DNA from: an uncultured Desulfobacteraceae bacterium
GTDB taxonomy: Bacteria; Desulfobacterota; DSM-4660; Desulfatiglandales; HGW-15
NCBI GenBank assembly: GCA_964418945.1
Contig: CAYQNR010000001.1
Span: forward strand, 13,414-77,413
Direction: 5' to 3'
DNA length: 64,000 bases
The notes beneath the pieces are model-generated. The model was given only the letters and a program-made list of their open reading frames with translations. It was not told the origin of the DNA and made no database searches. Every line of letters starts with the position of its first letter. The first letter of the stretch is position 1. This document shows positions 1 to 64,000 of the stretch, piece by piece. A program made the translations under genes and the position numbers.

Positions 1-1022
1 TCATTATTTTTGTTCTCTCAGTTCTTCCTTATATGGGGAGGGCGGGAATGATTCTATACAGGACGGAAATCTCCTCATTGGCAACGGAAAATTTCCATTA
101 TCGGACCAAAAAGACCATCAATATATTATTCTATGTTTACGTCACTTTGACATTGCTTGAGATCATTCTTTTACTTTTCTGTGGTATGAACCTGTTTGAT
201 GCTATTACCCATTCTTTTGCCACTATTGCCACAGGAGGCTTTTCTCCCAAGAACGTAAGTATTTCATACTATAATAGTCCATCTATAGAAATCGTGATCA
301 TCGTATTCATGATTCTATCAGGTGTTCATTTCGGTCTTCTTTTCGGTGTAATTTCGGGAAAGATATCGCAAATATGGAAATCGAGCATTGTTCGTTATTA
401 CATATTTGCACTTATTGCGGGTACTATAATCACTGTGATGAGTGTCCGGATGCATAATTATGATACGTGGTTAGAATCATTGCGGTACTCCGCCTTTCAA
501 ATAATTTCATTAGGTACATCGACGGGTTTTGCCACGGCTGATACCTCTATTTGGCCTTCTCTTACACAGCTGATCATGATATTTTTTACATTGCAATGTG
601 CGTGTGCTGGTTCTACATCCGGAGGCATTAAAGTAGATAGAGTTGTTATCTTTTGGAAGTCATTCCAAAAAAGGCTTATTCAATTCAGGCATCCCAGAGC
701 TATAGTCGTCCCTAAAATCGATAAGATGGCAATCAAAGAAGATGAGTTAGAGATGGGTATTCTATATATTTGTGTTTATATGGGTGTCGTTTTCATTTCA
801 AGCATCCTTCTAACATCCCTGGGTCTTGATTCTCTCTCGGCATTTTCGGCGTCAGCCGCAACAATGGGTAATGTAGGTCCCGGTTTTGGCATGGTTGGCT
901 CAATGAGTAATTTCGGTTCTATCCCGGATATCGGAAAGTTGATTCTGACAGGAACCATGCTGCTAGGTCGACTGGAAATATTTGGGCTGATTATATTTTT
1001 TACGGTAAGATCATGGAAGTAG
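1..1022 (+). CDS. trkH: Trk/Ktr-type K+ uptake membrane subunit (TrkH/KtrB family), 5' end outside window
   Basis: The frame is open from the window edge. Repeated pore-loop-like motifs (TGGFS, GTSTGFATAD, STSGGIKVDR, MGNVGPGFG) and a multi-TM profile are typical of TrkH/KtrB. Confidence 0.85.
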   Translation, partial: IIFVLSVLPYMGRAGMILYRTEISSLATENFHYRTKKTINILFYVYVTLTLLEIILLLFCGMNLFDAITHSFATIATGGFSPKNVSISYYNSPSIEIVIIVFMILSGVHFGLLFGVISGKISQIWKSSIVRYYIFALIAGTIITVMSVRMHNYDTWLESLRYSAFQIISLGTSTGFATADTSIWPSLTQLIMIFFTLQCACAGSTSGGIKVDRVVIFWKSFQKRLIQFRHPRAIVVPKIDKMAIKEDELEMGILYICVYMGVVFISSILLTSLGLDSLSAFSASAATMGNVGPGFGMVGSMSNFGSIPDIGKLILTGTMLLGRLEIFGLIIFFTVRSWK

Positions 1023-1241
1023 GGAGGAAGGGGAAAATATTTTAAATAACAAAGTGCTCAAACCAAGGGCTGCTATCCAACTCATCCATGCCCCTTACAA
1101 GATCAGCCCTTAATCTAGCTAATCTGGGCATACACCCAAGATATCATTCCGGAACAAAACAGTTATGCACCTTCTGCACGAACGCCCCCTATTATTACAT
1201 TAGATAACCCATAGGACAATGTGATATAATTCTATTCACCT

Positions 1242-2816
1242 ATGATGATAAGATACAAATATAGTCTACTGAAAAGCGCATTCCTGATCTTAATCTGGAT
1301 GGGATGCTGTAATGCGTCAGGACACGGTTATGAACCTTTACCAATCACTCAAACAAAAAATCATCAGGAACGGTTAAGGAACGGGAAACACGCTGAAAAA
1401 AATGATAAATGGCTGGAACTCCTGACAGATATAAGTGTCTCGCTTGAAGGTGCAGGTGTTTATAAAGGTAATTATCAAGCAAAAACCCGAAGGGAAGTAC
1501 AATTCGATGCATTAAAAATAAAAGACCTGCATATCCATTTTGGGTTACGGGAAGATATATTATTCAACAGCTCCCCTGAACAGATCGACCATATAATTAA
1601 TTACATCCAGGCCGGATATGAAATATTTAATGGAAGGATCATAGCCTTATGGGATCATACATGCCACAACCCCAGCAGAGAGCTCGAAGAAAAAGAGACA
1701 AACGATATCCACTGGAACGAACTGGGAATAGGTTTTGAAACGAATGGGATGATGCTCGGTCACAAGGATGATGGCATAAACTTCAATGCCAGCTCGAAGT
1801 GGCTTAATAGTATCCACTGGAAGGCTACCCTCAGTAAGATCTGGATGAGGACTGAAAATGATTATGAGTGGATATTAAAGTTCGGTGCACGAGATGACAT
1901 ATTCAGGATAGGTACGCATGTCTTTTACACTCAAACCGATCTTGAACTCATTTATGATTACAGGGGTGTTAACTTCAATTCCAATCTGAAGGTTGGGGAC
2001 AGATTCCATTTAAATGAATATGCCTGCCTGATATTATTTTTAGGCTATGAGCATTTTGATGATTGGTACTATTTAGACCATAAAGAGAATATATTTTCAG
2101 GTGGTCTGTCACTCGAAATGGGACTGGGTGGTAAAGGCGATTGGATTCATCCCCCTATAAAGAAACAAGACGTCTCCTGGGCCCCCGATTGCTCCATAAC
2201 AGGAGGATATTCCAATATTCTGGGCAATGAAAGATACGGTCACGGCAGTGATTTTACTCTTGCCCTGGACCTATTAAAACCGAGGCCTGATACCCTGCTC
2301 GGGCTAAATACCTACGTAGGCATTCTTACCCTTCCTGATGATCTGAATCCCCAGTGGATAAAGTATGAAATCGGACCTTCATTGAGGATTGACCTAAATG
2401 AATACTATCTGGACCTTGTGTATTCATATTCAAGTCTTTTTGGAGTGGAAACTGACAGATCTATGAGGGATTATCATAAATTAGGCATTGAGATAACAGA
2501 AGACATGTGGGCTCACTGGGATATTAAGGCGGGCCTTGCTGCGTATCCGTTAACATCCGGCTTCGATTATGACGGAGAGGTATTCAGCGACCTGACCTTT
2601 AAGCTCAACCCAAAAGGAACAACCTTTTATATAGATTGCCTTTTAAAATATTTACAGGGGAGCGTTGATCATCTCGGTTACGCGATTGAATCAGGTGTAA
2701 CTCTTCTCGGGGAAAAAGGTAACTGTAATATCTACTGGCGTCAGCAAAAGGATATGGATATTTTCAAATTCGAGGAAGGAAAACAGGTATCTCTGGGGAT
2801 AAGATTTCATTTTTAA
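1242..2816 (+). CDS. Hypothetical secreted or outer-membrane protein (524 aa)
   Basis: Long ORF with an N-terminal hydrophobic signal-like segment ending WMGCC. Aromatic-rich with a C-terminal ...IRFHF (terminal Phe as in many OM beta-barrels). No family recognised. Confidence 0.5.
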   Translation: MMIRYKYSLLKSAFLILIWMGCCNASGHGYEPLPITQTKNHQERLRNGKHAEKNDKWLELLTDISVSLEGAGVYKGNYQAKTRREVQFDALKIKDLHIHFGLREDILFNSSPEQIDHIINYIQAGYEIFNGRIIALWDHTCHNPSRELEEKETNDIHWNELGIGFETNGMMLGHKDDGINFNASSKWLNSIHWKATLSKIWMRTENDYEWILKFGARDDIFRIGTHVFYTQTDLELIYDYRGVNFNSNLKVGDRFHLNEYACLILFLGYEHFDDWYYLDHKENIFSGGLSLEMGLGGKGDWIHPPIKKQDVSWAPDCSITGGYSNILGNERYGHGSDFTLALDLLKPRPDTLLGLNTYVGILTLPDDLNPQWIKYEIGPSLRIDLNEYYLDLVYSYSSLFGVETDRSMRDYHKLGIEITEDMWAHWDIKAGLAAYPLTSGFDYDGEVFSDLTFKLNPKGTTFYIDCLLKYLQGSVDHLGYAIESGVTLLGEKGNCNIYWRQQKDMDIFKFEEGKQVSLGIRFHF

Positions 2817-2908
2817 TTATCTATGTCCGAATCAGGGCTTTGCGGCCACCGGATTCCTCCCGGTGACCCAGCCAAAAGCAGGGAGCTCAGTTCATGGTGT
2901 CCGCTCCC

Positions 2909-3541
2909 TTAAGGGGCAGGGTCCTCCGTGGTTTGCTCCTGGTCCTCGCTTTTCGGGTCCACGTAATAGAACCAGTACGGGTAGTACCGATAATAGGGAT
3001 CATACCACACGGAATCATGAGAATACCCATGGTAGTAGTGATATACATACAGTTGTTCTTCCTCCCACAGGTAAATCTCTTGGACTGAAAGATAAGGGTA
3101 GTGATAGTCAATCTCTCCCAGCTTTATAACCTCTTCACCATCCACCACTCCTGCCACGGTAATCTTCCGGCCTTTACTGTATATCTCACTGTCTAAAAAC
3201 CCCTCATACAGGGCTAAAAAACGCCCCTGAGAAACGTCGGTATTAACAGGTTTTCCGTAACTATCCATCTCCGTCTGGTAAATCTCCAGGAGAGTGCCCT
3301 CTTTCTTGTTTTCTGTCTTGACAATGATCCCTCCCAGAAGAACCACCTTTCCCTTATATGCCCCGGGATCTTTAAGCAATTCTTCAAATCTAATCTCACT
3401 ATCCACCTGATTCAGGATATCTTTTGAGAATATATGGGCACAACCGGCCAAACCTATCCCCAGAAGCAGAATGCCTGCTAATTTTCCTATTAGCCCGGCG
3501 TATATGACATCTTTATCTTCAAGATTCCTGGCAATTGCCAT
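2909..3541 (-). CDS. slp: Slp-family outer-membrane lipoprotein with Tyr/Trp-rich C-terminal tail
   Basis: Signal peptide plus lipobox (GLAGC). The core YKGKVVLLGGIIV...GTLLEIYQ...GRFLALYEGFLD resembles the Slp family. The tail is YVYHYYHGYSHDSVWYDPYYRYYPYWFYYVD. Confidence 0.65.
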   Translation of the reverse strand: MAIARNLEDKDVIYAGLIGKLAGILLLGIGLAGCAHIFSKDILNQVDSEIRFEELLKDPGAYKGKVVLLGGIIVKTENKKEGTLLEIYQTEMDSYGKPVNTDVSQGRFLALYEGFLDSEIYSKGRKITVAGVVDGEEVIKLGEIDYHYPYLSVQEIYLWEEEQLYVYHYYHGYSHDSVWYDPYYRYYPYWFYYVDPKSEDQEQTTEDPAP

Positions 3542-3573
3542 AGTCTCTGTGCCTCCATCTATAGAATCTACCT

Positions 3574-4029
3574 TTACTGGGTATGCATCAGTTTTGAAAC
3601 AGCCATGATGGATTCATTCATGCCGTCGAGACGATTTACCAGCAGTTCAATAAAATAGTTTTTGACCTTATCCCGTATACCGGGCTCGACCTTTTCAAAA
3701 AAATTCGAATCCATTCTTAATACCTGGACATCATCATTTGCCAATGCGTCGCTGTGGCGGATTTTCTTTGAGAAGAAGGACATCTCCCCGAATATTTCAC
3801 CTGGTTTTAATTTAGCCAGACGAATAGTGTGTCCATCTGCCTTTTTGACGATCAACACACTCCCTTTGAGAAGAAGATAGATTGCAGTAGATTCATCACC
3901 CTCCTCTATAATAATATCTCCCCGATTATACTCCTCGAGCACATGGCCCATTTTTGAGAATGACTTGAGTTCCTTTTCCGAGAAGTCCTTAAACATAGTC
4001 ATATCTTCAATCTGTTCATATAAAGACAT
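3574..4029 (-). CDS. Cyclic-nucleotide-binding domain protein
   Basis: cNMP-binding fold motifs (GEIFGEMSFF, RHSDALA). I moved the start to the ATG at 4029, which is preceded by AAGGAGGAGGAT. The longer track ORF overlaps the upstream gene. Confidence 0.75.
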   Translation of the reverse strand: MSLYEQIEDMTMFKDFSEKELKSFSKMGHVLEEYNRGDIIIEEGDESTAIYLLLKGSVLIVKKADGHTIRLAKLKPGEIFGEMSFFSKKIRHSDALANDDVQVLRMDSNFFEKVEPGIRDKVKNYFIELLVNRLDGMNESIMAVSKLMHTQ

Positions 4030-4055
4030 ATCCTCCTCCTTTATTTTAGTCTCTC

Positions 4056-4880
4056 TCACATCCGCCAGGTTACCCTGGGCGCCTTGCGCCGCGGAATCCT
4101 GTGATAGCTGTATTTTGGATACCCGATCATCATAGAGCCGAAACACATGTGCCCTTCCGAAAGCGGCATGACCTCCTTCAGGGGAGGGAACGTATTGGCC
4201 GCTGCATTAAAAAACCCTGCCCAGCAACACCCCAGCCCCCTGGCCGCAGCCGCCAGTTCAAGATAGGTTAAAGCGATAACGCTGTTTGCAGAGGCCAGGC
4301 GGTTTTCTTCTTCCCCGTGGGCCACTATAACTGCGGGAGCGTTTCGAAGGGTAACATCTATACCCTCTTCCCAGCGCCTCACCGCATTATCCAGACGCAT
4401 TTCCCTGGCCAATTCCGGCATATTATCCATCAACCAGCGCATCCAGTCGACAGTCATCCCCGAAAGCTTGTTCAATTCATCCCTGTTTCCCAGGACCAGC
4501 CATTCCACACTTTGAGAATTGTGCCCGGTCGGAGCGTATCGTGCGGTTTCTATAAGTCCTGACAGAACTTCAGGAGATACAGGCTTATCCTCATAAACCC
4601 TTATGGACCGCCGACTCTTTAAAAAATGCTCACATTGTTCCGGCTTCACATAAAGCTCTTTTTGTACTGGATCACACTGCTCAACAGACATAACACGATG
4701 CTTCAGGCTCCCGGTAGGACAGACCGCCACGCAATGACCGCAACGGATACAGACATCCTCAGCCTCGGCAACAGGTTTCGGATAATCCCCTTTCTTAAAA
4801 TCAATAAGTCCGGAGGGGCAAACCGCGGCGCAAATTCCGTCCTGAATACATGTCTCCTTGTCTACTTCTAATATATCCAA
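4056..4880 (-). CDS. Nitroreductase-family protein with N-terminal 2x[4Fe-4S] ferredoxin domain
   Basis: Two CxxCxxCxxxCP motifs (CIQDGICAAVCP, CIRCGHCVAVCP) are followed by a nitroreductase-like core (RRSIRVY, APTGHNSQ). TTG start preceded by GGGAG. Confidence 0.75.
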   Translation of the reverse strand: MDILEVDKETCIQDGICAAVCPSGLIDFKKGDYPKPVAEAEDVCIRCGHCVAVCPTGSLKHRVMSVEQCDPVQKELYVKPEQCEHFLKSRRSIRVYEDKPVSPEVLSGLIETARYAPTGHNSQSVEWLVLGNRDELNKLSGMTVDWMRWLMDNMPELAREMRLDNAVRRWEEGIDVTLRNAPAVIVAHGEEENRLASANSVIALTYLELAAAARGLGCCWAGFFNAAANTFPPLKEVMPLSEGHMCFGSMMIGYPKYSYHRIPRRKAPRVTWRM

Positions 4881-4899
4881 TGCAAACTCCCTTTGTCTA

Positions 4900-5219
4900 G
4901 GTTTATCCGGTCACGGCGGTTCTTTTCAAGACGACATCTATAGTATCCCGTGGACGTGGTCTTATTTTCAAGGGTTTGGCAAACCTTTTCCTGGTGGCAA
5001 AGGCATATTCTGCCAGGGGTTCTGGTGGAGCAAACCCTTCAAACAAGCCCACTGCAGGCCTGGGGTGGAATTCTTTTTGAGATGTCGTTTTTCCAAGAAC
5101 CACCGTGACTTCAGGTCTTAATACTTTTCGAAATGATATCTAAATATTTTGGGCCATTAAGGTACTTATAATAAGCCTTAATCTTTTACTTCTTTGCGTA
5201 CTCATTAACCGGATGAAAC
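4900..5219 (+). mobile_element. MITE-like composite element, copy A (variant cargo module)
   Basis: The right arm and TIR (GCGTACTCATTAACCGGATGAAAC) match the other copies. The left end GGTTTATCCGGT is interrupted by a ~200-bp module with imperfect 29-nt inverted arms at 4910-4938 and 5081-5109. Confidence 0.7.
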
Positions 5220-5244
5220 TTTATTTATTAATCACACATCAGCT

Positions 5245-6192
5245 TCAATCCCCGTATTTATCCATCAGGTCCGCTATGCCACCCACCTCTTCGGCCATAT
5301 CATCTGTCCTGCCCGTGAATCCGGGTTCTTCTATCACTCCCCTTTTCGAAAGCAATGTTTTTATGACGGCCGTCCCATGTTTGTCATAAATATCCTTCAG
5401 ATTATTCAGGTATCTTCCTGTTTCCCATACCTGCTTCATATAATCCGGATAATCCCTTCTGTTGCCGTTGAGATTGAGGGAGGCGGTTGTTATCTTTTGC
5501 CATGCCCTTGGCGCCAGGTTGGCGCCCTTTGATACAATTCCATGCAGGCTGGGATGAGCCAGAAAATGAGATTCATCCCCGTCGTATATCCGAAAATCGG
5601 TTCGTGTCCGGACTACCTTCTGGTAGTTATAAGCCCGTTCCAGTGATCCTGAAAAGATAAGCCCTCTGATATCTCTCGCCCGGACAAGCTCTTTCAGAAT
5701 ACCTGTACGGATGTTACTCCTTTTAAACGGCCTGTTGAGAGGGCTGGTAAGATGGGGATCGTTATGAAGTATAAAAGGTCCATCAGCTATCGAAACCATC
5801 TCTTTATAATGATCTGGCAGCCCCCTGTTGCTGTGATAATACAGGGGGGTGTCAACCCAGAATAATGGCCCTTTGTATTTTCGAAGCTCCACTCTCTTTT
5901 TGAGGGAAATTAAGGTCTCCCTGGTCTTTTCGTCCGTCTCCCGGCTTATCCACATAAAAACAGGTGCCCGTTCTTGGATAACCACAAGACTCTTTTCAAG
6001 CAATTCCTCCCTTTGCTCGGTCCCGAGCTTGTCACCCTCTCCCATATAGGGGCTGGAAACAAACAATGCCTGGACATAGGGTAGGACCCTGTCCAACTGC
6101 TTCTCCAGGCCTCTACCGTCGATCCCTCCTTCCCCGGTGAAAGGCGTTACAAGGTCGATTATCAATCCTCTAGGCAGATGTAAAACCGCCAT
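5245..6192 (-). CDS. DapA/NanA-like class I aldolase-fold protein (divergent)
   Basis: The N-terminus LVTPFTGEGGIDGRGLEKQLDRVL resembles the dihydrodipicolinate synthase family, but the canonical GTTGE motif is not conserved. Forms an operon with kdsD. Confidence 0.35.
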   Translation of the reverse strand: MAVLHLPRGLIIDLVTPFTGEGGIDGRGLEKQLDRVLPYVQALFVSSPYMGEGDKLGTEQREELLEKSLVVIQERAPVFMWISRETDEKTRETLISLKKRVELRKYKGPLFWVDTPLYYHSNRGLPDHYKEMVSIADGPFILHNDPHLTSPLNRPFKRSNIRTGILKELVRARDIRGLIFSGSLERAYNYQKVVRTRTDFRIYDGDESHFLAHPSLHGIVSKGANLAPRAWQKITTASLNLNGNRRDYPDYMKQVWETGRYLNNLKDIYDKHGTAVIKTLLSKRGVIEEPGFTGRTDDMAEEVGGIADLMDKYGD

Positions 6193-7177
6193 TTAACTTG
6201 AATTCTCCTCTCCCCAACAGATCGTGCAGATGTACCACACCTTTCAATCGTTTTTCTCTGTCCAAGATTACCAGATGGGTTATTCCATATAATTCCATTA
6301 TCCCAAGGGCCTCGGCAGCAAACAGATCTTCACCTATGGTCCTTGGTGACGGGGTCATAATCTGTTCGACCTTCATTGAATAGATATCCTTATGGCCTAT
6401 CAATGCCCTTCTGAGATCGCCGTCCGTTAAGATACCCGACAGTCTTCTGCTTTCGTCAACAACAACCGTGGCCCCGATCCCTTTGGAATCCATCTCCATT
6501 ATGGCTTCCCCTACCGTCGAACCAAGTAATGCGGCAGGGATATTATCATCTGTTAACATTACCTCCTTTACCCTGACGGCAAGCCTCTCCCCGAGGCTTC
6601 CGCCCGGGTGATACCTTTTAAAGTCCTCCTGGCTGAATCGCCTGAGGTTTATCAGGACAACACAAAGGGCGTCTCCCATAGCAAGAACAGCGGTAGTGCT
6701 GGTGGTGGGGGCGAGGTTCATCGGACATGCCTCTCTCTCCACACCCACATCGATAACAATGTCGCTTATCCGCGCCATGGGAGAATCAAGCCCGCCGGTA
6801 AAGGATATTATCCTGGCGCCCATCTTCTTGATAATGGGTAACAGCCTGTTTATCTCCTGTGTATGACCGCTGTTTGATATGGCTAGGATAACATCGTCTT
6901 TTGTCACCATCCCCAGATCACCGTGTATCGCCTCTGCAGGGTGCATAAACAGAGAGGGGGTGCCGGTGCTATTCAAGGTGGCGGATATCTTCCTGGCCAC
7001 AAGCCCGGACTTCCCCATGCCCGTTAATACCACCCGGCCCTTTGACTTGAGGATGATGCGTACTGCCTCCTCAAATTCCGGACCCACCCGTTCCACAAGG
7101 TCCATAATGCCCTGGGCCTCTATATTCAATACCTCACTTACCTGTTCTGCAACCGTCTTTTGTTTCCCTGAATCCAA
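6170..7177 (-). CDS. kdsD: Arabinose-5-phosphate isomerase (KpsF/GutQ family; SIS + tandem CBS)
   Basis: SIS motif VVLTGMGKSG and ISNSG, followed by a C-terminal CBS pair. Typical length of 335 aa. Confidence 0.9.
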   Translation of the reverse strand: MDSGKQKTVAEQVSEVLNIEAQGIMDLVERVGPEFEEAVRIILKSKGRVVLTGMGKSGLVARKISATLNSTGTPSLFMHPAEAIHGDLGMVTKDDVILAISNSGHTQEINRLLPIIKKMGARIISFTGGLDSPMARISDIVIDVGVEREACPMNLAPTTSTTAVLAMGDALCVVLINLRRFSQEDFKRYHPGGSLGERLAVRVKEVMLTDDNIPAALLGSTVGEAIMEMDSKGIGATVVVDESRRLSGILTDGDLRRALIGHKDIYSMKVEQIMTPSPRTIGEDLFAAEALGIMELYGITHLVILDREKRLKGVVHLHDLLGRGEFKLNGGFTSA

Positions 7178-7433
7178 AAAACCTGCCCCCTCTTTGATTC
7201 AATATAAATGAAATTACTTTACGCCGGTTGTTTATCACTTTCATTGGTGTATGACAAGAATTATCATGTACTATCTTCTCTCCTCTTAACTTTGATTTGT
7301 TTATGCCAGGCTGGGTGAGGCCTAATCTTTTTGACAAAGATGTTGCCGTTTCACCCAATTCACGAACTGCCCAATAACAAAATACACTTCTCGGTTTTAT
7401 AATCGTTCCCTCCCCCGTTTAAAAGTACAAAAC

Positions 7434-7462
7434 TTGAGTTGAATTTAACCTGTTTTTATAAT
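7434..7462 (+). promoter_or_regulatory. Putative sigma-70 promoter for thrC
   Basis: TTGAGT-N17-TATAAT, located 34 nt upstream of the thrC ATG. Confidence 0.45.
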
Positions 7463-7495
7463 AGTCTTATATAATCTCACACAAAGGATCAAATA

Positions 7496-9001
7496 ATGAA
7501 GCTCGATCAATTCCCTGAAGACATAAGGCAGTATCTGATTCCCCAACCGGACGGCATGATGTATTACAAGTGTCTTGGTTGCCAAGGCGAATTCGGCATT
7601 GACCGGCTGTTATACACATGCCCTGAATGCGGTAATGTGCTTATGCTCCATGACAGGAGCTTCGATCGCTACAAGGATATCAGCGGACAACTGTGGAGGA
7701 AGATCTTTGATTACCGAAAGATGCTGAACAATCAACCCCTCAAGGGTATCTTTCGCTATTATGAATTCATTGCGCCTGTAATCCCCCTTGACCGGATCAT
7801 CTTTTTGGGAGAGGGTCACACCCCCTTGGTTGAAGCCAATGACACCCTAAAGGATATGGTCGGGCTGGACTTTTACTTCAAAGACGAAGGCCTCAATCCC
7901 AGTGCCTCTTTCAAGGACAGGGGAATGGCGTGCGCACTCAGCTTTATCAACCATTTTGCCAAAATCAACAAGCTGGACAAAATGCTGGCCATATGCGCCT
8001 CTACCGGAGACACTTCTGCATCCGCCGCCCTCTACGCCTCTTATCTCAAAGATCTCCTTAAATCAGCCGTCCTCCTTCCACAGGGAAAAGTGACGGCCCA
8101 GCAACTGGCCCAACCCCTGGGAAGCGGTGCAAAGGTGCTGGAGATCCCCGGTGTCTTTGACGACTGCATGAAGGTGGTGGAGTTTCTGGCGGATAATTAT
8201 CAGGTAGCGCTTCTTAATTCGAAGAACAGCTGGCGCATCCTGGGACAGGAGTCCTTCTCCTACGAAATCGCCCAGGATTTCGACTATGATTTAAGGAACA
8301 AGGCGGTAGTCCTGCCTATAGGCAATGCCGGAAATATCACGGCTGTTATGAACGGTTTTATAAAGTTCCACAGGGCCGGGATCATTGAACATCTCCCTAA
8401 AATAATAGGGGTGCAATCCGAACACGCCGATCCGGTGTACCGATATTACCTGGAAAATGACCCCCGGAAACGCCTCTTCAGACCCGTTAATGTTAAATCC
8501 AGTGTTGCCCAGGCAGCCATGATAGGAAACCCCGTATCCATACCCCGGGTTATCAAGGTCGCTGAGGAGTATGATAAAACAGCCGGAGGAAAGAGGATCT
8601 TCGTGGTACAAGTAACTGAACAGGATATCATGGATTCTATGATTATCGCCAACAGGAACGGGAATATCGCCTGCACACAAGGGGGAGAATCCATGGCAGG
8701 GCTTAAAAAGGCGGTGGAAAATGGTCATGTCGGCCCGGGAGAGATCGGCCTGCTTGATTCTACCGCCCATATGCTCAAATTCCTGGCCTTTCAGGAGATG
8801 TATTTCACCAACAATTTTGATCCGGACTACGATATAAGACCCCGGCAGGAATTGAAGAATAGCCCCATAATGGTCAAGGCCGAGGGCCAGGTAAGATGTC
8901 CGGAAGCCGGCAGGCCCCTTGAAGGGGAGGAAATGAAACGTTTTGTACAGGCTATGAGCTATGAGATAGCTCAAATCCTGGGTTTAGAAAAAAACAGATG
9001 A
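7496..9001 (+). CDS. thrC: Threonine synthase (long form with N-terminal Zn-ribbon)
   Basis: CxxC...CxxC N-terminus, PLP-lysine motif SFKDRG and STGDTSAS. 501 aa. Confidence 0.88.
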   Translation: MKLDQFPEDIRQYLIPQPDGMMYYKCLGCQGEFGIDRLLYTCPECGNVLMLHDRSFDRYKDISGQLWRKIFDYRKMLNNQPLKGIFRYYEFIAPVIPLDRIIFLGEGHTPLVEANDTLKDMVGLDFYFKDEGLNPSASFKDRGMACALSFINHFAKINKLDKMLAICASTGDTSASAALYASYLKDLLKSAVLLPQGKVTAQQLAQPLGSGAKVLEIPGVFDDCMKVVEFLADNYQVALLNSKNSWRILGQESFSYEIAQDFDYDLRNKAVVLPIGNAGNITAVMNGFIKFHRAGIIEHLPKIIGVQSEHADPVYRYYLENDPRKRLFRPVNVKSSVAQAAMIGNPVSIPRVIKVAEEYDKTAGGKRIFVVQVTEQDIMDSMIIANRNGNIACTQGGESMAGLKKAVENGHVGPGEIGLLDSTAHMLKFLAFQEMYFTNNFDPDYDIRPRQELKNSPIMVKAEGQVRCPEAGRPLEGEEMKRFVQAMSYEIAQILGLEKNR

Positions 9002-9471
9002 ATATCCTATTTGTGTGTACCGGGAACGTCAGCAGGAGCTTTCTCGCCGAAATGCTCCTGAAATATGAGATTAAAAGGCATAAACTGGAGAATGTCACTG
9101 TATCATCCGCGGGCCTTTATGCCTACCAGGGCATGCCTGCCGATCCAGAGATAATAGATTACTTGTCGAAAACAGGGGTGCCCTGGGAAAACCATAAGGC
9201 AAGAACCGTTACAAAGGAAGACGTGGACCTGGCAGACCTTATCCTGGTGATGGAAAAGGCTCATTTAGAGGCCCTTGCAAGTCAATGGCCCCAGGCGAAA
9301 GATAAGATAGAACTTTTAAGCAAATATATCGCACCGGACCAAGCCGAGGACGATATCATCGACCCCTACGGTAAATCCCTCTATCATTATCGGGTCACCC
9401 AGGCCCAGATCACCATGGCTGTCAGATCCCTTATAAGAGAAATCCTTCCTCAGAACAAAGAAGCCGGGTGA
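8998..9471 (+). CDS. Low-molecular-weight protein-tyrosine phosphatase / ArsC-like
   Basis: P-loop CTGNVSRS at the N-terminus and DPY near the C-terminus. ATGA overlap with the thrC stop. Confidence 0.85.
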   Translation: MNILFVCTGNVSRSFLAEMLLKYEIKRHKLENVTVSSAGLYAYQGMPADPEIIDYLSKTGVPWENHKARTVTKEDVDLADLILVMEKAHLEALASQWPQAKDKIELLSKYIAPDQAEDDIIDPYGKSLYHYRVTQAQITMAVRSLIREILPQNKEAG

Positions 9472-9539
9472 AAGTTCGGTGATTCGATATCCCAAGGTCC
9501 ATAATGACCTCTAAACTTGATATTTAGATAGTATTCTTG

Positions 9540-10013
9540 ATGCTTAGAATCAGGTTCATAGTGATCGATCGCACCAGAACTCCCTTTCTAAAGGAAGGTG
9601 AAACCCTTTTCCTGAAACGTCTAAGGAGATATGCCCAGATCGAATGGATCGAGGTCAAACCCTCAAAAATCACAAAGGGTCGCCCCCCGCAGGAGATTCT
9701 TGACAGGGAAGGCCGGGCAATAGCCCGATTCTTGAATCCGCGTGATTATGTTGTTGCGCTTGACAAATCCGGGCTCCAGTATGATTCAGAGGGTCTTGCC
9801 GACTGGTTGAAAAAGCTATCCACCACTACCGGGGGCTGGATATGCTTTGTTATCGGAGGACCTACAGGGCTGTCTGCGGAGATTAAAGGCCAGGCCCAAG
9901 AGATCTTGTCCCTGTCCAAACTGACCCTAACCCACGAAATGTGCAGGCTTTTTTTGCTTGAACAGGTTTACAGGGCCTTCACCATAATGGAAGGCAGAAG
10001 GTATCACAAATGA
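9540..10013 (+). CDS. rlmH: 23S rRNA (pseudouridine1915-N3)-methyltransferase RlmH (SPOUT)
   Basis: ~157 aa with the C-terminal motif LSLSKLTLTHEMCRLFLLEQVYRAFTI..G..YHK typical of RlmH. Confidence 0.85.
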   Translation: MLRIRFIVIDRTRTPFLKEGETLFLKRLRRYAQIEWIEVKPSKITKGRPPQEILDREGRAIARFLNPRDYVVALDKSGLQYDSEGLADWLKKLSTTTGGWICFVIGGPTGLSAEIKGQAQEILSLSKLTLTHEMCRLFLLEQVYRAFTIMEGRRYHK

Positions 10014-10020
10014 AGGTTCT

Positions 10021-10386
10021 TTAATTGCTCGCGCTGGCCTCCAGGGCAATCTTTATCTTGTTCTTAAGTTCCGTTAAATCAAATGATTTGATGACATAGA
10101 AGTCAGCGGCAATGGACTTCATATCCTCCTTGAAGGTATCATAGGCGGTGCAAAGAATAACCGGAAGGTTATAATAATTGTTGCGTATATCCTGCAGCAG
10201 GTCAAGCCCGTTATAATCCACCATCTTTATATCCAATACAATCAGGTCAGGTTTTTCTTCCTCTATCTTTTCCAGCAATTTATATCCGCTGTCGGCCGTA
10301 ATTACCTCGTATCCATCCTCTGTCAATTCCTCGGAATACAGGAAACGGATGTGCTCCTCATCGTCAACAATCAGTATCTTAGCCAT
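10021..10386 (-). CDS. Single-domain response regulator (CheY-like receiver)
   Basis: MAKILIVDDEE..., phospho-acceptor context LIVLDIKM, and a conserved K near ...YVIKSFD. Confidence 0.85.
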   Translation of the reverse strand: MAKILIVDDEEHIRFLYSEELTEDGYEVITADSGYKLLEKIEEEKPDLIVLDIKMVDYNGLDLLQDIRNNYYNLPVILCTAYDTFKEDMKSIAADFYVIKSFDLTELKNKIKIALEASASN

Positions 10387-10434
10387 AAACTATTTACCCC
10401 CTGACAGTACCTCTTATGGGAGATTATCAAAAAA

Positions 10435-10779
10435 TTTGATCCGGTTAATAAGTACGTAAACAAATAAACGATTAAACCTTATCCGCCTTCGCAGAAGACC
10501 ACGGGTTTACCCGTGGGGCTCCATTATAAGTACCTTAATGGCCCATGGGGCTCTCTTTTAAGCACCGAAAACATTAACAGCATGCGAATTACGTAAGGTG
10601 CCACCCAGGCGGGCGGAATACTTATGAGATATTAGAAAATTCTCGAGTCCGGCCAGATCCGGAAAAGGCTACCCGCCCGCCTCGTCTGGTTTTGTGCGCG
10701 GTCAGTGCCCATAAACGAGTTCGCCGCTTAAAGAGAGCCCCATGGGCCATATAGCGCAAAATATCTTAGATATCATTAT
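10435..10779 (-). mobile_element. MITE-like composite element, copy B (inverted; one TIR missing)
   Basis: One TIR is TTTGATCCGGTTAATAAGTACG. It carries the hairpin segment CCACGGGTTTACCCGTGG and the inner module at 10540-10748 bounded by GGCCCATGGGG/CCCCATGGGCC. Homology on the far arm stops at about 10779 with no TIR. Confidence 0.75.
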
Positions 10780-10960
10780 AATTTTATCACAAAACCAAAA
10801 AAGGTGCAAATATTATTGTGGCTTGTTTAGCCTCCATCCGGTCTGGAGCAACCATGGGATTACATGAGCAATAGATCCCATTCCGTGGAACTGTCAAGTT
10901 CGAAAGGAAAGTACGATTACAGATGGTGCCCTCATGGTGGACTAGGGTGCTATTTATAAA

Positions 10961-10989
10961 TTTACAACAAACAATAATAATGGTATAAT
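10961..10989 (+). promoter_or_regulatory. Putative sigma-70 promoter for ftsH
   Basis: TTTACA-N17-TATAAT, about 40 nt upstream of the ftsH TTG start, which itself has an AGGAGG RBS. Confidence 0.5.
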
Positions 10990-11030
10990 TAATATTATAA
11001 TTTTCAACCTAAACAGGAGGTTTTTTCCAA

Positions 11031-12848
11031 TTGAACCCATTTTACAAAAATCTTGCCCTGTGGCTGGTCATAAGCCTGATGGTAATTATGTTATTTCAGG
11101 TCTTCAAACAGCAGGACAGGACCAGCACAACCATTGGATACAGCGATTTTCTCAGCATGGTGGAGAGCGGGAGCGTCATCCAGGTAGTTATTGAGGGCCA
11201 AAATATTACCGGGACTTCTTCACAAGGACCCTTTAAGACTTTCGCTCCTCAGGACAATGAGCTGATACCCATATTGAGGCGTAACGACGTCAAGATATCT
11301 GTAAAACCCGAAGAAAGTTCTCAATGGTTTCAGATGTTTATCTCATGGATTCCCATGCTGCTCCTTTTGGGCATCTGGATATTCTTTTTACGCCAGATGC
11401 AGGCAGGCGGAGGCAAGGCCCTTTCCTTCGGAAAGAGCCGCGCCAGGCTGATGAGTGATTCACAGGAAAAGGTGACATTTGAGGATGTTGCCGGCATTGA
11501 TGAGGCCAAGGAAGAACTCCAGGAGATTATTGAATTCCTGCGTGATCCAAAGAAATATACGCGATTAGGAGGCAGGATCCCCAAAGGTGTGCTTCTTGTC
11601 GGTTCTCCAGGAAGCGGCAAAACACTCCTGGCCAGGGCCATAGCAGGAGAAGCGGCTGTCCCCTTCTTCAGCATAAGCGGTTCGGACTTCGTTGAAATGT
11701 TTGTCGGGGTTGGAGCGTCCAGGGTAAGGGACCTGTTCATACAGGGCAAAAAAAACGCCCCCTGTATAATCTTTATTGATGAGATAGATGCTGTCGGCCG
11801 TCACCGGGGCGCCGGCCTGGGCGGCGGACATGATGAGAGGGAACAGACCCTTAATCAGCTCCTCGTGGAAATGGACGGTTTTGAATCAAACGAGGGCGTG
11901 ATTCTTATCTCCGCTACCAATAGGCCCGACGTCCTTGATCCCGCCCTTTTAAGGCCTGGACGATTCGACCGGCAGATAGTGGTCCCTGTTCCGGACATAA
12001 GAGGCAGGGAAGGGATACTTAAAGTGCACACAAAAAAGACACTCCTTTCGGATAATGTCGATATAGTTGTCCTTGCCAGGGGAACGCCAGGTTTTACAGG
12101 CGCTGATCTGGAAAACATGGTGAATGAGGCGGCGCTGCTGGCGGCAAGGAGAGGCAAGGATAAGGTGGAGATGCCGGACTTTGAGGACGCCAAAGACAAA
12201 GTGCTGATGGGAACCGAGCGGAGAAGCATGATCATCAGCAATGAAGAGAAAAAGGCAACCGCCTATCATGAATCAGGACATGCTCTCGTCGCCAAGCTGC
12301 TTCCCGACACGGACCCTATTCATAAGGTCACCATTATTCCCAGGGGAAGGGCTCTCGGTCTTACACAACAGCTTCCTATAGACGAAAAGCATACTTATCC
12401 TAAAGATTATCTCTTAAACAACATCTGTATATTAATGGGAGGAAGGGCCGCGGAAGAGCTGGTACTCAATACAAAGACCACTGGGGCCGGCAACGATATT
12501 GAAAGGGCAACTGAAATTGCCAGAAAGATGGTCTGCGATTACGGTATGAGCGATAAGCTCGGTCCCCTTACATTCGGGAAAAAAGAGGAACAGATATTCC
12601 TGGGCAGAGAGATCTCCCAGCACAGAGACTATAGTGAAGAGACTGCACGGATGATCGATCAGGAAGTAAGAGATATTGTATCAAAGGCCTATAATAAAAC
12701 CCATAAGCTCATTGAGGATAATCTGGATAAACTCCACGCCATGGCCAACGCCCTTTTGGAAAAGGAAACCCTGGAAGGCCGGGATATAGATAATATCATG
12801 GCCGGACAATCCGAACCAGGCAAAGATTCGGAGGTTAAACAGGTTTGA
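11031..12848 (+). CDS. ftsH: ATP-dependent zinc metalloprotease FtsH
   Basis: Walker A GSPGSGKT, Walker [12 protein letters not shown] region and zinc motif HESGHAL. Two N-terminal TM segments. Confidence 0.95.
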
Positions 12849-13714
12849 CAGGTTTCCGCAGAGAGGAGTTCGTCCTTAGATGGAACAATCACTCTTTAAA
12901 CCTGGGTAAAAGGACCCTTATAATGGGTGTCCTTAATGTTACTCCCGATTCCTTTTCAGACGGCGGCCTATTCTTTAAAAAGGACAGGGCTATAGAACAA
13001 GGACTGGCAATGGCGCGTGAAGGTGCGGATATCATTGATATCGGCGGTGAGTCCACCAGGCCCTATGCCGAAACCCTTTCCCATGATGAGGAACTGGCAC
13101 GCGTTATTCCCGTCATCGAGGCCCTCAGTAAGGAGATAAACCTAATTATCAGCATAGATACTACCAAGGCTCCCGTGGCCGGAAGGGCCTTGAGCGCCGG
13201 CGCTTGCATGATCAACGATATCAGCGCCCTCAGGTTCGATCCTGAGATGGCCTCGGTTGCTGCGGAGGCAGGCGTCCCCATCATACTCATGCACATGCAG
13301 GGAACCCCTGGCAATATGCAGGATAATCCCACTTATAACAGGCTGATCCCCGAGATATTTGACTTTCTTAAGGATGCCATAGACCGGGCAACAAGAGCCG
13401 GCATTAGAAAAGACCTTATAGTTGTAGATCCCGGGCTGGGTTTCGGTAAGAAATTTCATCATAACCTGGAGATAATTAATGGCCTACACCGTTTCAGCTC
13501 ACTGGGACGACCGGTTCTTCTGGGGATTTCAAGAAAGGCCTTTATAGGCCATATCCTAGACAAGACGCCCCCTGAAAGAGATACGGGAACCATGGCCAGC
13601 GTTTCCGCCGCTATAATGAACGGCGCTCACATCGTCAGGGTGCATAATATCAAAATGACATTGGAAACGGTCAAGATTATTGACGCTATCCGGACGGCGG
13701 ACGAGAAAGGATAA
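12845..13714 (+). CDS. folP: Dihydropteroate synthase
   Basis: [25 protein letters not shown] and DPGLGFGK motifs. The classic ftsH-folP linkage. The start is uncertain (TTG overlapping the ftsH stop). Confidence 0.9.
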
Positions 13715-13717
13715 GAT

Positions 13718-14485
13718 ATGCTTCTGTGTATTGATGTTGGCAATACAAACATCGTTCTGGGGGTCGCCAAACAGGACCGGATTCTTGCCCATTGGCGAAT
13801 AAGGACTGAAAAAGACGCCACGCCGGACGAAATCGGGATCACCATGGGCAATCTCTTCAAGTCCTCGGGGCTCCGGATGGAAGACGTCACCGACATTATT
13901 ATCTCATGCGTCGTCCCTTCACTTTTAAACGTCCTTGAGGAATTTTCCCAGCGCTACTTGGGTATCAGGCCCATGATAGTGGGCCCTGGATTAAAAACAG
14001 GCATTCACATTAAATACGATAATCCGAAGGAGGTGGGCGCGGACAGGGTTGTTAACGCCGTAGCCGCTTATGAAAAATACCGCACCGGTCTGATTATAGT
14101 CGATTTCGGAACAGCCACTACCTTTGATTGCGTTTCCAGGGATGGGGCTTGGATTGGAGGAGCCATAGCGCCCGGGGTTATTATCTCATGCGAGGCCCTT
14201 TTTGAAAAGGCATCCAAACTGCCCAGAGTGGAGATTTTCGCTAAACCGAAAAATGTCATCGCCAAAGACACCATAAGCGCTATGAATGCAGGGATTATTT
14301 ACGGATTTGCGGGCCTCGTAGACGGGATAGTAAGGCGTATCAAGAAGGAGATGGGTGAAACGCTCACGGTTATAGCAACGGGAGGTATCGCGCCCATCAT
14401 TCTCAAAGAATCGGAGACTATTGAACACGTGGATGAATCCCTGACCCTCCAGGGTCTGATGATAATCCATGGGAGGAACAGTTGA
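13718..14485 (+). CDS. coaX: Type III pantothenate kinase
   Basis: N-terminal [15 protein letters not shown] and GADR motifs. 255 aa. Confidence 0.9.
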
Positions 14486-15384
14486 AAATTAAACCTCCGC
14501 CGCTCAGGCCCGGGGATGGGATCGGTATAATTGCACCATCAGGTCCGGTGACCCGATCTGAACTGCAGCCGGCCGTAGATCTTCTTACGGCAAGAGGATA
14601 TCATGTTATCGAGACCCCCCATACATATTCCAGACAAGATTATCTGGCCGGTCACGATGATCTCCGTTTGAGAGACCTCCATTCCGTGTTTCATGATCAA
14701 GATATAAAGGCCGTCCTCTGCGCTCGGGGGGGCTATGGGACCCTCAGACTGCTTGATAGAATCGATTACATCCTGATCCGAAAGCATCCCAAAATCATTG
14801 TCGGTTACAGCGATATCACCGCGCTTCTGCTTGCCATATATAAAAAGACGGGGCTGGTGACCTTTCATGGCCCGGTGGTAAAGGATATCTCGGGAGACCG
14901 GCTTAAGAATCTGGATGCCTTCCTTGATCTGGCTTCATCCCCGAAGCATTTTTCTCTAAATCTGTCGGATGGGGAAGTCCTCACCAGTGGCAGGTCCAAG
15001 GGCTTCCTTATAGGGGGGAATCTGACTCTCATCTCCCATTTGATAGGAACGCCCTTCATGCCTTCCATAAAAGGGGCTATACTATTCATAGAAGAAAGAG
15101 GGGAACCCCTATACAGGATAGACAGAATGCTGTCACATCTGAGACTCAGCGGCCTATTGAAAAACCTGGCTGGTTTGATAGCAGGCGAATTTTTGGATTG
15201 CGGAGATATTTCAGAAATAAATCGGTTGTTAAAAGACGTTACTTCAAACATCGGGATCCCCGTATTCAGCGGATTACCGGTCGGGCACGACGCCTTAAAC
15301 CTGTCCATCCCCCTCGGCGTGCGGGCGGTGCTGGACACGATTAACAGGACCTTATCAGCCTCGGAGCCGTGTTTGGCGGTATGA
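14482..15384 (+). CDS. ldcA: LD-carboxypeptidase (peptidase S66, muramoyltetrapeptide carboxypeptidase)
   Basis: [14 protein letters not shown] and nucleophile-serine context GYSDITAL. About 300 aa. Confidence 0.85.
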
Positions 15385-15607
15385 ACCGGTTTTTTCTTGA
15401 CACAAAGTTCCTTAATCGGGGATAAGTATTGCCTGGCTTCTGTTTAGTGTCAGGGGATATCCCCGGCAAAGATACTTGGCCTCAACAATCTCTATCAACT
15501 TCATTAGTATACAAATTCCGATACGTTTAAAGAAGGGCATGGATAGCGTCTTTTGCAAGATGAAGTTTTAAGTAGCGCCTTATCAAATGGATTGAGAGCA
15601 AGGTTTT

Positions 15608-16399
15608 ATGGTACACAAACTTTTTGATTTAACAAGGAATCTGGGAGCGTGGTCATTGAGGTACGTCTCAGGGATGGGGCTTATGGCCATATTCTTTGTA
15701 AAGGCGCTGGTATATTCCGTGACACCCCCCCTAAAGGTTATTGATTTTATAAAACGAATCCGTTTTATCGGCTCCCAATCCGTATTTCTGATCGCCCTTA
15801 TAGGTGCCTTTTCAGGCATGGTCCTGGCCCTTCAGGGATACCACACATTAAACAGGCTGGGATCAGTGGCGTTCCTGGGGCCAATGGTAGCCCTGTCCAT
15901 AATAAAAGAACTGGGGCCGGTACTTGCGGGAATAATGGTAACCGCAAGGGCCGGGTCGGCCATAACCGCTGAGATCGGCATTATGCGCATAAGCAACCAG
16001 ATTGACGCTATTGAAATGATGGGGTTGAATCCTTTCCGTTATCTTGTTGTCCCCAATTTTCTGGCCGCCGTAATCGCCCTGCCCTTGCTTACAGGTATAT
16101 TCGATTTTGTAGGGATCTTCGGCGGTTACCTTGTAGGGGTAAAAATGCTCGGAGTAGAGCCTGGCACTTATCTCGGCGAGATATCGAATTATCTGGAGAT
16201 GGGAGATATTCTTGAAGGCCTCTACAAGTCAATCAGTTTCGGTCTTATCATATCATGTGTCTCCTGTTACAAGGGATACTATATGGGCACGTCCGGATAC
16301 GGCGCGGAAGGTGTAAGCAGGGCTACAACCCAATCTGTGGTCCTATCCTCCGCGATGATCCTTATATGGGATTATTTCATGACCGCCTTACTATTTTAA
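15608..16399 (+). CDS. mlaE: Mla/Ttg2-type ABC transporter permease
   Basis: MlaE-like polytopic protein (ELGPVLAGIMVTARAGSAITAEIGIMRISNQIDA) that heads the mlaEFDCA-like operon. Confidence 0.88.
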   Translation: MVHKLFDLTRNLGAWSLRYVSGMGLMAIFFVKALVYSVTPPLKVIDFIKRIRFIGSQSVFLIALIGAFSGMVLALQGYHTLNRLGSVAFLGPMVALSIIKELGPVLAGIMVTARAGSAITAEIGIMRISNQIDAIEMMGLNPFRYLVVPNFLAAVIALPLLTGIFDFVGIFGGYLVGVKMLGVEPGTYLGEISNYLEMGDILEGLYKSISFGLIISCVSCYKGYYMGTSGYGAEGVSRATTQSVVLSSAMILIWDYFMTALLF

Positions 16400-16407
16400 G
16401 GTACGCG

Positions 16408-17154
16408 ATGATACAGATTGAAGACCTGCATAAATCCTTCGGTGAAAATAAAGTCCTTAAAGGGGTTGACTTAACCGTTAATAGAGGAGAGATCATTGTC
16501 CTTATAGGGATGAGCGGATACGGCAAGAGCGTTCTATTAAAACACGTCCCCGGGTTGTTTAGACCCGACAAGGGACGGGTGCTTATCGAAGGCGCGGATA
16601 TAGGCGCCCTTAGCGGCAAGGCTCTGGCCGGTTTGAGGAGTCGCCTGGGCTTTCTCTTTCAGGGCGGCGCCCTTTTTGAATCCATGACCATCTTTGATAA
16701 TCTGGCTTTTCCCCTGAGGGAGAAGTTGGGTTTGAACAAAAATGAGATAAAAGAAAGGGTCCTCAATGAACTGGACCAGGTGGGACTCTCAGGGGCGGAA
16801 AATAAATACCCTTCCCAGATTAGCGGCGGCATGCAGAAACGGGCCGCCCTTGCGCGTGAACTGGTATGGCGACCGGAGATAATGCTCTTTGATGAGCCGA
16901 CTACCGGCTTGGATCCCATAATCGGTCATGCCATATTGAATCTGATTGAGGACTTGCACGAACGCATGAAATTTACCGGAATCCTCGTCACCCATGAGCT
17001 ACACAGGGTATTTAAGATAGCGCATAAGGCCGCAATGCTGCACGAAGGGGTCATTAAAGCGCTGGGAACGCCGGATGAGATACTGGCCTCCGAGGACCCC
17101 TTTGTCAAGCAGTTTGTCAGCGGAGATACCGAGGGACCCATATCATTCAAATAG
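16408..17154 (+). CDS. mlaF: Mla-type ABC transporter ATP-binding protein
   Basis: Walker A GMSGYGKS, signature SGGMQKR and Walker B MLFDEPT. Start reset to the ATG at 16408 (MIQIEDLHKSFG); the track ORF runs upstream inside mlaE. Confidence 0.9.
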   Translation: MIQIEDLHKSFGENKVLKGVDLTVNRGEIIVLIGMSGYGKSVLLKHVPGLFRPDKGRVLIEGADIGALSGKALAGLRSRLGFLFQGGALFESMTIFDNLAFPLREKLGLNKNEIKERVLNELDQVGLSGAENKYPSQISGGMQKRAALARELVWRPEIMLFDEPTTGLDPIIGHAILNLIEDLHERMKFTGILVTHELHRVFKIAHKAAMLHEGVIKALGTPDEILASEDPFVKQFVSGDTEGPISFK

Positions 17155-17194
17155 TGTTTCTTTAAGGGAACAGAAATATATTCAGGAGGTCAAT

Positions 17195-17635
17195 ATGAAG
17201 AAATTTGATCTTGAATTATCCGTAGGAATATTTGTCCTTGCCGGTATCATCTGCCTCGGATACCTCTCCGTGAAGCTGGCAAAGATGGAGATCCTTGGCG
17301 GGGACAGATATAAGGTTTATGCGATGTTTTCAGATATTGGGGGATTACAAGCCGGTTCATCGGTCTCCATCGCTGGTGTGGATGTAGGGCGGGTGTCTTC
17401 AATCAGTGTGGAAGATTATGAGGCCAGGGTTGTGCTGTCACTTCCAAATGATGTAAAATTACAGGAAGATACAATCGCGTCAATAAGAACAAGGGGGCTT
17501 ATTGGTGAAAAATATCTTTCCCTGACCCCGGGCGGGTCTGAAAACATAATTGAACCGGGAGGCCGGATCAGGGATGCCATTCCGCCTGTGGATATTCTGG
17601 AATTGATCTCCAAGTATGCCTTTGGAGAGGTATAG
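17195..17635 (+). CDS. mlaD: MCE-domain protein MlaD
   Basis: N-terminal TM segment followed by an MCE domain (VSIAGVDVGRV). Start at the ATG at 17195 after CAGGAGG. Confidence 0.85.
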   Translation: MKKFDLELSVGIFVLAGIICLGYLSVKLAKMEILGGDRYKVYAMFSDIGGLQAGSSVSIAGVDVGRVSSISVEDYEARVVLSLPNDVKLQEDTIASIRTRGLIGEKYLSLTPGGSENIIEPGGRIRDAIPPVDILELISKYAFGEV

Positions 17636-17669
17636 GTGAATCCTATTAAAGCATATTAAGGGGTTCTTT

Positions 17670-18275
17670 ATGTCATTCAATGTTATTAAAAGATTAATCC
17701 CTTCAATCTCTCTCTTTTTATTCATCCCTTTAACCGTCATGGCGGGAGAACCCACCGAGAGGATTAGGGCCGTCTCCGACAAGCTCATATCCATTCTTTC
17801 CGACAGCACCTTGCTGGACCCGGAGATGGGGCAAAAGAGGGAACAGATGATTATGGAAACGGTGAACAGTGTCTTTGACTGGGAGGAATTTTCCAGGAGA
17901 GCCCTGGCAAGGCACTGGGCCAAGAGGACTGATCAGGAAAAAAGGGAGTTTGTATCCCTGTTCGGCCGCTTGGTTAAGGGCGCCTATATGGGCAAGACCA
18001 TGCAGTATTCCGATGTAAGCGTCCAGTTTACGGATGAAAAGATTGAAGGAGCATATGGTAGAGTATTAACAAATCTGATCACATCAACCGGCACACAGAC
18101 ACCGGTTGAATATCGCATGATTAAGAAGAACGGCACATGGTGGGTTTATGACGTTTATATAGAAGGGGTAAGTCTTGTAAACAACTACAGGAGTCAATTC
18201 AACAGTATTTTGGCTCGTTCCTCCTATGAAGAACTTGTTAAACGCTTGAAGAAAAAGGTTGATGAAAGGGAATAG
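17670..18275 (+). CDS. mlaC: Phospholipid-binding periplasmic protein MlaC (Ttg2D/toluene-tolerance family)
   Basis: Signal peptide and MlaC-like pattern (FDWEEFSRRALARHW, W.VYDV.IEGVSLV.NYRSQF). Position in the operon fits. Confidence 0.8.
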   Translation: MSFNVIKRLIPSISLFLFIPLTVMAGEPTERIRAVSDKLISILSDSTLLDPEMGQKREQMIMETVNSVFDWEEFSRRALARHWAKRTDQEKREFVSLFGRLVKGAYMGKTMQYSDVSVQFTDEKIEGAYGRVLTNLITSTGTQTPVEYRMIKKNGTWWVYDVYIEGVSLVNNYRSQFNSILARSSYEELVKRLKKKVDERE

Positions 18276-18287
18276 GAGAAAGTACTC

Positions 18288-19043
18288 ATGAAAAAAGCCT
18301 GCTTTCTATTTATCTGTGGCGTATTTTTTTTGGTCCATTGTCCCGGTTTCTTATTGGCAGAAGAGACCGGGCCCCCTGAATGGGCCAATGATGCAGATGC
18401 CCTTGAGGATTATTACGAACTGGAGGAAGGTTACGAGGGCATATCGGACCCCTTCGAGCCGATAAACAGGATATTTTTTAGTTTTAACGACAAGCTATAT
18501 TTCTGGTTTCTCAAGCCTGTGTCCTCCTGTTACAGGTTTGTTGTCCCTGAACCAGTAAGGACCAGTCTGGACAATTTCTTTTACAACCTGGAATTTCCGC
18601 TCCGTTTTGTTAATTGTGTTCTGCAGGCCAAGTTTGAAGGCGCTGGTTATGAATGGGGCCGGTTTGTAGTGAATTCGACGGTGGGAGCGGCGGGCTTCTT
18701 TGATGTGGCAGAAAAACATCTCCAAATAAAAAAATATAACGAAGACATGGGACAGACCCTGGGGTCCTACGGCCTTGGGAACGGCTTTTATATCAATTGG
18801 CCCTTCTTGGGCCCATCCAGCGCACGGGATACCTTAGGAGATGTGGGAGATTATTTTCTGGATCCCGTGTTTTATATAGATATCGAGACCAAGTATTCGT
18901 TGGCTGTAACGGGCCTTGAAAAAGTCAACGATACTTCATTGACCATTAATGAATACGAAGATCTTAAAAAAGCCGCCTTTGACCCCTATATCGCCCTAAG
19001 GGACGCCTATTTTCAATATCGCCAAAGCAAAATAGCTGATTAG
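18288..19043 (+). CDS. mlaA: MlaA/VacJ-family lipoprotein
   Basis: DPFEPINRIFFSFND, FVVNSTVG.AGFFDVA and GLGNGFYINWPFLGPS motifs are typical of VacJ. Confidence 0.85.
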   Translation: MKKACFLFICGVFFLVHCPGFLLAEETGPPEWANDADALEDYYELEEGYEGISDPFEPINRIFFSFNDKLYFWFLKPVSSCYRFVVPEPVRTSLDNFFYNLEFPLRFVNCVLQAKFEGAGYEWGRFVVNSTVGAAGFFDVAEKHLQIKKYNEDMGQTLGSYGLGNGFYINWPFLGPSSARDTLGDVGDYFLDPVFYIDIETKYSLAVTGLEKVNDTSLTINEYEDLKKAAFDPYIALRDAYFQYRQSKIAD

Positions 19044-19104
19044 GGACATGATTCTATGACAACAGGATCTTTCCCGGCTTAGTATCTCCATCCGGGAATT
19101 TTTT

Positions 19105-19435
19105 AGTTAATCCGGTTAATGAGTACGCTAGTTAATGATATCTAAATACTTTGCTCTATATGGCCCATGGGGTTCTCTTTTAAAAGGCGAACTCGCTTAT
19201 GTGCAATGACCCTGCACAAAACAAGACGAGGCGGGCGGGTAGCCTTTTCCAGACTTGGCCGGACTCGAGAATTTTGTGTTATCTCATAAGTATTCCGCCC
19301 GCCTGGGTGGCACCTTACGTAGTTAGCATGCTGTTAATATCTTCGCCGCTTAAAAGAGAACCCCATGGGCCATTAAGGTACCTGTAATAAGGTTTGATCT
19401 TTTTCTTCTTTACGTACTCATTAACCGGATGAACC
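19105..19435 (+). mobile_element. MITE-like composite element, copy C
   Basis: TIRs AGTTAATCCGGTTAATGAGTACG ... CGTACTCATTAACCGGATGAACC. Inner module at 19162-19371. No hairpin segment in the right arm. Confidence 0.8.
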
Positions 19436-19571
19436 AATCTTTATCACTATTCAGGAACATAGGCTGTGGACATTTAGACTATAGTCGATAGCGCAGGGGA
19501 AGACCTAAAGCTAAATAGACTGCCGCCTATTCCACCTGATATAAAAGCAATCCTTTTGTGAGGGAGTCTAA

Positions 19572-21188
19572 ATGACTGAACAGACAAGGATGGATCCCGA
19601 AGACCTTTCCATGGTCCTTGATACCATATCCAAGCTGGAGAATGAGAAAATAACTATTGAGAACAAGCTTGCCATGGATCAGGAAGGTCTCTTTCCCACG
19701 GAACTTATCCGCTTCATGCTGGGGCCTGAGGTGGCCCTTCACCTGATTTTTATACCCGCAGAATACGGCGGACTAGGCGCCGGCGCCATGGATATTGCAA
19801 TAGTCTCCGAGAGGATGGCCAAGATGGATCTTGGCATTGCCACCTCTTTTCTTGCCATATGCCTGGGTATGGATCCTATCAGGGTAGCAGCAACCCCGGA
19901 ACAGAAGCAAAGGTTTATAACCAGGATAGCCGAACAAGGCCTTATAGTGGCATACGGCATCACCGAGCCGGAGGCCGGATCCAACGTGCAGGCCCTAAAG
20001 ACCAGGGCGGAAAGAGTGCTGGATGAGAATGGAGGAATTATAGGATATAATCTAACCGGGCAAAAACAGTTCATTACAAACGGCGGGGTGGCCCAGCTAT
20101 ATACCATACTTGCCGAAGCCCCAGACGGCCCTTCCTTTTTTATAGCCGAGGCCGGGGCACAGGGGCTTTCCGCTGGTAAACATGAAGACAAACACGGAAT
20201 AAGGGCCTCCAATACCTGCCCACTGATCCTGGAGGATCTTTTTGTCCCAAAACAAAATCTTATAGGCGACATTGAAGGGCAGGGTCTGAAGCAATCCAAT
20301 GAAGTGTTCGGCTACACCAGACTTATGGTTGCTACCTTCGGACTGGGGGGAGGCATGGCCGCCCTTGAAAAGACTATTGCCTACGCAAAGCAGAGAGTAC
20401 AGTTTGGCTCTACCCTTGCGGAAAAACAGGGCTACACACACAGGCTTTTGGTCCCCAACGCGGTACGGCTGGAGGCGGCCAGGGCGTATATAGAGGAAGT
20501 TGCGTTCAGGCTGGACTCGGGTGAAAAGGACCTGCAAATTGAGGGTTCAATAGCAAAGTATTTTGCCACAGAGGCCGGGGACGCCATGGCAAACGACGCC
20601 ATACAGGGCCTCGGAGGCTACGGTTACATAAGGGAATATGAGGTGGAGAAGATAAAGAGGGATATCAAGATCACTACTATATACGAGGGGACCAGCGAGA
20701 TACAACGCAGGCTAATTGCAATGTTCCGTTTGCAGAAAACAGTACGCTCAAAAGGGGAGTATTATTCGGCTATGGCCGACGCCGTGGTAAAACTTCCGGA
20801 ACACCAGGGGCCCGGCTACCTTGCCAAGGCAATCCGTATAATGAACGATATCATCCTCGCTGCGAGAAGGTCCAAGCTTACCAAATCCCAGTATGTCATG
20901 TTCCTTCTGGCCGACATGATGACCTGGTGCGAAGTAGGGGCGTCCCTCTGCAAAAAGGCTGCTGATTACAAAGCAAAGGAAAGGAGCCCTGAATTCATGG
21001 AGGCCGCGGCCCGGCTCTTCGCGAGGGAGGTTTCGGAAAAGGTCTATATCAACGGTCTGAAGATATGCACGGGCTGTGAAACAAGACTAGATGAACTGGC
21101 CGCAGAACTGAAAGGCATTAGCCTCGCCAACCTGCTAAAAGACAACCTTAAAGACATGGATATAGTCGCGGCCGAATTGGTCAAATGA
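19572..21188 (+). CDS. Acyl-CoA dehydrogenase with ~150-aa C-terminal extension
   Basis: ACAD motifs GITEPEAGSN and IYEGTSEIQR. At 538 aa it is longer than canonical ACADs. Confidence 0.85.
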   Translation: MTEQTRMDPEDLSMVLDTISKLENEKITIENKLAMDQEGLFPTELIRFMLGPEVALHLIFIPAEYGGLGAGAMDIAIVSERMAKMDLGIATSFLAICLGMDPIRVAATPEQKQRFITRIAEQGLIVAYGITEPEAGSNVQALKTRAERVLDENGGIIGYNLTGQKQFITNGGVAQLYTILAEAPDGPSFFIAEAGAQGLSAGKHEDKHGIRASNTCPLILEDLFVPKQNLIGDIEGQGLKQSNEVFGYTRLMVATFGLGGGMAALEKTIAYAKQRVQFGSTLAEKQGYTHRLLVPNAVRLEAARAYIEEVAFRLDSGEKDLQIEGSIAKYFATEAGDAMANDAIQGLGGYGYIREYEVEKIKRDIKITTIYEGTSEIQRRLIAMFRLQKTVRSKGEYYSAMADAVVKLPEHQGPGYLAKAIRIMNDIILAARRSKLTKSQYVMFLLADMMTWCEVGASLCKKAADYKAKERSPEFMEAAARLFAREVSEKVYINGLKICTGCETRLDELAAELKGISLANLLKDNLKDMDIVAAELVK

Positions 21189-21318
21189 TTCTCAACCCGA
21201 ACTCTTTACATTCTCAAAGAAACCTTTTGCTCAACATCACAGAGTTGGTGGTTTAAATCCAGCTGTTGTATAATGTCATTTAGATAATAACGGTTAAAGA
21301 GAAAGGAGCAAGGTCAAA

Positions 21319-21474
21319 ATGAATGATAAGAAAGTAACGAAGGATACACAAATAATGATGCAATGTAAAAACTGCGGTTATCGAGTCATTCAATCAGAGA
21401 TTGACGAAAATGAAGGGAATTGTCCTAACTGTAACGAAGAATTCCAACCTCTGGATGAGTCTTCTCAGAGTTGA
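21319..21474 (+). CDS. Small zinc-ribbon protein (51 aa), absent from the ORF track
   Basis: ATG preceded by AAAGGAGCAAGG. Sequence is MNDKKVTKDTQIMMQCKNCGYRVIQSEIDENEGNCPNCNEEFQPLDESSQS, with CxxC-N17-CxxC. Stop is TGA at 21472-21474. Confidence 0.55.
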   Translation: MNDKKVTKDTQIMMQCKNCGYRVIQSEIDENEGNCPNCNEEFQPLDESSQS

Positions 21475-21558
21475 GTCATTCGAGGAACAAACACGCCGGC
21501 CTAACTGACTTTCTTGCGTCTACCCTGTATCTACACATCCAGGTTGACAGATACTTTT

Positions 21559-22118
21559 GCTTCATCCGGTTAATGAGTGCCCTAGTTAATGATATCTACA
21601 TGTTCTGCGCTATATGGCCCATGGGGTTCTCTTTTAAGCGGCGAACTCGTTTATGTGCAATGACCCTGCACAAAACAAGACGAGGCGGGTGGGTAGCCTT
21701 TTCTAGACTTGGCCCCACTCGAGGATGTTCTATTATCTCACAAGTATTCCGCCCGCCTGGGTGTCACCTTACGTAATTAGCATGCTGTTAATATTTTCGC
21801 CGTGTAAGAGAGAGCTTCATGGGCCATTAAGGTACTTATAATGGAGCCCCACGGGTAAACCCGTGGTCCCATTAAAATACCCGTCTTTCCATCCTCCGTA
21901 GCCCGTCCTCCGCAGTGGCCTGCTACGGAGGATGGACAGGCTACTGCGGAGGACGGGCGCCTCCGGCTACGACGCGGTTATCCGCCTGAACTGGGGGCGA
22001 CATCGCGCCGTAGCAAGCCATCATTTGCGCATTCAACCACGGGCAAGCACGTTGTCTTCTGCGAAGGCGGATAAGGTTTAATCCTTTACTTCTTTACCTA
22101 CTCATTAACCGGATGAAA
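21559..22118 (+). mobile_element. MITE-like composite element, copy D (fullest form, 560 bp)
   Basis: Contains TIRs, the inner module at 21616-21825, hairpin CCACGGGTAAACCCGTGG at 21849-21866, a 170-bp third module at 21867-22036, and a second hairpin CCACGGGCAAGCACGTTG at 22037-22054. Confidence 0.85.
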
Positions 22119-22197
22119 CTTACTTTTTGTGAATTGGCTTCACTTTTATCCTATGATATTATATAATATTTTGAACAAACAAGGAGATGATTAAACA

Positions 22198-24906
22198 ATG
22201 GCTGAAGGACGTCAGGCAACATATCCTGCACAGTATGAGAACGAGGTCCTCCTGAAGGACGGTTCGCGGATCTTGCTGCGACCCATCAGGAGGGATGACA
22301 TTGAACGGTGGCTCGACTTTATCTCGAGGCTCAGCGATCGCACCAAATACCTGCGGTTCCATTCCGTCCCGAAACTGGGGCGTGAAGACGCTATTCGATT
22401 CTGTTCAGTGGACTATGACAATGCCTTTGCCTTTGTGGCCGAGGTGCTGCGAGATAGCCAGCGTCACATCATCGCTATCGGGCGGTATTACCGCATACCC
22501 CACAAGCCCTCGGCGGAAGTCGCCTTTGTCATTGAGGACGCATATCAGGGAAAAGGCATCGCCACCAAGCTTATGGAATGGCTTGCCAACGTCGCTCGGG
22601 ACAATGGTATTTCCATCTTTGAGGCCTCCGTGCTCGCAGAAAACAAAGAGATGATGACTGTCTTTAAGGACTACGGTTTCCATCTCACCAGCAAGTTAGA
22701 GGAAAACGAGTACCGCGTTACTTTCCCCATAGCCAAGACCAGGCTAGTGACTCAGAAAGAAGAACAGCGGGAGCGTATCGCAACGGTGGCCTCTCTCCAT
22801 TCCCTCCTATACCCCCGTTCGGTAGCGGTGATCGGCGCCTCCCGGGAACCGGGCACCATTGGACAGCTCCTCTTCCGGTGCATTATGGAAAACAGGTTCT
22901 CCGGGGTCGTCTATCCCATAAACCCCAATGCCGAGGCTGTCATGTCGGTGAAGGCCTATCCTTCGGTCCTTGACGTACCCGGTGATGTCGATCTGGCGTT
23001 GATCGCCGTTCCAGCGCCCCTGGTTGTCAAAGTAACCGACGAGTGCGGACGAAAAGGGGTGCGCGGGATCGTGGTCATATCGGACGGATTCAAGGAAAGA
23101 GGGGGGGAAGGAATACAGCGGGAACAACAACTCCGGGAGATCGCGCTGGGCCACGGTATGAGGATAGTAGGCCCAAACTGTATGGGTATTATCAACACCG
23201 ACCTCTCCACAAATCTCAATGCCAGCTTCTCTCTGGTTTATCCGCCCCCGGGCAATGTAGCCTTTCTCTCCCAGAGCGGCGCATTGGGTCTTTCCATCCT
23301 TGAGTATGCCAACAATCTAAACATCGGCATTTCCACCTTTGTCAGCGTAGGCAACCGAGCCGACATCTCCTCCAATGATATGCTGCAGTATTGGGAACAG
23401 GATAAGGCCACAAAGGTTATCCTGCTCTACCTGGAATCCTTTGGTAATCCCCGGAAATTCGGCCGTATTGCCAGGAGGGTCTCGGCCAGTAAGCCCATCG
23501 TTGCGGTCAAGGGCGGCAGTAGCACTGCCGGTTCGCGTGCCGCATCCTCGCACACAGGTGCGCTGGCCACCCCACAGATAGCCTCAGACGCCCTCTTTTA
23601 CCAGGCTGGCATCATCAGGGTCAATGCCCTCGAGGAGCTTTTTAACATGGCCACCCTCCTTTCAAACCAGCCGGTACCCACGGGAAAAAGGCTGGCTATC
23701 TTGACCAACGGAGGCGGTCCGGGTATAATCGCTGCTGATGCCTGTGAGCATTACGGGCTCACACTGCCGGAGCTATCCGATAAAAGGATCGAGGCACTCA
23801 AGTCTGTGGTGAAACGTGACATTTCCTTCCGTAATCCTCTGGACCTCACCGCCGGCGCCACAGAGGATGAGTTTAAGACTGTACTCAAGATATTGGCCCA
23901 GGATAACAGTTTTGATGCTGTGCTTACCATCTTTATACCTCCGACTGTCGTCGATCCAAAAGGAGCAGAAGACGCCATACGGGAGGTAGCCCCCCTTTTC
24001 CAGCGCAAAAAGAAGACACTGTCAGCCTGTTTTATGGGACAACGAGGTTTCAACATCAAGCTGGGAACCACTGGAAAACTTATCCCCTGTTACGCCTTTC
24101 CCGAAGAGGCTGTCTCCGCTCTAGCCAAGGCAGCTGAGTACAATGACTGGCTGAAAAGGCCCAGGGGATCCATGCCCAAGATTCGGGGGCTCAAACGGCA
24201 AAAGGCGCGAGAGATCATCGACTCTGCCCTCACCAGCAGTGCTGACAGGCCCCTATGGCTTTCAGCCCAGATGACAGCTGATCTGCTTAAGTGCTACGGC
24301 ATCCGCATAGCCGAGACCGCGGCAGCAAAAACACCTACTGAGGCTGCTGCTGCGGCCTCAAGATTGGGCTTTCCTGTTGCTGTTAAATTAGCCTCCTCCA
24401 CCATCGTGCACAAGACAGATGTCAGGGGAGTGGTCCTCGGCCTTAATTCCGAAGATGAGGTGGAAAAGGCCTTCAAAGATATAAAAGCCAGGCTCGCTGA
24501 GACGGGCCGCCAGTCAGAGATGTGGGGCGTTACGGTGCAACGCATGGTTACAGGGGAAGTAGAGGTGGTCGTAGGAGTGACCCAGGACCCCTCTTTTGGG
24601 CCCATCATCATGTTCGGCCTGGGTGGCATCTATACCGAATTATTGAAAGACGTAGCAGTTAGATTACATCCACTCACCGACGTGGATGCCCACGAACTGG
24701 TAAGCTCTATCAAGACGTCAAAGCTCTTTGAAGGGTTCCGGGGTGCACCTCCCAGTGATACCCGATCCCTTGAAGATTTATTGCTGAGACTTTCGGCTTT
24801 GGTGGATAATATCCCCCAGATCGCCGAGCTAGACCTCAACCCTGTAAAGGTAATGGAGCGTGAGAAAGGATATTGGGTGGTCGATGCGAGGGTTATGGTG
24901 AGATAA
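22198..24906 (+). CDS. GNAT acetyltransferase fused to ADP-forming acyl-CoA synthetase-like domains (Pat-like, GNAT at N-terminus)
   Basis: N-terminal GNAT (QGKGIATKL). It is followed by a CoA-binding/succinyl-CoA-synthetase-like flavodoxin region (SVAVIGASREPG, GPNCMGI) and a C-terminal ATP-grasp domain. 902 aa. Confidence 0.8.
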   Translation: MAEGRQATYPAQYENEVLLKDGSRILLRPIRRDDIERWLDFISRLSDRTKYLRFHSVPKLGREDAIRFCSVDYDNAFAFVAEVLRDSQRHIIAIGRYYRIPHKPSAEVAFVIEDAYQGKGIATKLMEWLANVARDNGISIFEASVLAENKEMMTVFKDYGFHLTSKLEENEYRVTFPIAKTRLVTQKEEQRERIATVASLHSLLYPRSVAVIGASREPGTIGQLLFRCIMENRFSGVVYPINPNAEAVMSVKAYPSVLDVPGDVDLALIAVPAPLVVKVTDECGRKGVRGIVVISDGFKERGGEGIQREQQLREIALGHGMRIVGPNCMGIINTDLSTNLNASFSLVYPPPGNVAFLSQSGALGLSILEYANNLNIGISTFVSVGNRADISSNDMLQYWEQDKATKVILLYLESFGNPRKFGRIARRVSASKPIVAVKGGSSTAGSRAASSHTGALATPQIASDALFYQAGIIRVNALEELFNMATLLSNQPVPTGKRLAILTNGGGPGIIAADACEHYGLTLPELSDKRIEALKSVVKRDISFRNPLDLTAGATEDEFKTVLKILAQDNSFDAVLTIFIPPTVVDPKGAEDAIREVAPLFQRKKKTLSACFMGQRGFNIKLGTTGKLIPCYAFPEEAVSALAKAAEYNDWLKRPRGSMPKIRGLKRQKAREIIDSALTSSADRPLWLSAQMTADLLKCYGIRIAETAAAKTPTEAAAAASRLGFPVAVKLASSTIVHKTDVRGVVLGLNSEDEVEKAFKDIKARLAETGRQSEMWGVTVQRMVTGEVEVVVGVTQDPSFGPIIMFGLGGIYTELLKDVAVRLHPLTDVDAHELVSSIKTSKLFEGFRGAPPSDTRSLEDLLLRLSALVDNIPQIAELDLNPVKVMEREKGYWVVDARVMVR

Positions 24907-24983
24907 ATATCCGAAGCCTCATATGCCCCTATCATATCTTTTGCCTTGATAAATGAGATTATCGGCGCAACAATAAAAACTGG

Positions 24984-27692
24984 ATGAAGAACAGAAGACC
25001 TCATTACTCCAGACAGAGTAGGCCCCCCCTGAAGAAATCCGGTAGATCGGGAAAAGGGCTTTATAAAGATTGCAGGCTTGATCCTGACCTAAGACATGTC
25101 TTTGGAAAGATAGGTGTCCCCAAATCCGAACCCTTTACACCGGATCCCTTTCAGTTGGAGGCACTTGAAAAGATAGAGGATAATGACGTACTGGTGAGCG
25201 CTCCCACGGGTGCCGGTAAGACATGGATAGCCTCACGGGCAATAGAGAGGTACCTCCAAAAGGGATTAAGGATCTGGTACGCCTCCCCCCTCAAGGCCCT
25301 TTCCAATTCTCTTTACCAGGAATTCTCCAATGAGTTCGGGCCCCCTTCGTGCGGGATCCTGACCGGCGAAAGAAAGGAAAATCCCGATGCCCCTGTTATC
25401 GTGGGAACCACGGAGATACTCCGAAACCAGCTCTACGACGCCATGCATGAGGGAACCAGCGTTTCTTCCGACCTGGTTATACTGGACGAGGCCCATTACC
25501 TGAGCGATCCGGATCGGGGCGTGGTATGGGAAGAGGTCCTCATTTACCTGCCCCCCCGTGTAAGACTCCTGCTCTTATCTGCCACCATATCAAACGCCGA
25601 AGAGGTGTGTTCATGGCTCAGGAACAACAGAAAGACACCTTTTGCCGTAGTACGTGCCCACCAAAGACCGGTTCCATTACAAACCCTCTTTTTATTTCCC
25701 GACGGCCTTATCAGTCCCCTGTCGGGTAAAAAGGGCCTGGCACCAAAGGTGAAGAAATTTATCCAATCACGCACGATATACGGAAGATTCCGGGGTCGGG
25801 GAAAGACAGAATTTGGCGACATCATATCCTGTCTCAGAAAATTCGATCTTTTGCCGGCCATCTTCTTCCTCAAATCAAGAATGGACTGCGACCGGGCACT
25901 GGATCTGTGTACTATGCCTGAAGGCCGGGAAGGATTAAAGGAGCATCTCAAGGCGGAGGTAAGCTCATTCCTGCGTGAATACCCTCACCTGAAGGATCAT
26001 AGGCAAATGGATCCCCTGCTGCGCTCTCTGGTGGTATCCCATCACGCGGGTCAGCTCCCCTACTGGAAGGTCCTTATCGAAAAGATGATGAACAAGGGTT
26101 ACCTGGAGGCCATCTTTTCCACCTCAACCGTCGCTGCGGGGGTCAACTTTCCCGCCAGGACCGTGGCCCTGGTCCAGAGCGACAGGTTTGACGGTCATGA
26201 ATTCACCGACCTTACCGCAACAGACCTTCATCAGATGATAGGCAGGGCTGGCAGGCGCGGTATGGATAATATAGGCTTTGCGCTGGTCATTCCCGGGATC
26301 CATCAGGATCCAAAACTGATTCATGAACTGGTGTATTCTCCTCCCGAACCCCTTTTAAGTCAGATCCGCATCAATTTTTCTATGACCTTGAACCTGCTGT
26401 TATCCCACAGGCCCAAAGAAGTAAAGAATTTGCTTGATCTGTCCTTTGCCGCCTTTCAGCACGTTCGTTCAGAAGCACCCATTCAAAGTCAGTGGGATGA
26501 TCTCATCGACTCTCTCAAAAGAACACTTCCCAATGCTGTTTGTGATACAAATGACCCATATGAGATACTTGAATACATACGAAAAAGGTCCGAACTGAGA
26601 AAAGAAAAGCGAAGGCTTGCCGGAGATGAAGCCGATAAAAAATGGATAGAATCCCTAAAGCCGTTCTTAGAAAAAGGAAGACTATTTCATCATAAGGACA
26701 AGGGAATCCATATCCTTTTTTATTGGTACACGGATCATGAAAGGCTCATCTGTGCCTCACATAATATTGATAAAAAGGTCCGTCTCCGCAAGGGAAAGAT
26801 CCGCCTCAAAAAGGTACCCTTCACCAAGATCAGCCGCCTCTATGATTATATCTTCGATATTCCGGAAAAATACACCACGGGCAGTCTGCAGACTATGCTT
26901 GACTCCATAGACCGAGAAGGTCTGAAAACACTGGATACAGCCCCCCTTGTACAGGCCGATAAATCTGCAAAAATAAAGGCTGTGGAAGAAAGAGAAAGGG
27001 GTCTTCCCTGCGAGCACTGCGAGCATTTTCGTGACTGCCACGGCAAACGGAACAAAGATCTTCACAGGATACTGAAGACCTTCAAATGGCTTTCCAACAG
27101 CATGGGAGGGACAAGCAGTGGATTGTGGCTGAGTTTCAAACGACACCTGAGATTTCTTAAGGAAACACGGTTTGTGGATGAAAAGGACAGGCTTACCTCC
27201 GACGGGATATGGGCCTCCAAGCTAAGGCTTGACCAGCCCCTTCTTATTGCTGAGGCCATAAGAAAGGGTGGATTCCGGGACCTCGGGCCTGAAGTAATGG
27301 CAGGCTGTATCGCCGTTTTTGTATGGGATAAGGACCAGGACGTCGAGATGCGGACAGGAGACCGTGAAGACCTGAAAACTATGGAAGATGCCTTCAACAG
27401 GCTTCTTGTCAGAATGGAACATGTCAGGAGGTTAAAGGCGGCAAGGGGATTTGATAATCCCTCTGTGCTTTACTGGCCCGCGGCCGCCCTCTTCCTGTGG
27501 TCAAAGGGGACTCCCTGGGAAGACTTGTTATACTATGTTCCCATCGGAGAAGGAGATATGGCCTCCATGATTACCAGGACAGCCGATCACTTGCGACAGG
27601 TTGCAACCCTCGAGGCTACACACCCTGAACTGGCCCTGGTTGCCGTAAGGGCGATAGGCCTCATCCTGCGGGAACCTGTGTTTATCCCCTGA
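24984..27692 (+). CDS. Ski2-like DExH-box helicase (HelY-like)
   Basis: Motif I SAPTGAGKT, motif II DEAH, SAT, HHAGQLP and GRAGRRG. The long C-terminal domain is as in the Ski2/HelY family. Confidence 0.85.
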   Translation: MKNRRPHYSRQSRPPLKKSGRSGKGLYKDCRLDPDLRHVFGKIGVPKSEPFTPDPFQLEALEKIEDNDVLVSAPTGAGKTWIASRAIERYLQKGLRIWYASPLKALSNSLYQEFSNEFGPPSCGILTGERKENPDAPVIVGTTEILRNQLYDAMHEGTSVSSDLVILDEAHYLSDPDRGVVWEEVLIYLPPRVRLLLLSATISNAEEVCSWLRNNRKTPFAVVRAHQRPVPLQTLFLFPDGLISPLSGKKGLAPKVKKFIQSRTIYGRFRGRGKTEFGDIISCLRKFDLLPAIFFLKSRMDCDRALDLCTMPEGREGLKEHLKAEVSSFLREYPHLKDHRQMDPLLRSLVVSHHAGQLPYWKVLIEKMMNKGYLEAIFSTSTVAAGVNFPARTVALVQSDRFDGHEFTDLTATDLHQMIGRAGRRGMDNIGFALVIPGIHQDPKLIHELVYSPPEPLLSQIRINFSMTLNLLLSHRPKEVKNLLDLSFAAFQHVRSEAPIQSQWDDLIDSLKRTLPNAVCDTNDPYEILEYIRKRSELRKEKRRLAGDEADKKWIESLKPFLEKGRLFHHKDKGIHILFYWYTDHERLICASHNIDKKVRLRKGKIRLKKVPFTKISRLYDYIFDIPEKYTTGSLQTMLDSIDREGLKTLDTAPLVQADKSAKIKAVEERERGLPCEHCEHFRDCHGKRNKDLHRILKTFKWLSNSMGGTSSGLWLSFKRHLRFLKETRFVDEKDRLTSDGIWASKLRLDQPLLIAEAIRKGGFRDLGPEVMAGCIAVFVWDKDQDVEMRTGDREDLKTMEDAFNRLLVRMEHVRRLKAARGFDNPSVLYWPAAALFLWSKGTPWEDLLYYVPIGEGDMASMITRTADHLRQVATLEATHPELALVAVRAIGLILREPVFIP

Positions 27693-27785
27693 AAGTTCCT
27701 TCCTAACTCGCGCCGGCCGAATTTATTGGAATATATAAAGGAAATAGGATATAAAATCATATCCACATTGATAAAACCTGAAGAT

Positions 27786-29315
27786 ATGCTGAGGAGAACC
27801 GAACCAGTTCTGGTAACAGGGTCCACGGGATATGTGGGAGGCCGTCTTGTACCCCTCCTGCTTTCATCCGGCTACAGGGTCCGGGCCATGGCCCGGTCTA
27901 TGAAGAAATTGCGGGGCAGGAGATGGTCAAACCACCCCGGTCTTGAGCTGGTTCAGGCGGATCTCTACGACCCCGGATCCCTAAGAAAGGCTGTTGAGGG
28001 AGGTTCCGCGGCCTATTATCTGGTCCATTCCATGAACCCCGAAAACAGAGATTTCGCCGAGGCGGACCGCCTCGCGGCCCGTAATTTTGCCGATGCCGCG
28101 GCCGGGGCTGGACTGGAACGAATCATATACCTGGGCGGGCTAGGCAGAGAATCCGCGGACCTGAGCACCCACCTGAAAAGCAGGGCCGAAGTAGGGAAGA
28201 TCCTTCAAACAGGTCCTACACCTGTCACTGTTCTACGTTCCGCTCATATCCTGGGCTCCGGGAGCGCCTCCTTCGAGATACTCCGTTACCTGGCCGAACG
28301 CATGCCGGTAATGCTTATACCGGCAGGAATATTGAAAACCAGGATCCAGCCGATATGTATCCGTAACGTCCTTAAATACCTTGCCGGATGTCTCGAGAAG
28401 GAGGAGACAACGGGCCGGACATTTGACATAGGGGGTCCTGATATCCTCGATTATCGAAGCCTTATAGAACTCTATGTGGAGGAGAAAGGGCTGCGCAAAC
28501 CAGTATTTATCTCTGCCCCGTTTCTATCTAACTCCCGTTTGGGATACATGCTTTCCATCTCTTTGGCCAAACTTATTCTTCCGGTCCCTTCAAGCATCGT
28601 GGAACCGCTTCTTAAGGGGGCTGTAAACGAGACCATAGCTGAAAACAACCAAATCACCCGGATAATCCCCCAGGATCTAATGCCCTGCCGAGAGGCCATC
28701 AGGCGGGGCATTCAAAAAGACTCTCTAAAAATAGTGGAGACCCGCTGGACGGACGCCGGTGATCTGAATCCTCCCGAGTGGGTCCGCTGGGGGGACGCGC
28801 CCTACGCAGGAGGCACCCTGCTTCAGGGGGGATTCAGGGTGGTTCTTGCAGCTTCGCCTGAAGAGATATGGCCGGTCATCAGCAGAATCGGCGGTAATAA
28901 CGGCTGGTATTACGGGGATTTTCTTTGGCGACTGAGGGGCTGGATGGATACTCTGGCTGGTGGCGTCGGCCTGCGGCGGGGACGTCGTCATCCCGAAAAC
29001 CTGCTGGTCGGCGACGCCCTTGACTTCTGGCGTGTTCTGGACATCTCCCCGCCCAGGCGTCTGATCCTGGCGGCAGAGATGAAGCTGCCCGGAGAAGCGA
29101 TTCTGGGTTTTGAGATCATCTCATCCGATTCCGGGGCGGAACTCCGGCTGGGCACCAGATTCCGGCCCAGCGGGCTCTACGGGGTCTTTTACTGGTACGC
29201 GCTGCTTCCCTTTCATGATATCCTTTTCGGAGGCATGCTAAAGGAAGTGGCAAAAAGGGTAGCCCGGCCTGTTATAAACGGCCCCTTGAAATTCAAACCC
29301 GGACCTATCTCCTGA
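27786..29315 (+). CDS. NAD(P)-binding SDR/NmrA-like protein fused to a DUF2867-like C-terminal domain
   Basis: Rossmann motif VLVTGSTGYVGG. The C-terminal half resembles the DUF2867 architecture. I prefer the ATG at 27786 over the TTG at 27726. Confidence 0.65.
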   Translation: MLRRTEPVLVTGSTGYVGGRLVPLLLSSGYRVRAMARSMKKLRGRRWSNHPGLELVQADLYDPGSLRKAVEGGSAAYYLVHSMNPENRDFAEADRLAARNFADAAAGAGLERIIYLGGLGRESADLSTHLKSRAEVGKILQTGPTPVTVLRSAHILGSGSASFEILRYLAERMPVMLIPAGILKTRIQPICIRNVLKYLAGCLEKEETTGRTFDIGGPDILDYRSLIELYVEEKGLRKPVFISAPFLSNSRLGYMLSISLAKLILPVPSSIVEPLLKGAVNETIAENNQITRIIPQDLMPCREAIRRGIQKDSLKIVETRWTDAGDLNPPEWVRWGDAPYAGGTLLQGGFRVVLAASPEEIWPVISRIGGNNGWYYGDFLWRLRGWMDTLAGGVGLRRGRRHPENLLVGDALDFWRVLDISPPRRLILAAEMKLPGEAILGFEIISSDSGAELRLGTRFRPSGLYGVFYWYALLPFHDILFGGMLKEVAKRVARPVINGPLKFKPGPIS

Positions 29316-29334
29316 AATTATCATTATGGGTAGT

Positions 29335-30422
29335 GGGACGCTCTTTAATAATTTAAAAACTTATCTTTCAAGAGAATAATTACCCTCTTTTGCGATTGAT
29401 TCTCCCCGTTCAACGGAAAATCCGACACCAGCTAAACTCATCTCTAATTTTTTGGCCAGGGATGTATGAGACAGGCCCAATTCCCTGGAAGCCCAAAAAC
29501 ATAAAAGACTCCTCGCCTTTACTTTTCTGTCCTGTCGCCCCTTTGAAAAAACTTCATCCGGTTTCATCCCTAGTACTTCCGAAACCCTCTTGGCTATACC
29601 ATCCAGATCATATCCTTTCCGCCTAAGTCTATGCCTTCGCTCATAGTGTTCCTCAGATTGTGAAATGACCGAATCAACAAAATCAGAATCCCCCAGGATT
29701 CTCTCATCACTCATAATATGAATACCACCCTTCAAAATTTCTCGGGCTTCAGTCCAACCACCAAGACTGCGGATTAATCCACCACCGGTCAATTGTTTCT
29801 TTCGGCCTTGGGTAAAACCTTCTTTAACAAAGGATTCATATTCTTCCCTGGCTTTACTCTTGCTTTTACTAAAATAGCCGAGAACGTAATCAGTATCCTG
29901 CCATTTACTTTCCGTTTTACCCATTAAAGTGCTATGCCCGCAATATTTATAGCTCTTCAATTCATCAAGCGTTTGAACAATTCCTGATCGAATAGGATTC
30001 AGATGAATATATCGGACCAATTCTTTAAGATACCCATCTTCCTGACAGATTATAGATTTGTACCTGTTCTGAAATAATTGACCACTACGTTTATGTCGGC
30101 GGTTAAATCTGATAACATAACCAGTAAGCAAACGTCTCATGAGTCTGGATAACGGCACCGTTCCGGTACGAAAAAGAAAATGTGCGTGATTAGACATGAA
30201 CGCCCACGCATAACAGGTTGTCTGCGTTGTATTACATAGGTTCTCAAGTCGTTCGATAAGATCCTCACGATCTTTATCGTTTCGGAATATCTTCCTGCGT
30301 TCTATCCCCCGAATCATGACATGGTGTAGAACACCTGGAGCATCAAGTCGTGCTGTTCTAGGCATATTTCTTTTTTAATATCGCCATCCTACAATGTCAA
30401 TTAAATTATTAAAGAGCGTCCC
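29335..30422 (-). mobile_element. Y1/HUH transposase gene bracketed by perfect 22-bp inverted repeats
   Basis: GGGACGCTCTTTAATAATTTAA at 29335-29356 is the exact reverse complement of TTAAATTATTAAAGAGCGTCCC at 30401-30422. The pair encloses the single ORF 29361-30365. Confidence 0.75.
29361..30365 (-). CDS. IS200/RAYT-like Y1 (HUH) transposase with C-terminal DnaA-C-like HTH domain
   Basis: N-terminus MPRTARLDAPGVLHHVMIRG, HUH motif SNHAHFLF and catalytic-Tyr region VRYIHLNPIRSGIV. The C-terminal SLLCFWASRELGLSHTSLAKKLEMSLAGVGFSVERGE is HTH-like. Confidence 0.8.
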   Translation of the reverse strand: MPRTARLDAPGVLHHVMIRGIERRKIFRNDKDREDLIERLENLCNTTQTTCYAWAFMSNHAHFLFRTGTVPLSRLMRRLLTGYVIRFNRRHKRSGQLFQNRYKSIICQEDGYLKELVRYIHLNPIRSGIVQTLDELKSYKYCGHSTLMGKTESKWQDTDYVLGYFSKSKSKAREEYESFVKEGFTQGRKKQLTGGGLIRSLGGWTEAREILKGGIHIMSDERILGDSDFVDSVISQSEEHYERRHRLRRKGYDLDGIAKRVSEVLGMKPDEVFSKGRQDRKVKARSLLCFWASRELGLSHTSLAKKLEMSLAGVGFSVERGESIAKEGNYSLER

Positions 30423-30437
30423 CTTTTGTCACTTTTG

Positions 30438-31181
30438 TCACTTTTCCTTAACTGCCCTATATCTTTCCAACTGTTCCGCAGTAAGGATACTGGAGAGGCC
30501 CTCTTCAAAGGTCTTTTTTGTCTCAGCCAAATCACCCCTGTATTTTTCCAGGCATTTCCTCCTTTCCTCTTCATTCTCCTCCATTAAGGTTCTTATCCTT
30601 TCTTCCTGTTCCTGTGAAAGATCCAAACAGTCTTTCAAGGGGTCAATAAACCATCTATAATCTTTCTGGAAAGGCTTTACGTCGGGTGACCCCGGGACAG
30701 GGGAATGCTCGGGTATCCACCGTGGAGGCATCTGCTCGGGGACATCCTTTGGACGACCTTGTTGTTCAGGGGCCCTTTGAGAATGCGCTTGTCCTCTTGG
30801 AAATCTGTCCCGGATATCCTTCATCCTCTGAACCAGTTTATCCAATTTATCTTTTTGCTCATCAGTCAGTCTATCCCTTATAGATTCAAAGGTCTGTTTG
30901 TTGATCTCCTCTATTTCAGGGAAGACCCTACGGCCGAGGGAAAAAATCTTTTCCTGGGATTCCCTCACGATCTTTTCAATTTCGGCCCTTTGATCATTCG
31001 TTAAATTAAGGTCATCTGAAAACCTCCCTGACACTATCTGGACCCTTTCAGATACCGGAGGGCCTCCGGCTTCAAATTTTTCCACCCGCTTCTTATAATA
31101 GACAACGGTCCCCAGGGACCCCGCTAATGCCCCTACAATTAAGAGAATACTGACTCCGGCGGCAAGTTTTAATTTATCCAT
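30438..31181 (-). CDS. Periplasmic LTXXQ-motif (Spy/CpxP-like) protein
   Basis: N-terminal TM/signal segment and four LTxxQ-type repeats (LTNDQRAEI, LTDEQKDKL, LSQEQEERI, LTAEQLERY). Last gene of the ECF sigma operon. Confidence 0.65.
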   Translation of the reverse strand: MDKLKLAAGVSILLIVGALAGSLGTVVYYKKRVEKFEAGGPPVSERVQIVSGRFSDDLNLTNDQRAEIEKIVRESQEKIFSLGRRVFPEIEEINKQTFESIRDRLTDEQKDKLDKLVQRMKDIRDRFPRGQAHSQRAPEQQGRPKDVPEQMPPRWIPEHSPVPGSPDVKPFQKDYRWFIDPLKDCLDLSQEQEERIRTLMEENEEERRKCLEKYRGDLAETKKTFEEGLSSILTAEQLERYRAVKEK

Positions 31182-31194
31182 AAATACCCCACTA

Positions 31195-31524
31195 TCAATT
31201 ATTCATGGCCAGCAACATAAAGTCTTTCGGATCGCTTACAAATATCTTGGCGAGCTCATAATCGGGGAAAAAATCCATCTTGACTATGGTAAATGTCAAA
31301 GCCACAGCCAATACGCATGCCACGGGAGCAAGCCGCCATAGGAATTGCTGGAAAAGCTCAAAAAAATAGCCTGCTTCAGAATAAAAAGGGGTCAAGTTTC
31401 GAATATGCCCCATCACTCCGGCCTTCCACCACATATCGCTCACCTCAGCTTTTTCCCTTGCATAATAAGCTGGAACAAAGGCCGCCATTATTCTGGCAAT
31501 ATTTTTTCTTTTAATGGATTTCAT
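31195..31524 (-). CDS. Small membrane protein, candidate anti-sigma factor
   Basis: 109 aa with one clear TM segment, immediately downstream of the ECF sigma gene. The assignment rests on position only. Confidence 0.4.
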   Translation of the reverse strand: MKSIKRKNIARIMAAFVPAYYAREKAEVSDMWWKAGVMGHIRNLTPFYSEAGYFFELFQQFLWRLAPVACVLAVALTFTIVKMDFFPDYELAKIFVSDPKDFMLLAMNN

Positions 31525-31536
31525 ATCTTCCTCCGG

Positions 31537-32127
31537 CTACCTTTTTATAACCTCCGCCAGGATCCTTTGAAGCCTTTTCCGGGAACGAAATACCCTGACC
31601 TTTACGTTTGAGAGCGTCCAGCCCAACAGAGCACCTGCCTCTTTAGCTGTCAGCCCTTCTAAATAAACCAGCTCAACAACCATTCGGTCTTTGGGTGAGA
31701 GTTTTGCCAAGGCCCAGTCCAAAAGCTCCCCTGCCTCCCTTTGCAATCCTTTCTTTTGAAGCACGGATTCCGATTGGTCCGATATAACTCCTTCCAACCA
31801 CTCCCGGTGTCTCTCGGTGAGGGAACACATGGGAATTTCTCTGGACCTGTATGCCTTTCGCCAGTAATCATAACACGATCTCAGTGTAATCGCGGAAAGC
31901 CATTGTTTGAATTCTCCTTCACCTTTATATGTGGAAAGGGCCTCAAATACCCTAATGAAGGAATTCTGGGCCACCTCCTCCGCTTCGCTAAAAGGTACAT
32001 GTCTTTTTACGATATTTGAGACAAGCCCCTTATACCTTGTCAGTAGAGATTCAAACGCGTTGGTGTCTCCGCTGAGGACCTGTTGAATAATTTCTGTATC
32101 GCTGACTCTAAGATTTTCATTCCGCAT
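31537..32127 (-). CDS. ECF-type RNA polymerase sigma-70 factor
   Basis: Region 2 (VAQNSFIRVFEAL, DYWRKAYR) and region 4 HTH (LTAKEAGALLGWTLSNVKVRVFRSRKRL). Confidence 0.88.
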   Translation of the reverse strand: MRNENLRVSDTEIIQQVLSGDTNAFESLLTRYKGLVSNIVKRHVPFSEAEEVAQNSFIRVFEALSTYKGEGEFKQWLSAITLRSCYDYWRKAYRSREIPMCSLTERHREWLEGVISDQSESVLQKKGLQREAGELLDWALAKLSPKDRMVVELVYLEGLTAKEAGALLGWTLSNVKVRVFRSRKRLQRILAEVIKR

Positions 32128-32751
32128 TTGGCATTCGGGCCGGCTTAACTAAGATTCTTTATTCGTCAGGTACTTTATATCAAAAAAGCTCGGCAATAGA
32201 CAATGATTATATCGGTCATTATGTATCTCAGCAATCCTGGATTTACTGTTCCTCAGTAATTCTATCACAGGACAGTACCGCTATCCGATTCACTCTCAGC
32301 AAAAAGTATCCCCGCTATATTGACCGTATTTCCCGAAACGACCCTCTTTTGCCCAGATACAATCTCAAAAACAACATATTCGCATAAGCGGCTTATTTCA
32401 ATACGTTATATAATCCCCCTTTCTCAACTATAATTACCCAATTTCTCTTTGGTCCTTATGGGTTTAAGTCGCTATCCATATTGAAAAGGTTACATATAAA
32501 CCATCCAGATGAATAATCTGTAACCTTTCTGGAACCCCGACGTCTTATAATACAATAATAAAGCTATAAGCACCAAAACCGGTGTACGGTCCGTTGTTCG
32601 TGGCCAGTTACCTGTTGCCAAAAGCAAAAATATAATTAATTCGGGTACATGAAAGAAAAGAAGCGGAATCAGATGATCTACCCTGATTATCTGAAAACCT
32701 ATATCCAACTGCCTACCGACAACCAGAATAGGCATGCTATTAAAAGCAGTT

Positions 32752-33114
32752 GGTTCATCCGGTTAATGAGTAGGTAAAGAAGTAAAGGATTAAACCTTAT
32801 CCGCCTTCGCAGAAGACAACGTGCTTGCCCGTGGTTGAATGCGCAAATGATGGCTTGCTACGGCGCGATGTCGCCCCCAGTTCAGGCGGATAACCGCGTC
32901 GTAGCCGGAGGCGCCCGTCCTCCGCAGTAGCCTGTCCATCCTCCGTAGCAGGCCACTGCGGAGGACGGGCTACGGAGGATGGAAAGACGGGTATTTTAAT
33001 GGGACCACGGGTTTACCCGTGAGGCTCCATTATAAGTACCTTAATGGCCCATGGGCCATATAGCGCAAAATACTTAGATATCATTAACTAGCGTACTCAT
33101 TAACCGGATGAAAC
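32752..33114 (-). mobile_element. MITE-like composite element, copy E (inverted; central site empty)
   Basis: By eye, one half is identical to the reverse complement of copy D, including the 170-bp third module at 32835-33004. The central palindrome GGCCCATGGGCC (33046-33057) is uninterrupted. Confidence 0.85.
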
Positions 33115-33458
33115 AACCAGTTTCTTCTATAAAAACAACAAAAACTTTGATATAAATAAAAAAGACAATCACCTCGACCTTAATACTTACATTCTTTTTT
33201 AGTTCGGTGTTCATGCCCCTCGGAGATGCTGCCCCCCACGACAGGCCTCGGCCCAGGAATAACGCCCCTGGAAAGACGGTGTCCGTGAGTGTTCCCTTGC
33301 TCAACGTCCGTTCGGAGCCCGGATTAAATCTCCCGGTTATCTTTCAAAATATCCCGTAATATGGTTGCTTAAAACAACAACTTGCATTATTATGACGGGA
33401 ATTGTAGAAAAGATTACTTTATTAATTCTCTTTAAATGGAAAAGGGTGCTTGCATAAA

Positions 33459-35174
33459 ATGATATCTGGTCGATCAATCCAAATCCTTTTTATTCTGATT
33501 CCGGCGTTATTATGGCAGTTATCTATATCAAAGGAGTGTCAGGGGGCTGCCTTTGCCTATATCCCGAACAGCGGCGATAATAACGTGTCCATTATCAAAG
33601 TCCGAGACAGTTCGCACCAAGGCACAGTCAATGTCGGGACCGGCCCATATGGCGTGGCTCTGGGAAAGGAATATTCTTTCTTGTCCAACTCCTCGGACAA
33701 CACCGTTTCAGTCATAAGCATGTCAGATAACAGCCTAATCCGGACACTGGATGCCGGGCATTCCCCCCGTGGCCTTGCGGTAGCATCCGACGATTCATAT
33801 GTATATGTCGCAAACCATTCAGCCAACACGCTGTCCATCATAAACGCTTCTGATAACAGCCAGACAGCTTTGGACATCGGGGCAGGACCTATAGGAGTAG
33901 CCATTAGTCCGGATGGAAACTATATCTATGTCACGAATAATTCGGATGACTCATTATCCGTCATTTCCACACATACCCCTGAATTGTTTGTCGCCCTTTC
34001 CAATCATCACTATATTAAGTACCTTGATGATCCTGATGAAGACATTGCCTTTGATAAACCGTACGGTGTGACAGTATGCCCTGAAGGATACTATATATTC
34101 GTAGTCAATAACGGCAATAATACATTATCGATATTATCCGCCTATGAGGTATACAATCAAGGCGACTACTTCGACTGGGCCGATTATGACCCCGATGATG
34201 ACGACCAGGGCCCATACGGTCTTTCCCAGCCTATCGCTATAGGCAATGACCCCCGCTGCGTGGCCGTGACCCCGAACGTAGCATATGCCTATGTCACAAA
34301 CTACGCAGACGATACGGTTTCCGTTATAGCGCTTGACAACTATGAAGTCATACAAACCATCGACGTGGGAGACGGCCCTTACGGCGTATCAGTAACCGAT
34401 TCCGGGGAAATTGTGTATGTCGTAAACCAGCTGGCGGGCACTGTCTCTGTTATTGATATTTACGACGATGACGGCGAATTCACTAATACTGTAATGGAGA
34501 CTATAGCTGTTGGAGATACGCCTGTTGCTTTTGGTAACTTCATCGGTGGAAAGACTCCCAACCCGCCCTCCAATCTCAAGGCCACCCGGAAAGGCACCTA
34601 TGAAATCAGCCTGACCTGGGATGACAACTCCGACGATGAGCTGATTTTTAGGATCATGAGAAAGCACTATATTTACGGGAGATATACCCAAATAGCCATT
34701 TTGGATGAAAACACGACAACCTACACGGAAAAGGGCCTTGTAGGCGAATCTAATTATTATTACATGGTGGCCGCCCAAAACCATGTCGGGTATTCGGATG
34801 ATTCCAACGAGGCCTACGCAACTACAGGAGATGACTCATCAGGATGTTTTATAGCCACGGCTGCATACGGATCCGTTCTGGAGCCCCACGTCAAAATACT
34901 TCGCGATTTTAGAGACCGATTCCTGGCCACCAATACTCCGGGCAAGACTCTCCTTAATATCTATTATAAATATTCACCACCCCTAGCCCATCATATACAA
35001 AGCCATGATATGCTTCGCATTGCGGTTCGCTGCGGTCTGTTGCCCGTGGTAGGGATATCCTGGCTCGTTTTATCCATCGGTCCGGCTTCTGCCCTAGGGA
35101 TTGTTGCGATCTGCATGTTTTTAGGCATCATAGCTGTAATATTTGGCAGACGGCGGGTCCTTTCAGGGACATAA
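33459..35174 (+). CDS. Surface protein: YVTN beta-propeller repeats + FN3-like domain + CFIATAAYG-type C-terminal membrane module
   Basis: Signal peptide and repeated motifs (NTVSVI, NTLSII, DSLSVI, DTVSVI, GTVSVID with GxxPxGVA). An FN3-like segment (PSNLKAT...WDDNSDDE...YYYMVAA) is followed by GCFIATAAYGS and two C-terminal TM helices. Confidence 0.7.
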   Translation: MISGRSIQILFILIPALLWQLSISKECQGAAFAYIPNSGDNNVSIIKVRDSSHQGTVNVGTGPYGVALGKEYSFLSNSSDNTVSVISMSDNSLIRTLDAGHSPRGLAVASDDSYVYVANHSANTLSIINASDNSQTALDIGAGPIGVAISPDGNYIYVTNNSDDSLSVISTHTPELFVALSNHHYIKYLDDPDEDIAFDKPYGVTVCPEGYYIFVVNNGNNTLSILSAYEVYNQGDYFDWADYDPDDDDQGPYGLSQPIAIGNDPRCVAVTPNVAYAYVTNYADDTVSVIALDNYEVIQTIDVGDGPYGVSVTDSGEIVYVVNQLAGTVSVIDIYDDDGEFTNTVMETIAVGDTPVAFGNFIGGKTPNPPSNLKATRKGTYEISLTWDDNSDDELIFRIMRKHYIYGRYTQIAILDENTTTYTEKGLVGESNYYYMVAAQNHVGYSDDSNEAYATTGDDSSGCFIATAAYGSVLEPHVKILRDFRDRFLATNTPGKTLLNIYYKYSPPLAHHIQSHDMLRIAVRCGLLPVVGISWLVLSIGPASALGIVAICMFLGIIAVIFGRRRVLSGT

Positions 35175-35247
35175 GATCTCGTTGCCCATTGGCCGGAAGG
35201 GGCAATCCCAGAAGAGTTCTCCCCGCAGAATACTTGTTCCAGTATGT

Positions 35248-35928
35248 TTATAACTCTTTGTAACCAAAAAGCTGCCACTTGTTCTCCTTAAACTCAAAGG
35301 AAGCAAAAAACTCTCCATCACTTGAGGGTGCACAATGTTTAGAGTACTTCACCAGGGCATATCTGCGATCTTTAGAAAACGCAACTTTTGAAACAGTGTA
35401 GTAGGAACGATATTGTTGGCCCATACGGGTATATACATTAACATTCCCTTTCCCTTTTTCAACCAGGCAAAACTCGTCTCTGTTCTTTTGGATTGAATTA
35501 AGGCTATATTCTTCCGGCAAAAAAACGGGATCAAGGGTTGTGCAGTTCCAATTCACAGTGCTGTGCGTTTTATTTACGCTATAAAGCTCTTGAACAAGTT
35601 CGATTGATATATCTCCCAAATCCTTTAACCACTCTTTCCATTCTTCCTCTTTATATGGGTTTTCAGCAAACCACCGATCCTCAGTTGTGTTTGCCAGATA
35701 AAAATTAGGCTTCCTTATTTCTTTAAAGAGATCAGAAAAAAGTGCTTCATAGATCTTTTCTTCCGTTGCCTGTCCGTATCCGGGTATTGAACTGGATTCT
35801 TCCAAGCTCTTAAAGAATGCGCCGTCAAAACCTTCGATTGCGGGTTGTCCATACGAAATGGAGATGTCATATTCATATCCGGTAAGAATAATAAGGAGAC
35901 ATATTGGTATTAAACTAATCCGTTTCAT
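35248..35928 (-). CDS. Hypothetical secreted protein (226 aa)
   Basis: Clean ORF with an N-terminal signal-like segment MKRISLIPICLLIILTG. No family recognised. Confidence 0.5.
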   Translation of the reverse strand: MKRISLIPICLLIILTGYEYDISISYGQPAIEGFDGAFFKSLEESSSIPGYGQATEEKIYEALFSDLFKEIRKPNFYLANTTEDRWFAENPYKEEEWKEWLKDLGDISIELVQELYSVNKTHSTVNWNCTTLDPVFLPEEYSLNSIQKNRDEFCLVEKGKGNVNVYTRMGQQYRSYYTVSKVAFSKDRRYALVKYSKHCAPSSDGEFFASFEFKENKWQLFGYKEL

Positions 35929-35966
35929 GTTTTCCCCGAGAGTTTAACGATTTTTCTCTTATAGCC

Positions 35967-36140
35967 TTAATCCTGAAGGGGTTTGGCTTCTTCGATCAGC
36001 ATAATGGGAATGTCGTCCTTGATCTCGTACACAAGTTTACAGTTATCGCATATCAACCCATCCCCCTTCTCGTTTAGGTAGATATCCCCCTTGCACTTAG
36101 GACACGCCAGAATATCCAGCAACTCTTTACTTATTGCCAT
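35967..36140 (-). CDS. ycaR: Trm112/YcaR-family (UPF0434) small zinc-ribbon protein, absent from the ORF track
   Basis: Sequence is MAISKELLDILACPKCKGDIYLNEKGDGLICDNCKLVYEIKDDIPIMLIEEAKPLQD, which matches the family signature LACP.CKG...C..C...Y.I.DGIP.ML. It lies downstream of lpxK, as ycaR does in E. coli. Confidence 0.8.
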   Translation of the reverse strand: MAISKELLDILACPKCKGDIYLNEKGDGLICDNCKLVYEIKDDIPIMLIEEAKPLQD

Positions 36141-37239
36141 AACGCCGCTCCTTTTCTGTTTTATCTTTATGTACCACCTTTGGAATTATTTTACTCCTTA
36201 ACTGGTCATTAATCTCATCCAGCACCGGCCCGATGTCAACATTATTGCAAAGTCCTTTTTCACATTTCCTTTTAAAACACGGACCACAGTAAGGTGAAAT
36301 TTGTACAACCTTGTCCGTGCTTCGCCTGGGTCCTGAGTACTCTGCTGAAGAAGGGGCGTAATATGAGACGGTCGGGGTCTCCACAGCACTGGCCGCATGC
36401 ACCGTCCCCGTATCCGGACCTATTACGAGACGAGACAACCTCAACAATTCTATAAAAACATCAACAGGCAGATCTCCTATCTGGAACACATGGCTCTCGG
36501 CCAGGTTTGAAATCCGTTCAGCCCTTTCCTTTTCATATTCTCCCGCCCACGAAACCACCGGCTTAAGTCCGTTATGGCTTACGCAATTACACAATCGAGC
36601 AATAAGTCCCTCCTTCAGCAATTTTGTTTCCCATCCTCCACCCGCCGCAATAACGGCAAAATCTCCCGGAATCAGGCCTTTGTGAGCAAGGATTTCCCTG
36701 GCTTCGCCTAAGGCACTCTCACTAAGGGGAAGGGATGGAGAGATATCTCTTTCTATCTTCACATCAAGTACCTTTTCGAGCAAGCCAACCGTCTGATCAA
36801 CCACATGCCCGGAGGAAACGAAGAAGGTCCTGTCTAAAAAAAGAACGCTGTGCTTTTCCTTGCAGAACCGGGAATCCCTTGAAAAACCGACTCGCCGATC
36901 TGTTCTGGCCATACGAGCGAGAATCGAACTCCTGAGCAGGCCGTTAATATCAATCACCATATCGTATTTGTTCATTCTCAGGATGGACAAAAAGTCTGAT
37001 ATCTCCTTCCAGGTCTTCCAACTCAAAAGAGACCTCCTCCAGTCCTTGGTGTTTATAACTATAATGTTATTCACATCCGGACAGTTTTTGAGGATAGGGC
37101 TCCACTCCTTCTCTACCAGCCAGTGTACTTCAACCTTCCTGTTATACTGTTCAGAGTATTCCCTGAAACAGTCCATAACCGACAATGAATGGATGATATC
37201 TCCAAAAGCGCTTAATTTTATTATTAGAACACGTAGCAA
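36127..37239 (-). CDS. Glycosyltransferase family 9 (LPS heptosyltransferase-like)
   Basis: N-terminus RVLIIKLSAFGDIIHSL, C-terminal GPDTGTVHAASAV, and the LPS-core gene neighbourhood. Confidence 0.8.
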   Translation of the reverse strand: MLRVLIIKLSAFGDIIHSLSVMDCFREYSEQYNRKVEVHWLVEKEWSPILKNCPDVNNIIVINTKDWRRSLLSWKTWKEISDFLSILRMNKYDMVIDINGLLRSSILARMARTDRRVGFSRDSRFCKEKHSVLFLDRTFFVSSGHVVDQTVGLLEKVLDVKIERDISPSLPLSESALGEAREILAHKGLIPGDFAVIAAGGGWETKLLKEGLIARLCNCVSHNGLKPVVSWAGEYEKERAERISNLAESHVFQIGDLPVDVFIELLRLSRLVIGPDTGTVHAASAVETPTVSYYAPSSAEYSGPRRSTDKVVQISPYCGPCFKRKCEKGLCNNVDIGPVLDEINDQLRSKIIPKVVHKDKTEKERRYGNK

Positions 37240-37276
37240 TGGGATACCCTCAGGATCTTTCTTGTTATAAATCTTT

Positions 37277-38428
37277 TCATGACATCAACCTTTTCTCCAC
37301 CCTGTCGCTGACCATATTAAAAAATCTTTCCTCCCCGGGCAACAGGGAAAAATCTATCACCAGGTAGGCTAGATCGGGAAATTCGAAGTGGACATCTTCC
37401 AACTTCACCCAGTCTTTTTCGGTAGTTATCAGAAATTCTGCGCCCCTCTTCTCTTTTTCAGCCATTAGAGCGTCCAATTCACGCCGCCTGTACACATGAT
37501 GATCCCTGAATCCACTGAATGATAACAGATCGGCTCCCAGCTTTATCAGAGTGTCCTCAAACGCCTTAGGTCTGGCGATACCCGCAAAGGCTATTACCCT
37601 TTTCCCTTGTAAAAACGCCGGTGAATTGTCTGTACCTTTAACGGGGAAAACAACCTTTTTAGGGATATGTTCGGCCCTGAAAAGGGGTTTTCCCTGCACT
37701 ATTCTTCTTAGCCTGTTCTCCAATCCATATCTCAGGGGCCCGGATCCGGATCTCGTGAATATAGCAGCATCTGCCCGCTTTGCTTGTTTAACAGGCTCCC
37801 GAAGGGGGCCCCACGGCAAGAGATGTCCGTTACCGAACGGTTTTTCCGATGCCTCGATCAAAAGGAGGTTCAGGTCCCTTTTTAACATCAGATGCTGGAA
37901 GCCATCGTCAAGTATAAAAAAATCAGTGCCGAAATCTTCATGGGCCTTCAACCCTGCCAAATAACGGTTCCGAGAGATAATTACCGGGACAGATCTCAAC
38001 CTGCGGGCTATGAGACAGGGTTCGTCACCTGCTGTAGCCGGTCCTGCCTTAATATTATGCATATCGGATAAGACTAAGACTTTTTTTTGGTAATTTCCTC
38101 CATAACCTCTTGACAGCACCGCCGCGCGGTAACCCTTGTCCAGGGCCCATTGCGCCATCATTATAGTCGCGGGTGTTTTGCCCGTCCCCCCTGTTGTCAG
38201 GTTCCCTATGCTTACCACAAACCCTGGCAGCTCTTTCTTCCTTCTCTTTCTGAATGCGAAAATCCTTAGCCTTACCCCCAATCCATACAAAAAAGAGAGC
38301 ATGGCTAGAAAAGGCGTGCCGCCATGAAATCGTCTTTCTTCATGGATGCATGTCCAGTCAGGCAGTCTCAATGTAATCCCCGATATATTCCATAACCCGT
38401 TCCACAGCTCCCTTGTGCTTTTCCACAA
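37277..38428 (-). CDS. lpxK: Tetraacyldisaccharide 4'-kinase
   Basis: P-loop GNLTTGGTGKTP and FILDDGFQH. The start is uncertain: the ATG at 38428 overlaps waaA by 71 nt. Confidence 0.85.
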   Translation of the reverse strand: MWKSTRELWNGLWNISGITLRLPDWTCIHEERRFHGGTPFLAMLSFLYGLGVRLRIFAFRKRRKKELPGFVVSIGNLTTGGTGKTPATIMMAQWALDKGYRAAVLSRGYGGNYQKKVLVLSDMHNIKAGPATAGDEPCLIARRLRSVPVIISRNRYLAGLKAHEDFGTDFFILDDGFQHLMLKRDLNLLLIEASEKPFGNGHLLPWGPLREPVKQAKRADAAIFTRSGSGPLRYGLENRLRRIVQGKPLFRAEHIPKKVVFPVKGTDNSPAFLQGKRVIAFAGIARPKAFEDTLIKLGADLLSFSGFRDHHVYRRRELDALMAEKEKRGAEFLITTEKDWVKLEDVHFEFPDLAYLVIDFSLLPGEERFFNMVSDRVEKRLMS

Positions 38429-39635
38429 ACTCTTTTGCCCTTGCCCCCATTTGGTCTAAAACCGATGGATCGGAAAGGAGCCGACGGACCATGACAAAAA
38501 GCTCCTCCGCCCCATATACTCTCTGGCCCCCACCGGCCTTAATCAAGAGCTGAGACATAAGGTGAAAATTATAGGTGTACTTCCCGAAAAGAACAGGGCA
38601 GCCGAAACTGGCAGGTTCCAGAAGATTATGGCCCCCCACCGGTACCATGCTCCCACCCACGAAACTTATGTCCCCCAGGCCGTAAACGCGACTTAGTTCT
38701 CCCATGGTATCCAGAATCAGGACCTGATACGGAGGCTTACCATCTGCCTCCAGATCGCTCAACAGTACTGTCTCAAGGCCCATTCCCACACTCAACCCGT
38801 ATACATCCCCGGACCTTGTGGTCTTTCTGGGCACAATAATAAGAATAAGATCTGGAAAAATATCTTTCAGCATTTTGAATGCCTCCAGAAGAACCCCTTC
38901 TTCCCCTTCATGCGTGCTTCCGGCAACCCAAATCCTGCTTCCTGTTTTTAGGCGAAGTCGTTCCAACCAATAGCCGCGCTCCTTTTCATCCATCGGTTTC
39001 CATTCCATGTCAAACTTGATATTCCCGACAGCAGCCAACTTGTTGCTCTTCATGCCTATCTTAAGTAACATTACCTTGTCCTGCTCCGATTGCATCAAGC
39101 ACATGTCCAAGTAATCCAACATTCTCCGGGACAAAAACCAAAAACGTCTATAAGCCCTGAAGGTGCGTGGAGAGATACGTCCGTTTATCAAGATGGCTTT
39201 TACACCCCTCTTTTTAAGAAAAGAAAGAAGCCCGGGCCAGATATCGCTTTCCACCAGCAACAGAATGGAAGGACGGACATAATTCACAACTCTCCTTATC
39301 GACCACCAACAATCCAATGGCATGGGAAGCAAGATATCCACCTTACTTCCGAGTTTTTCACGGGCAATCTTCATCCCATGTTCTGTTTTCACCGTAAAAA
39401 CGATGGTTCTTGAAGGGTATTGCTTTCTGATTCCATCCACAAGCGGTATGGCGGACATTACTTCACCCACTGAGAGGGCGTGAATCCAAATATTTTTTCT
39501 CCCGGTCGGTACAGGGGGTAATTTCACGGCCAATTTCTCATAAAACCACTTGTCTCTTGATAGAAAAAATATGGGGAGGGAAAATATTAAAAAGAGGCTC
39601 CAGGCAAAATCATAGAGAAAAGAGAATTTCGGCAT
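38358..39635 (-). CDS. waaA: 3-deoxy-D-manno-octulosonic acid (Kdo) transferase
   Basis: IWIHALSVGE near the N-terminus, GGSMVPVGGHNLLEPA near the C-terminus. 425 aa. Confidence 0.88.
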   Translation of the reverse strand: MPKFSFLYDFAWSLFLIFSLPIFFLSRDKWFYEKLAVKLPPVPTGRKNIWIHALSVGEVMSAIPLVDGIRKQYPSRTIVFTVKTEHGMKIAREKLGSKVDILLPMPLDCWWSIRRVVNYVRPSILLLVESDIWPGLLSFLKKRGVKAILINGRISPRTFRAYRRFWFLSRRMLDYLDMCLMQSEQDKVMLLKIGMKSNKLAAVGNIKFDMEWKPMDEKERGYWLERLRLKTGSRIWVAGSTHEGEEGVLLEAFKMLKDIFPDLILIIVPRKTTRSGDVYGLSVGMGLETVLLSDLEADGKPPYQVLILDTMGELSRVYGLGDISFVGGSMVPVGGHNLLEPASFGCPVLFGKYTYNFHLMSQLLIKAGGGQRVYGAEELFVMVRRLLSDPSVLDQMGARAKEFVEKHKGAVERVMEYIGDYIETA

Positions 39636-39697
39636 AATATTATTCCATTAACCCTCGGGTGTGAAATCCTTTTTCAAGGAGCTATGATTCTCTCTCA

Positions 39698-41932
39698 TCA
39701 CACATTTACCGGGAGTTCTATAATAAACCTTGTCCCGCGAGGCTGATTGTCCTGGACCTCAATAAACCCGTTATGATCATGTACAATCGTATTTACTATA
39801 GCCAGGCCCAGCCCGGTTCCGTGCTTTTTGGTTGAAAAATAGGGTTCGAAAAGCCTTGTCTTCGCATAGGGAGGTATACCCTTTCCATTATCGGCAACCA
39901 CTATCCTCACTGTCTCATTTTCCTTATCATGGCTGAGATCCACCACAATCTCTCCATCCGGCTTGTCTATCGCAGCTATTGCATTGTCTAACAGGTTAAT
40001 CATCACTCTTTTAATCTGCTCTTTATCCACTCTAAACAGCGGCAATTTGTCTGTGTCGTGAAAGATCACTTTAACATTATTCTGTGTCTCCTCATAGAGG
40101 CCTACCGCTTCCTTTATAATTTGGTTTATATCCTCCAGTGCCGGACTTGATGCCGGCATCCGGGCATAGATGGAAAATTCGTTTACCAGACGCCTTAATC
40201 CTTCGACCTGATTGATTATCATATCCGTACATTCCTCAAAGACCTTGCCGTCAAACTTACTCACCATGTTCCCGTATCTCTTTTTAAGCCTCTGAGCAGA
40301 GAGCTGAATGGGTGTAAGGGGATTCTTTACTTCATGGGCAATACGTCTTGCCACCTCCCGCCATGCGGCCATCCTTTGTGCCTTCTCGATTTCTGTGAGA
40401 TCCTCAAACACCGCCACCAGTCCGGAATATTTCCCCTGATCATCACGCAGCATATTGATGGAAAACAGCAATGTTAGATTCCTGTTCCCGACCGACAGGT
40501 TTATCTGCTTTTGCATAAAACCTTTCCGGAGAAGGGTCCTACCCCCGACAAAATCATTGATTACCTTGATTTGTTCCCGATTCAATATATCCTTATAATC
40601 TTTACCGATAATATTTTCAGCCTTTATATTCAACATCTCCTGCGCTGATTTGTTGATAGTCAGGATCTTTCCTTCCATATCGGTGGAGACTACACCCGCT
40701 CCAACATTTGCCAGGACAATCTCCATATAAAGGCGCCTTTGTTCTATCTCCGCATTCCGCCTTATCAATTCCTCATTTGTTGCCTCCAGCTGTTTTTTGC
40801 TGTTTTTGAGATCGAGGGTCATTCTGTTAAAAGAATTTACCAGTACACCTATCTCGTCGGGCGCCCCCAGATCGATAAAAAAGTCATAATCACCCGAAGC
40901 AATTCGTTCGGTCCCTTCGGCCAGTTCCTGAATCGGAACAGTGATGCCTTTCGAAAGGAAAAAACCGAACCACACGGAAGTAAAGATAATGAGAAGGGTT
41001 ACAATGGATAACGTAATCATATGGTTTATCTTTATGGGCCTTTTCAGTATTTTAAACTGTCTGTACTCCTCCAGCCCTCTTGATATGCCGTCTACCCTGC
41101 TGACAAAAACCTCGGGAATAAATTTTGACAAAACAATAAAACCTACCACCGCCTTGGACTCGGTCCTTGAAAATATAGGTACAATTACACTCACCAGTTC
41201 TCCCTGGGCCGAGGACTGAATATCCTGAACATCCGTGCCTTTCTCAAAACTCTCCCACAGGGAAGTTTCAGGTGGGTTTTTGAAGGGAGACAATTCTGTA
41301 CTGTCATCCATTGCGGAGGCCCTTAACTCCATTGATCGAGAAAAGACCTTTATTGAGGTAAGGTTGTATTCCGAACGTTTTTCGTTGATGAACTTCTCCA
41401 GATCCTCTGTCCTGGAAACCAGCATATAACCGTGATACGTTATCAGCTGGCTGAGATTGTTGCCAAAGGAAATAATCTCATCATTAATATATTGATAATA
41501 GTCCTCTCCCACTTCCACAGAATTCCTCAGTGATCTCTCAATGGGAAGATTATACCAGTATTCAATAGACACGGAAATAAACTGAACAGAGACAAAGAAA
41601 AGGATTATCGTCGGCAGCAAGGAGAGTGTTATAAAGGCCACTACCAGCTTGGTCCTGAGCCTTGCCCCCATAATCTTTCTTTTTCTTTCAAAAATCAGCT
41701 TGACCAGATTCCTCATGGTCAGGAAAAGCAGAAGCAGGAGCAAAATAACATTGATGTTAATAAGTGCGAAAACAAGAATACTGTTTGATATGGGAAGATC
41801 CACACCTAGGTCATAGATCTTGAAACCCAGATAGGACAGGAAAAAGACAACGACGATGAGGCATGCTATGATAACACGCTCTCTTCGTTGCCTTTTAAGA
41901 TCCTTGATATTGTTCTCCTGATAACTTTTCAT
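39698..41932 (-). CDS. Sensor histidine kinase, NtrY-like (TM-HAMP-PAS-HisKA-HATPase)
   Basis: Multiple N-terminal TM segments, HAMP, PAS, H-box IAHEVKNPLTPI, N-box LLDNAIAA and G-boxes DNGKGI and GTGLGLAIV. No cognate regulator gene is adjacent. Confidence 0.85.
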   Translation of the reverse strand: MKSYQENNIKDLKRQRRERVIIACLIVVVFFLSYLGFKIYDLGVDLPISNSILVFALININVILLLLLLFLTMRNLVKLIFERKRKIMGARLRTKLVVAFITLSLLPTIILFFVSVQFISVSIEYWYNLPIERSLRNSVEVGEDYYQYINDEIISFGNNLSQLITYHGYMLVSRTEDLEKFINEKRSEYNLTSIKVFSRSMELRASAMDDSTELSPFKNPPETSLWESFEKGTDVQDIQSSAQGELVSVIVPIFSRTESKAVVGFIVLSKFIPEVFVSRVDGISRGLEEYRQFKILKRPIKINHMITLSIVTLLIIFTSVWFGFFLSKGITVPIQELAEGTERIASGDYDFFIDLGAPDEIGVLVNSFNRMTLDLKNSKKQLEATNEELIRRNAEIEQRRLYMEIVLANVGAGVVSTDMEGKILTINKSAQEMLNIKAENIIGKDYKDILNREQIKVINDFVGGRTLLRKGFMQKQINLSVGNRNLTLLFSINMLRDDQGKYSGLVAVFEDLTEIEKAQRMAAWREVARRIAHEVKNPLTPIQLSAQRLKKRYGNMVSKFDGKVFEECTDMIINQVEGLRRLVNEFSIYARMPASSPALEDINQIIKEAVGLYEETQNNVKVIFHDTDKLPLFRVDKEQIKRVMINLLDNAIAAIDKPDGEIVVDLSHDKENETVRIVVADNGKGIPPYAKTRLFEPYFSTKKHGTGLGLAIVNTIVHDHNGFIEVQDNQPRGTRFIIELPVNV

Positions 41933-42140
41933 CTTTTCCTGATATTTTGGATCCCTGGAAGGTTCAGGCGGCTTGGGGCCCTACCGGAACTTGTTGGTAT
42001 ATATCGATATTTTTATAAGGTATGATATCCGAGGGAAGAGATAAATGCAATAGTAATCACACCCCTGATTCACCATCAGGAGTCATCTGTGACCCAACTG
42101 AATGAAAAGATATATATTTTTAGGTATAATAAGACTCTAA

Positions 42141-43073
42141 TTAGGCAGCAACAGATTCCGGCGATCCAAATACCGGGATTTTCACACTGGCTTCGACCCC
42201 GTCTTCCAGGCTTTCCACGGTCAATCTCTTCCAGTACCTCTTGCTGGCGGTCAGTTTCTTTAACATGGACTGATTGAGTGAATGCCCCGACTTCTGTACA
42301 TAAAAATGTCCGATAACCGGTGAACCTATAACCGCAAGGTCCCCTATAAAATCCAGAATCTTATGTCTTACAAATTCGTCTTTGTACCTAAGGCCATCCT
42401 CATTCAGCACCCTAAAACCATCGATAACAATGGCATTGTCCAAGGATCCTCCCCTGGCTAACCCTGCCTCCCTTAAGGCCTGAATATCTTTCAAAAAACC
42501 GAAGGTGCGGGCCCTGCTTATCTCATCAATAAAACTCTTACCGGAAAAGCGCAGGTTATATCTTTGAGTATTTATCAGCGGGTGCCGAAAATCCACTGTA
42601 AAGGATATCTTAAGCTGTTTTGACGGCTTTACGATGATTGATCTATTACCTTCCTGAATCTTAAATGTCCTCTTTATTACAATAAACTCTTTGGGGTTCT
42701 TTTGTTCTCTAATACCGACACTTTTCAAAAGGAAGATAAAGGGGGCCGAACTCCCGTCCATAATAGGAACCTCGGGGCCGTCGACCTCCACTAGGGCGTT
42801 ATCAATTCCGAAACCGAAAAAGGCGGCCATTAAATGCTCTATTGTTGAGACCTTGTTCCCGTTATTATTCCCTATGGTGGTAGACATGTTAGTATCCACC
42901 ACGTTTTCAAACCGGACCTTTATTGCTCGACGTCCGGGTAAGTCCTTCCTTAGAAATTTAATCCCGCTGTCAGGCGGGGCCGGTTTAATGGTTAGCCTTA
43001 CCTTTTTCCCGCTATGCAGCCCAATTCCTGTACAACTTATATTATCTCGAACCGTACGTTGTTTATAATCCAC
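42141..43073 (-). CDS. lpxC: UDP-3-O-acyl-N-acetylglucosamine deacetylase
   Basis: GIGLHSGKKV, TIEHLMAA, PIMDGSSAPF and HKILDFIGDL motifs. Confidence 0.92.
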   Translation of the reverse strand: MDYKQRTVRDNISCTGIGLHSGKKVRLTIKPAPPDSGIKFLRKDLPGRRAIKVRFENVVDTNMSTTIGNNNGNKVSTIEHLMAAFFGFGIDNALVEVDGPEVPIMDGSSAPFIFLLKSVGIREQKNPKEFIVIKRTFKIQEGNRSIIVKPSKQLKISFTVDFRHPLINTQRYNLRFSGKSFIDEISRARTFGFLKDIQALREAGLARGGSLDNAIVIDGFRVLNEDGLRYKDEFVRHKILDFIGDLAVIGSPVIGHFYVQKSGHSLNQSMLKKLTASKRYWKRLTVESLEDGVEASVKIPVFGSPESVAA

Positions 43074-43343
43074 ATCATGCCCCTGTTTAAACTAATTGAA
43101 TTGAATTAAATAGCACCCTCATTCCTGCAATTAACGTGCCATTACGGTTAAAGTCAAAGTGAATAGCCATGTATCTGTTTTTGCTTTTGTTTTTGCTAAT
43201 TCATCCTTGAATTGCAGGATCCCCTTTTGCGGTGATATCAGTCAGTGTGGTATATATACCACATACGTATTCAACCCGGTGAGGATTGATTGGCCCTTCC
43301 ACTCGGCCTGACATCCGCGAAACAACCCTATTGTCTAAATTTT

Positions 43344-43716
43344 GGTTCATCCGCTTAATCAGTACGGTAGCTAATTATATCTAGATACTTTGCGTTACAT
43401 GGGCCATGGGGTTCTCTTTTAAGCGGCGAACTCGTTTATGTGCTATGACCCTGCACAAAACAAGACGAGGCGGGCGGGTAGCCTTTTCCAGACTTGGCCG
43501 GACTCGAGAATTTTGTGTTATCTCATAAGTATTCCGCCCGCCTGGGTGGCACCTTACGTAGTTAGCATGCTGTTAATGTTTTCGTCCCTTAAAAGAGAGC
43601 CCCATGGGCCATTAAGCTACTTATAATGGAGCCCCACGGGCAAGCACGTGGTCTTCTGCGAAGGAGGATAAGGTTTAATCTTTTACTTCTTTACGTACTC
43701 CTTAACCGGATGAAAC
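43344..43716 (+). mobile_element. MITE-like composite element, copy F
   Basis: Degenerate TIRs GGTTCATCCGCTTAATCAGTACG ... CGTACTCCTTAACCGGATGAAAC. Inner module at 43401-43610. The right arm carries hairpin CCACGGGCAAGCACGTGG. Confidence 0.8.
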
Positions 43717-43903
43717 TAAATCTTTATGTCTTTTGTCTCGATAATTGTCTCTTTGTATGCTATAAGAATATAATAAAAGTCAATGCATTTCGGTAAAGAC
43801 TTTGCCTATACTATCTATCATGCTATATTCTAATCGGAGATTATTGAACATATACAAGCTTCCCAAGACATATAGGTATAATTCCCCTAAAAGACAATAA
43901 ATC

Positions 43904-45139
43904 ATGGAAAAAAGTGATCCGGATATATCACAAAAGATTGCCCATGTCTTGTTAATCATAATCTTTTTTATATTCATCGTCGGCTTATGGGCTTGTTACC
44001 GCCCCCTTGAAGAGGCCCCCCAAGTGCCTGAACAGGCCCTAATACCGATCAAGTACTTCTATCCCGAATTCAATGATGACATGGATTTCGGCTCCCTTGC
44101 CACTGCGATAGAGAGGAATTTCCAATATCTGGACAGACTTGATCCGGAACACGTCTTTTTCTACGGTCCCCACAAATTCACCTGCCGGCAGGTACGTGAA
44201 AGTCAGGAAGCCTTTTTAGAACTTATCCTAGGCATCCGTGGCTCTGAGGAATTGAATAGAGAAATCAAAGAGAATTTCAATGTCTATCGGGCTGCAGGCC
44301 GGGTCGGCAACAGGAGTATCCTGTTTACCGGTTATTTTGAACCCATATACGAAGCAAGGCTTACCCCTGACAAAGTCTTCAAGTATCCAATATACACCCT
44401 CCCCGGTGATCTGATTAAAATAGATCTATCCCCTTTCAGCGAAAGATTCCAGGGGCAAAGTATTACAGCAAGGATAGAAGGCAACAAGGTACTGCCATAT
44501 TATTCCCGAAAACAGATAGAAACAGGAAAGGCTTTGGAGGGGAGAAACCTGGAGATAGCCTGGTTAAAAGATTCTGTTGATGTCGCCTTTCTGCATATCC
44601 AGGGTTCAGGCCGTCTAAACTTGCCGGATGGAAACAGGATCACCGTAGGCTACCTGGCATCAAACGGGAGGCCCTATCACAGCATAGGGAGATACATGAT
44701 TGATAAGGGTTATATGGGTAATGAGGGGATGTCAATGCAGGGCATCCGCGATTTTTTCAGAAAACACCCTGAAGTTATTGAGGAAGTGCTGAATCATAAC
44801 CCCTCTTATGTGTTCTTCAGGACTCTGGATAATGGCCCTCTAGGCAATATCCGCGTTCCTCTCACCGCCGGGAGATCTATTGCACTGGATTCGGGACTTT
44901 TCCCCAAAGGAGCCCTTTGTTTTATATCATCCGAGAAACCTGTAATAGAACATAATGGAGAGATAGTCGGATGGGCAGCGTTCTCCCGTTTTACCGTAAA
45001 TCAGGATACTGGTGGAGCCATAAAGGGCGCGGGCAGAGCGGACATCTTCTGGGGAAATGATAAATATGCCGAGTTAGCAGCCGGCCATATGCAGCATGAA
45101 GGAGATCTGTACGTCCTTATGAAAAAACCCGGAAGATGA
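43904..45139 (+). CDS. mltA: Membrane-bound lytic murein transglycosylase A
   Basis: MltA-specific and 3D-domain motifs (TGYFEP, LHIQGSGRL, SYVFF, DTGGAIKG). N-terminal TM anchor. Confidence 0.85.
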   Translation: MEKSDPDISQKIAHVLLIIIFFIFIVGLWACYRPLEEAPQVPEQALIPIKYFYPEFNDDMDFGSLATAIERNFQYLDRLDPEHVFFYGPHKFTCRQVRESQEAFLELILGIRGSEELNREIKENFNVYRAAGRVGNRSILFTGYFEPIYEARLTPDKVFKYPIYTLPGDLIKIDLSPFSERFQGQSITARIEGNKVLPYYSRKQIETGKALEGRNLEIAWLKDSVDVAFLHIQGSGRLNLPDGNRITVGYLASNGRPYHSIGRYMIDKGYMGNEGMSMQGIRDFFRKHPEVIEEVLNHNPSYVFFRTLDNGPLGNIRVPLTAGRSIALDSGLFPKGALCFISSEKPVIEHNGEIVGWAAFSRFTVNQDTGGAIKGAGRADIFWGNDKYAELAAGHMQHEGDLYVLMKKPGR

Positions 45140-45174
45140 TACGAATAGTAGAATATTAATCTATAAATGATCTA

Positions 45175-47253
45175 CTAAATAGAAAACTTGGAAAAATCTG
45201 CCATGGTCAAAAAGAGTTCTGCAAGGTGTTGCAATAAGGCTACCCGGTTATCTCTCAGCCCTGGATCTTCCTTTGTCAAGACCTCCACACCATCAAAAAA
45301 TGCGTCTACCGGTCCCTTGAGCTTGGCCAGGACATTTAGTGCATTGAAATAGTCCCTCTTTTCCATAAACTCGCGGATCTCTTTTTCAAGTTCCTGAGAG
45401 GCCTTCCAAAGATCCGTTTCACAGCTTTCTTTAAACATGGACTCATCTACTTTTAGAGGCTCCTTCTGGCCTTTTATTATATTGGAAACTCTTTTAAAGG
45501 TAAGGGCAAGAGACTGGAAATCGTGTGATTCCGATATAAATCTCCTCAGATGCTCCATCCTGACCGAAAGTTCACAAAGGTCGTCAAACTCCGCTGAAAC
45601 AACCGCTTCAATAAGGTCAGTCCCATATCCTAAAGCAGACATCCTGTTTTTATATCGCTCTCTGAAAAAATCAAGCAGGTCACTGAAGGTCTTATCGCTG
45701 TCAAATCTTACATGCTCTCTCAATATCTCCAAAGACCTTGAGATCAGACCGGAAAGGGACACGTTCCAAGCGTTGTTCTCCAGGATTCTTATTATGGCAA
45801 GGGCGTGCCTGCGGAGGGCAAAGGGATCCGCCGCTCCGGTGGGCTGTAATCCGATTGCGAAGCATCCTCCTACCGTATCCATCCTGTCCGCCAATCCCAC
45901 AATAGACCCTATCGGTGATGAAGGTAAATCGTCATCTGCCTTAGCTGGAAGATAGTGTTCATGAATCGCCACGCAGACCTCTTCCGGATGGCCGTCCATC
46001 CTGGCATATTCCCTGCCCATAACACCCTGCAGGGTCGGGAACTCCATAACCATCTCGGTAACCAGATCGCATTTACATAATCTTGCGGCAAGTTGGACAT
46101 TATCGCCCTTTTCCGGTGCTATCTGTTCGGCCAGGTATCTCGCCAATTCCGTAAACCGCTGCACCTTGGCAAAGGAGGTGCCTAGTTCGGCCTGGTAAAT
46201 GACCCCTTTCAGGTCTTCTAATCGGTCTTCAAGGGGCCTTTTTCGGTCCTCATCAAAAAAGAAAACCGCATCTGACAGCCTGGCCTTTAGAACCCTCTCA
46301 TGCCCCTTTGTGACAACCGAATCATCCTTGGGAACGGTATTATTTACGGCCACAAAATGGGGTATTAAACTTCCATTCCTATCCTGGATTGCAAAGTATC
46401 TTTGATGTTCTTTCATCACCGTTATTAAAACGGGTTCGGGAAGATCCAGGAATTTTTCCTCAAATCTGCCGCATATGGAGTAAGGAAATTCCACAAGATT
46501 GGAAACGGTTCTTACCAGATCCATATCTTGCACGGGGACCCCACCAACATCCTTCGCCTTTTTGATTGTCTGGTCTTCGATCTCCTTTCTCCTATCCTCG
46601 GGGTTTATCATCACCGAAGATTCTTTCATCTTCTTGAAATAATCCCGGAGGCCCTTTACTTGCAATGCGCGGGGAGACATAAACCTGTGTCCCATGGTCC
46701 TGCTCCCGCTCCTTACTCCTGCCGTTCCAAAAGGGATCACTCTACCGTCCAAAAGGGCTAGGATCCAGTGAACAGGACGAACAAAGGGGAAACCAATACT
46801 TCCCCACCGCATGGATTTAGGCCAGGGAATCCTGGGTATTACCTGGGGCAGGATCTCCGACAGGACTTCACCGCTAGGCCGACCGGGTATGTGACGCTTT
46901 AGACCGAGATATTCACCTTTCTGAGTCTCTACAATCCGGATATCATCAAGAGTAACCCCGTATTTTTGGGCAAAACCTATGGCAGCCTTTGTGGGATTTC
47001 CTCTCTGATCATATGCCGCTTTCCTCGACGGTCCCATCAATTCCTGGAACATGTCTTCCTGTTTCTCAGCAACCTTCCGGCAAAAAAGCACCATCCGCCT
47101 GGGCGTCCAGTACACGAAAAGTTCCCCCGAAATCACGATTCTGTTTTCTTCCAGACTTGACTTTGTCAGGCGCCCGAACTCTTCCGGGGCACTATCGAGA
47201 TAATCCGAAGGAATCTCTTCCGTCCCTATCTCCAACAAAAATTCAGCAGTCAT
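45175..47253 (-). CDS. glyS: Glycine--tRNA ligase beta subunit
   Basis: N-terminus FLLEIGTEEIP and a length of 692 aa, with GlyS-typical conserved blocks (FATPRR-like WTPRRM, HEHY). No glyQ is adjacent. Confidence 0.92.
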   Translation of the reverse strand: MTAEFLLEIGTEEIPSDYLDSAPEEFGRLTKSSLEENRIVISGELFVYWTPRRMVLFCRKVAEKQEDMFQELMGPSRKAAYDQRGNPTKAAIGFAQKYGVTLDDIRIVETQKGEYLGLKRHIPGRPSGEVLSEILPQVIPRIPWPKSMRWGSIGFPFVRPVHWILALLDGRVIPFGTAGVRSGSRTMGHRFMSPRALQVKGLRDYFKKMKESSVMINPEDRRKEIEDQTIKKAKDVGGVPVQDMDLVRTVSNLVEFPYSICGRFEEKFLDLPEPVLITVMKEHQRYFAIQDRNGSLIPHFVAVNNTVPKDDSVVTKGHERVLKARLSDAVFFFDEDRKRPLEDRLEDLKGVIYQAELGTSFAKVQRFTELARYLAEQIAPEKGDNVQLAARLCKCDLVTEMVMEFPTLQGVMGREYARMDGHPEEVCVAIHEHYLPAKADDDLPSSPIGSIVGLADRMDTVGGCFAIGLQPTGAADPFALRRHALAIIRILENNAWNVSLSGLISRSLEILREHVRFDSDKTFSDLLDFFRERYKNRMSALGYGTDLIEAVVSAEFDDLCELSVRMEHLRRFISESHDFQSLALTFKRVSNIIKGQKEPLKVDESMFKESCETDLWKASQELEKEIREFMEKRDYFNALNVLAKLKGPVDAFFDGVEVLTKEDPGLRDNRVALLQHLAELFLTMADFSKFSI

Positions 47254-47279
47254 GCTTCCCTTTCAACCTCAATCTTTTT

Positions 47280-47601
47280 GGTTCATCCGGTTAATGAGTA
47301 CGGAAAGGACTTTATATAAATACTTGGTTTGGCCCATGGGGTTCTCTTTGCGACAGGCGAACTTGTTTATGTGCAAGGCGCGGGCAATAAGCCGGACTAG
47401 GCGGGCGGCGGGCTATTGGAATAATATACCAGGACCGGAAGTCCGGCTATCATCTCAGAAGTTACCCGCCCGCCTGGCAGGCACCTTATGCTATTATCTT
47501 GCTTCTAACCTTTTCGCCGCTGCAAAGAGAGCCCCATGGGCCGAATATCACCAATCTTGCTATAGTATTATCATTAAGTGTGCTCATTCGCCGGATGATC
47601 C
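47280..47601 (+). mobile_element. MITE-like composite element, copy G (subfamily 2, filled)
   Basis: The arms are nearly identical to copy H. A variant inner module at 47331-47542 is inserted in GGCCCATGGGCC. The element fills most of the glyS-metV divergent intergenic region. Confidence 0.85.
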
Positions 47602-47633
47602 GAATTACCTGTCAGGGATATAGGAGGATTAAG

Positions 47634-48329
47634 GTGTTACTCTCGGAACAGAAACCTTTCGATGAGATATTAGGGTATTTGGAGCATGAAGAGAAAGTAT
47701 TTATTTTGGGCTGTGACGGATGTGCACAAGCAAGTCAGACTGGAGGATTACCTCAAGTGCTGGAGATGAAAGAACGATTGAAAAAGGAGGGGAAAACAGT
47801 GACAGGTTACCATGTGGCTGATTTCCTCTGTCAGAAGGCTTTGGTGGCTTCAAGGCTGAGGCCCCTGGAAGATACCATAATGGTGTCAGATTCCCTCTTG
47901 GTTCTCTCCTGTGGTATTGGCATCCAATGTGCAGCCGCCATGGTAAAAAAGCCGATACACCCTGGCTGCAATACTATCAATCTTGGTGGTTCCCGGGGAG
48001 AATGGAAGGGGTATGAACGTTGCCTGGAATGCGGAGATTGTTTACTGGAATATACTGGCGGTATTTGTCCACTCACAGTGTGTTCAAAAGGACTTAGGAA
48101 TGGAGCATGCGGAGGGGCTTCCAACGCTAAATGCGAAGTAAGCCGTGATAGGCCCTGCGGGTGGGAGACGATTTACACACGCCTGAAGGAGACAGGAAGA
48201 GTCGATATGATAAAGAGATTTATTCCTCCTAAGGAATGGAACAAGATGAGGCCCAGATCAGAGATGCTTTCCACACCCATTTGGGCTCTTGAGCAAAGAG
48301 ATGGGTCAAGAGAGGAGCGGCCAGGATAA
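47634..48329 (+). CDS. metV: Methylenetetrahydrofolate reductase C-terminal-domain protein (MetV-like Cys-rich subunit)
   Basis: Cys-rich motifs CLECGDCLL and GGICPLTVCSKGLRNGACGG...KCEV. GTG start after TAGGAGGA. The longer track ORF starts inside the repeat. TAATG overlap with metF. Confidence 0.75.
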   Translation: MLLSEQKPFDEILGYLEHEEKVFILGCDGCAQASQTGGLPQVLEMKERLKKEGKTVTGYHVADFLCQKALVASRLRPLEDTIMVSDSLLVLSCGIGIQCAAAMVKKPIHPGCNTINLGGSRGEWKGYERCLECGDCLLEYTGGICPLTVCSKGLRNGACGGASNAKCEVSRDRPCGWETIYTRLKETGRVDMIKRFIPPKEWNKMRPRSEMLSTPIWALEQRDGSREERPG

Positions 48330-49207
48330 TGGCTTTCAAAGAAGCCCTAGAAAGCGGAAAATTTGTAATTACCACAGAAATCGGTCCCTTAAAGGGAACA
48401 GACATATCGGAAATTGTAGAACTGGCAAAGATCCTTAAGGGAAAAGTGGACGGGATAAATGTAACTGATCAGCAAAGCGCTGTAATGAGACTGGGATCAC
48501 TTGCAGTATGCTCCATACTGGTGAAAAAGGGGGTAGATCCTGTATTCCAGATGACGTGCCGTGATAGAAACAGGATTGCACTTCAGTCCGATCTACTCAG
48601 TGCATCTGTTCTGGGAATCAAAAACCTCTTGGTTATTTCAGGTGATTATCCCACTCTGGGAGATCACATCGATGCCAAAGACGTCTATGACCTTGACACA
48701 GAGCAATTGATCTGGACAGTCAACCGCATGAACCAGGGCTATGACCTAACCGGCAATGAACTTCAAGGTAAAACTGATTTTTTGGTAGGGGCCGTGGTAA
48801 AACCAGTATCTGATACAAGTGAATCCTTCGAGCTCCAACTTACCATGATGGAAAAAAAGATTAGTCTTGGCGCACGGTTTTTCCAGACGCAAGCCGTTTA
48901 CGACGTTGAGGCATTTGAGAGATTTATGAAACAGGCGGCACAGTTCAAGATACCTGTTTTGGCAGGAGTTATCCCTCTGAAATCCGCTGGTATGGCACGG
49001 TACATGAACAAGAATGTGTCCGGCGTATTCGTTCCTGATCATATGATCGAGGATATGGTCAATGCAAAAGATAAGACAGCAACTGGATTGGAGATCGCTG
49101 CCCGTCTTTTAAGAGAACTCCGGGAACTCAGCCAGGGGGTCCATATAATGGCAATCGGCTGGGAGAAAAAGGTTCCGGATATTTTAAGGCTTGCCGACTT
49201 AGGCTGA
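48329..49207 (+). CDS. metF: Methylenetetrahydrofolate reductase (MetF family)
   Basis: The TIM-barrel MTHFR pattern (EIGP..G, VTD, CRDRNRIALQSDLL, FFQTQAVYD) and coupling to metV. Confidence 0.85.
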   Translation: MAFKEALESGKFVITTEIGPLKGTDISEIVELAKILKGKVDGINVTDQQSAVMRLGSLAVCSILVKKGVDPVFQMTCRDRNRIALQSDLLSASVLGIKNLLVISGDYPTLGDHIDAKDVYDLDTEQLIWTVNRMNQGYDLTGNELQGKTDFLVGAVVKPVSDTSESFELQLTMMEKKISLGARFFQTQAVYDVEAFERFMKQAAQFKIPVLAGVIPLKSAGMARYMNKNVSGVFVPDHMIEDMVNAKDKTATGLEIAARLLRELRELSQGVHIMAIGWEKKVPDILRLADLG

Positions 49208-49310
49208 TGGAGAACAAGAAAGATGTTGATCATACCCCTTATAGAATATTTAGGTATCTTCTTGAATCCCTTATTCTCTTGCGGCATTCCTGCATGGAGA
49301 CTCTGATTCT

Positions 49311-49778
49311 ATGATACAGAACAAGGTAGTTATACTTGGCGTTGGAAATCTGATCCTCAAGGACGAGGGCGTGGGAATTCATATAATAAAGGAAATGAAA
49401 AACAAGAAACTGCCGGTAGGAGTTGCGGCTCTCGATGCTGGTACTGCTGCCTTGGATCTTTTATCAGTCATCTGTGAGAGTGAGAAAATCATAGTTATCG
49501 ATGCCTTGAGGTCAGGTGGAGAGCCTGGCACTGTCTACCGCTGCCTTCCCGGGGAGCTTGTGGACACTGACAAGGAATCTCTCTCCCTTCATGAAGTTGA
49601 TCTTTTAGATGTTCTGCTCATGGCACGGCAGCTTGGCGGACATGCCTGTGTTGTCATTATAGGAGTCGAACCTAAAGAGATTGAATACGGACTGGAACTC
49701 ACCCCTAAGGTAAAGGCGGCAGTTCCAAGGGTTTTACAGGCGATTTTTGAGGAACTTAAGGAAATGGGATATGCATGA
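49311..49778 (+). CDS. Hydrogenase maturation endopeptidase (HyaD/HybD/HycI family)
   Basis: VILGVGNLILKDEGVGIH, DAGT and SLHEV motifs. 155 aa. Confidence 0.85.
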   Translation: MIQNKVVILGVGNLILKDEGVGIHIIKEMKNKKLPVGVAALDAGTAALDLLSVICESEKIIVIDALRSGGEPGTVYRCLPGELVDTDKESLSLHEVDLLDVLLMARQLGGHACVVIIGVEPKEIEYGLELTPKVKAAVPRVLQAIFEELKEMGYA

Positions 49779-50121
49779 ATTCGGGATAGTACAGAGTCTC
49801 CTGGAGATTGTTGAACAGGAAGCCCTCCCATACAAAGGGGCAAGGATTGCTAAGGTTACAGTGCAAATTGGGACGTTGAGTGGAGCAATGCCGGATGCCC
49901 TGAGATTTGCCTTTGAGGTTCTCAGGAAGGGAGGCATAGCGGAAGACAGCTCACTCGAGATAGAGGAAATACCATTAAAGATACAATGTCATCAGTGTGG
50001 GAAGGCCGCTATTCTAACGGATCCTTTCTTGATATGTCCATATTGCGAAAATATAGACGTAGAGATACTAACTGGAAGAGAGTTACAGATAAAAAACATG
50101 GAGATAGAAAATGGAAATTAA
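49771..50121 (+). CDS. hypA: Hydrogenase nickel incorporation protein HypA
   Basis: Begins MHEFGIV (the MHE nickel site) and has CxxC...CxxC zinc motifs (CHQCG, CPYCE). Start reset to the ATG at 49771. Confidence 0.9.
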   Translation: MHEFGIVQSLLEIVEQEALPYKGARIAKVTVQIGTLSGAMPDALRFAFEVLRKGGIAEDSSLEIEEIPLKIQCHQCGKAAILTDPFLICPYCENIDVEILTGRELQIKNMEIENGN

Positions 50122-50770
50122 GGTAGTCAGGAATATCCTCGAGGCAAATGAGGTAATAGCTTCTCAAAGCAGGAAGCTCTTTGCCGAGAAAGGTATTTAT
50201 GCTCTTAACCTGATGGGAAGCCCTGGAGCGGGCAAGACGACACTCCTTGAAAAAACAATAGAATATTTAAAAGATAAAAATCATATTGCAGTGATAGAGG
50301 GAGACGTAGCTACCTCACGGGATGCGGAACGTATTGCCCAGCATGGCATTCCTGCTTTGCAGATAAACACAGGGGGGGCATGCCACCTTGACGGGAACAT
50401 GGTGCACGGAGTCCTGGATGAGTTTGATTTAGACCGGGTAGACCTTCTTATCGTAGAAAATGTAGGAAACCTTGTGTGCCCCGCAGAGTTTAACATCGGT
50501 GAGAATGATAAGGTAATGATCCTCTCTGTTACGGAAGGTGATGATAAACCGAAGAAATATCCCCTTATGTTTCAGGTTTCCACTGTATTGCTATTGAACA
50601 AGATCGACCTTCTCCCCTATGTGGATTTTGACATGGAGCGATTCCAGAGTGATGCCCTCAAGGTCAACCCAAAACTGAAAATCATGACTCTATCCTGCAC
50701 AACAGGTGAAGGGTTTGATGACTGGTTGAACTGGATTGAGGACAGAAAACAAATAGCAAGGGTGAAATAA
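50111..50770 (+). CDS. hypB: Hydrogenase nickel-insertion GTPase HypB
   Basis: GSPGAGKTT P-loop, the CH motif GGACHLD, ENVGNLVCPA and NKIDL. Confidence 0.92.
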   Translation: MEIKVVRNILEANEVIASQSRKLFAEKGIYALNLMGSPGAGKTTLLEKTIEYLKDKNHIAVIEGDVATSRDAERIAQHGIPALQINTGGACHLDGNMVHGVLDEFDLDRVDLLIVENVGNLVCPAEFNIGENDKVMILSVTEGDDKPKKYPLMFQVSTVLLLNKIDLLPYVDFDMERFQSDALKVNPKLKIMTLSCTTGEGFDDWLNWIEDRKQIARVK

Positions 50771-53034
50771 TGGAGTCTGTCAGGGCCTGTGTACAGGTAA
50801 AAGGTGTTGTTCAGGGTGTGGGGTTCCGCCCTTTTGTGTACGACCTGGCAAAAGAGAATGATCTTAAGGGCTGGGTCCTTAATGATGAAAAAGGGGTTAT
50901 GATAGAGATAGAAGGGCAAAAAGAGAGAGTGAAGAACTTTCTAACAGGCCTCTCTTCCCCTCCTCCTATTGCCCGAATAGAAAATACTGCCATCCTTTAT
51001 GAAGCTCCTTTGGGCTATAGCGACTTTGAGATAAAAACCAGCGAAAATGGCGAAGACAAATGTGTTTTGGTCTCTCCTGATATTGCAACATGCCAGGATT
51101 GCCTGGATGAGCTTTTTGATCCCCACAATCCTCGCTTTTACTATCCCTTCATCAACTGCACAAACTGCGGTCCTCGGTTTACTATTATTACCAATGTTCC
51201 CTATGACAGGGCTAATACTACCATGTCACCTTTCAAAATGTGTCCGATGTGCAGCAGCGAGTATCACAATCCAGCGGATAGACGTTTCCATGCGCAACCA
51301 AACGCCTGTCCTGAGTGCGGGCCTGCTCTACAGCTATTTTCTAACGATAGTAATCTGATTAAAACCCATGACCCGCTCAGAGAGGCAATTACCTTACTTA
51401 AAAGAGGCGCAATTATAGCCATCAAAGGGATTGGAGGATTCCATATTGCCTGTGATGCTACTAAGGAGAATGTGGTTGCAGGTCTCCGCGCAAGAAAATA
51501 TAGAGAAGACAAACCATTTGCCCTTATGTGCAGGGATATGGGGGTAGTTAAAAGTCTCTGTGTGGTCGATGATCTCTCAAGTGATCTCCTTGCCAGCAAG
51601 GAAAGACCCATTGTTATTCTCCCCAGAAAAAGAGATGCAAGAATAGCCTCATCCGTCGCCCCTTTTCAGAAAACCCTCGGGGTAATGCTTCCTTACACCC
51701 CGCTTCACCATCTTCTTTTTGATCAACAAGTTCGTGTCCTTGTTATGACAAGTGGAAATGTAAGCGATGAACCAATCGTCTATGGCAATAAAGAGGCGTT
51801 TTCGCGGCTTTGTACTATTGCAGATTTCTTTTTGGTGCATGATAGAGAAATCTATACACGATGCGATGACTCGGTGGTCAAACCCTTAGGGGAAACTAAA
51901 GTGTTTTTCAGGAGGTCTCGAGGATTTGCCCCATTTCCCATCAAACTTAACAAAAATGGAAAGCATATCCTGGCCTGTGGAGCAGATATGAAAAACACAT
52001 TCTGCCTTACAAAAGATGACTATGCATTTATGAGCCAGCATATAGGGGATATGGAGAATTTTGAAACACTGAGATCCTTTGAACAAGGCATAGATTTATT
52101 CAAAAAAATGTTTCAGATAGAGCCGGAGCTCATTGTACATGATCTTCATCCAGACTATTTTTCAACCAGCTGTGCGTATGGACTTGATGTACCCAAAACA
52201 GGAATTCAACATCATTTTGCCCATGCACTCAGCTGTATGGCGGAATATGGCGCCAAAGGCCCCTGTTTGGCAATAATCATGGACGGAACAGGATATGGAG
52301 AAGATGGCTGTATCTGGGGCGGAGAATTCTTAGAGGTAAATGTTCAGGAATACAAACGCTTGGGGCATCTGAGATACATACCCCTGCCGGGAGGGGATAA
52401 GGCCGTACAGGAGCCGTGGAGAATGGCGGCCATATACCTCGAAAGGATTTATGGACGATTGGAGGGACTTTCTATACCCTTTTTAAAGGAAATTGACCTT
52501 GAGAGATGGAGCCAGATACGATTGGCCGTGAAGTCTCATATAAACTCACCCTTATGTTCAAGTACGGGAAGACTTTTTGATGCAGTGAGTGCAATCTTAG
52601 GTATCAGGATGACCGTAAACTATGAGGGACAGGCTGCAATAGAATTGGAGCAGATTGCAGAGGAAGGGGAAGAGGGTGAGTATCCATTTAAAGTCCTCAA
52701 TGAAAATGGAAGCATGATCTGGGACCCGGATCCGATTATAGAAGCTATTGTGGAGGATTTGAAAAGAAAGGAAAGCCCGGCCGTCATATCCGCCCGGTTC
52801 CATAATTCCATAGTCCGGGTCTTATCTCGAACGGCAAGAAGGATGCGGCAGGGAACAGGGCTTCGCGACATCTTTTTGAGCGGAGGAGTTTTTCAGAATA
52901 CGCTTATCCTAGGTAAGGCACGAGATATCCTGAAAGAGGACGGCTTTAAGGTGCATATCCACCAAAAAGTACCCCCAAATGATGGAGGTATATCCCTTGG
53001 ACAGGCCTTTTATGGTGTTAATCTTGTTGATTAG
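50770..53034 (+). CDS. hypF: Carbamoyltransferase HypF
   Basis: Acylphosphatase N-domain (VQGVGFRPFV), two CxxC-N18-CxxC zinc fingers, then YrdC-like and Kae1-like domains. 754 aa. Confidence 0.93.
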   Translation: MESVRACVQVKGVVQGVGFRPFVYDLAKENDLKGWVLNDEKGVMIEIEGQKERVKNFLTGLSSPPPIARIENTAILYEAPLGYSDFEIKTSENGEDKCVLVSPDIATCQDCLDELFDPHNPRFYYPFINCTNCGPRFTIITNVPYDRANTTMSPFKMCPMCSSEYHNPADRRFHAQPNACPECGPALQLFSNDSNLIKTHDPLREAITLLKRGAIIAIKGIGGFHIACDATKENVVAGLRARKYREDKPFALMCRDMGVVKSLCVVDDLSSDLLASKERPIVILPRKRDARIASSVAPFQKTLGVMLPYTPLHHLLFDQQVRVLVMTSGNVSDEPIVYGNKEAFSRLCTIADFFLVHDREIYTRCDDSVVKPLGETKVFFRRSRGFAPFPIKLNKNGKHILACGADMKNTFCLTKDDYAFMSQHIGDMENFETLRSFEQGIDLFKKMFQIEPELIVHDLHPDYFSTSCAYGLDVPKTGIQHHFAHALSCMAEYGAKGPCLAIIMDGTGYGEDGCIWGGEFLEVNVQEYKRLGHLRYIPLPGGDKAVQEPWRMAAIYLERIYGRLEGLSIPFLKEIDLERWSQIRLAVKSHINSPLCSSTGRLFDAVSAILGIRMTVNYEGQAAIELEQIAEEGEEGEYPFKVLNENGSMIWDPDPIIEAIVEDLKRKESPAVISARFHNSIVRVLSRTARRMRQGTGLRDIFLSGGVFQNTLILGKARDILKEDGFKVHIHQKVPPNDGGISLGQAFYGVNLVD

Positions 53035-53060
53035 GATATCGTTTGCAGCCTAAATTAATA

Positions 53061-53182
53061 GGTTCATCAGGTTAATGAGTACGGAAAGGATTTTATATAA
53101 ATACTTGGTTCGGCCCATGGGCCGAACATCACCAATCTTGCTATAGTTTTATCATTAAGCGCACTCATTTGCCGGATGATCC
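53061..53182 (+). mobile_element. MITE-like element, copy H (minimal 122-bp form, empty central site)
   Basis: GGTTCATCAGGTTAATGAGTACGG ... GCGCACTCATTTGCCGGATGATCC around the 20-bp palindrome GTTCGGCCCATGGGCCGAAC. It lies between hypF and hypC. Confidence 0.85.
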
Positions 53183-53247
53183 ATTAATATAGACCAGCTA
53201 TGTACCATGATTCTAATTGAGAACAGGAGATAATAAGGAGATTGCCT

Positions 53248-53478
53248 ATGTGCTTGGGTGTGCCGGGAAATATAGTTTCAATAGAAGGAGATCTTGCCGA
53301 TGTCAACTTTGGTGGCGTAATAAGAAGGGTAAGCCTGATGTTATGCAATGACGTCAAAATAGGCGATTATGTCCTCGTTCATGTAGGTTTTGCTATCCAG
53401 AGATTGGAGAAGGAGGATGCCCTGGAGACATTGCGGCTGTTTGAGGAGATCGAGAAGGCTCACCATGCATCAACGTAA
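53248..53478 (+). CDS. hypC: Hydrogenase assembly chaperone HypC
   Basis: Begins MCLGVPG, with the essential Cys2. The ATG at 53248 is preferred over the upstream TTG. Confidence 0.9.
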   Translation: MCLGVPGNIVSIEGDLADVNFGGVIRRVSLMLCNDVKIGDYVLVHVGFAIQRLEKEDALETLRLFEEIEKAHHAST

Positions 53479-54547
53479 CAGTTCATATAAAGCCGATGTC
53501 ACCACTGCCATAATCAGGGAGATCTCAAGACTTGCCAATAGACCCTTCCGTTTCATGGAGGTGTGCGGCACACATACCGTATCCATCTTTAGATCAGGGA
53601 TAAGGTCTCTTCTGCCCAAAGAAATAGAACTTGTATCCGGCCCCGGCTGTCCTGTATGTGTAACGCCTGTAGGAGAGATTGATAGGGCCATTTCTATGGC
53701 TGCACTAAAGGATGTAACCCTGTTGACATTCGGCGATTTGATGAAAGTACCGGGCACTTATTCATCTCTTTCTGACGAGAGGGCAAAGGGCAAGGACATC
53801 AGGGTAATAACCTCACCTTTAGATGCCCTGGAGGTTGCCATAAGAGAACCAGATCGAAGGATAGTCTTTTTTGGTGTAGGCTTTGAAACCACCTCCCCCG
53901 CTATTGCCGCTTCCGTCAAAGAGGCAAAGGCAAGGAGAATATCCAATTTTTATTTGCTTTCTTGTCAAAGGCTCATTCCCCCGGCGATGAAGACCTTGCT
54001 CTCTTCAGGAAACACCAAAATAGACGGTTTTATTCTTCCGGGTCATGTTAGCGTAATCATTGGAAAGCGACCGTATTCCTTTATTTCCGATAGATTTTCC
54101 CTCACGGGAGTAATTACCGGATTTGAGGCTCTCGATATTCTGGAGGGCATATACATGCTTCTTCGCCAGCATAAAGAGGGTAGATCTGACATAGAGGTCC
54201 AGTATAAAAGGGCGGTAAAACAAGAGGGAAATACTCTGGCACTTAAGATAATGGAAGAAGTATTCAAACCTGTCAGTGCCCGCTGGAGAGGTCTGGGTAT
54301 TATCCCCGAGAGCGGCATGGCACTCAGGGAGGGATTCAATAGAATGGACGCGACAGCGGCCTTTGATATTCCATATGAAGACAAGCCGGACCCTCCGGGT
54401 TGTCTTTGTGGTGAGATTCTTCAAGGAATCAAGCTCCCTCGGGAATGTTCTCTCTTTGGGACGCGATGTGTCCCGCAGGATCCCGTAGGTCCTTGTATGG
54501 TCTCCTCTGAGGGGAGCTGTGCAGCTTTTTACAGATACGGTGGTTAA
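53465..54547 (+). CDS. hypD: Hydrogenase maturation factor HypD
   Basis: MEVCGTHT, GPGCPVCVTP, FFGVGFETT and a C-terminal Cys cluster. Start reset to the ATG at 53465, overlapping hypC. Confidence 0.9.
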   Translation: MHQRNSSYKADVTTAIIREISRLANRPFRFMEVCGTHTVSIFRSGIRSLLPKEIELVSGPGCPVCVTPVGEIDRAISMAALKDVTLLTFGDLMKVPGTYSSLSDERAKGKDIRVITSPLDALEVAIREPDRRIVFFGVGFETTSPAIAASVKEAKARRISNFYLLSCQRLIPPAMKTLLSSGNTKIDGFILPGHVSVIIGKRPYSFISDRFSLTGVITGFEALDILEGIYMLLRQHKEGRSDIEVQYKRAVKQEGNTLALKIMEEVFKPVSARWRGLGIIPESGMALREGFNRMDATAAFDIPYEDKPDPPGCLCGEILQGIKLPRECSLFGTRCVPQDPVGPCMVSSEGSCAAFYRYGG

Positions 54548-54548
54548 A

Positions 54549-55559
54549 ATGAAGGGCAAAAATATCTTACTTGCGCATGGGGCAGGCGGAAAACTGAGTC
54601 ATGACATTGTCAGGGAGGTATTTTTGCCTTTTCTTGAAAACCAGTTTCTTTCCCCCCTTGACGACAGCGCCGTCCTCCCTATTGAAAGATCCAGACTTGC
54701 ATTTACCACAGATGCTTATGTAGTTAAACCCCTTTTCTTTCCAGGCGGAGACATAGGAAGGCTTTCCATCTGCGGGACGGTCAATGATCTTGCTATGGTT
54801 GGAGCCAGGCCCTTAGGGATTTCCGCCTCTTTTATATTGGAAGAAGGGTTTCCTGTGGAGGATCTCAAGAGGCTGCTCTCCTCGATAAAGAACGCGGCTC
54901 TGGAGGCCGAGGTAAAGGTGGTTACGGGGGATACAAAGGTGGTTGAGCATGGAGCAACGGAGGGCCTTTTTATTTCAACATCCGGGGTGGGGATTATACC
55001 TGAAGGAGTTGATATGAAAAGCTCTCGCGCTTCCCCCGGGGATATTATCATTATCAATGGCTCTATCGGGGATCATGAGATAGGTGTCCTCCTGGCAAGG
55101 GGAGAATTTTCTTTAAAAGGACAGATAAAAAGTGATTGCGCACCCCTAAGCAACCTTGTTCAAAAAATGTTAAAGGAATGCCCCGATATTCATGTTATGA
55201 GGGACCCTACCAGAGGTGGCCTTGGGACCGTGTTGTGGGAAATCGCAAATGCATCTGATGTTGGCGTTATTGTCGATGAGGAAAAGATAATAGTAAGTGA
55301 AGGGGTAAAAGGAGTATGCGACCTGCTGGGATTTGATCCCTATTATCTGGCCAATGAAGGAAAGCTTGTGGCCTTTGTTCCCCAGAAATATGCTGAAAGA
55401 ATTCTTGAGGTAATGAAGGCTGACCCTTTGGGCAAAGACTCAGTTATTATAGGCAGGGTGGTTGGCGAAAACAGAAGAAAGGTCCTTCTTAAAACAAATA
55501 TAGGAGGCCATAGGCTTCTTGAGCCCCTGAGCAGCGTCCAGTTTCCTAGGATTTGTTGA
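54549..55559 (+). CDS. hypE: Carbamoyl dehydratase HypE
   Basis: AHGAGG N-terminus, the PurM-like fold and the terminal ...PRIC cysteine motif. Start reset to the ATG at 54549. Confidence 0.92.
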   Translation: MKGKNILLAHGAGGKLSHDIVREVFLPFLENQFLSPLDDSAVLPIERSRLAFTTDAYVVKPLFFPGGDIGRLSICGTVNDLAMVGARPLGISASFILEEGFPVEDLKRLLSSIKNAALEAEVKVVTGDTKVVEHGATEGLFISTSGVGIIPEGVDMKSSRASPGDIIIINGSIGDHEIGVLLARGEFSLKGQIKSDCAPLSNLVQKMLKECPDIHVMRDPTRGGLGTVLWEIANASDVGVIVDEEKIIVSEGVKGVCDLLGFDPYYLANEGKLVAFVPQKYAERILEVMKADPLGKDSVIIGRVVGENRRKVLLKTNIGGHRLLEPLSSVQFPRIC

Positions 55560-55703
55560 ATGGGACGGTCATTGTTATAACGTTTAAGTGTGTCATTTCA
55601 TCATCAGGTTGGGCAGCCATGTCGCCAGAGCAGGATAGAACAAAACAATAATCTTTACGACAAGACTTGCTATGCAGTACGGAATAGCACCTCGATATAT
55701 TAA

Positions 55704-55946
55704 TTACTTTTCAGTATCATCTGCATCCTCTAACTCCTTAAAACGGTCGGACTGTTGATTCCGGATTTCTCCTATGTGCCTTTCCATTACCTTCATTTGC
55801 TCCACTTTCTTCTTCCCGCTAAATTGCTCCACCGTATTATCCACCTCCTCTCGGGTGTCAGAGCCCTTGCATCCGGTGAATGTCAGAAAAGCCAGAACAA
55901 GTCCCATTACTATGGTCTTACCATTTAAGCAAATTATCCTGAGCAT
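55704..55946 (-). CDS. Small lipoprotein (80 aa)
   Basis: Signal peptide with lipobox LTFTGC, followed by a charged mature part. Confidence 0.5.
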   Translation of the reverse strand: MLRIICLNGKTIVMGLVLAFLTFTGCKGSDTREEVDNTVEQFSGKKKVEQMKVMERHIGEIRNQQSDRFKELEDADDTEK

Positions 55947-56021
55947 GATTTTCTCCTCTTATATAAAGTTCTATCACCCTTTTTGGAAGCATATGAGGAT
56001 TAAGAATCCGGACCTTCCTTT

Positions 56022-56444
56022 TCATTTATTTTTCATGGCCTTGTGCTCTGACTGCAATTCGGTAAGCAGATACTTTAGCGGCCATTTTTCGGAAACCGGG
56101 GTCAGGGTTGCCCATATCTGAGGAACAAACCCGGCCTTTTTATAGCTACCCATCAGATTGTGTAGTTCGTCCTGGGTCACTCCGGACATTACTACAGCCC
56201 TCGGCATATCTGACTCTTCCCAAGACCCGACCTCGTCCTCACGGGTCAGGATATCCCCTACCCCCGTCCCCAGATCACGAGAGGAAGCAAAAACGACCGG
56301 TGTACCGGCAAGTCCTGCATCTTCTATTATCTTGAGAAAACCGGACCGCTCCTCTACACCATAGCCGCAAACCAGCAATCCCCTGGGTCCGTGCATACGT
56401 TCTTTCGATCTCCCTATCTTTGTAAATCTTCCTTTATGCTTCAT
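56022..56444 (-). CDS. DUF3783-like protein
   Basis: The pattern LLVCGYG...AVVMSGVTQDELHNLMGSYKKAG...ATLTPVSEKWPLKYLLTELQSEH matches my recollection of DUF3783. The start is uncertain, between 56396 and 56504. Confidence 0.45.
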   Translation of the reverse strand: MKHKGRFTKIGRSKERMHGPRGLLVCGYGVEERSGFLKIIEDAGLAGTPVVFASSRDLGTGVGDILTREDEVGSWEESDMPRAVVMSGVTQDELHNLMGSYKKAGFVPQIWATLTPVSEKWPLKYLLTELQSEHKAMKNK

Positions 56445-56550
56445 ATCCCTGCCTTTCTGCTTTTGCCTGTAACCATAAACCATATATATATCACAACGCT
56501 GCACCTTGCGCCTTGTGCCGTTTGCATTTCTTTTCCCTATAGACTCTATG

Positions 56551-57093
56551 CTAATTTGAGCCCTTCCAGGACCTGTATTTCATGAGTTCTTCACCCATGG
56601 AATTCAGGATTGTGGTCAATACGGCGATATCGTCTACAAATCCTACCAGAGGGATAAAATCAGGTATAAGGTCAATGGGCAGTATAAAATAAAGCAGTCC
56701 GCCACCTATAATTCCCAGATTGACCGGATGGAGCTTATATCTACCGTTTACAGCGTCCTTAAAAAGATAGTAAAGCTCCTTCACATCCTCGACCATACCC
56801 TTTAATATATTGGCTGCCGCATGGATCTTTCCTGAAAAAGAGCTGTCATTGACATAATGCTCAAAACTCCTTCCCTTGGAAAAGCGGAGTATCCTGTCAT
56901 AGTGTTTTTTTTGTTCGGGATCAGAAAGCATACCGTATGCGATGTTAAGCACCTTTGTCATCTCTTCAGCCTCTTCTTGGCGAAGAGGATTCTTATCGGG
57001 ATGCCATTCCTTCACTCTTTCCCGATAGGCCTGCTTGATTTCTTCGGGCCCCGCTTTTGGCTCAACACCCAATAATTCATAATAATTCATCAT
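56551..57093 (-). CDS. J-domain protein with C-terminal DUF1232/YkvA-like membrane domain
   Basis: YYELLGV...HPDKN J-domain. The C-terminal YFILPIDLIPDFIPLVGFVDD is typical of DUF1232. Confidence 0.75.
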   Translation of the reverse strand: MMNYYELLGVEPKAGPEEIKQAYRERVKEWHPDKNPLRQEEAEEMTKVLNIAYGMLSDPEQKKHYDRILRFSKGRSFEHYVNDSSFSGKIHAAANILKGMVEDVKELYYLFKDAVNGRYKLHPVNLGIIGGGLLYFILPIDLIPDFIPLVGFVDDIAVLTTILNSMGEELMKYRSWKGSN

Positions 57094-57219
57094 TTTATGT
57101 TGTCCGTCCCTTCCTTATCCTTCCCTGTTATCGATATCAGTTATATCTTCAGAGCCATGATCCCTCATTACTGTCCACTATCCCCTTTTAATTTCCTATC
57201 CCTGAGCCAATCCAGCAGG

Positions 57220-57909
57220 CTAGCCCACATCCATTAATATCTCTTTAGCCTTTGGCCCGCAATTGAAAAGCAGGTCGAAAGAAGAAAGATTGGGAATGAA
57301 ATCCCCCCAAAGCTGGGGGTAAATCGGGACAGGTGTATTAAAGAATTCGGGCGTGACACCGGCCTCAGAAAAAAGAGAAGTATCCATGAATTTCTTTGCC
57401 GAACTCTGGGCCAGGAATGTCCCTGCTTTCGCCTGCGCGCACAGCTCAAGGATAAGCCGGTCTCCCTGTTCATCAATATTCAGTTCAGAAAGAAGCATGA
57501 CCCGTGTATCGATATTCAGATTTGTCATCAGATAACGTATAATAGAAAGATTGAGATCCACAAGTCTTTCAAACTTTTTAAAAAATGTGCCCTCAAGAAA
57601 AGCCATGTGCTCCTTGAAATAGGGGGCATTTTGATAGGCGTTTTTCAAGCTGGCAACATGTTTTTTTGCCCAACGACCTTGGCGATCAATCATGACCTGA
57701 TCGATCCTTTGCAGACCCAGACCTTTCTTCCGCACCGGGATTGTTATCCACAATGTCCCCTGATCGTTTTTAAAGCGGTTCCGGCTCACCCAAGTAGTTC
57801 CCCTGGGGAACTGGACCCGGTCGAGGATCACGAAGATATCCGAACGGAAGATTTTATAAAAAAACCCGGGAAAAGGCGCAAAATACGGCTGACTGACACT
57901 CAGGATCAT
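57220..57909 (-). CDS. WbqC-family protein
   Basis: The N-terminus MILSVSQPYFAPFPGFFYKI and overall length resemble the WbqC-like family (PF08889). Based on recollection only. Confidence 0.55.
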   Translation of the reverse strand: MILSVSQPYFAPFPGFFYKIFRSDIFVILDRVQFPRGTTWVSRNRFKNDQGTLWITIPVRKKGLGLQRIDQVMIDRQGRWAKKHVASLKNAYQNAPYFKEHMAFLEGTFFKKFERLVDLNLSIIRYLMTNLNIDTRVMLLSELNIDEQGDRLILELCAQAKAGTFLAQSSAKKFMDTSLFSEAGVTPEFFNTPVPIYPQLWGDFIPNLSSFDLLFNCGPKAKEILMDVG

Positions 57910-58005
57910 ATATTAATTGAATTTAACGAAACGTTGACTCCAAAACAACTTCAAACTGGAAGATACAATTGGACTAGGAGGACTGTAGGATTGCCCCTCG
58001 AAGGT

Positions 58006-58317
58006 TTAGATCCTGCTAAAAAATTCCTGCAATTCTTTAATAAACGATACCTTTGCGTCCAAAGATGCGTCCTCATTAAAAATAAATTCTAATAGAAAAA
58101 TCGTTTTGTAATTAACTGCCGATGTTTCATATTTCTGTAAAGAGGTAACTCTAAAATCTTTTACTTTTTCGTATTCCTCTCTATTAAACAGATCGGATTT
58201 TCTTAGAATAAGATTAATCGCCTCTTTTGCATTATCAGGATTCTCCAGTACTATTTCAATACCATCTAATTTCTTCAGGGCCTTTATGATCTTTTCGCTT
58301 TCGACTTTTATTTTCAT
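58006..58317 (-). CDS. Hypothetical protein (103 aa) in AT-rich patch
   Basis: Clean ORF that is K/E-rich. No family recognised. Confidence 0.35.
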   Translation of the reverse strand: MKIKVESEKIIKALKKLDGIEIVLENPDNAKEAINLILRKSDLFNREEYEKVKDFRVTSLQKYETSAVNYKTIFLLEFIFNEDASLDAKVSFIKELQEFFSRI

Positions 58318-58493
58318 TTTTCTACTCTCTTAAAATGTTTTTTATTTTGTCCCTTAGGCATAACCTCAAAAATCCAAAACACTAATTATGACTGACAGCG
58401 ATAGTTGTAACATATATATTATAGAGTTTCTTCATTTTAACGGAAAAAGCGGGTTGGCTTAGTTATTCAATAGATGAAGGTGTCTGAATCTCA

Positions 58494-58700
58494 CTATTTC
58501 ACTGTTCCGGATATATTGGCGATTAGCTCGGCTGCAGCCCCGCTTCTCCAAAGATACAAACCTACACCTAGGGTTACTAACGCCATGATGTAGAAAAATC
58601 TATTCTCACCAATATCTGCGGTAAATAGTTTTTTTAAAAAATACAACATTAACAATACTATTATTCCAGTGATTATATTAACGGTGTTAATATAGTTCAT
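58494..58700 (-). CDS. Small two-TM membrane protein (68 aa)
   Basis: Two hydrophobic helices and AGGAG-like sequence upstream. No family recognised. Confidence 0.35.
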   Translation of the reverse strand: MNYINTVNIITGIIVLLMLYFLKKLFTADIGENRFFYIMALVTLGVGLYLWRSGAAAELIANISGTVK

Positions 58701-59008
58701 GAATTACTCCTTTTGTTGAAAAATCACTTTCTCCTAAGAATTAAGTGAACATTAGCCCTAGCCTGGAGGTTGGTTCCAAAACGACTTTCCATTATGCTCA
58801 TCAGGCAATTTTGGAACCAATATCTCCCATTATGAATAGTTTATATCAAATTTCCAAGAAAATTATACTATCCAAGTGACAGCCGTCGTTCAAAGATACT
58901 GGTTTGTTGTCGAGATTAAACTACCTGGAATACGGCAGGGAATGGTTGCTTGACTTGAGGCAAATTCAGTGTATTATTTAAACACAAAAATTTTCAAGGA
59001 GGGAGACC

Positions 59009-60247
59009 ATGGACTACTGGAAGAACTATCTGGGCGTCTTTTTGAAGGAAGAAGATGTCGAAATGGCCAAGACGATGCGTGCTTTTGTAGAAAAAGAGAT
59101 CATGCCGGTGCGGCATCAGATTGACGATGACAAGGACCACACGTTGATCACCAAAATCTTGCAGGGGTTGACCAATATAGGCATGCAAAAGGCGCCCTTC
59201 CCGCCGGAGTACGGGGGCATGGGGGCTTCATCGGTGGTCACCAGTACTGTGTTGCACGAGGAACTCTCCCGGGGAGACAGCGGTATTTGTACCGCATTCA
59301 ATGTCACGGCCTGGGCATGGTTTCCAGCTATCCTAGGCGGCAACAAGGCAGTGCTGGACGCCTTTGCTACCATGTTCTGTGGCAACCAGCTTAAGCTGGG
59401 CTGTTTCGCCATGACCGAGCCAGGTGGAGCCCATGGCGGTGGTGGCTGCGACATTGAAAATCCCACCATGCACGGGAAGAAGATCAGGACCATTGCCAAA
59501 CTCGACGGGGACGAATGGGTCATCAACGGACAGAAGATGTGGACATCCAACAGCGGGGTGGCGGATATGTATTGCGTCGTGTGCACCACCGATCCGGAGC
59601 AGGGGGACGAGGGCATTGCCTTGATCTATGTCCCGGCGGATACCAAGGGCCTCTCCTTCGGTAAGTGGGAACAGAAGGCGGGGATGGAGGCCGACGTGAA
59701 TTGCGCCATGTATCTTGAGGACGTGAGGGTCCCCAAGGAGTACCGGGCGGTAGGTCCGGGGAAGGATGCGGAACTGCTGCACTTTAATGTGATGCTGGCG
59801 AGGATCGTCACCGCGGCCTCAGGGTTGGGAAATGCCCAGGCGACTTTTGAGACGGTGCTGAAGTATACCGGCGAAAGGATCGTGGCGGATAAGCCCATCA
59901 GGGACCACTCCATTGCCGCGGGGATACTGGCGGATATGGCCATTGGGATAGATACGGCAAGGAACTCGTATCTGATGGCTGCCTATATGGTAGATCATCC
60001 CGAAATATACGGCCCCCCCACATCAAATTTTATCCTTTCCAAGGCCAGCATCGCCAAAGTCCACGCAGGCGATGTAATCGTGATGGTGACGAACAAGGCC
60101 ATGGAGCTTATGGGCTCATACGGCTATGTCAGGGATTACGACGTAGAGAAGTATTGGCGTGATTGCAAGATCGTACAGCTCTGGGAGGGCGGAGGACAAC
60201 TGGGCAGATTCGACGTCTGCCGTGGCTATTACGATTGTAAACTTTAA
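59009..60247 (+). CDS. Acyl-CoA dehydrogenase family protein
   Basis: AGGAGGGAG RBS and the ACAD fold (MTEPGGAHGGGG, W.SN, LWEGGGQ). 412 aa. Confidence 0.8.
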   Translation: MDYWKNYLGVFLKEEDVEMAKTMRAFVEKEIMPVRHQIDDDKDHTLITKILQGLTNIGMQKAPFPPEYGGMGASSVVTSTVLHEELSRGDSGICTAFNVTAWAWFPAILGGNKAVLDAFATMFCGNQLKLGCFAMTEPGGAHGGGGCDIENPTMHGKKIRTIAKLDGDEWVINGQKMWTSNSGVADMYCVVCTTDPEQGDEGIALIYVPADTKGLSFGKWEQKAGMEADVNCAMYLEDVRVPKEYRAVGPGKDAELLHFNVMLARIVTAASGLGNAQATFETVLKYTGERIVADKPIRDHSIAAGILADMAIGIDTARNSYLMAAYMVDHPEIYGPPTSNFILSKASIAKVHAGDVIVMVTNKAMELMGSYGYVRDYDVEKYWRDCKIVQLWEGGGQLGRFDVCRGYYDCKL

Positions 60248-60272
60248 CAACCGGTGATAAAGGAGGAACAAG

Positions 60273-60731
60273 ATGTCTCAATTCGATAGAAGCTATTTTG
60301 TCACGGAACCGCTTCGGGAAGTAGCTGTTCCCGGTATCGACCTGGTAAAGGGTAGGACCTATCCTACCTTGACCTATATGGGCAGAGACCTGGTGCCGGC
60401 AGCCAACGATTATTTGGAATTCGGCTGGATCTGGGAAATGCCCGATCCCAATCCCCACATATTTGAGCATGTTCATCCTAAATACGATGAGATCATCATG
60501 CACATCGGCTCCGATCCTCACAACCCCGAGGACCTCGGCGCGGAGATTGAATATGTGGTGGGGGGAGAAACGCTGATCATCAATAAGACATCGTCCATTC
60601 TTGTACCCAAGGGGGTAAGGCACGGCCCCTTGACCTGGAAGAGCTTTAAGAGACCTCACATTCAGATGACCATCATGCTGGGGGCAGGCACCCTTGCGGA
60701 AGCGGCCCCTGCCGATCACACGGTCAAATAA
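60273..60731 (+). CDS. Hypothetical protein, possibly cupin-like (152 aa)
   Basis: AAGGAGGA RBS and co-directional with the ACAD gene. His-rich segment HIFEHVHPKYDEIIMHIG...GVRHGP suggests a cupin metal site, but weakly. Confidence 0.4.
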   Translation: MSQFDRSYFVTEPLREVAVPGIDLVKGRTYPTLTYMGRDLVPAANDYLEFGWIWEMPDPNPHIFEHVHPKYDEIIMHIGSDPHNPEDLGAEIEYVVGGETLIINKTSSILVPKGVRHGPLTWKSFKRPHIQMTIMLGAGTLAEAAPADHTVK

Positions 60732-60992
60732 CCATCACCCGGGGGCAGGTACCCGTGGGGAAACGACCCTTGGGGGAGTAAAGAGAAAAAATAGGGGCGA
60801 TGTTGTTCGTCGCAATGATGTATTGTTTACGGATCTGCAACTGAGCACTGACTTGTTAGAATCATGGATAATAGAGGGGGCATGCCTGGCGTCCTACCCG
60901 CCCCCGTATTGAGCTCATGGGGATACCGCTGCAAAAAGCCTTCATTTGTGGAGAGATGAACAGTCGAAAATATGGGGGTCGCGTCTGTACTC

Positions 60993-61067
60993 CTGACAAA
61001 TTCCGTATTAATCATCTATCTACAAGTAGTACTAAATTAAGATACGTGAAGAATGGAGACCTGACCC
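60993..61067 (+). promoter_or_regulatory. Conserved promoter/operator-like block, copy 1
   Basis: About 75 nt, with roughly 80% identity to 63872-63946. It reads CTGACA-N18-TATCTA and then the shared block CAAGTAGTACTAAAT...CGTGAAGAATG. Confidence 0.45.
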
Positions 61068-61278
61068 GAATATTTTCGTTGGAAACCTGAACCGAAACCA
61101 AATTGAAGTTATTTAAGCCTCTACTCAAAACTGGCATCAGCTGCGGATGAAGGGGTGATTATCAGGCATCATTAATATGGAATAGGAAGGTGGATACTCA
61201 GCCTGTCCGCGAGTGATCTGAGTTATACCTTTACAGCGATAGCAGTACCATACCAATAAAACTGATAAGGAGGCAAAA

Positions 61279-62049
61279 ATGGGAAGGATGGAAGGCAAAG
61301 TGGCTATTGTGACTGGTGGTGCTTTGGGGATTGGTCGTGCCACTTCTCTACTGTTAGCAAAAGAAGGGGCAGCAGTCGCAGTGACCGATATTTCTGATAA
61401 TGAAGGAAGCGAGGTCGTGTCGGAGATCCAAGGTCACGGTGGTGTGGCTCAGTATTGGCATGTCGACGTAACCGATGAAAAAGAAATACGGCAAGCCTTT
61501 CCTGAGATTTATAAGAAGTTTGGGAGAATTGATGTTCTCGTCAACAATGCAGGGATCCATGGCGTGAACAAACCCACTCATGAGGTAACTGAAAAGGAAT
61601 GGGACGAAGTCATGGCGGTGAACGTCAAAGGTGTTTTCCTGTGTACCAAACATGCGGTTCCTTATATGAAGGAGGGGGGTGGGGGAAGCATCATCCACTT
61701 GTCGTCCAATTATGGTATTGTAGGTGCCGCGGATAGCCCTCCATACCATGCTTCCAAAGGTGCTGTACGTTTGATGGCCAAGACTGATGCCATGTTCTAC
61801 GCGAAGGATAAAATCAGGGTAAACTCCGTTCACCCTGCCTTCGTTTGGACTCCAATGCTTGAGTCTGTATCAAAGACTTATTCCGATGGTGTTGAGGCTT
61901 TCAAAGAACGTATCATTGGCCGTCTCCCCATAGGTCATTTTGGTGAGCCGGATGATATCGCTTTCGGTATTCTCTACCTCGCGTCTGATGAATCGAAGTT
62001 TGTCACAGGCAGTGAGCTGGTCATAGATGGGGGATATATAGCTCAGTGA
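61279..62049 (+). CDS. Short-chain dehydrogenase/reductase (classical SDR)
   Basis: TGGALGIG, NNAG and the catalytic Y...K (PPYHASK). 256 aa. Confidence 0.88.
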   Translation: MGRMEGKVAIVTGGALGIGRATSLLLAKEGAAVAVTDISDNEGSEVVSEIQGHGGVAQYWHVDVTDEKEIRQAFPEIYKKFGRIDVLVNNAGIHGVNKPTHEVTEKEWDEVMAVNVKGVFLCTKHAVPYMKEGGGGSIIHLSSNYGIVGAADSPPYHASKGAVRLMAKTDAMFYAKDKIRVNSVHPAFVWTPMLESVSKTYSDGVEAFKERIIGRLPIGHFGEPDDIAFGILYLASDESKFVTGSELVIDGGYIAQ

Positions 62050-62087
62050 CGGTCACAAGGTATAATTGGATAGTTGGCAGGGAAAAA

Positions 62088-62120
62088 GGGTCACCCTTTA
62101 AAGGGTGACCCCATTATTTT
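62088..62120. terminator. Bidirectional Rho-independent terminator between convergent genes
   Basis: Perfect 9-bp stem GGGTCACCC/GGGTGACCC with a TTTAAA loop. An A-run lies upstream and CATTATTTT downstream. Confidence 0.7.
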
Positions 62121-63468
62121 AAGAGTAAACCCCATACTCACGCGCCGCCTCAATAAGGGCACGCACGTTTTCCTCTTTCGCCACATCAATATCTGCCCCG
62201 GGCGCAAGGAAATAGCCACCATCCTGCCCAACGGTGTCAATCAGGTTCTTGCAGTAGTCCTTGATCTGTTGCGGTGTCGAGGCCAGGAGCATCGAAGTAG
62301 GAACGTTGCCACCAAAGCAACCCCAGCCACCGAATTTCTTCTTGACTGCTAACATGTCAGTTTTGTCGAACATCCAAAAAGTTTTACCTGCCGGCAGACC
62401 TGATTCGGCGATCATGTCCAAACGCGTATTGTATCGGCCTTCTACAAACGCGGCAGCAACGATGCCTTCGTTCATCAAGCCCTCCATAACCTGCTTAAAG
62501 TGGGGCCAGTAGAATTTCCTGAATTGTGCATCCGACATGAAGGTATCGTCACCTTTGTGCAAAACTCCCATTACGATCGGGATACCACTCATGTTGGCAC
62601 CTTCAATTCCTAACTGGATGGAAATTGGTACCAGGCGTTCGCATGCAGCCAAAAGCTTATCGGGCTGACGGTATACATCCAGCATGATACCTCTCGTGCC
62701 ACGCATTGTGTCTCCGATGATATCATAGGGTACTTTCCAAAAGCCCCCCATCGTGGCCGGTATCCCCAAATTGCCTACCACTTCCTCGTTGATCTTAGCT
62801 ACTGTGCTCATAAACTGAGCAGCAATTTGACCAGCCTCCAAGAATGCCTCGAATGCTTCCCGAACAGGAGGCGCAGCAACCGCGCCCGCCAGTGCCGTTA
62901 CAATAGGGAATTCCATCGCGTTATAAAAGTTTGGCAGCATCCGCCAGCCTTCCAGTGCCTTGAATGCGCGCGGCATATAGGTCCTCATGAAGTACCCTTC
63001 CGGGTCTGCGATCAGTTGATCGTATTCATCTGCCTTCATATATTCGGCGTCCACCATTTGGTAGCTCTTCGAAGTCATAGGCAGGCCATCGCCGGGCCAG
63101 CGATAGGTTTTCATACCCAGCCGTTCGTACATCTTTCCGGGCGCAATCATCACCATACTGTAATCCGGTTGGAAGTCCCGGTGGAACTTAATAATGGCCT
63201 TCTCCGCTTTAGCAGGATCATAGAAAAAATCCCCGTAGTTAATACCACTATATTCCGCCATGTATGCATCGATCATAGGCATACAAGGGACGCGATCAGG
63301 CTTCTTCAGTTGGATAATATCCTTTATCCGCTGAACGCGTTGCCTATAGCCCTTCTCCGCCTCACCGGTCGCGAATTTTGCGCCCGCTCCTGATAGCCAA
63401 TGCTCAAAGCGAGCTTCCATCTTCTCATCCGGCGAGAGTGAATTCCAATTTTCAGGATAAATGAACAT
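62119..63468 (-). CDS. Uroporphyrinogen decarboxylase (URO-D)-like family protein
   Basis: 449 aa. The N-terminal region and overall pattern resemble URO-D/MtaA-like TIM-barrel proteins. The assignment is tentative. Confidence 0.4.
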   Translation of the reverse strand: MFIYPENWNSLSPDEKMEARFEHWLSGAGAKFATGEAEKGYRQRVQRIKDIIQLKKPDRVPCMPMIDAYMAEYSGINYGDFFYDPAKAEKAIIKFHRDFQPDYSMVMIAPGKMYERLGMKTYRWPGDGLPMTSKSYQMVDAEYMKADEYDQLIADPEGYFMRTYMPRAFKALEGWRMLPNFYNAMEFPIVTALAGAVAAPPVREAFEAFLEAGQIAAQFMSTVAKINEEVVGNLGIPATMGGFWKVPYDIIGDTMRGTRGIMLDVYRQPDKLLAACERLVPISIQLGIEGANMSGIPIVMGVLHKGDDTFMSDAQFRKFYWPHFKQVMEGLMNEGIVAAAFVEGRYNTRLDMIAESGLPAGKTFWMFDKTDMLAVKKKFGGWGCFGGNVPTSMLLASTPQQIKDYCKNLIDTVGQDGGYFLAPGADIDVAKEENVRALIEAAREYGVYS

Positions 63469-63871
63469 GATTTTAACCCCCTATCCAATGTTTTACAATT
63501 GAGAGGTCTCAGGTGCGCTCTCACGCAAAACAGCCTCCTCCAAAATCACGAGCGGGCCTTTATCTGAGCCTAGCCTGTTTTCAACCGCAGAGCCCGCTCA
63601 GGAAAAACTGTGACAATAACTTAAACCTGGCCTAACAAGTTAACGGCCCATAGCTAACATTTGTTGGGTGAGGTAAGGTGAGGAGATGAGAGCTCCCTTT
63701 TTTGGGGCCTAAGTATAGGTGATTTGGTCCTGCGTGTCAATGATAAAGTCGACGCATGATGTGGTAATCCTCCATTTTGCCTGGAAATCAGATTGATGAG
63801 TGGAGGGCATTCAGAGGTGGGGAAGGTACATCTGGGGCCATATCTTTGTGAAAAGGATGACAGTTTCACTC

Positions 63872-63946
63872 TTGACAGATTTCAGATTAATGATTTATCT
63901 ACAAGTAGTACTAAATAAAAATGCGTGAAGAATGAAGATCTGAGCC
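63872..63946 (+). promoter_or_regulatory. Conserved promoter/operator-like block, copy 2
   Basis: TTGACA-N18-TATCTA plus the same downstream block as 60993-61067. It points toward sequence beyond the window end. Confidence 0.45.
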
Positions 63947-64000
63947 TCCCTTTTTCCATAGGAGGAAATCGGCAATTTGGCCTTCATGTAACTCTTTGAT

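Follow-up and report, generated by a model that had tools for sequence, protein, structure and literature searches.

A 200-bp hairpin module at the central palindrome of ISL3-type MITEs in an uncultured Desulfobacterales-related lineage

The window analysed here, a stretch of 64,000 nucleotides from an uncultured Desulfobacteraceae bacterium, contains a family of short intergenic repeats in a filled and an empty form, which differ by a precise, palindrome-bounded block of 200 bp. The carrier, or outer element, is a non-autonomous MITE derivative of an ISL3-family insertion sequence, and the block, or inner module, is a long non-coding hairpin. Comparison of many copies shows that the inner module today spreads only as a passenger, the whole composite being moved by an ISL3-type transposase; the data do not show the inner module jumping alone. 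The explanation that we favour, with somewhat better than even confidence, is that an ISL3-type MITE anciently acquired a hairpin passenger and that recurrent precise loss or conversion makes the empty forms. This ISL3-derived MITE family is present at very high density in the Desulfobacterales-related lineage to which the window belongs, and some of its copies lie within operons.

The two forms are represented by copies G and H, both on the + strand and both with type II arms. Copy G (47280-47601, 322 bp) is filled and copy H (53061-53182, 122 bp), which lies between hypF and hypC, is empty, the gap between their lengths being exactly 200 bp. The extra sequence of G consists of 192 bp of unique sequence (47341-47532, + strand), corresponding to an inner module of subtype b, and of a second copy of the 8-bp palindrome CCCATGGG. 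The left copy of this palindrome (47333-47340) lies at the base of the inner hairpin and the right copy at 47533-47540. On the left side of G, GGCCCATGGG (47331-47340) is followed by GTTCTC, the module starting with GTTCTCTTTGCG; on the right side, the module ends in GAGAGC (GCAAAGAGAGC) and is followed by CCCATGGGCC (47533-47542). TTGGTTT stands before GGCCCATGGG and GAATATC after CCCATGGGCC. In H, the sequence reads TTGGTTC, then the palindrome GGCCCATGGGCC (53112-53123) at the dyad centre, then GAACATC. The arms of the two copies are 95% and 91% identical (window repeat families D6 and D10), and the repeats that flank H, AATTAATA at its left end and CATTAATA at its right end, agree at 7 of 8 positions. 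H is empty in 15/15 near-identical contigs and also in a divergent lineage, at 94% identity. With at most one mismatch, the window contains GGCCCATGGGCC 6 times where 0.22 occurrences are expected; 0/100 shuffles reached 6. The filled/empty pair proposed in the first-pass annotation was borne out by this precise block; the insert of about 196 bp that it described is real, its size being slightly off as the exact difference is 200 bp.

Copy G of the window combines two filled type II copies into a chimera (47293-47601, with flank to about 47640). Judged by sequence match, a copy located between glyQ and glyS (locus L001) accounts for its left flank and left end and the hoxH-DUF5981 copy (L198) for its right part and right flank, and the crossover lies within 47293-47397. 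The glyQ-glyS copy shows a perfect AAAAAGAT duplication in L001 and L103, and the hoxH-DUF5981 copy a GAATTACC duplication in L198 and L200. The join is either a mis-assembly across a 316-bp repeat or the trace of a genuine recombination event in which the DNA between two copies was deleted or rearranged. Since both parents of G carry the same junctions, the comparison of G with H stands. Repeats of this kind, of 120-560 bp, break and mis-join metagenome assemblies, as at G. Outer elements were also observed inside normally co-transcribed gene pairs, namely glyQ-glyS, which is the true context of G (L001/L103), and hypF-hypC in the case of H; a 320-nt hairpin within such gene pairs could have an effect on transcript processing or polarity.

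In total, the window holds eight outer elements (8 copies in 64 kb) and five inner modules, at 10550-10738 (- strand), 19172-19361, 21626-21815, 43411-43600 and 47341-47532. Copy D (21559-22118, + strand) has type I arms and is filled with an inner module of subtype a (21626-21815); its right arm carries a further nested module of about 230 bp. The left junction of D reads GGCCCATGGGG (21616-21626) and the right one is mutated, with TTCATGGGCC at 21816-21825. At the orthologous site of divergent lineage L112 the element is absent and the site is precisely empty. The closest relative of D is copy E (32752-33113, - strand), also with type I arms, which is empty (palindrome at 33046-33057) and carries the same large extra module. 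As had been claimed, the D/E pair thus presents the junction of G and H in the other arm subfamily, with the right junction of D mutated. The other filled type I copies are a basic form of about 330 bp at 19105-19434 (+ strand; 325 bp strictly from terminal repeat to terminal repeat; inner module 19172-19361), a copy with a 42-bp extra module at 43344-43715 (+ strand; inner module 43411-43600), and a copy with a small extra module at 10436-10800 (- strand), in which the inner module (10550-10738) is reversed and the far terminal repeat is degenerate. A degenerate type I copy at 5137-5218 (repeat family D3) has lost its centre, ATATTTTG being joined to GGCCATTAAGG, and has one recognisable terminal repeat.

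The nested module of about 230 bp in the type I right arm lies at 21843-22070 and 32815-33020 of the window and is inserted at TTATAAT^AAGG. It holds a long GC-rich hairpin (CCTCCGTAGC...GCTACGGAGG), and its weak microRNA-like Rfam matches are those of a generic hairpin. Its 42-bp short form (GGAGCCCCACGGGCAAGCACGTGG...) was found at 43630-43672 and 10478-10520. An unrelated pair of 79-nt direct repeats (family D9; 60989-61067 and 63868-63946) is 84% identical, its two members lying 2.9 kb apart.

The 22-bp ends, the 8-bp duplications and the match to a transposase gene end together identify the outer element as an ISL3-type MITE. The 22-bp terminal inverted repeat GGTTCATCCGGTTAATGAGTACG is present at both ends of about 50 copies. 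Most copies are flanked by target duplications, and clear AT-rich duplications of 8 bp, such as TTTAGTTT, AGATATTT, TTTCTTAT and AAAAAGAT, were observed at about 50 sites. Repeats of 8 bp are made by ISL3-like elements (PMC8615141). The fetched loci represent 54 distinct sites; empty forms measure 92-127 bp, and the outer element has no coding capacity. In the divergent lineage, precise empty sites were found for whole elements, glyQ and glyS being 18 bp apart and both D and E being absent. In a contig from a viral collection, a transposase ORF ending in KRQAYGFRDMEYFKLRLYHLHTQRYSLTG and a stop codon runs into GTACTCATTAACCGGATGAACC, so that the terminal repeat is the end of the ISL3 gene, with the stop codon inside. 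Six further contigs begin with the same transposase gene end and then diverge; in all, GGTTCATCCGGTTAATGAGTACG closes ISL3 transposase ORFs in L206-L212 (positions 1-130 of L207-L212 and 1-98 of L206). The peptide of the ORF end aligns with the final residues of Pfam DDE_Tnp_ISL3 (E 0.007), and all of its database relatives that have a Pfam annotation, which are most of them, have PF01610, a few being without annotation. A search for a full-length autonomous ISL3 partner in protein databases gave only C-terminal fragments of at most 179 aa at contig ends, none of them from the lineage of the window. This position at contig ends implies that the autonomous IS is present in high copy number and is never bridged by assemblies of short reads. 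The composite had no BLAST match in plasmid and phage collections, and the exact pattern of the inner module occurred 0 times in GTDB species genomes and 0 times in viral contigs. The nearest GTDB species genome by GlyS is a Desulfobacteraceae MAG at 66% identity.

In order to characterise the junctions of the inner module, about 50 further distinct copies were collected from related metagenome contigs. The CCATGG-centred boundary predicted in the first-pass annotation was recovered in every copy found, point mutations aside. Among 74 unique sequences, the left junction reads GGCCCATGGGG in 41 and the right junction CCCCATGGGCC in 55, the rest being accounted for by point changes. The length of the module is binary: 117/120 terminus pairs are 200-210 bp apart, three have small extra insertions and none is shorter. 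Solitary inner modules were sought and none was found, as every full profile match has an outer terminal repeat at most 400 bp away. These contexts, although always outer elements, span four unrelated arm types. Each subtype is confined to one arm type, a to type I and b to type II (33 and 28 unique sequences, with 0 cross-combinations), while both arm types offer the identical 12-bp site. The orientation of the inner module relative to the arms is constant in all copies. The values for ends, arms and inner module are 0.86, 0.885 and 0.89 for type I and about 0.91, 0.95 and 0.96 for type II, corresponding to equal decay, and every composite is flanked by a separate 8-bp target duplication that the outer element produced. 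Equal decay and composite-level duplications show that copy number arises from transposition of the composite and not from transposition of the inner module on its own.

These results bear on the earlier claim that the filled/empty pairs are direct evidence for a separate mobile unit. The members of each pair, G/H and D/E, occupy different loci and are thus paralogues, not alleles of one site. The inner module has CCCATGGG on both sides, and the duplication could be anything from 0 to 8 bp; a palindromic 8-mer within a hairpin stem necessarily appears as a direct repeat at the hairpin base, the classical substrate of deletion by slippage, so that the duplicated CCCATGGG alone is no proof of insertion. 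A filled/empty polymorphism was also sought, and none was observed at the 54 clustered sites, either in near-identical contigs or in the divergent lineage, few divergent strains being sampled. The claim of direct evidence was thus too strong in view of the paralogous loci, the lack of solitary copies and the coupling of subtypes to arms; in its favour, one module with one junction recurs in four arm backbones that are unrelated to each other.

The state of the central site has switched within a subfamily. For the type I subfamily marked by the additional nested module of about 230 bp, the tree is ((D filled, E empty),(L009 filled, L045 empty)); D and E are united by 6 informative sites, versus 1 that groups copies by state. 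Because D and E are sisters and L009 and L045 fall on the opposite side, at least two precise gains or losses must have taken place in this subfamily. The direction of each switch cannot be read from any pair. The arm phylogeny is star-like, and the empty copies are consensus-like and have no shared diagnostic substitution by which polarity could be set. The inner module of D, dated against the D/E split, carries 14/202 differences from the consensus, 4-6 of them unique, which fits both directions. Empty H predates the split of the two lineages, and filled G and D were inserted after it. Micro-deletions were found at the centre of L058 (GGCCCATATAG) and of L045 and L069 (AATGGACCATATAG), and central deletions are also present in L067, in L047 and in the window copy at about 5137-5231. 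Such micro-deletions at the same centre indicate that it is deletion-prone, which favours loss. The annotation had itself named deletion between the CCCATGGG copies as an alternative origin of the empty forms; this is mechanistically easy and agrees with the central micro-deletions, although the pairs are silent on its direction. Slippage loss or conversion between copies explains the observed states as well as insertion does.

A deeper comparison points to an ancient acquisition of the module. Arm types I, II and III and the arm of Desulfobacteraceae MAG L115 have no significant mutual similarity, with marginal, mosaic matches only; type III arms are those of L018 and L041 (...AATCTTGA|CCCATGGGG...), and one of the four backbones comes from another genus. 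The terminal repeats, the junction and the first 90 or so nucleotides of the inner module are conserved across the four arm types, at 74-79% identity. Judged from these sequences, it is likely that arms and inner module were once acquired independently of each other and that the module had some past mobility. As in-place copies evolve neutrally, conservation across carriers would come either from transfer of the module from one carrier to another or from selection that acts on transposing master copies.

The interior of the outer element was found to turn over. At three orthologous outer sites (RR-FtsH, MlaA-ACAD and MltA-LpxC), the window lineage has the inner module, and module X or other interiors stand in its place in a divergent lineage with about 84-92% identity over aligned intergenic DNA. 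Copies of the X type retain the ...GC|CCCATGRGCCATATAG junction (GC|CCCATGRGCC). Such replacement at orthologous sites shows that recombination, or nested insertion followed by deletion, is frequent among copies. The family thus displays a hierarchy of nested modules at fixed internal positions, with interiors that turn over at orthologous sites. Module X has the ends GAGGGTTCAAGGGGTCAAGG...CCCTTGAATCCTTGAATCC and adjoins GTAAAGAAGTAAA; module Y contains ...GGTCACGGCTGTTCTTTTCAAGACGACATCT.... These further module families, which take the place of the inner module at the three orthologous sites of the divergent lineage, were seen at fixed positions in L112 (580-934, 9312-9826 and 17870-18230) and L110 (2700-3040 and 4500-4650), as well as in L029, L053, L065 and L066.

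The inner module is a non-coding imperfect hairpin of about 200 nt, with a folding energy of -115.7 kcal/mol (z -8.6; z -7.5 for the other strand). Three stems are nearly invariant, namely the 14-bp termini, GGCGAA/TTCGCC and AGGCGGGCGG/CCGCCCGCCT, with variable sequence between them. The terminal stem, (C)ATGGGGYTCTCTTT / AAAGAGARCCCCAT(G), is nearly invariant among 27 diverse copies and provides the module with terminal inverted repeats of its own. Secondary insertions of 23-40 bp, for example CCGGTGAACCGGGATCTTCGT beside the GGCGGGCGG stem, were observed in three inner modules (L023 2309-2657, L013 243-488 and L049 86-315). In L048 (4613-5171) and L066 (5588-6728), the 5' half of the inner module through GGCGGGCGG is fused to ATGAACC..., the end of the outer terminal repeat, which suggests a rearrangement via CGG, a microhomology that inner stem and terminal repeat have in common.

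Taken together, these observations can be read in several ways. In the explanation that we favour, one or a few insertions at the central palindrome would probably have formed the ancient step, which would account for the presence of the module in unrelated arm backbones. The module, sitting at the exact dyad centre with CCCATGGG on both sides, is today carried in composites transposed by an ISL3-type transposase. In present genomes, the most likely direction would be from filled to empty. Plausible routes are strand slippage, with mispairing of the two 8-bp repeats that lie at the foot of the long hairpin, and homologous conversion between copies with common arms. Against this stand the silence of every pair on direction and the age of H: an old empty copy with later filled G and D also fits an empty state first and insertion later. 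Moreover, sloppy deletion might leave intermediates, and the length is binary (117/120 at 200-210 bp); no single site was seen to be polymorphic for the two states, and the autonomous ISL3 element of the organism was not recovered. Some of these points speak for a module that is still independently mobile, a non-autonomous element that inserts site-specifically into GGCCCATGGGCC or a cruciform tip and is in effect the parasite of a parasite. A recombinase or transposase would then act in trans, and the empty copies would be unoccupied targets. Such mobility, which we regard as unlikely and mention with some reserve, would fit the exact relation of empty site and insert with its duplicated palindromic core, the 14-bp terminal inverted repeats, the binary length, the recurrence of module and junction in four unrelated arm backbones and two genera, the state switched at least twice within one subfamily, and the old empty H alongside younger filled copies. 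It also has a precedent in IS1111, which targets the REP palindrome inside QMITE2 of Coxiella (PMC5896051). However, 0 of about 50 distinct copies lie outside the outer element, the subtypes never cross-combine despite an identical 12-bp target, a single orientation is kept despite the palindromic target, inner module and arms are equally old in each copy, a polymorphic site was not found and no candidate enzyme was identified. In a more specific form, which we consider doubtful, a hyperparasitic mobile hairpin would recognise the GGCCCATGGGCC cruciform or hairpin tip of ISL3-type MITEs by means of a structure- or site-specific recombinase and then hitch-hike; if true, this would explain its cross-genus conservation in otherwise unrelated carriers.

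Exchange between copies offers a different route to the same patterns. Interiors and states could be swapped by homologous recombination, or by gap repair after excision, through shared ends and arms, resulting in concerted evolution. The other interiors at RR-FtsH, MlaA-ACAD and MltA-LpxC in the lineage of about 84-92% identity are in line with this, the coupling of subtype to arms is a prediction of homology-dependent exchange, and copy G of the window joins two copies as a recombinant or a chimera. On the other hand, the join in G may be an assembly artefact, interior replacement also fits nested insertion then deletion with the X-type junction retained, and a conversion tract was not mapped; as a general explanation, exchange appears rather improbable to us. 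Very much less credible is the view that the host keeps the inner module as a functional structured RNA or a regulatory hairpin, for which the outer element is a mere carrier. The strong folding (z -8.6 and -7.5), the three invariant stems, the conservation of the proximal 90 nt across genera and the copies within operons (glyQ-glyS, hypF-hypC) could be taken in this sense. The equally good folding of both strands speaks against it, as does the scarcity of compensatory change, seen in only 1/39 predicted pairs. Orientation relative to flanking genes shows no bias (8 same, 10 opposite), and in-place copies decay at the rate of the arms. The whole window gave nothing at the Rfam gathering score and the module no Rfam match at E below 0.1, scans of G and D at lax E-values returning only chance-level or generic-hairpin matches. 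Nothing points to a host-level RNA function. Should the inner hairpin prove to be independently mobile, it would give bacteria a clear-cut example of a non-autonomous element that has specialised on another such element; should it not, it offers a natural system in which to study hairpin-promoted precise deletion.

The composite belongs to the known kind of modular or nested bacterial MITEs. Like ISL3 insertion sequences and their MITE derivatives, the outer element has a 22-bp repeat that is the end of the transposase gene and 8-bp AT-rich duplications, and it is short, non-coding, multi-copy and intergenic; unlike them, it has a conserved hairpin of 200 bp in most copies, and several further nested modules, each type of insert at a fixed place within the element. 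ERIC elements carry insertions of about 70 bp at fixed internal sites, Correia elements of Neisseria have a form with an internal deletion of about 50 bp, and pneumococcal BOX elements are modular. These are likewise imperfect-palindrome intergenic repeats with long and short forms that differ by a discrete internal block. They share no sequence relation with the present family, in which the block is much larger than the carrier arms, is bounded by a duplicated palindrome and resides in an ISL3-type MITE. The transposase-independent precise excision of Tn5 and Tn10 and the deletion of long palindromes proceed by replication slippage, which restores one copy of the repeat. Short direct repeats at the base of a long inverted repeat are common to those cases and to the inner module, although here slippage would be deduced from the anatomy and from neighbouring micro-deletions. 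The closest mechanistic precedent is IS1111, which inserts in the REP palindrome of QMITE2 in Coxiella burnetii (PMC5896051). More broadly, IS110/IS1111 elements target REPs, attC sites or transposon ends. In Coxiella, the incomer is an autonomous IS with a recombinase gene of its own and is also polymorphic between strains, whereas the inner module is a non-coding sequence of 200 bp that is never solitary and for which no polymorphic site was seen; in both systems, a palindrome within one repeat is the landing site of a second element.
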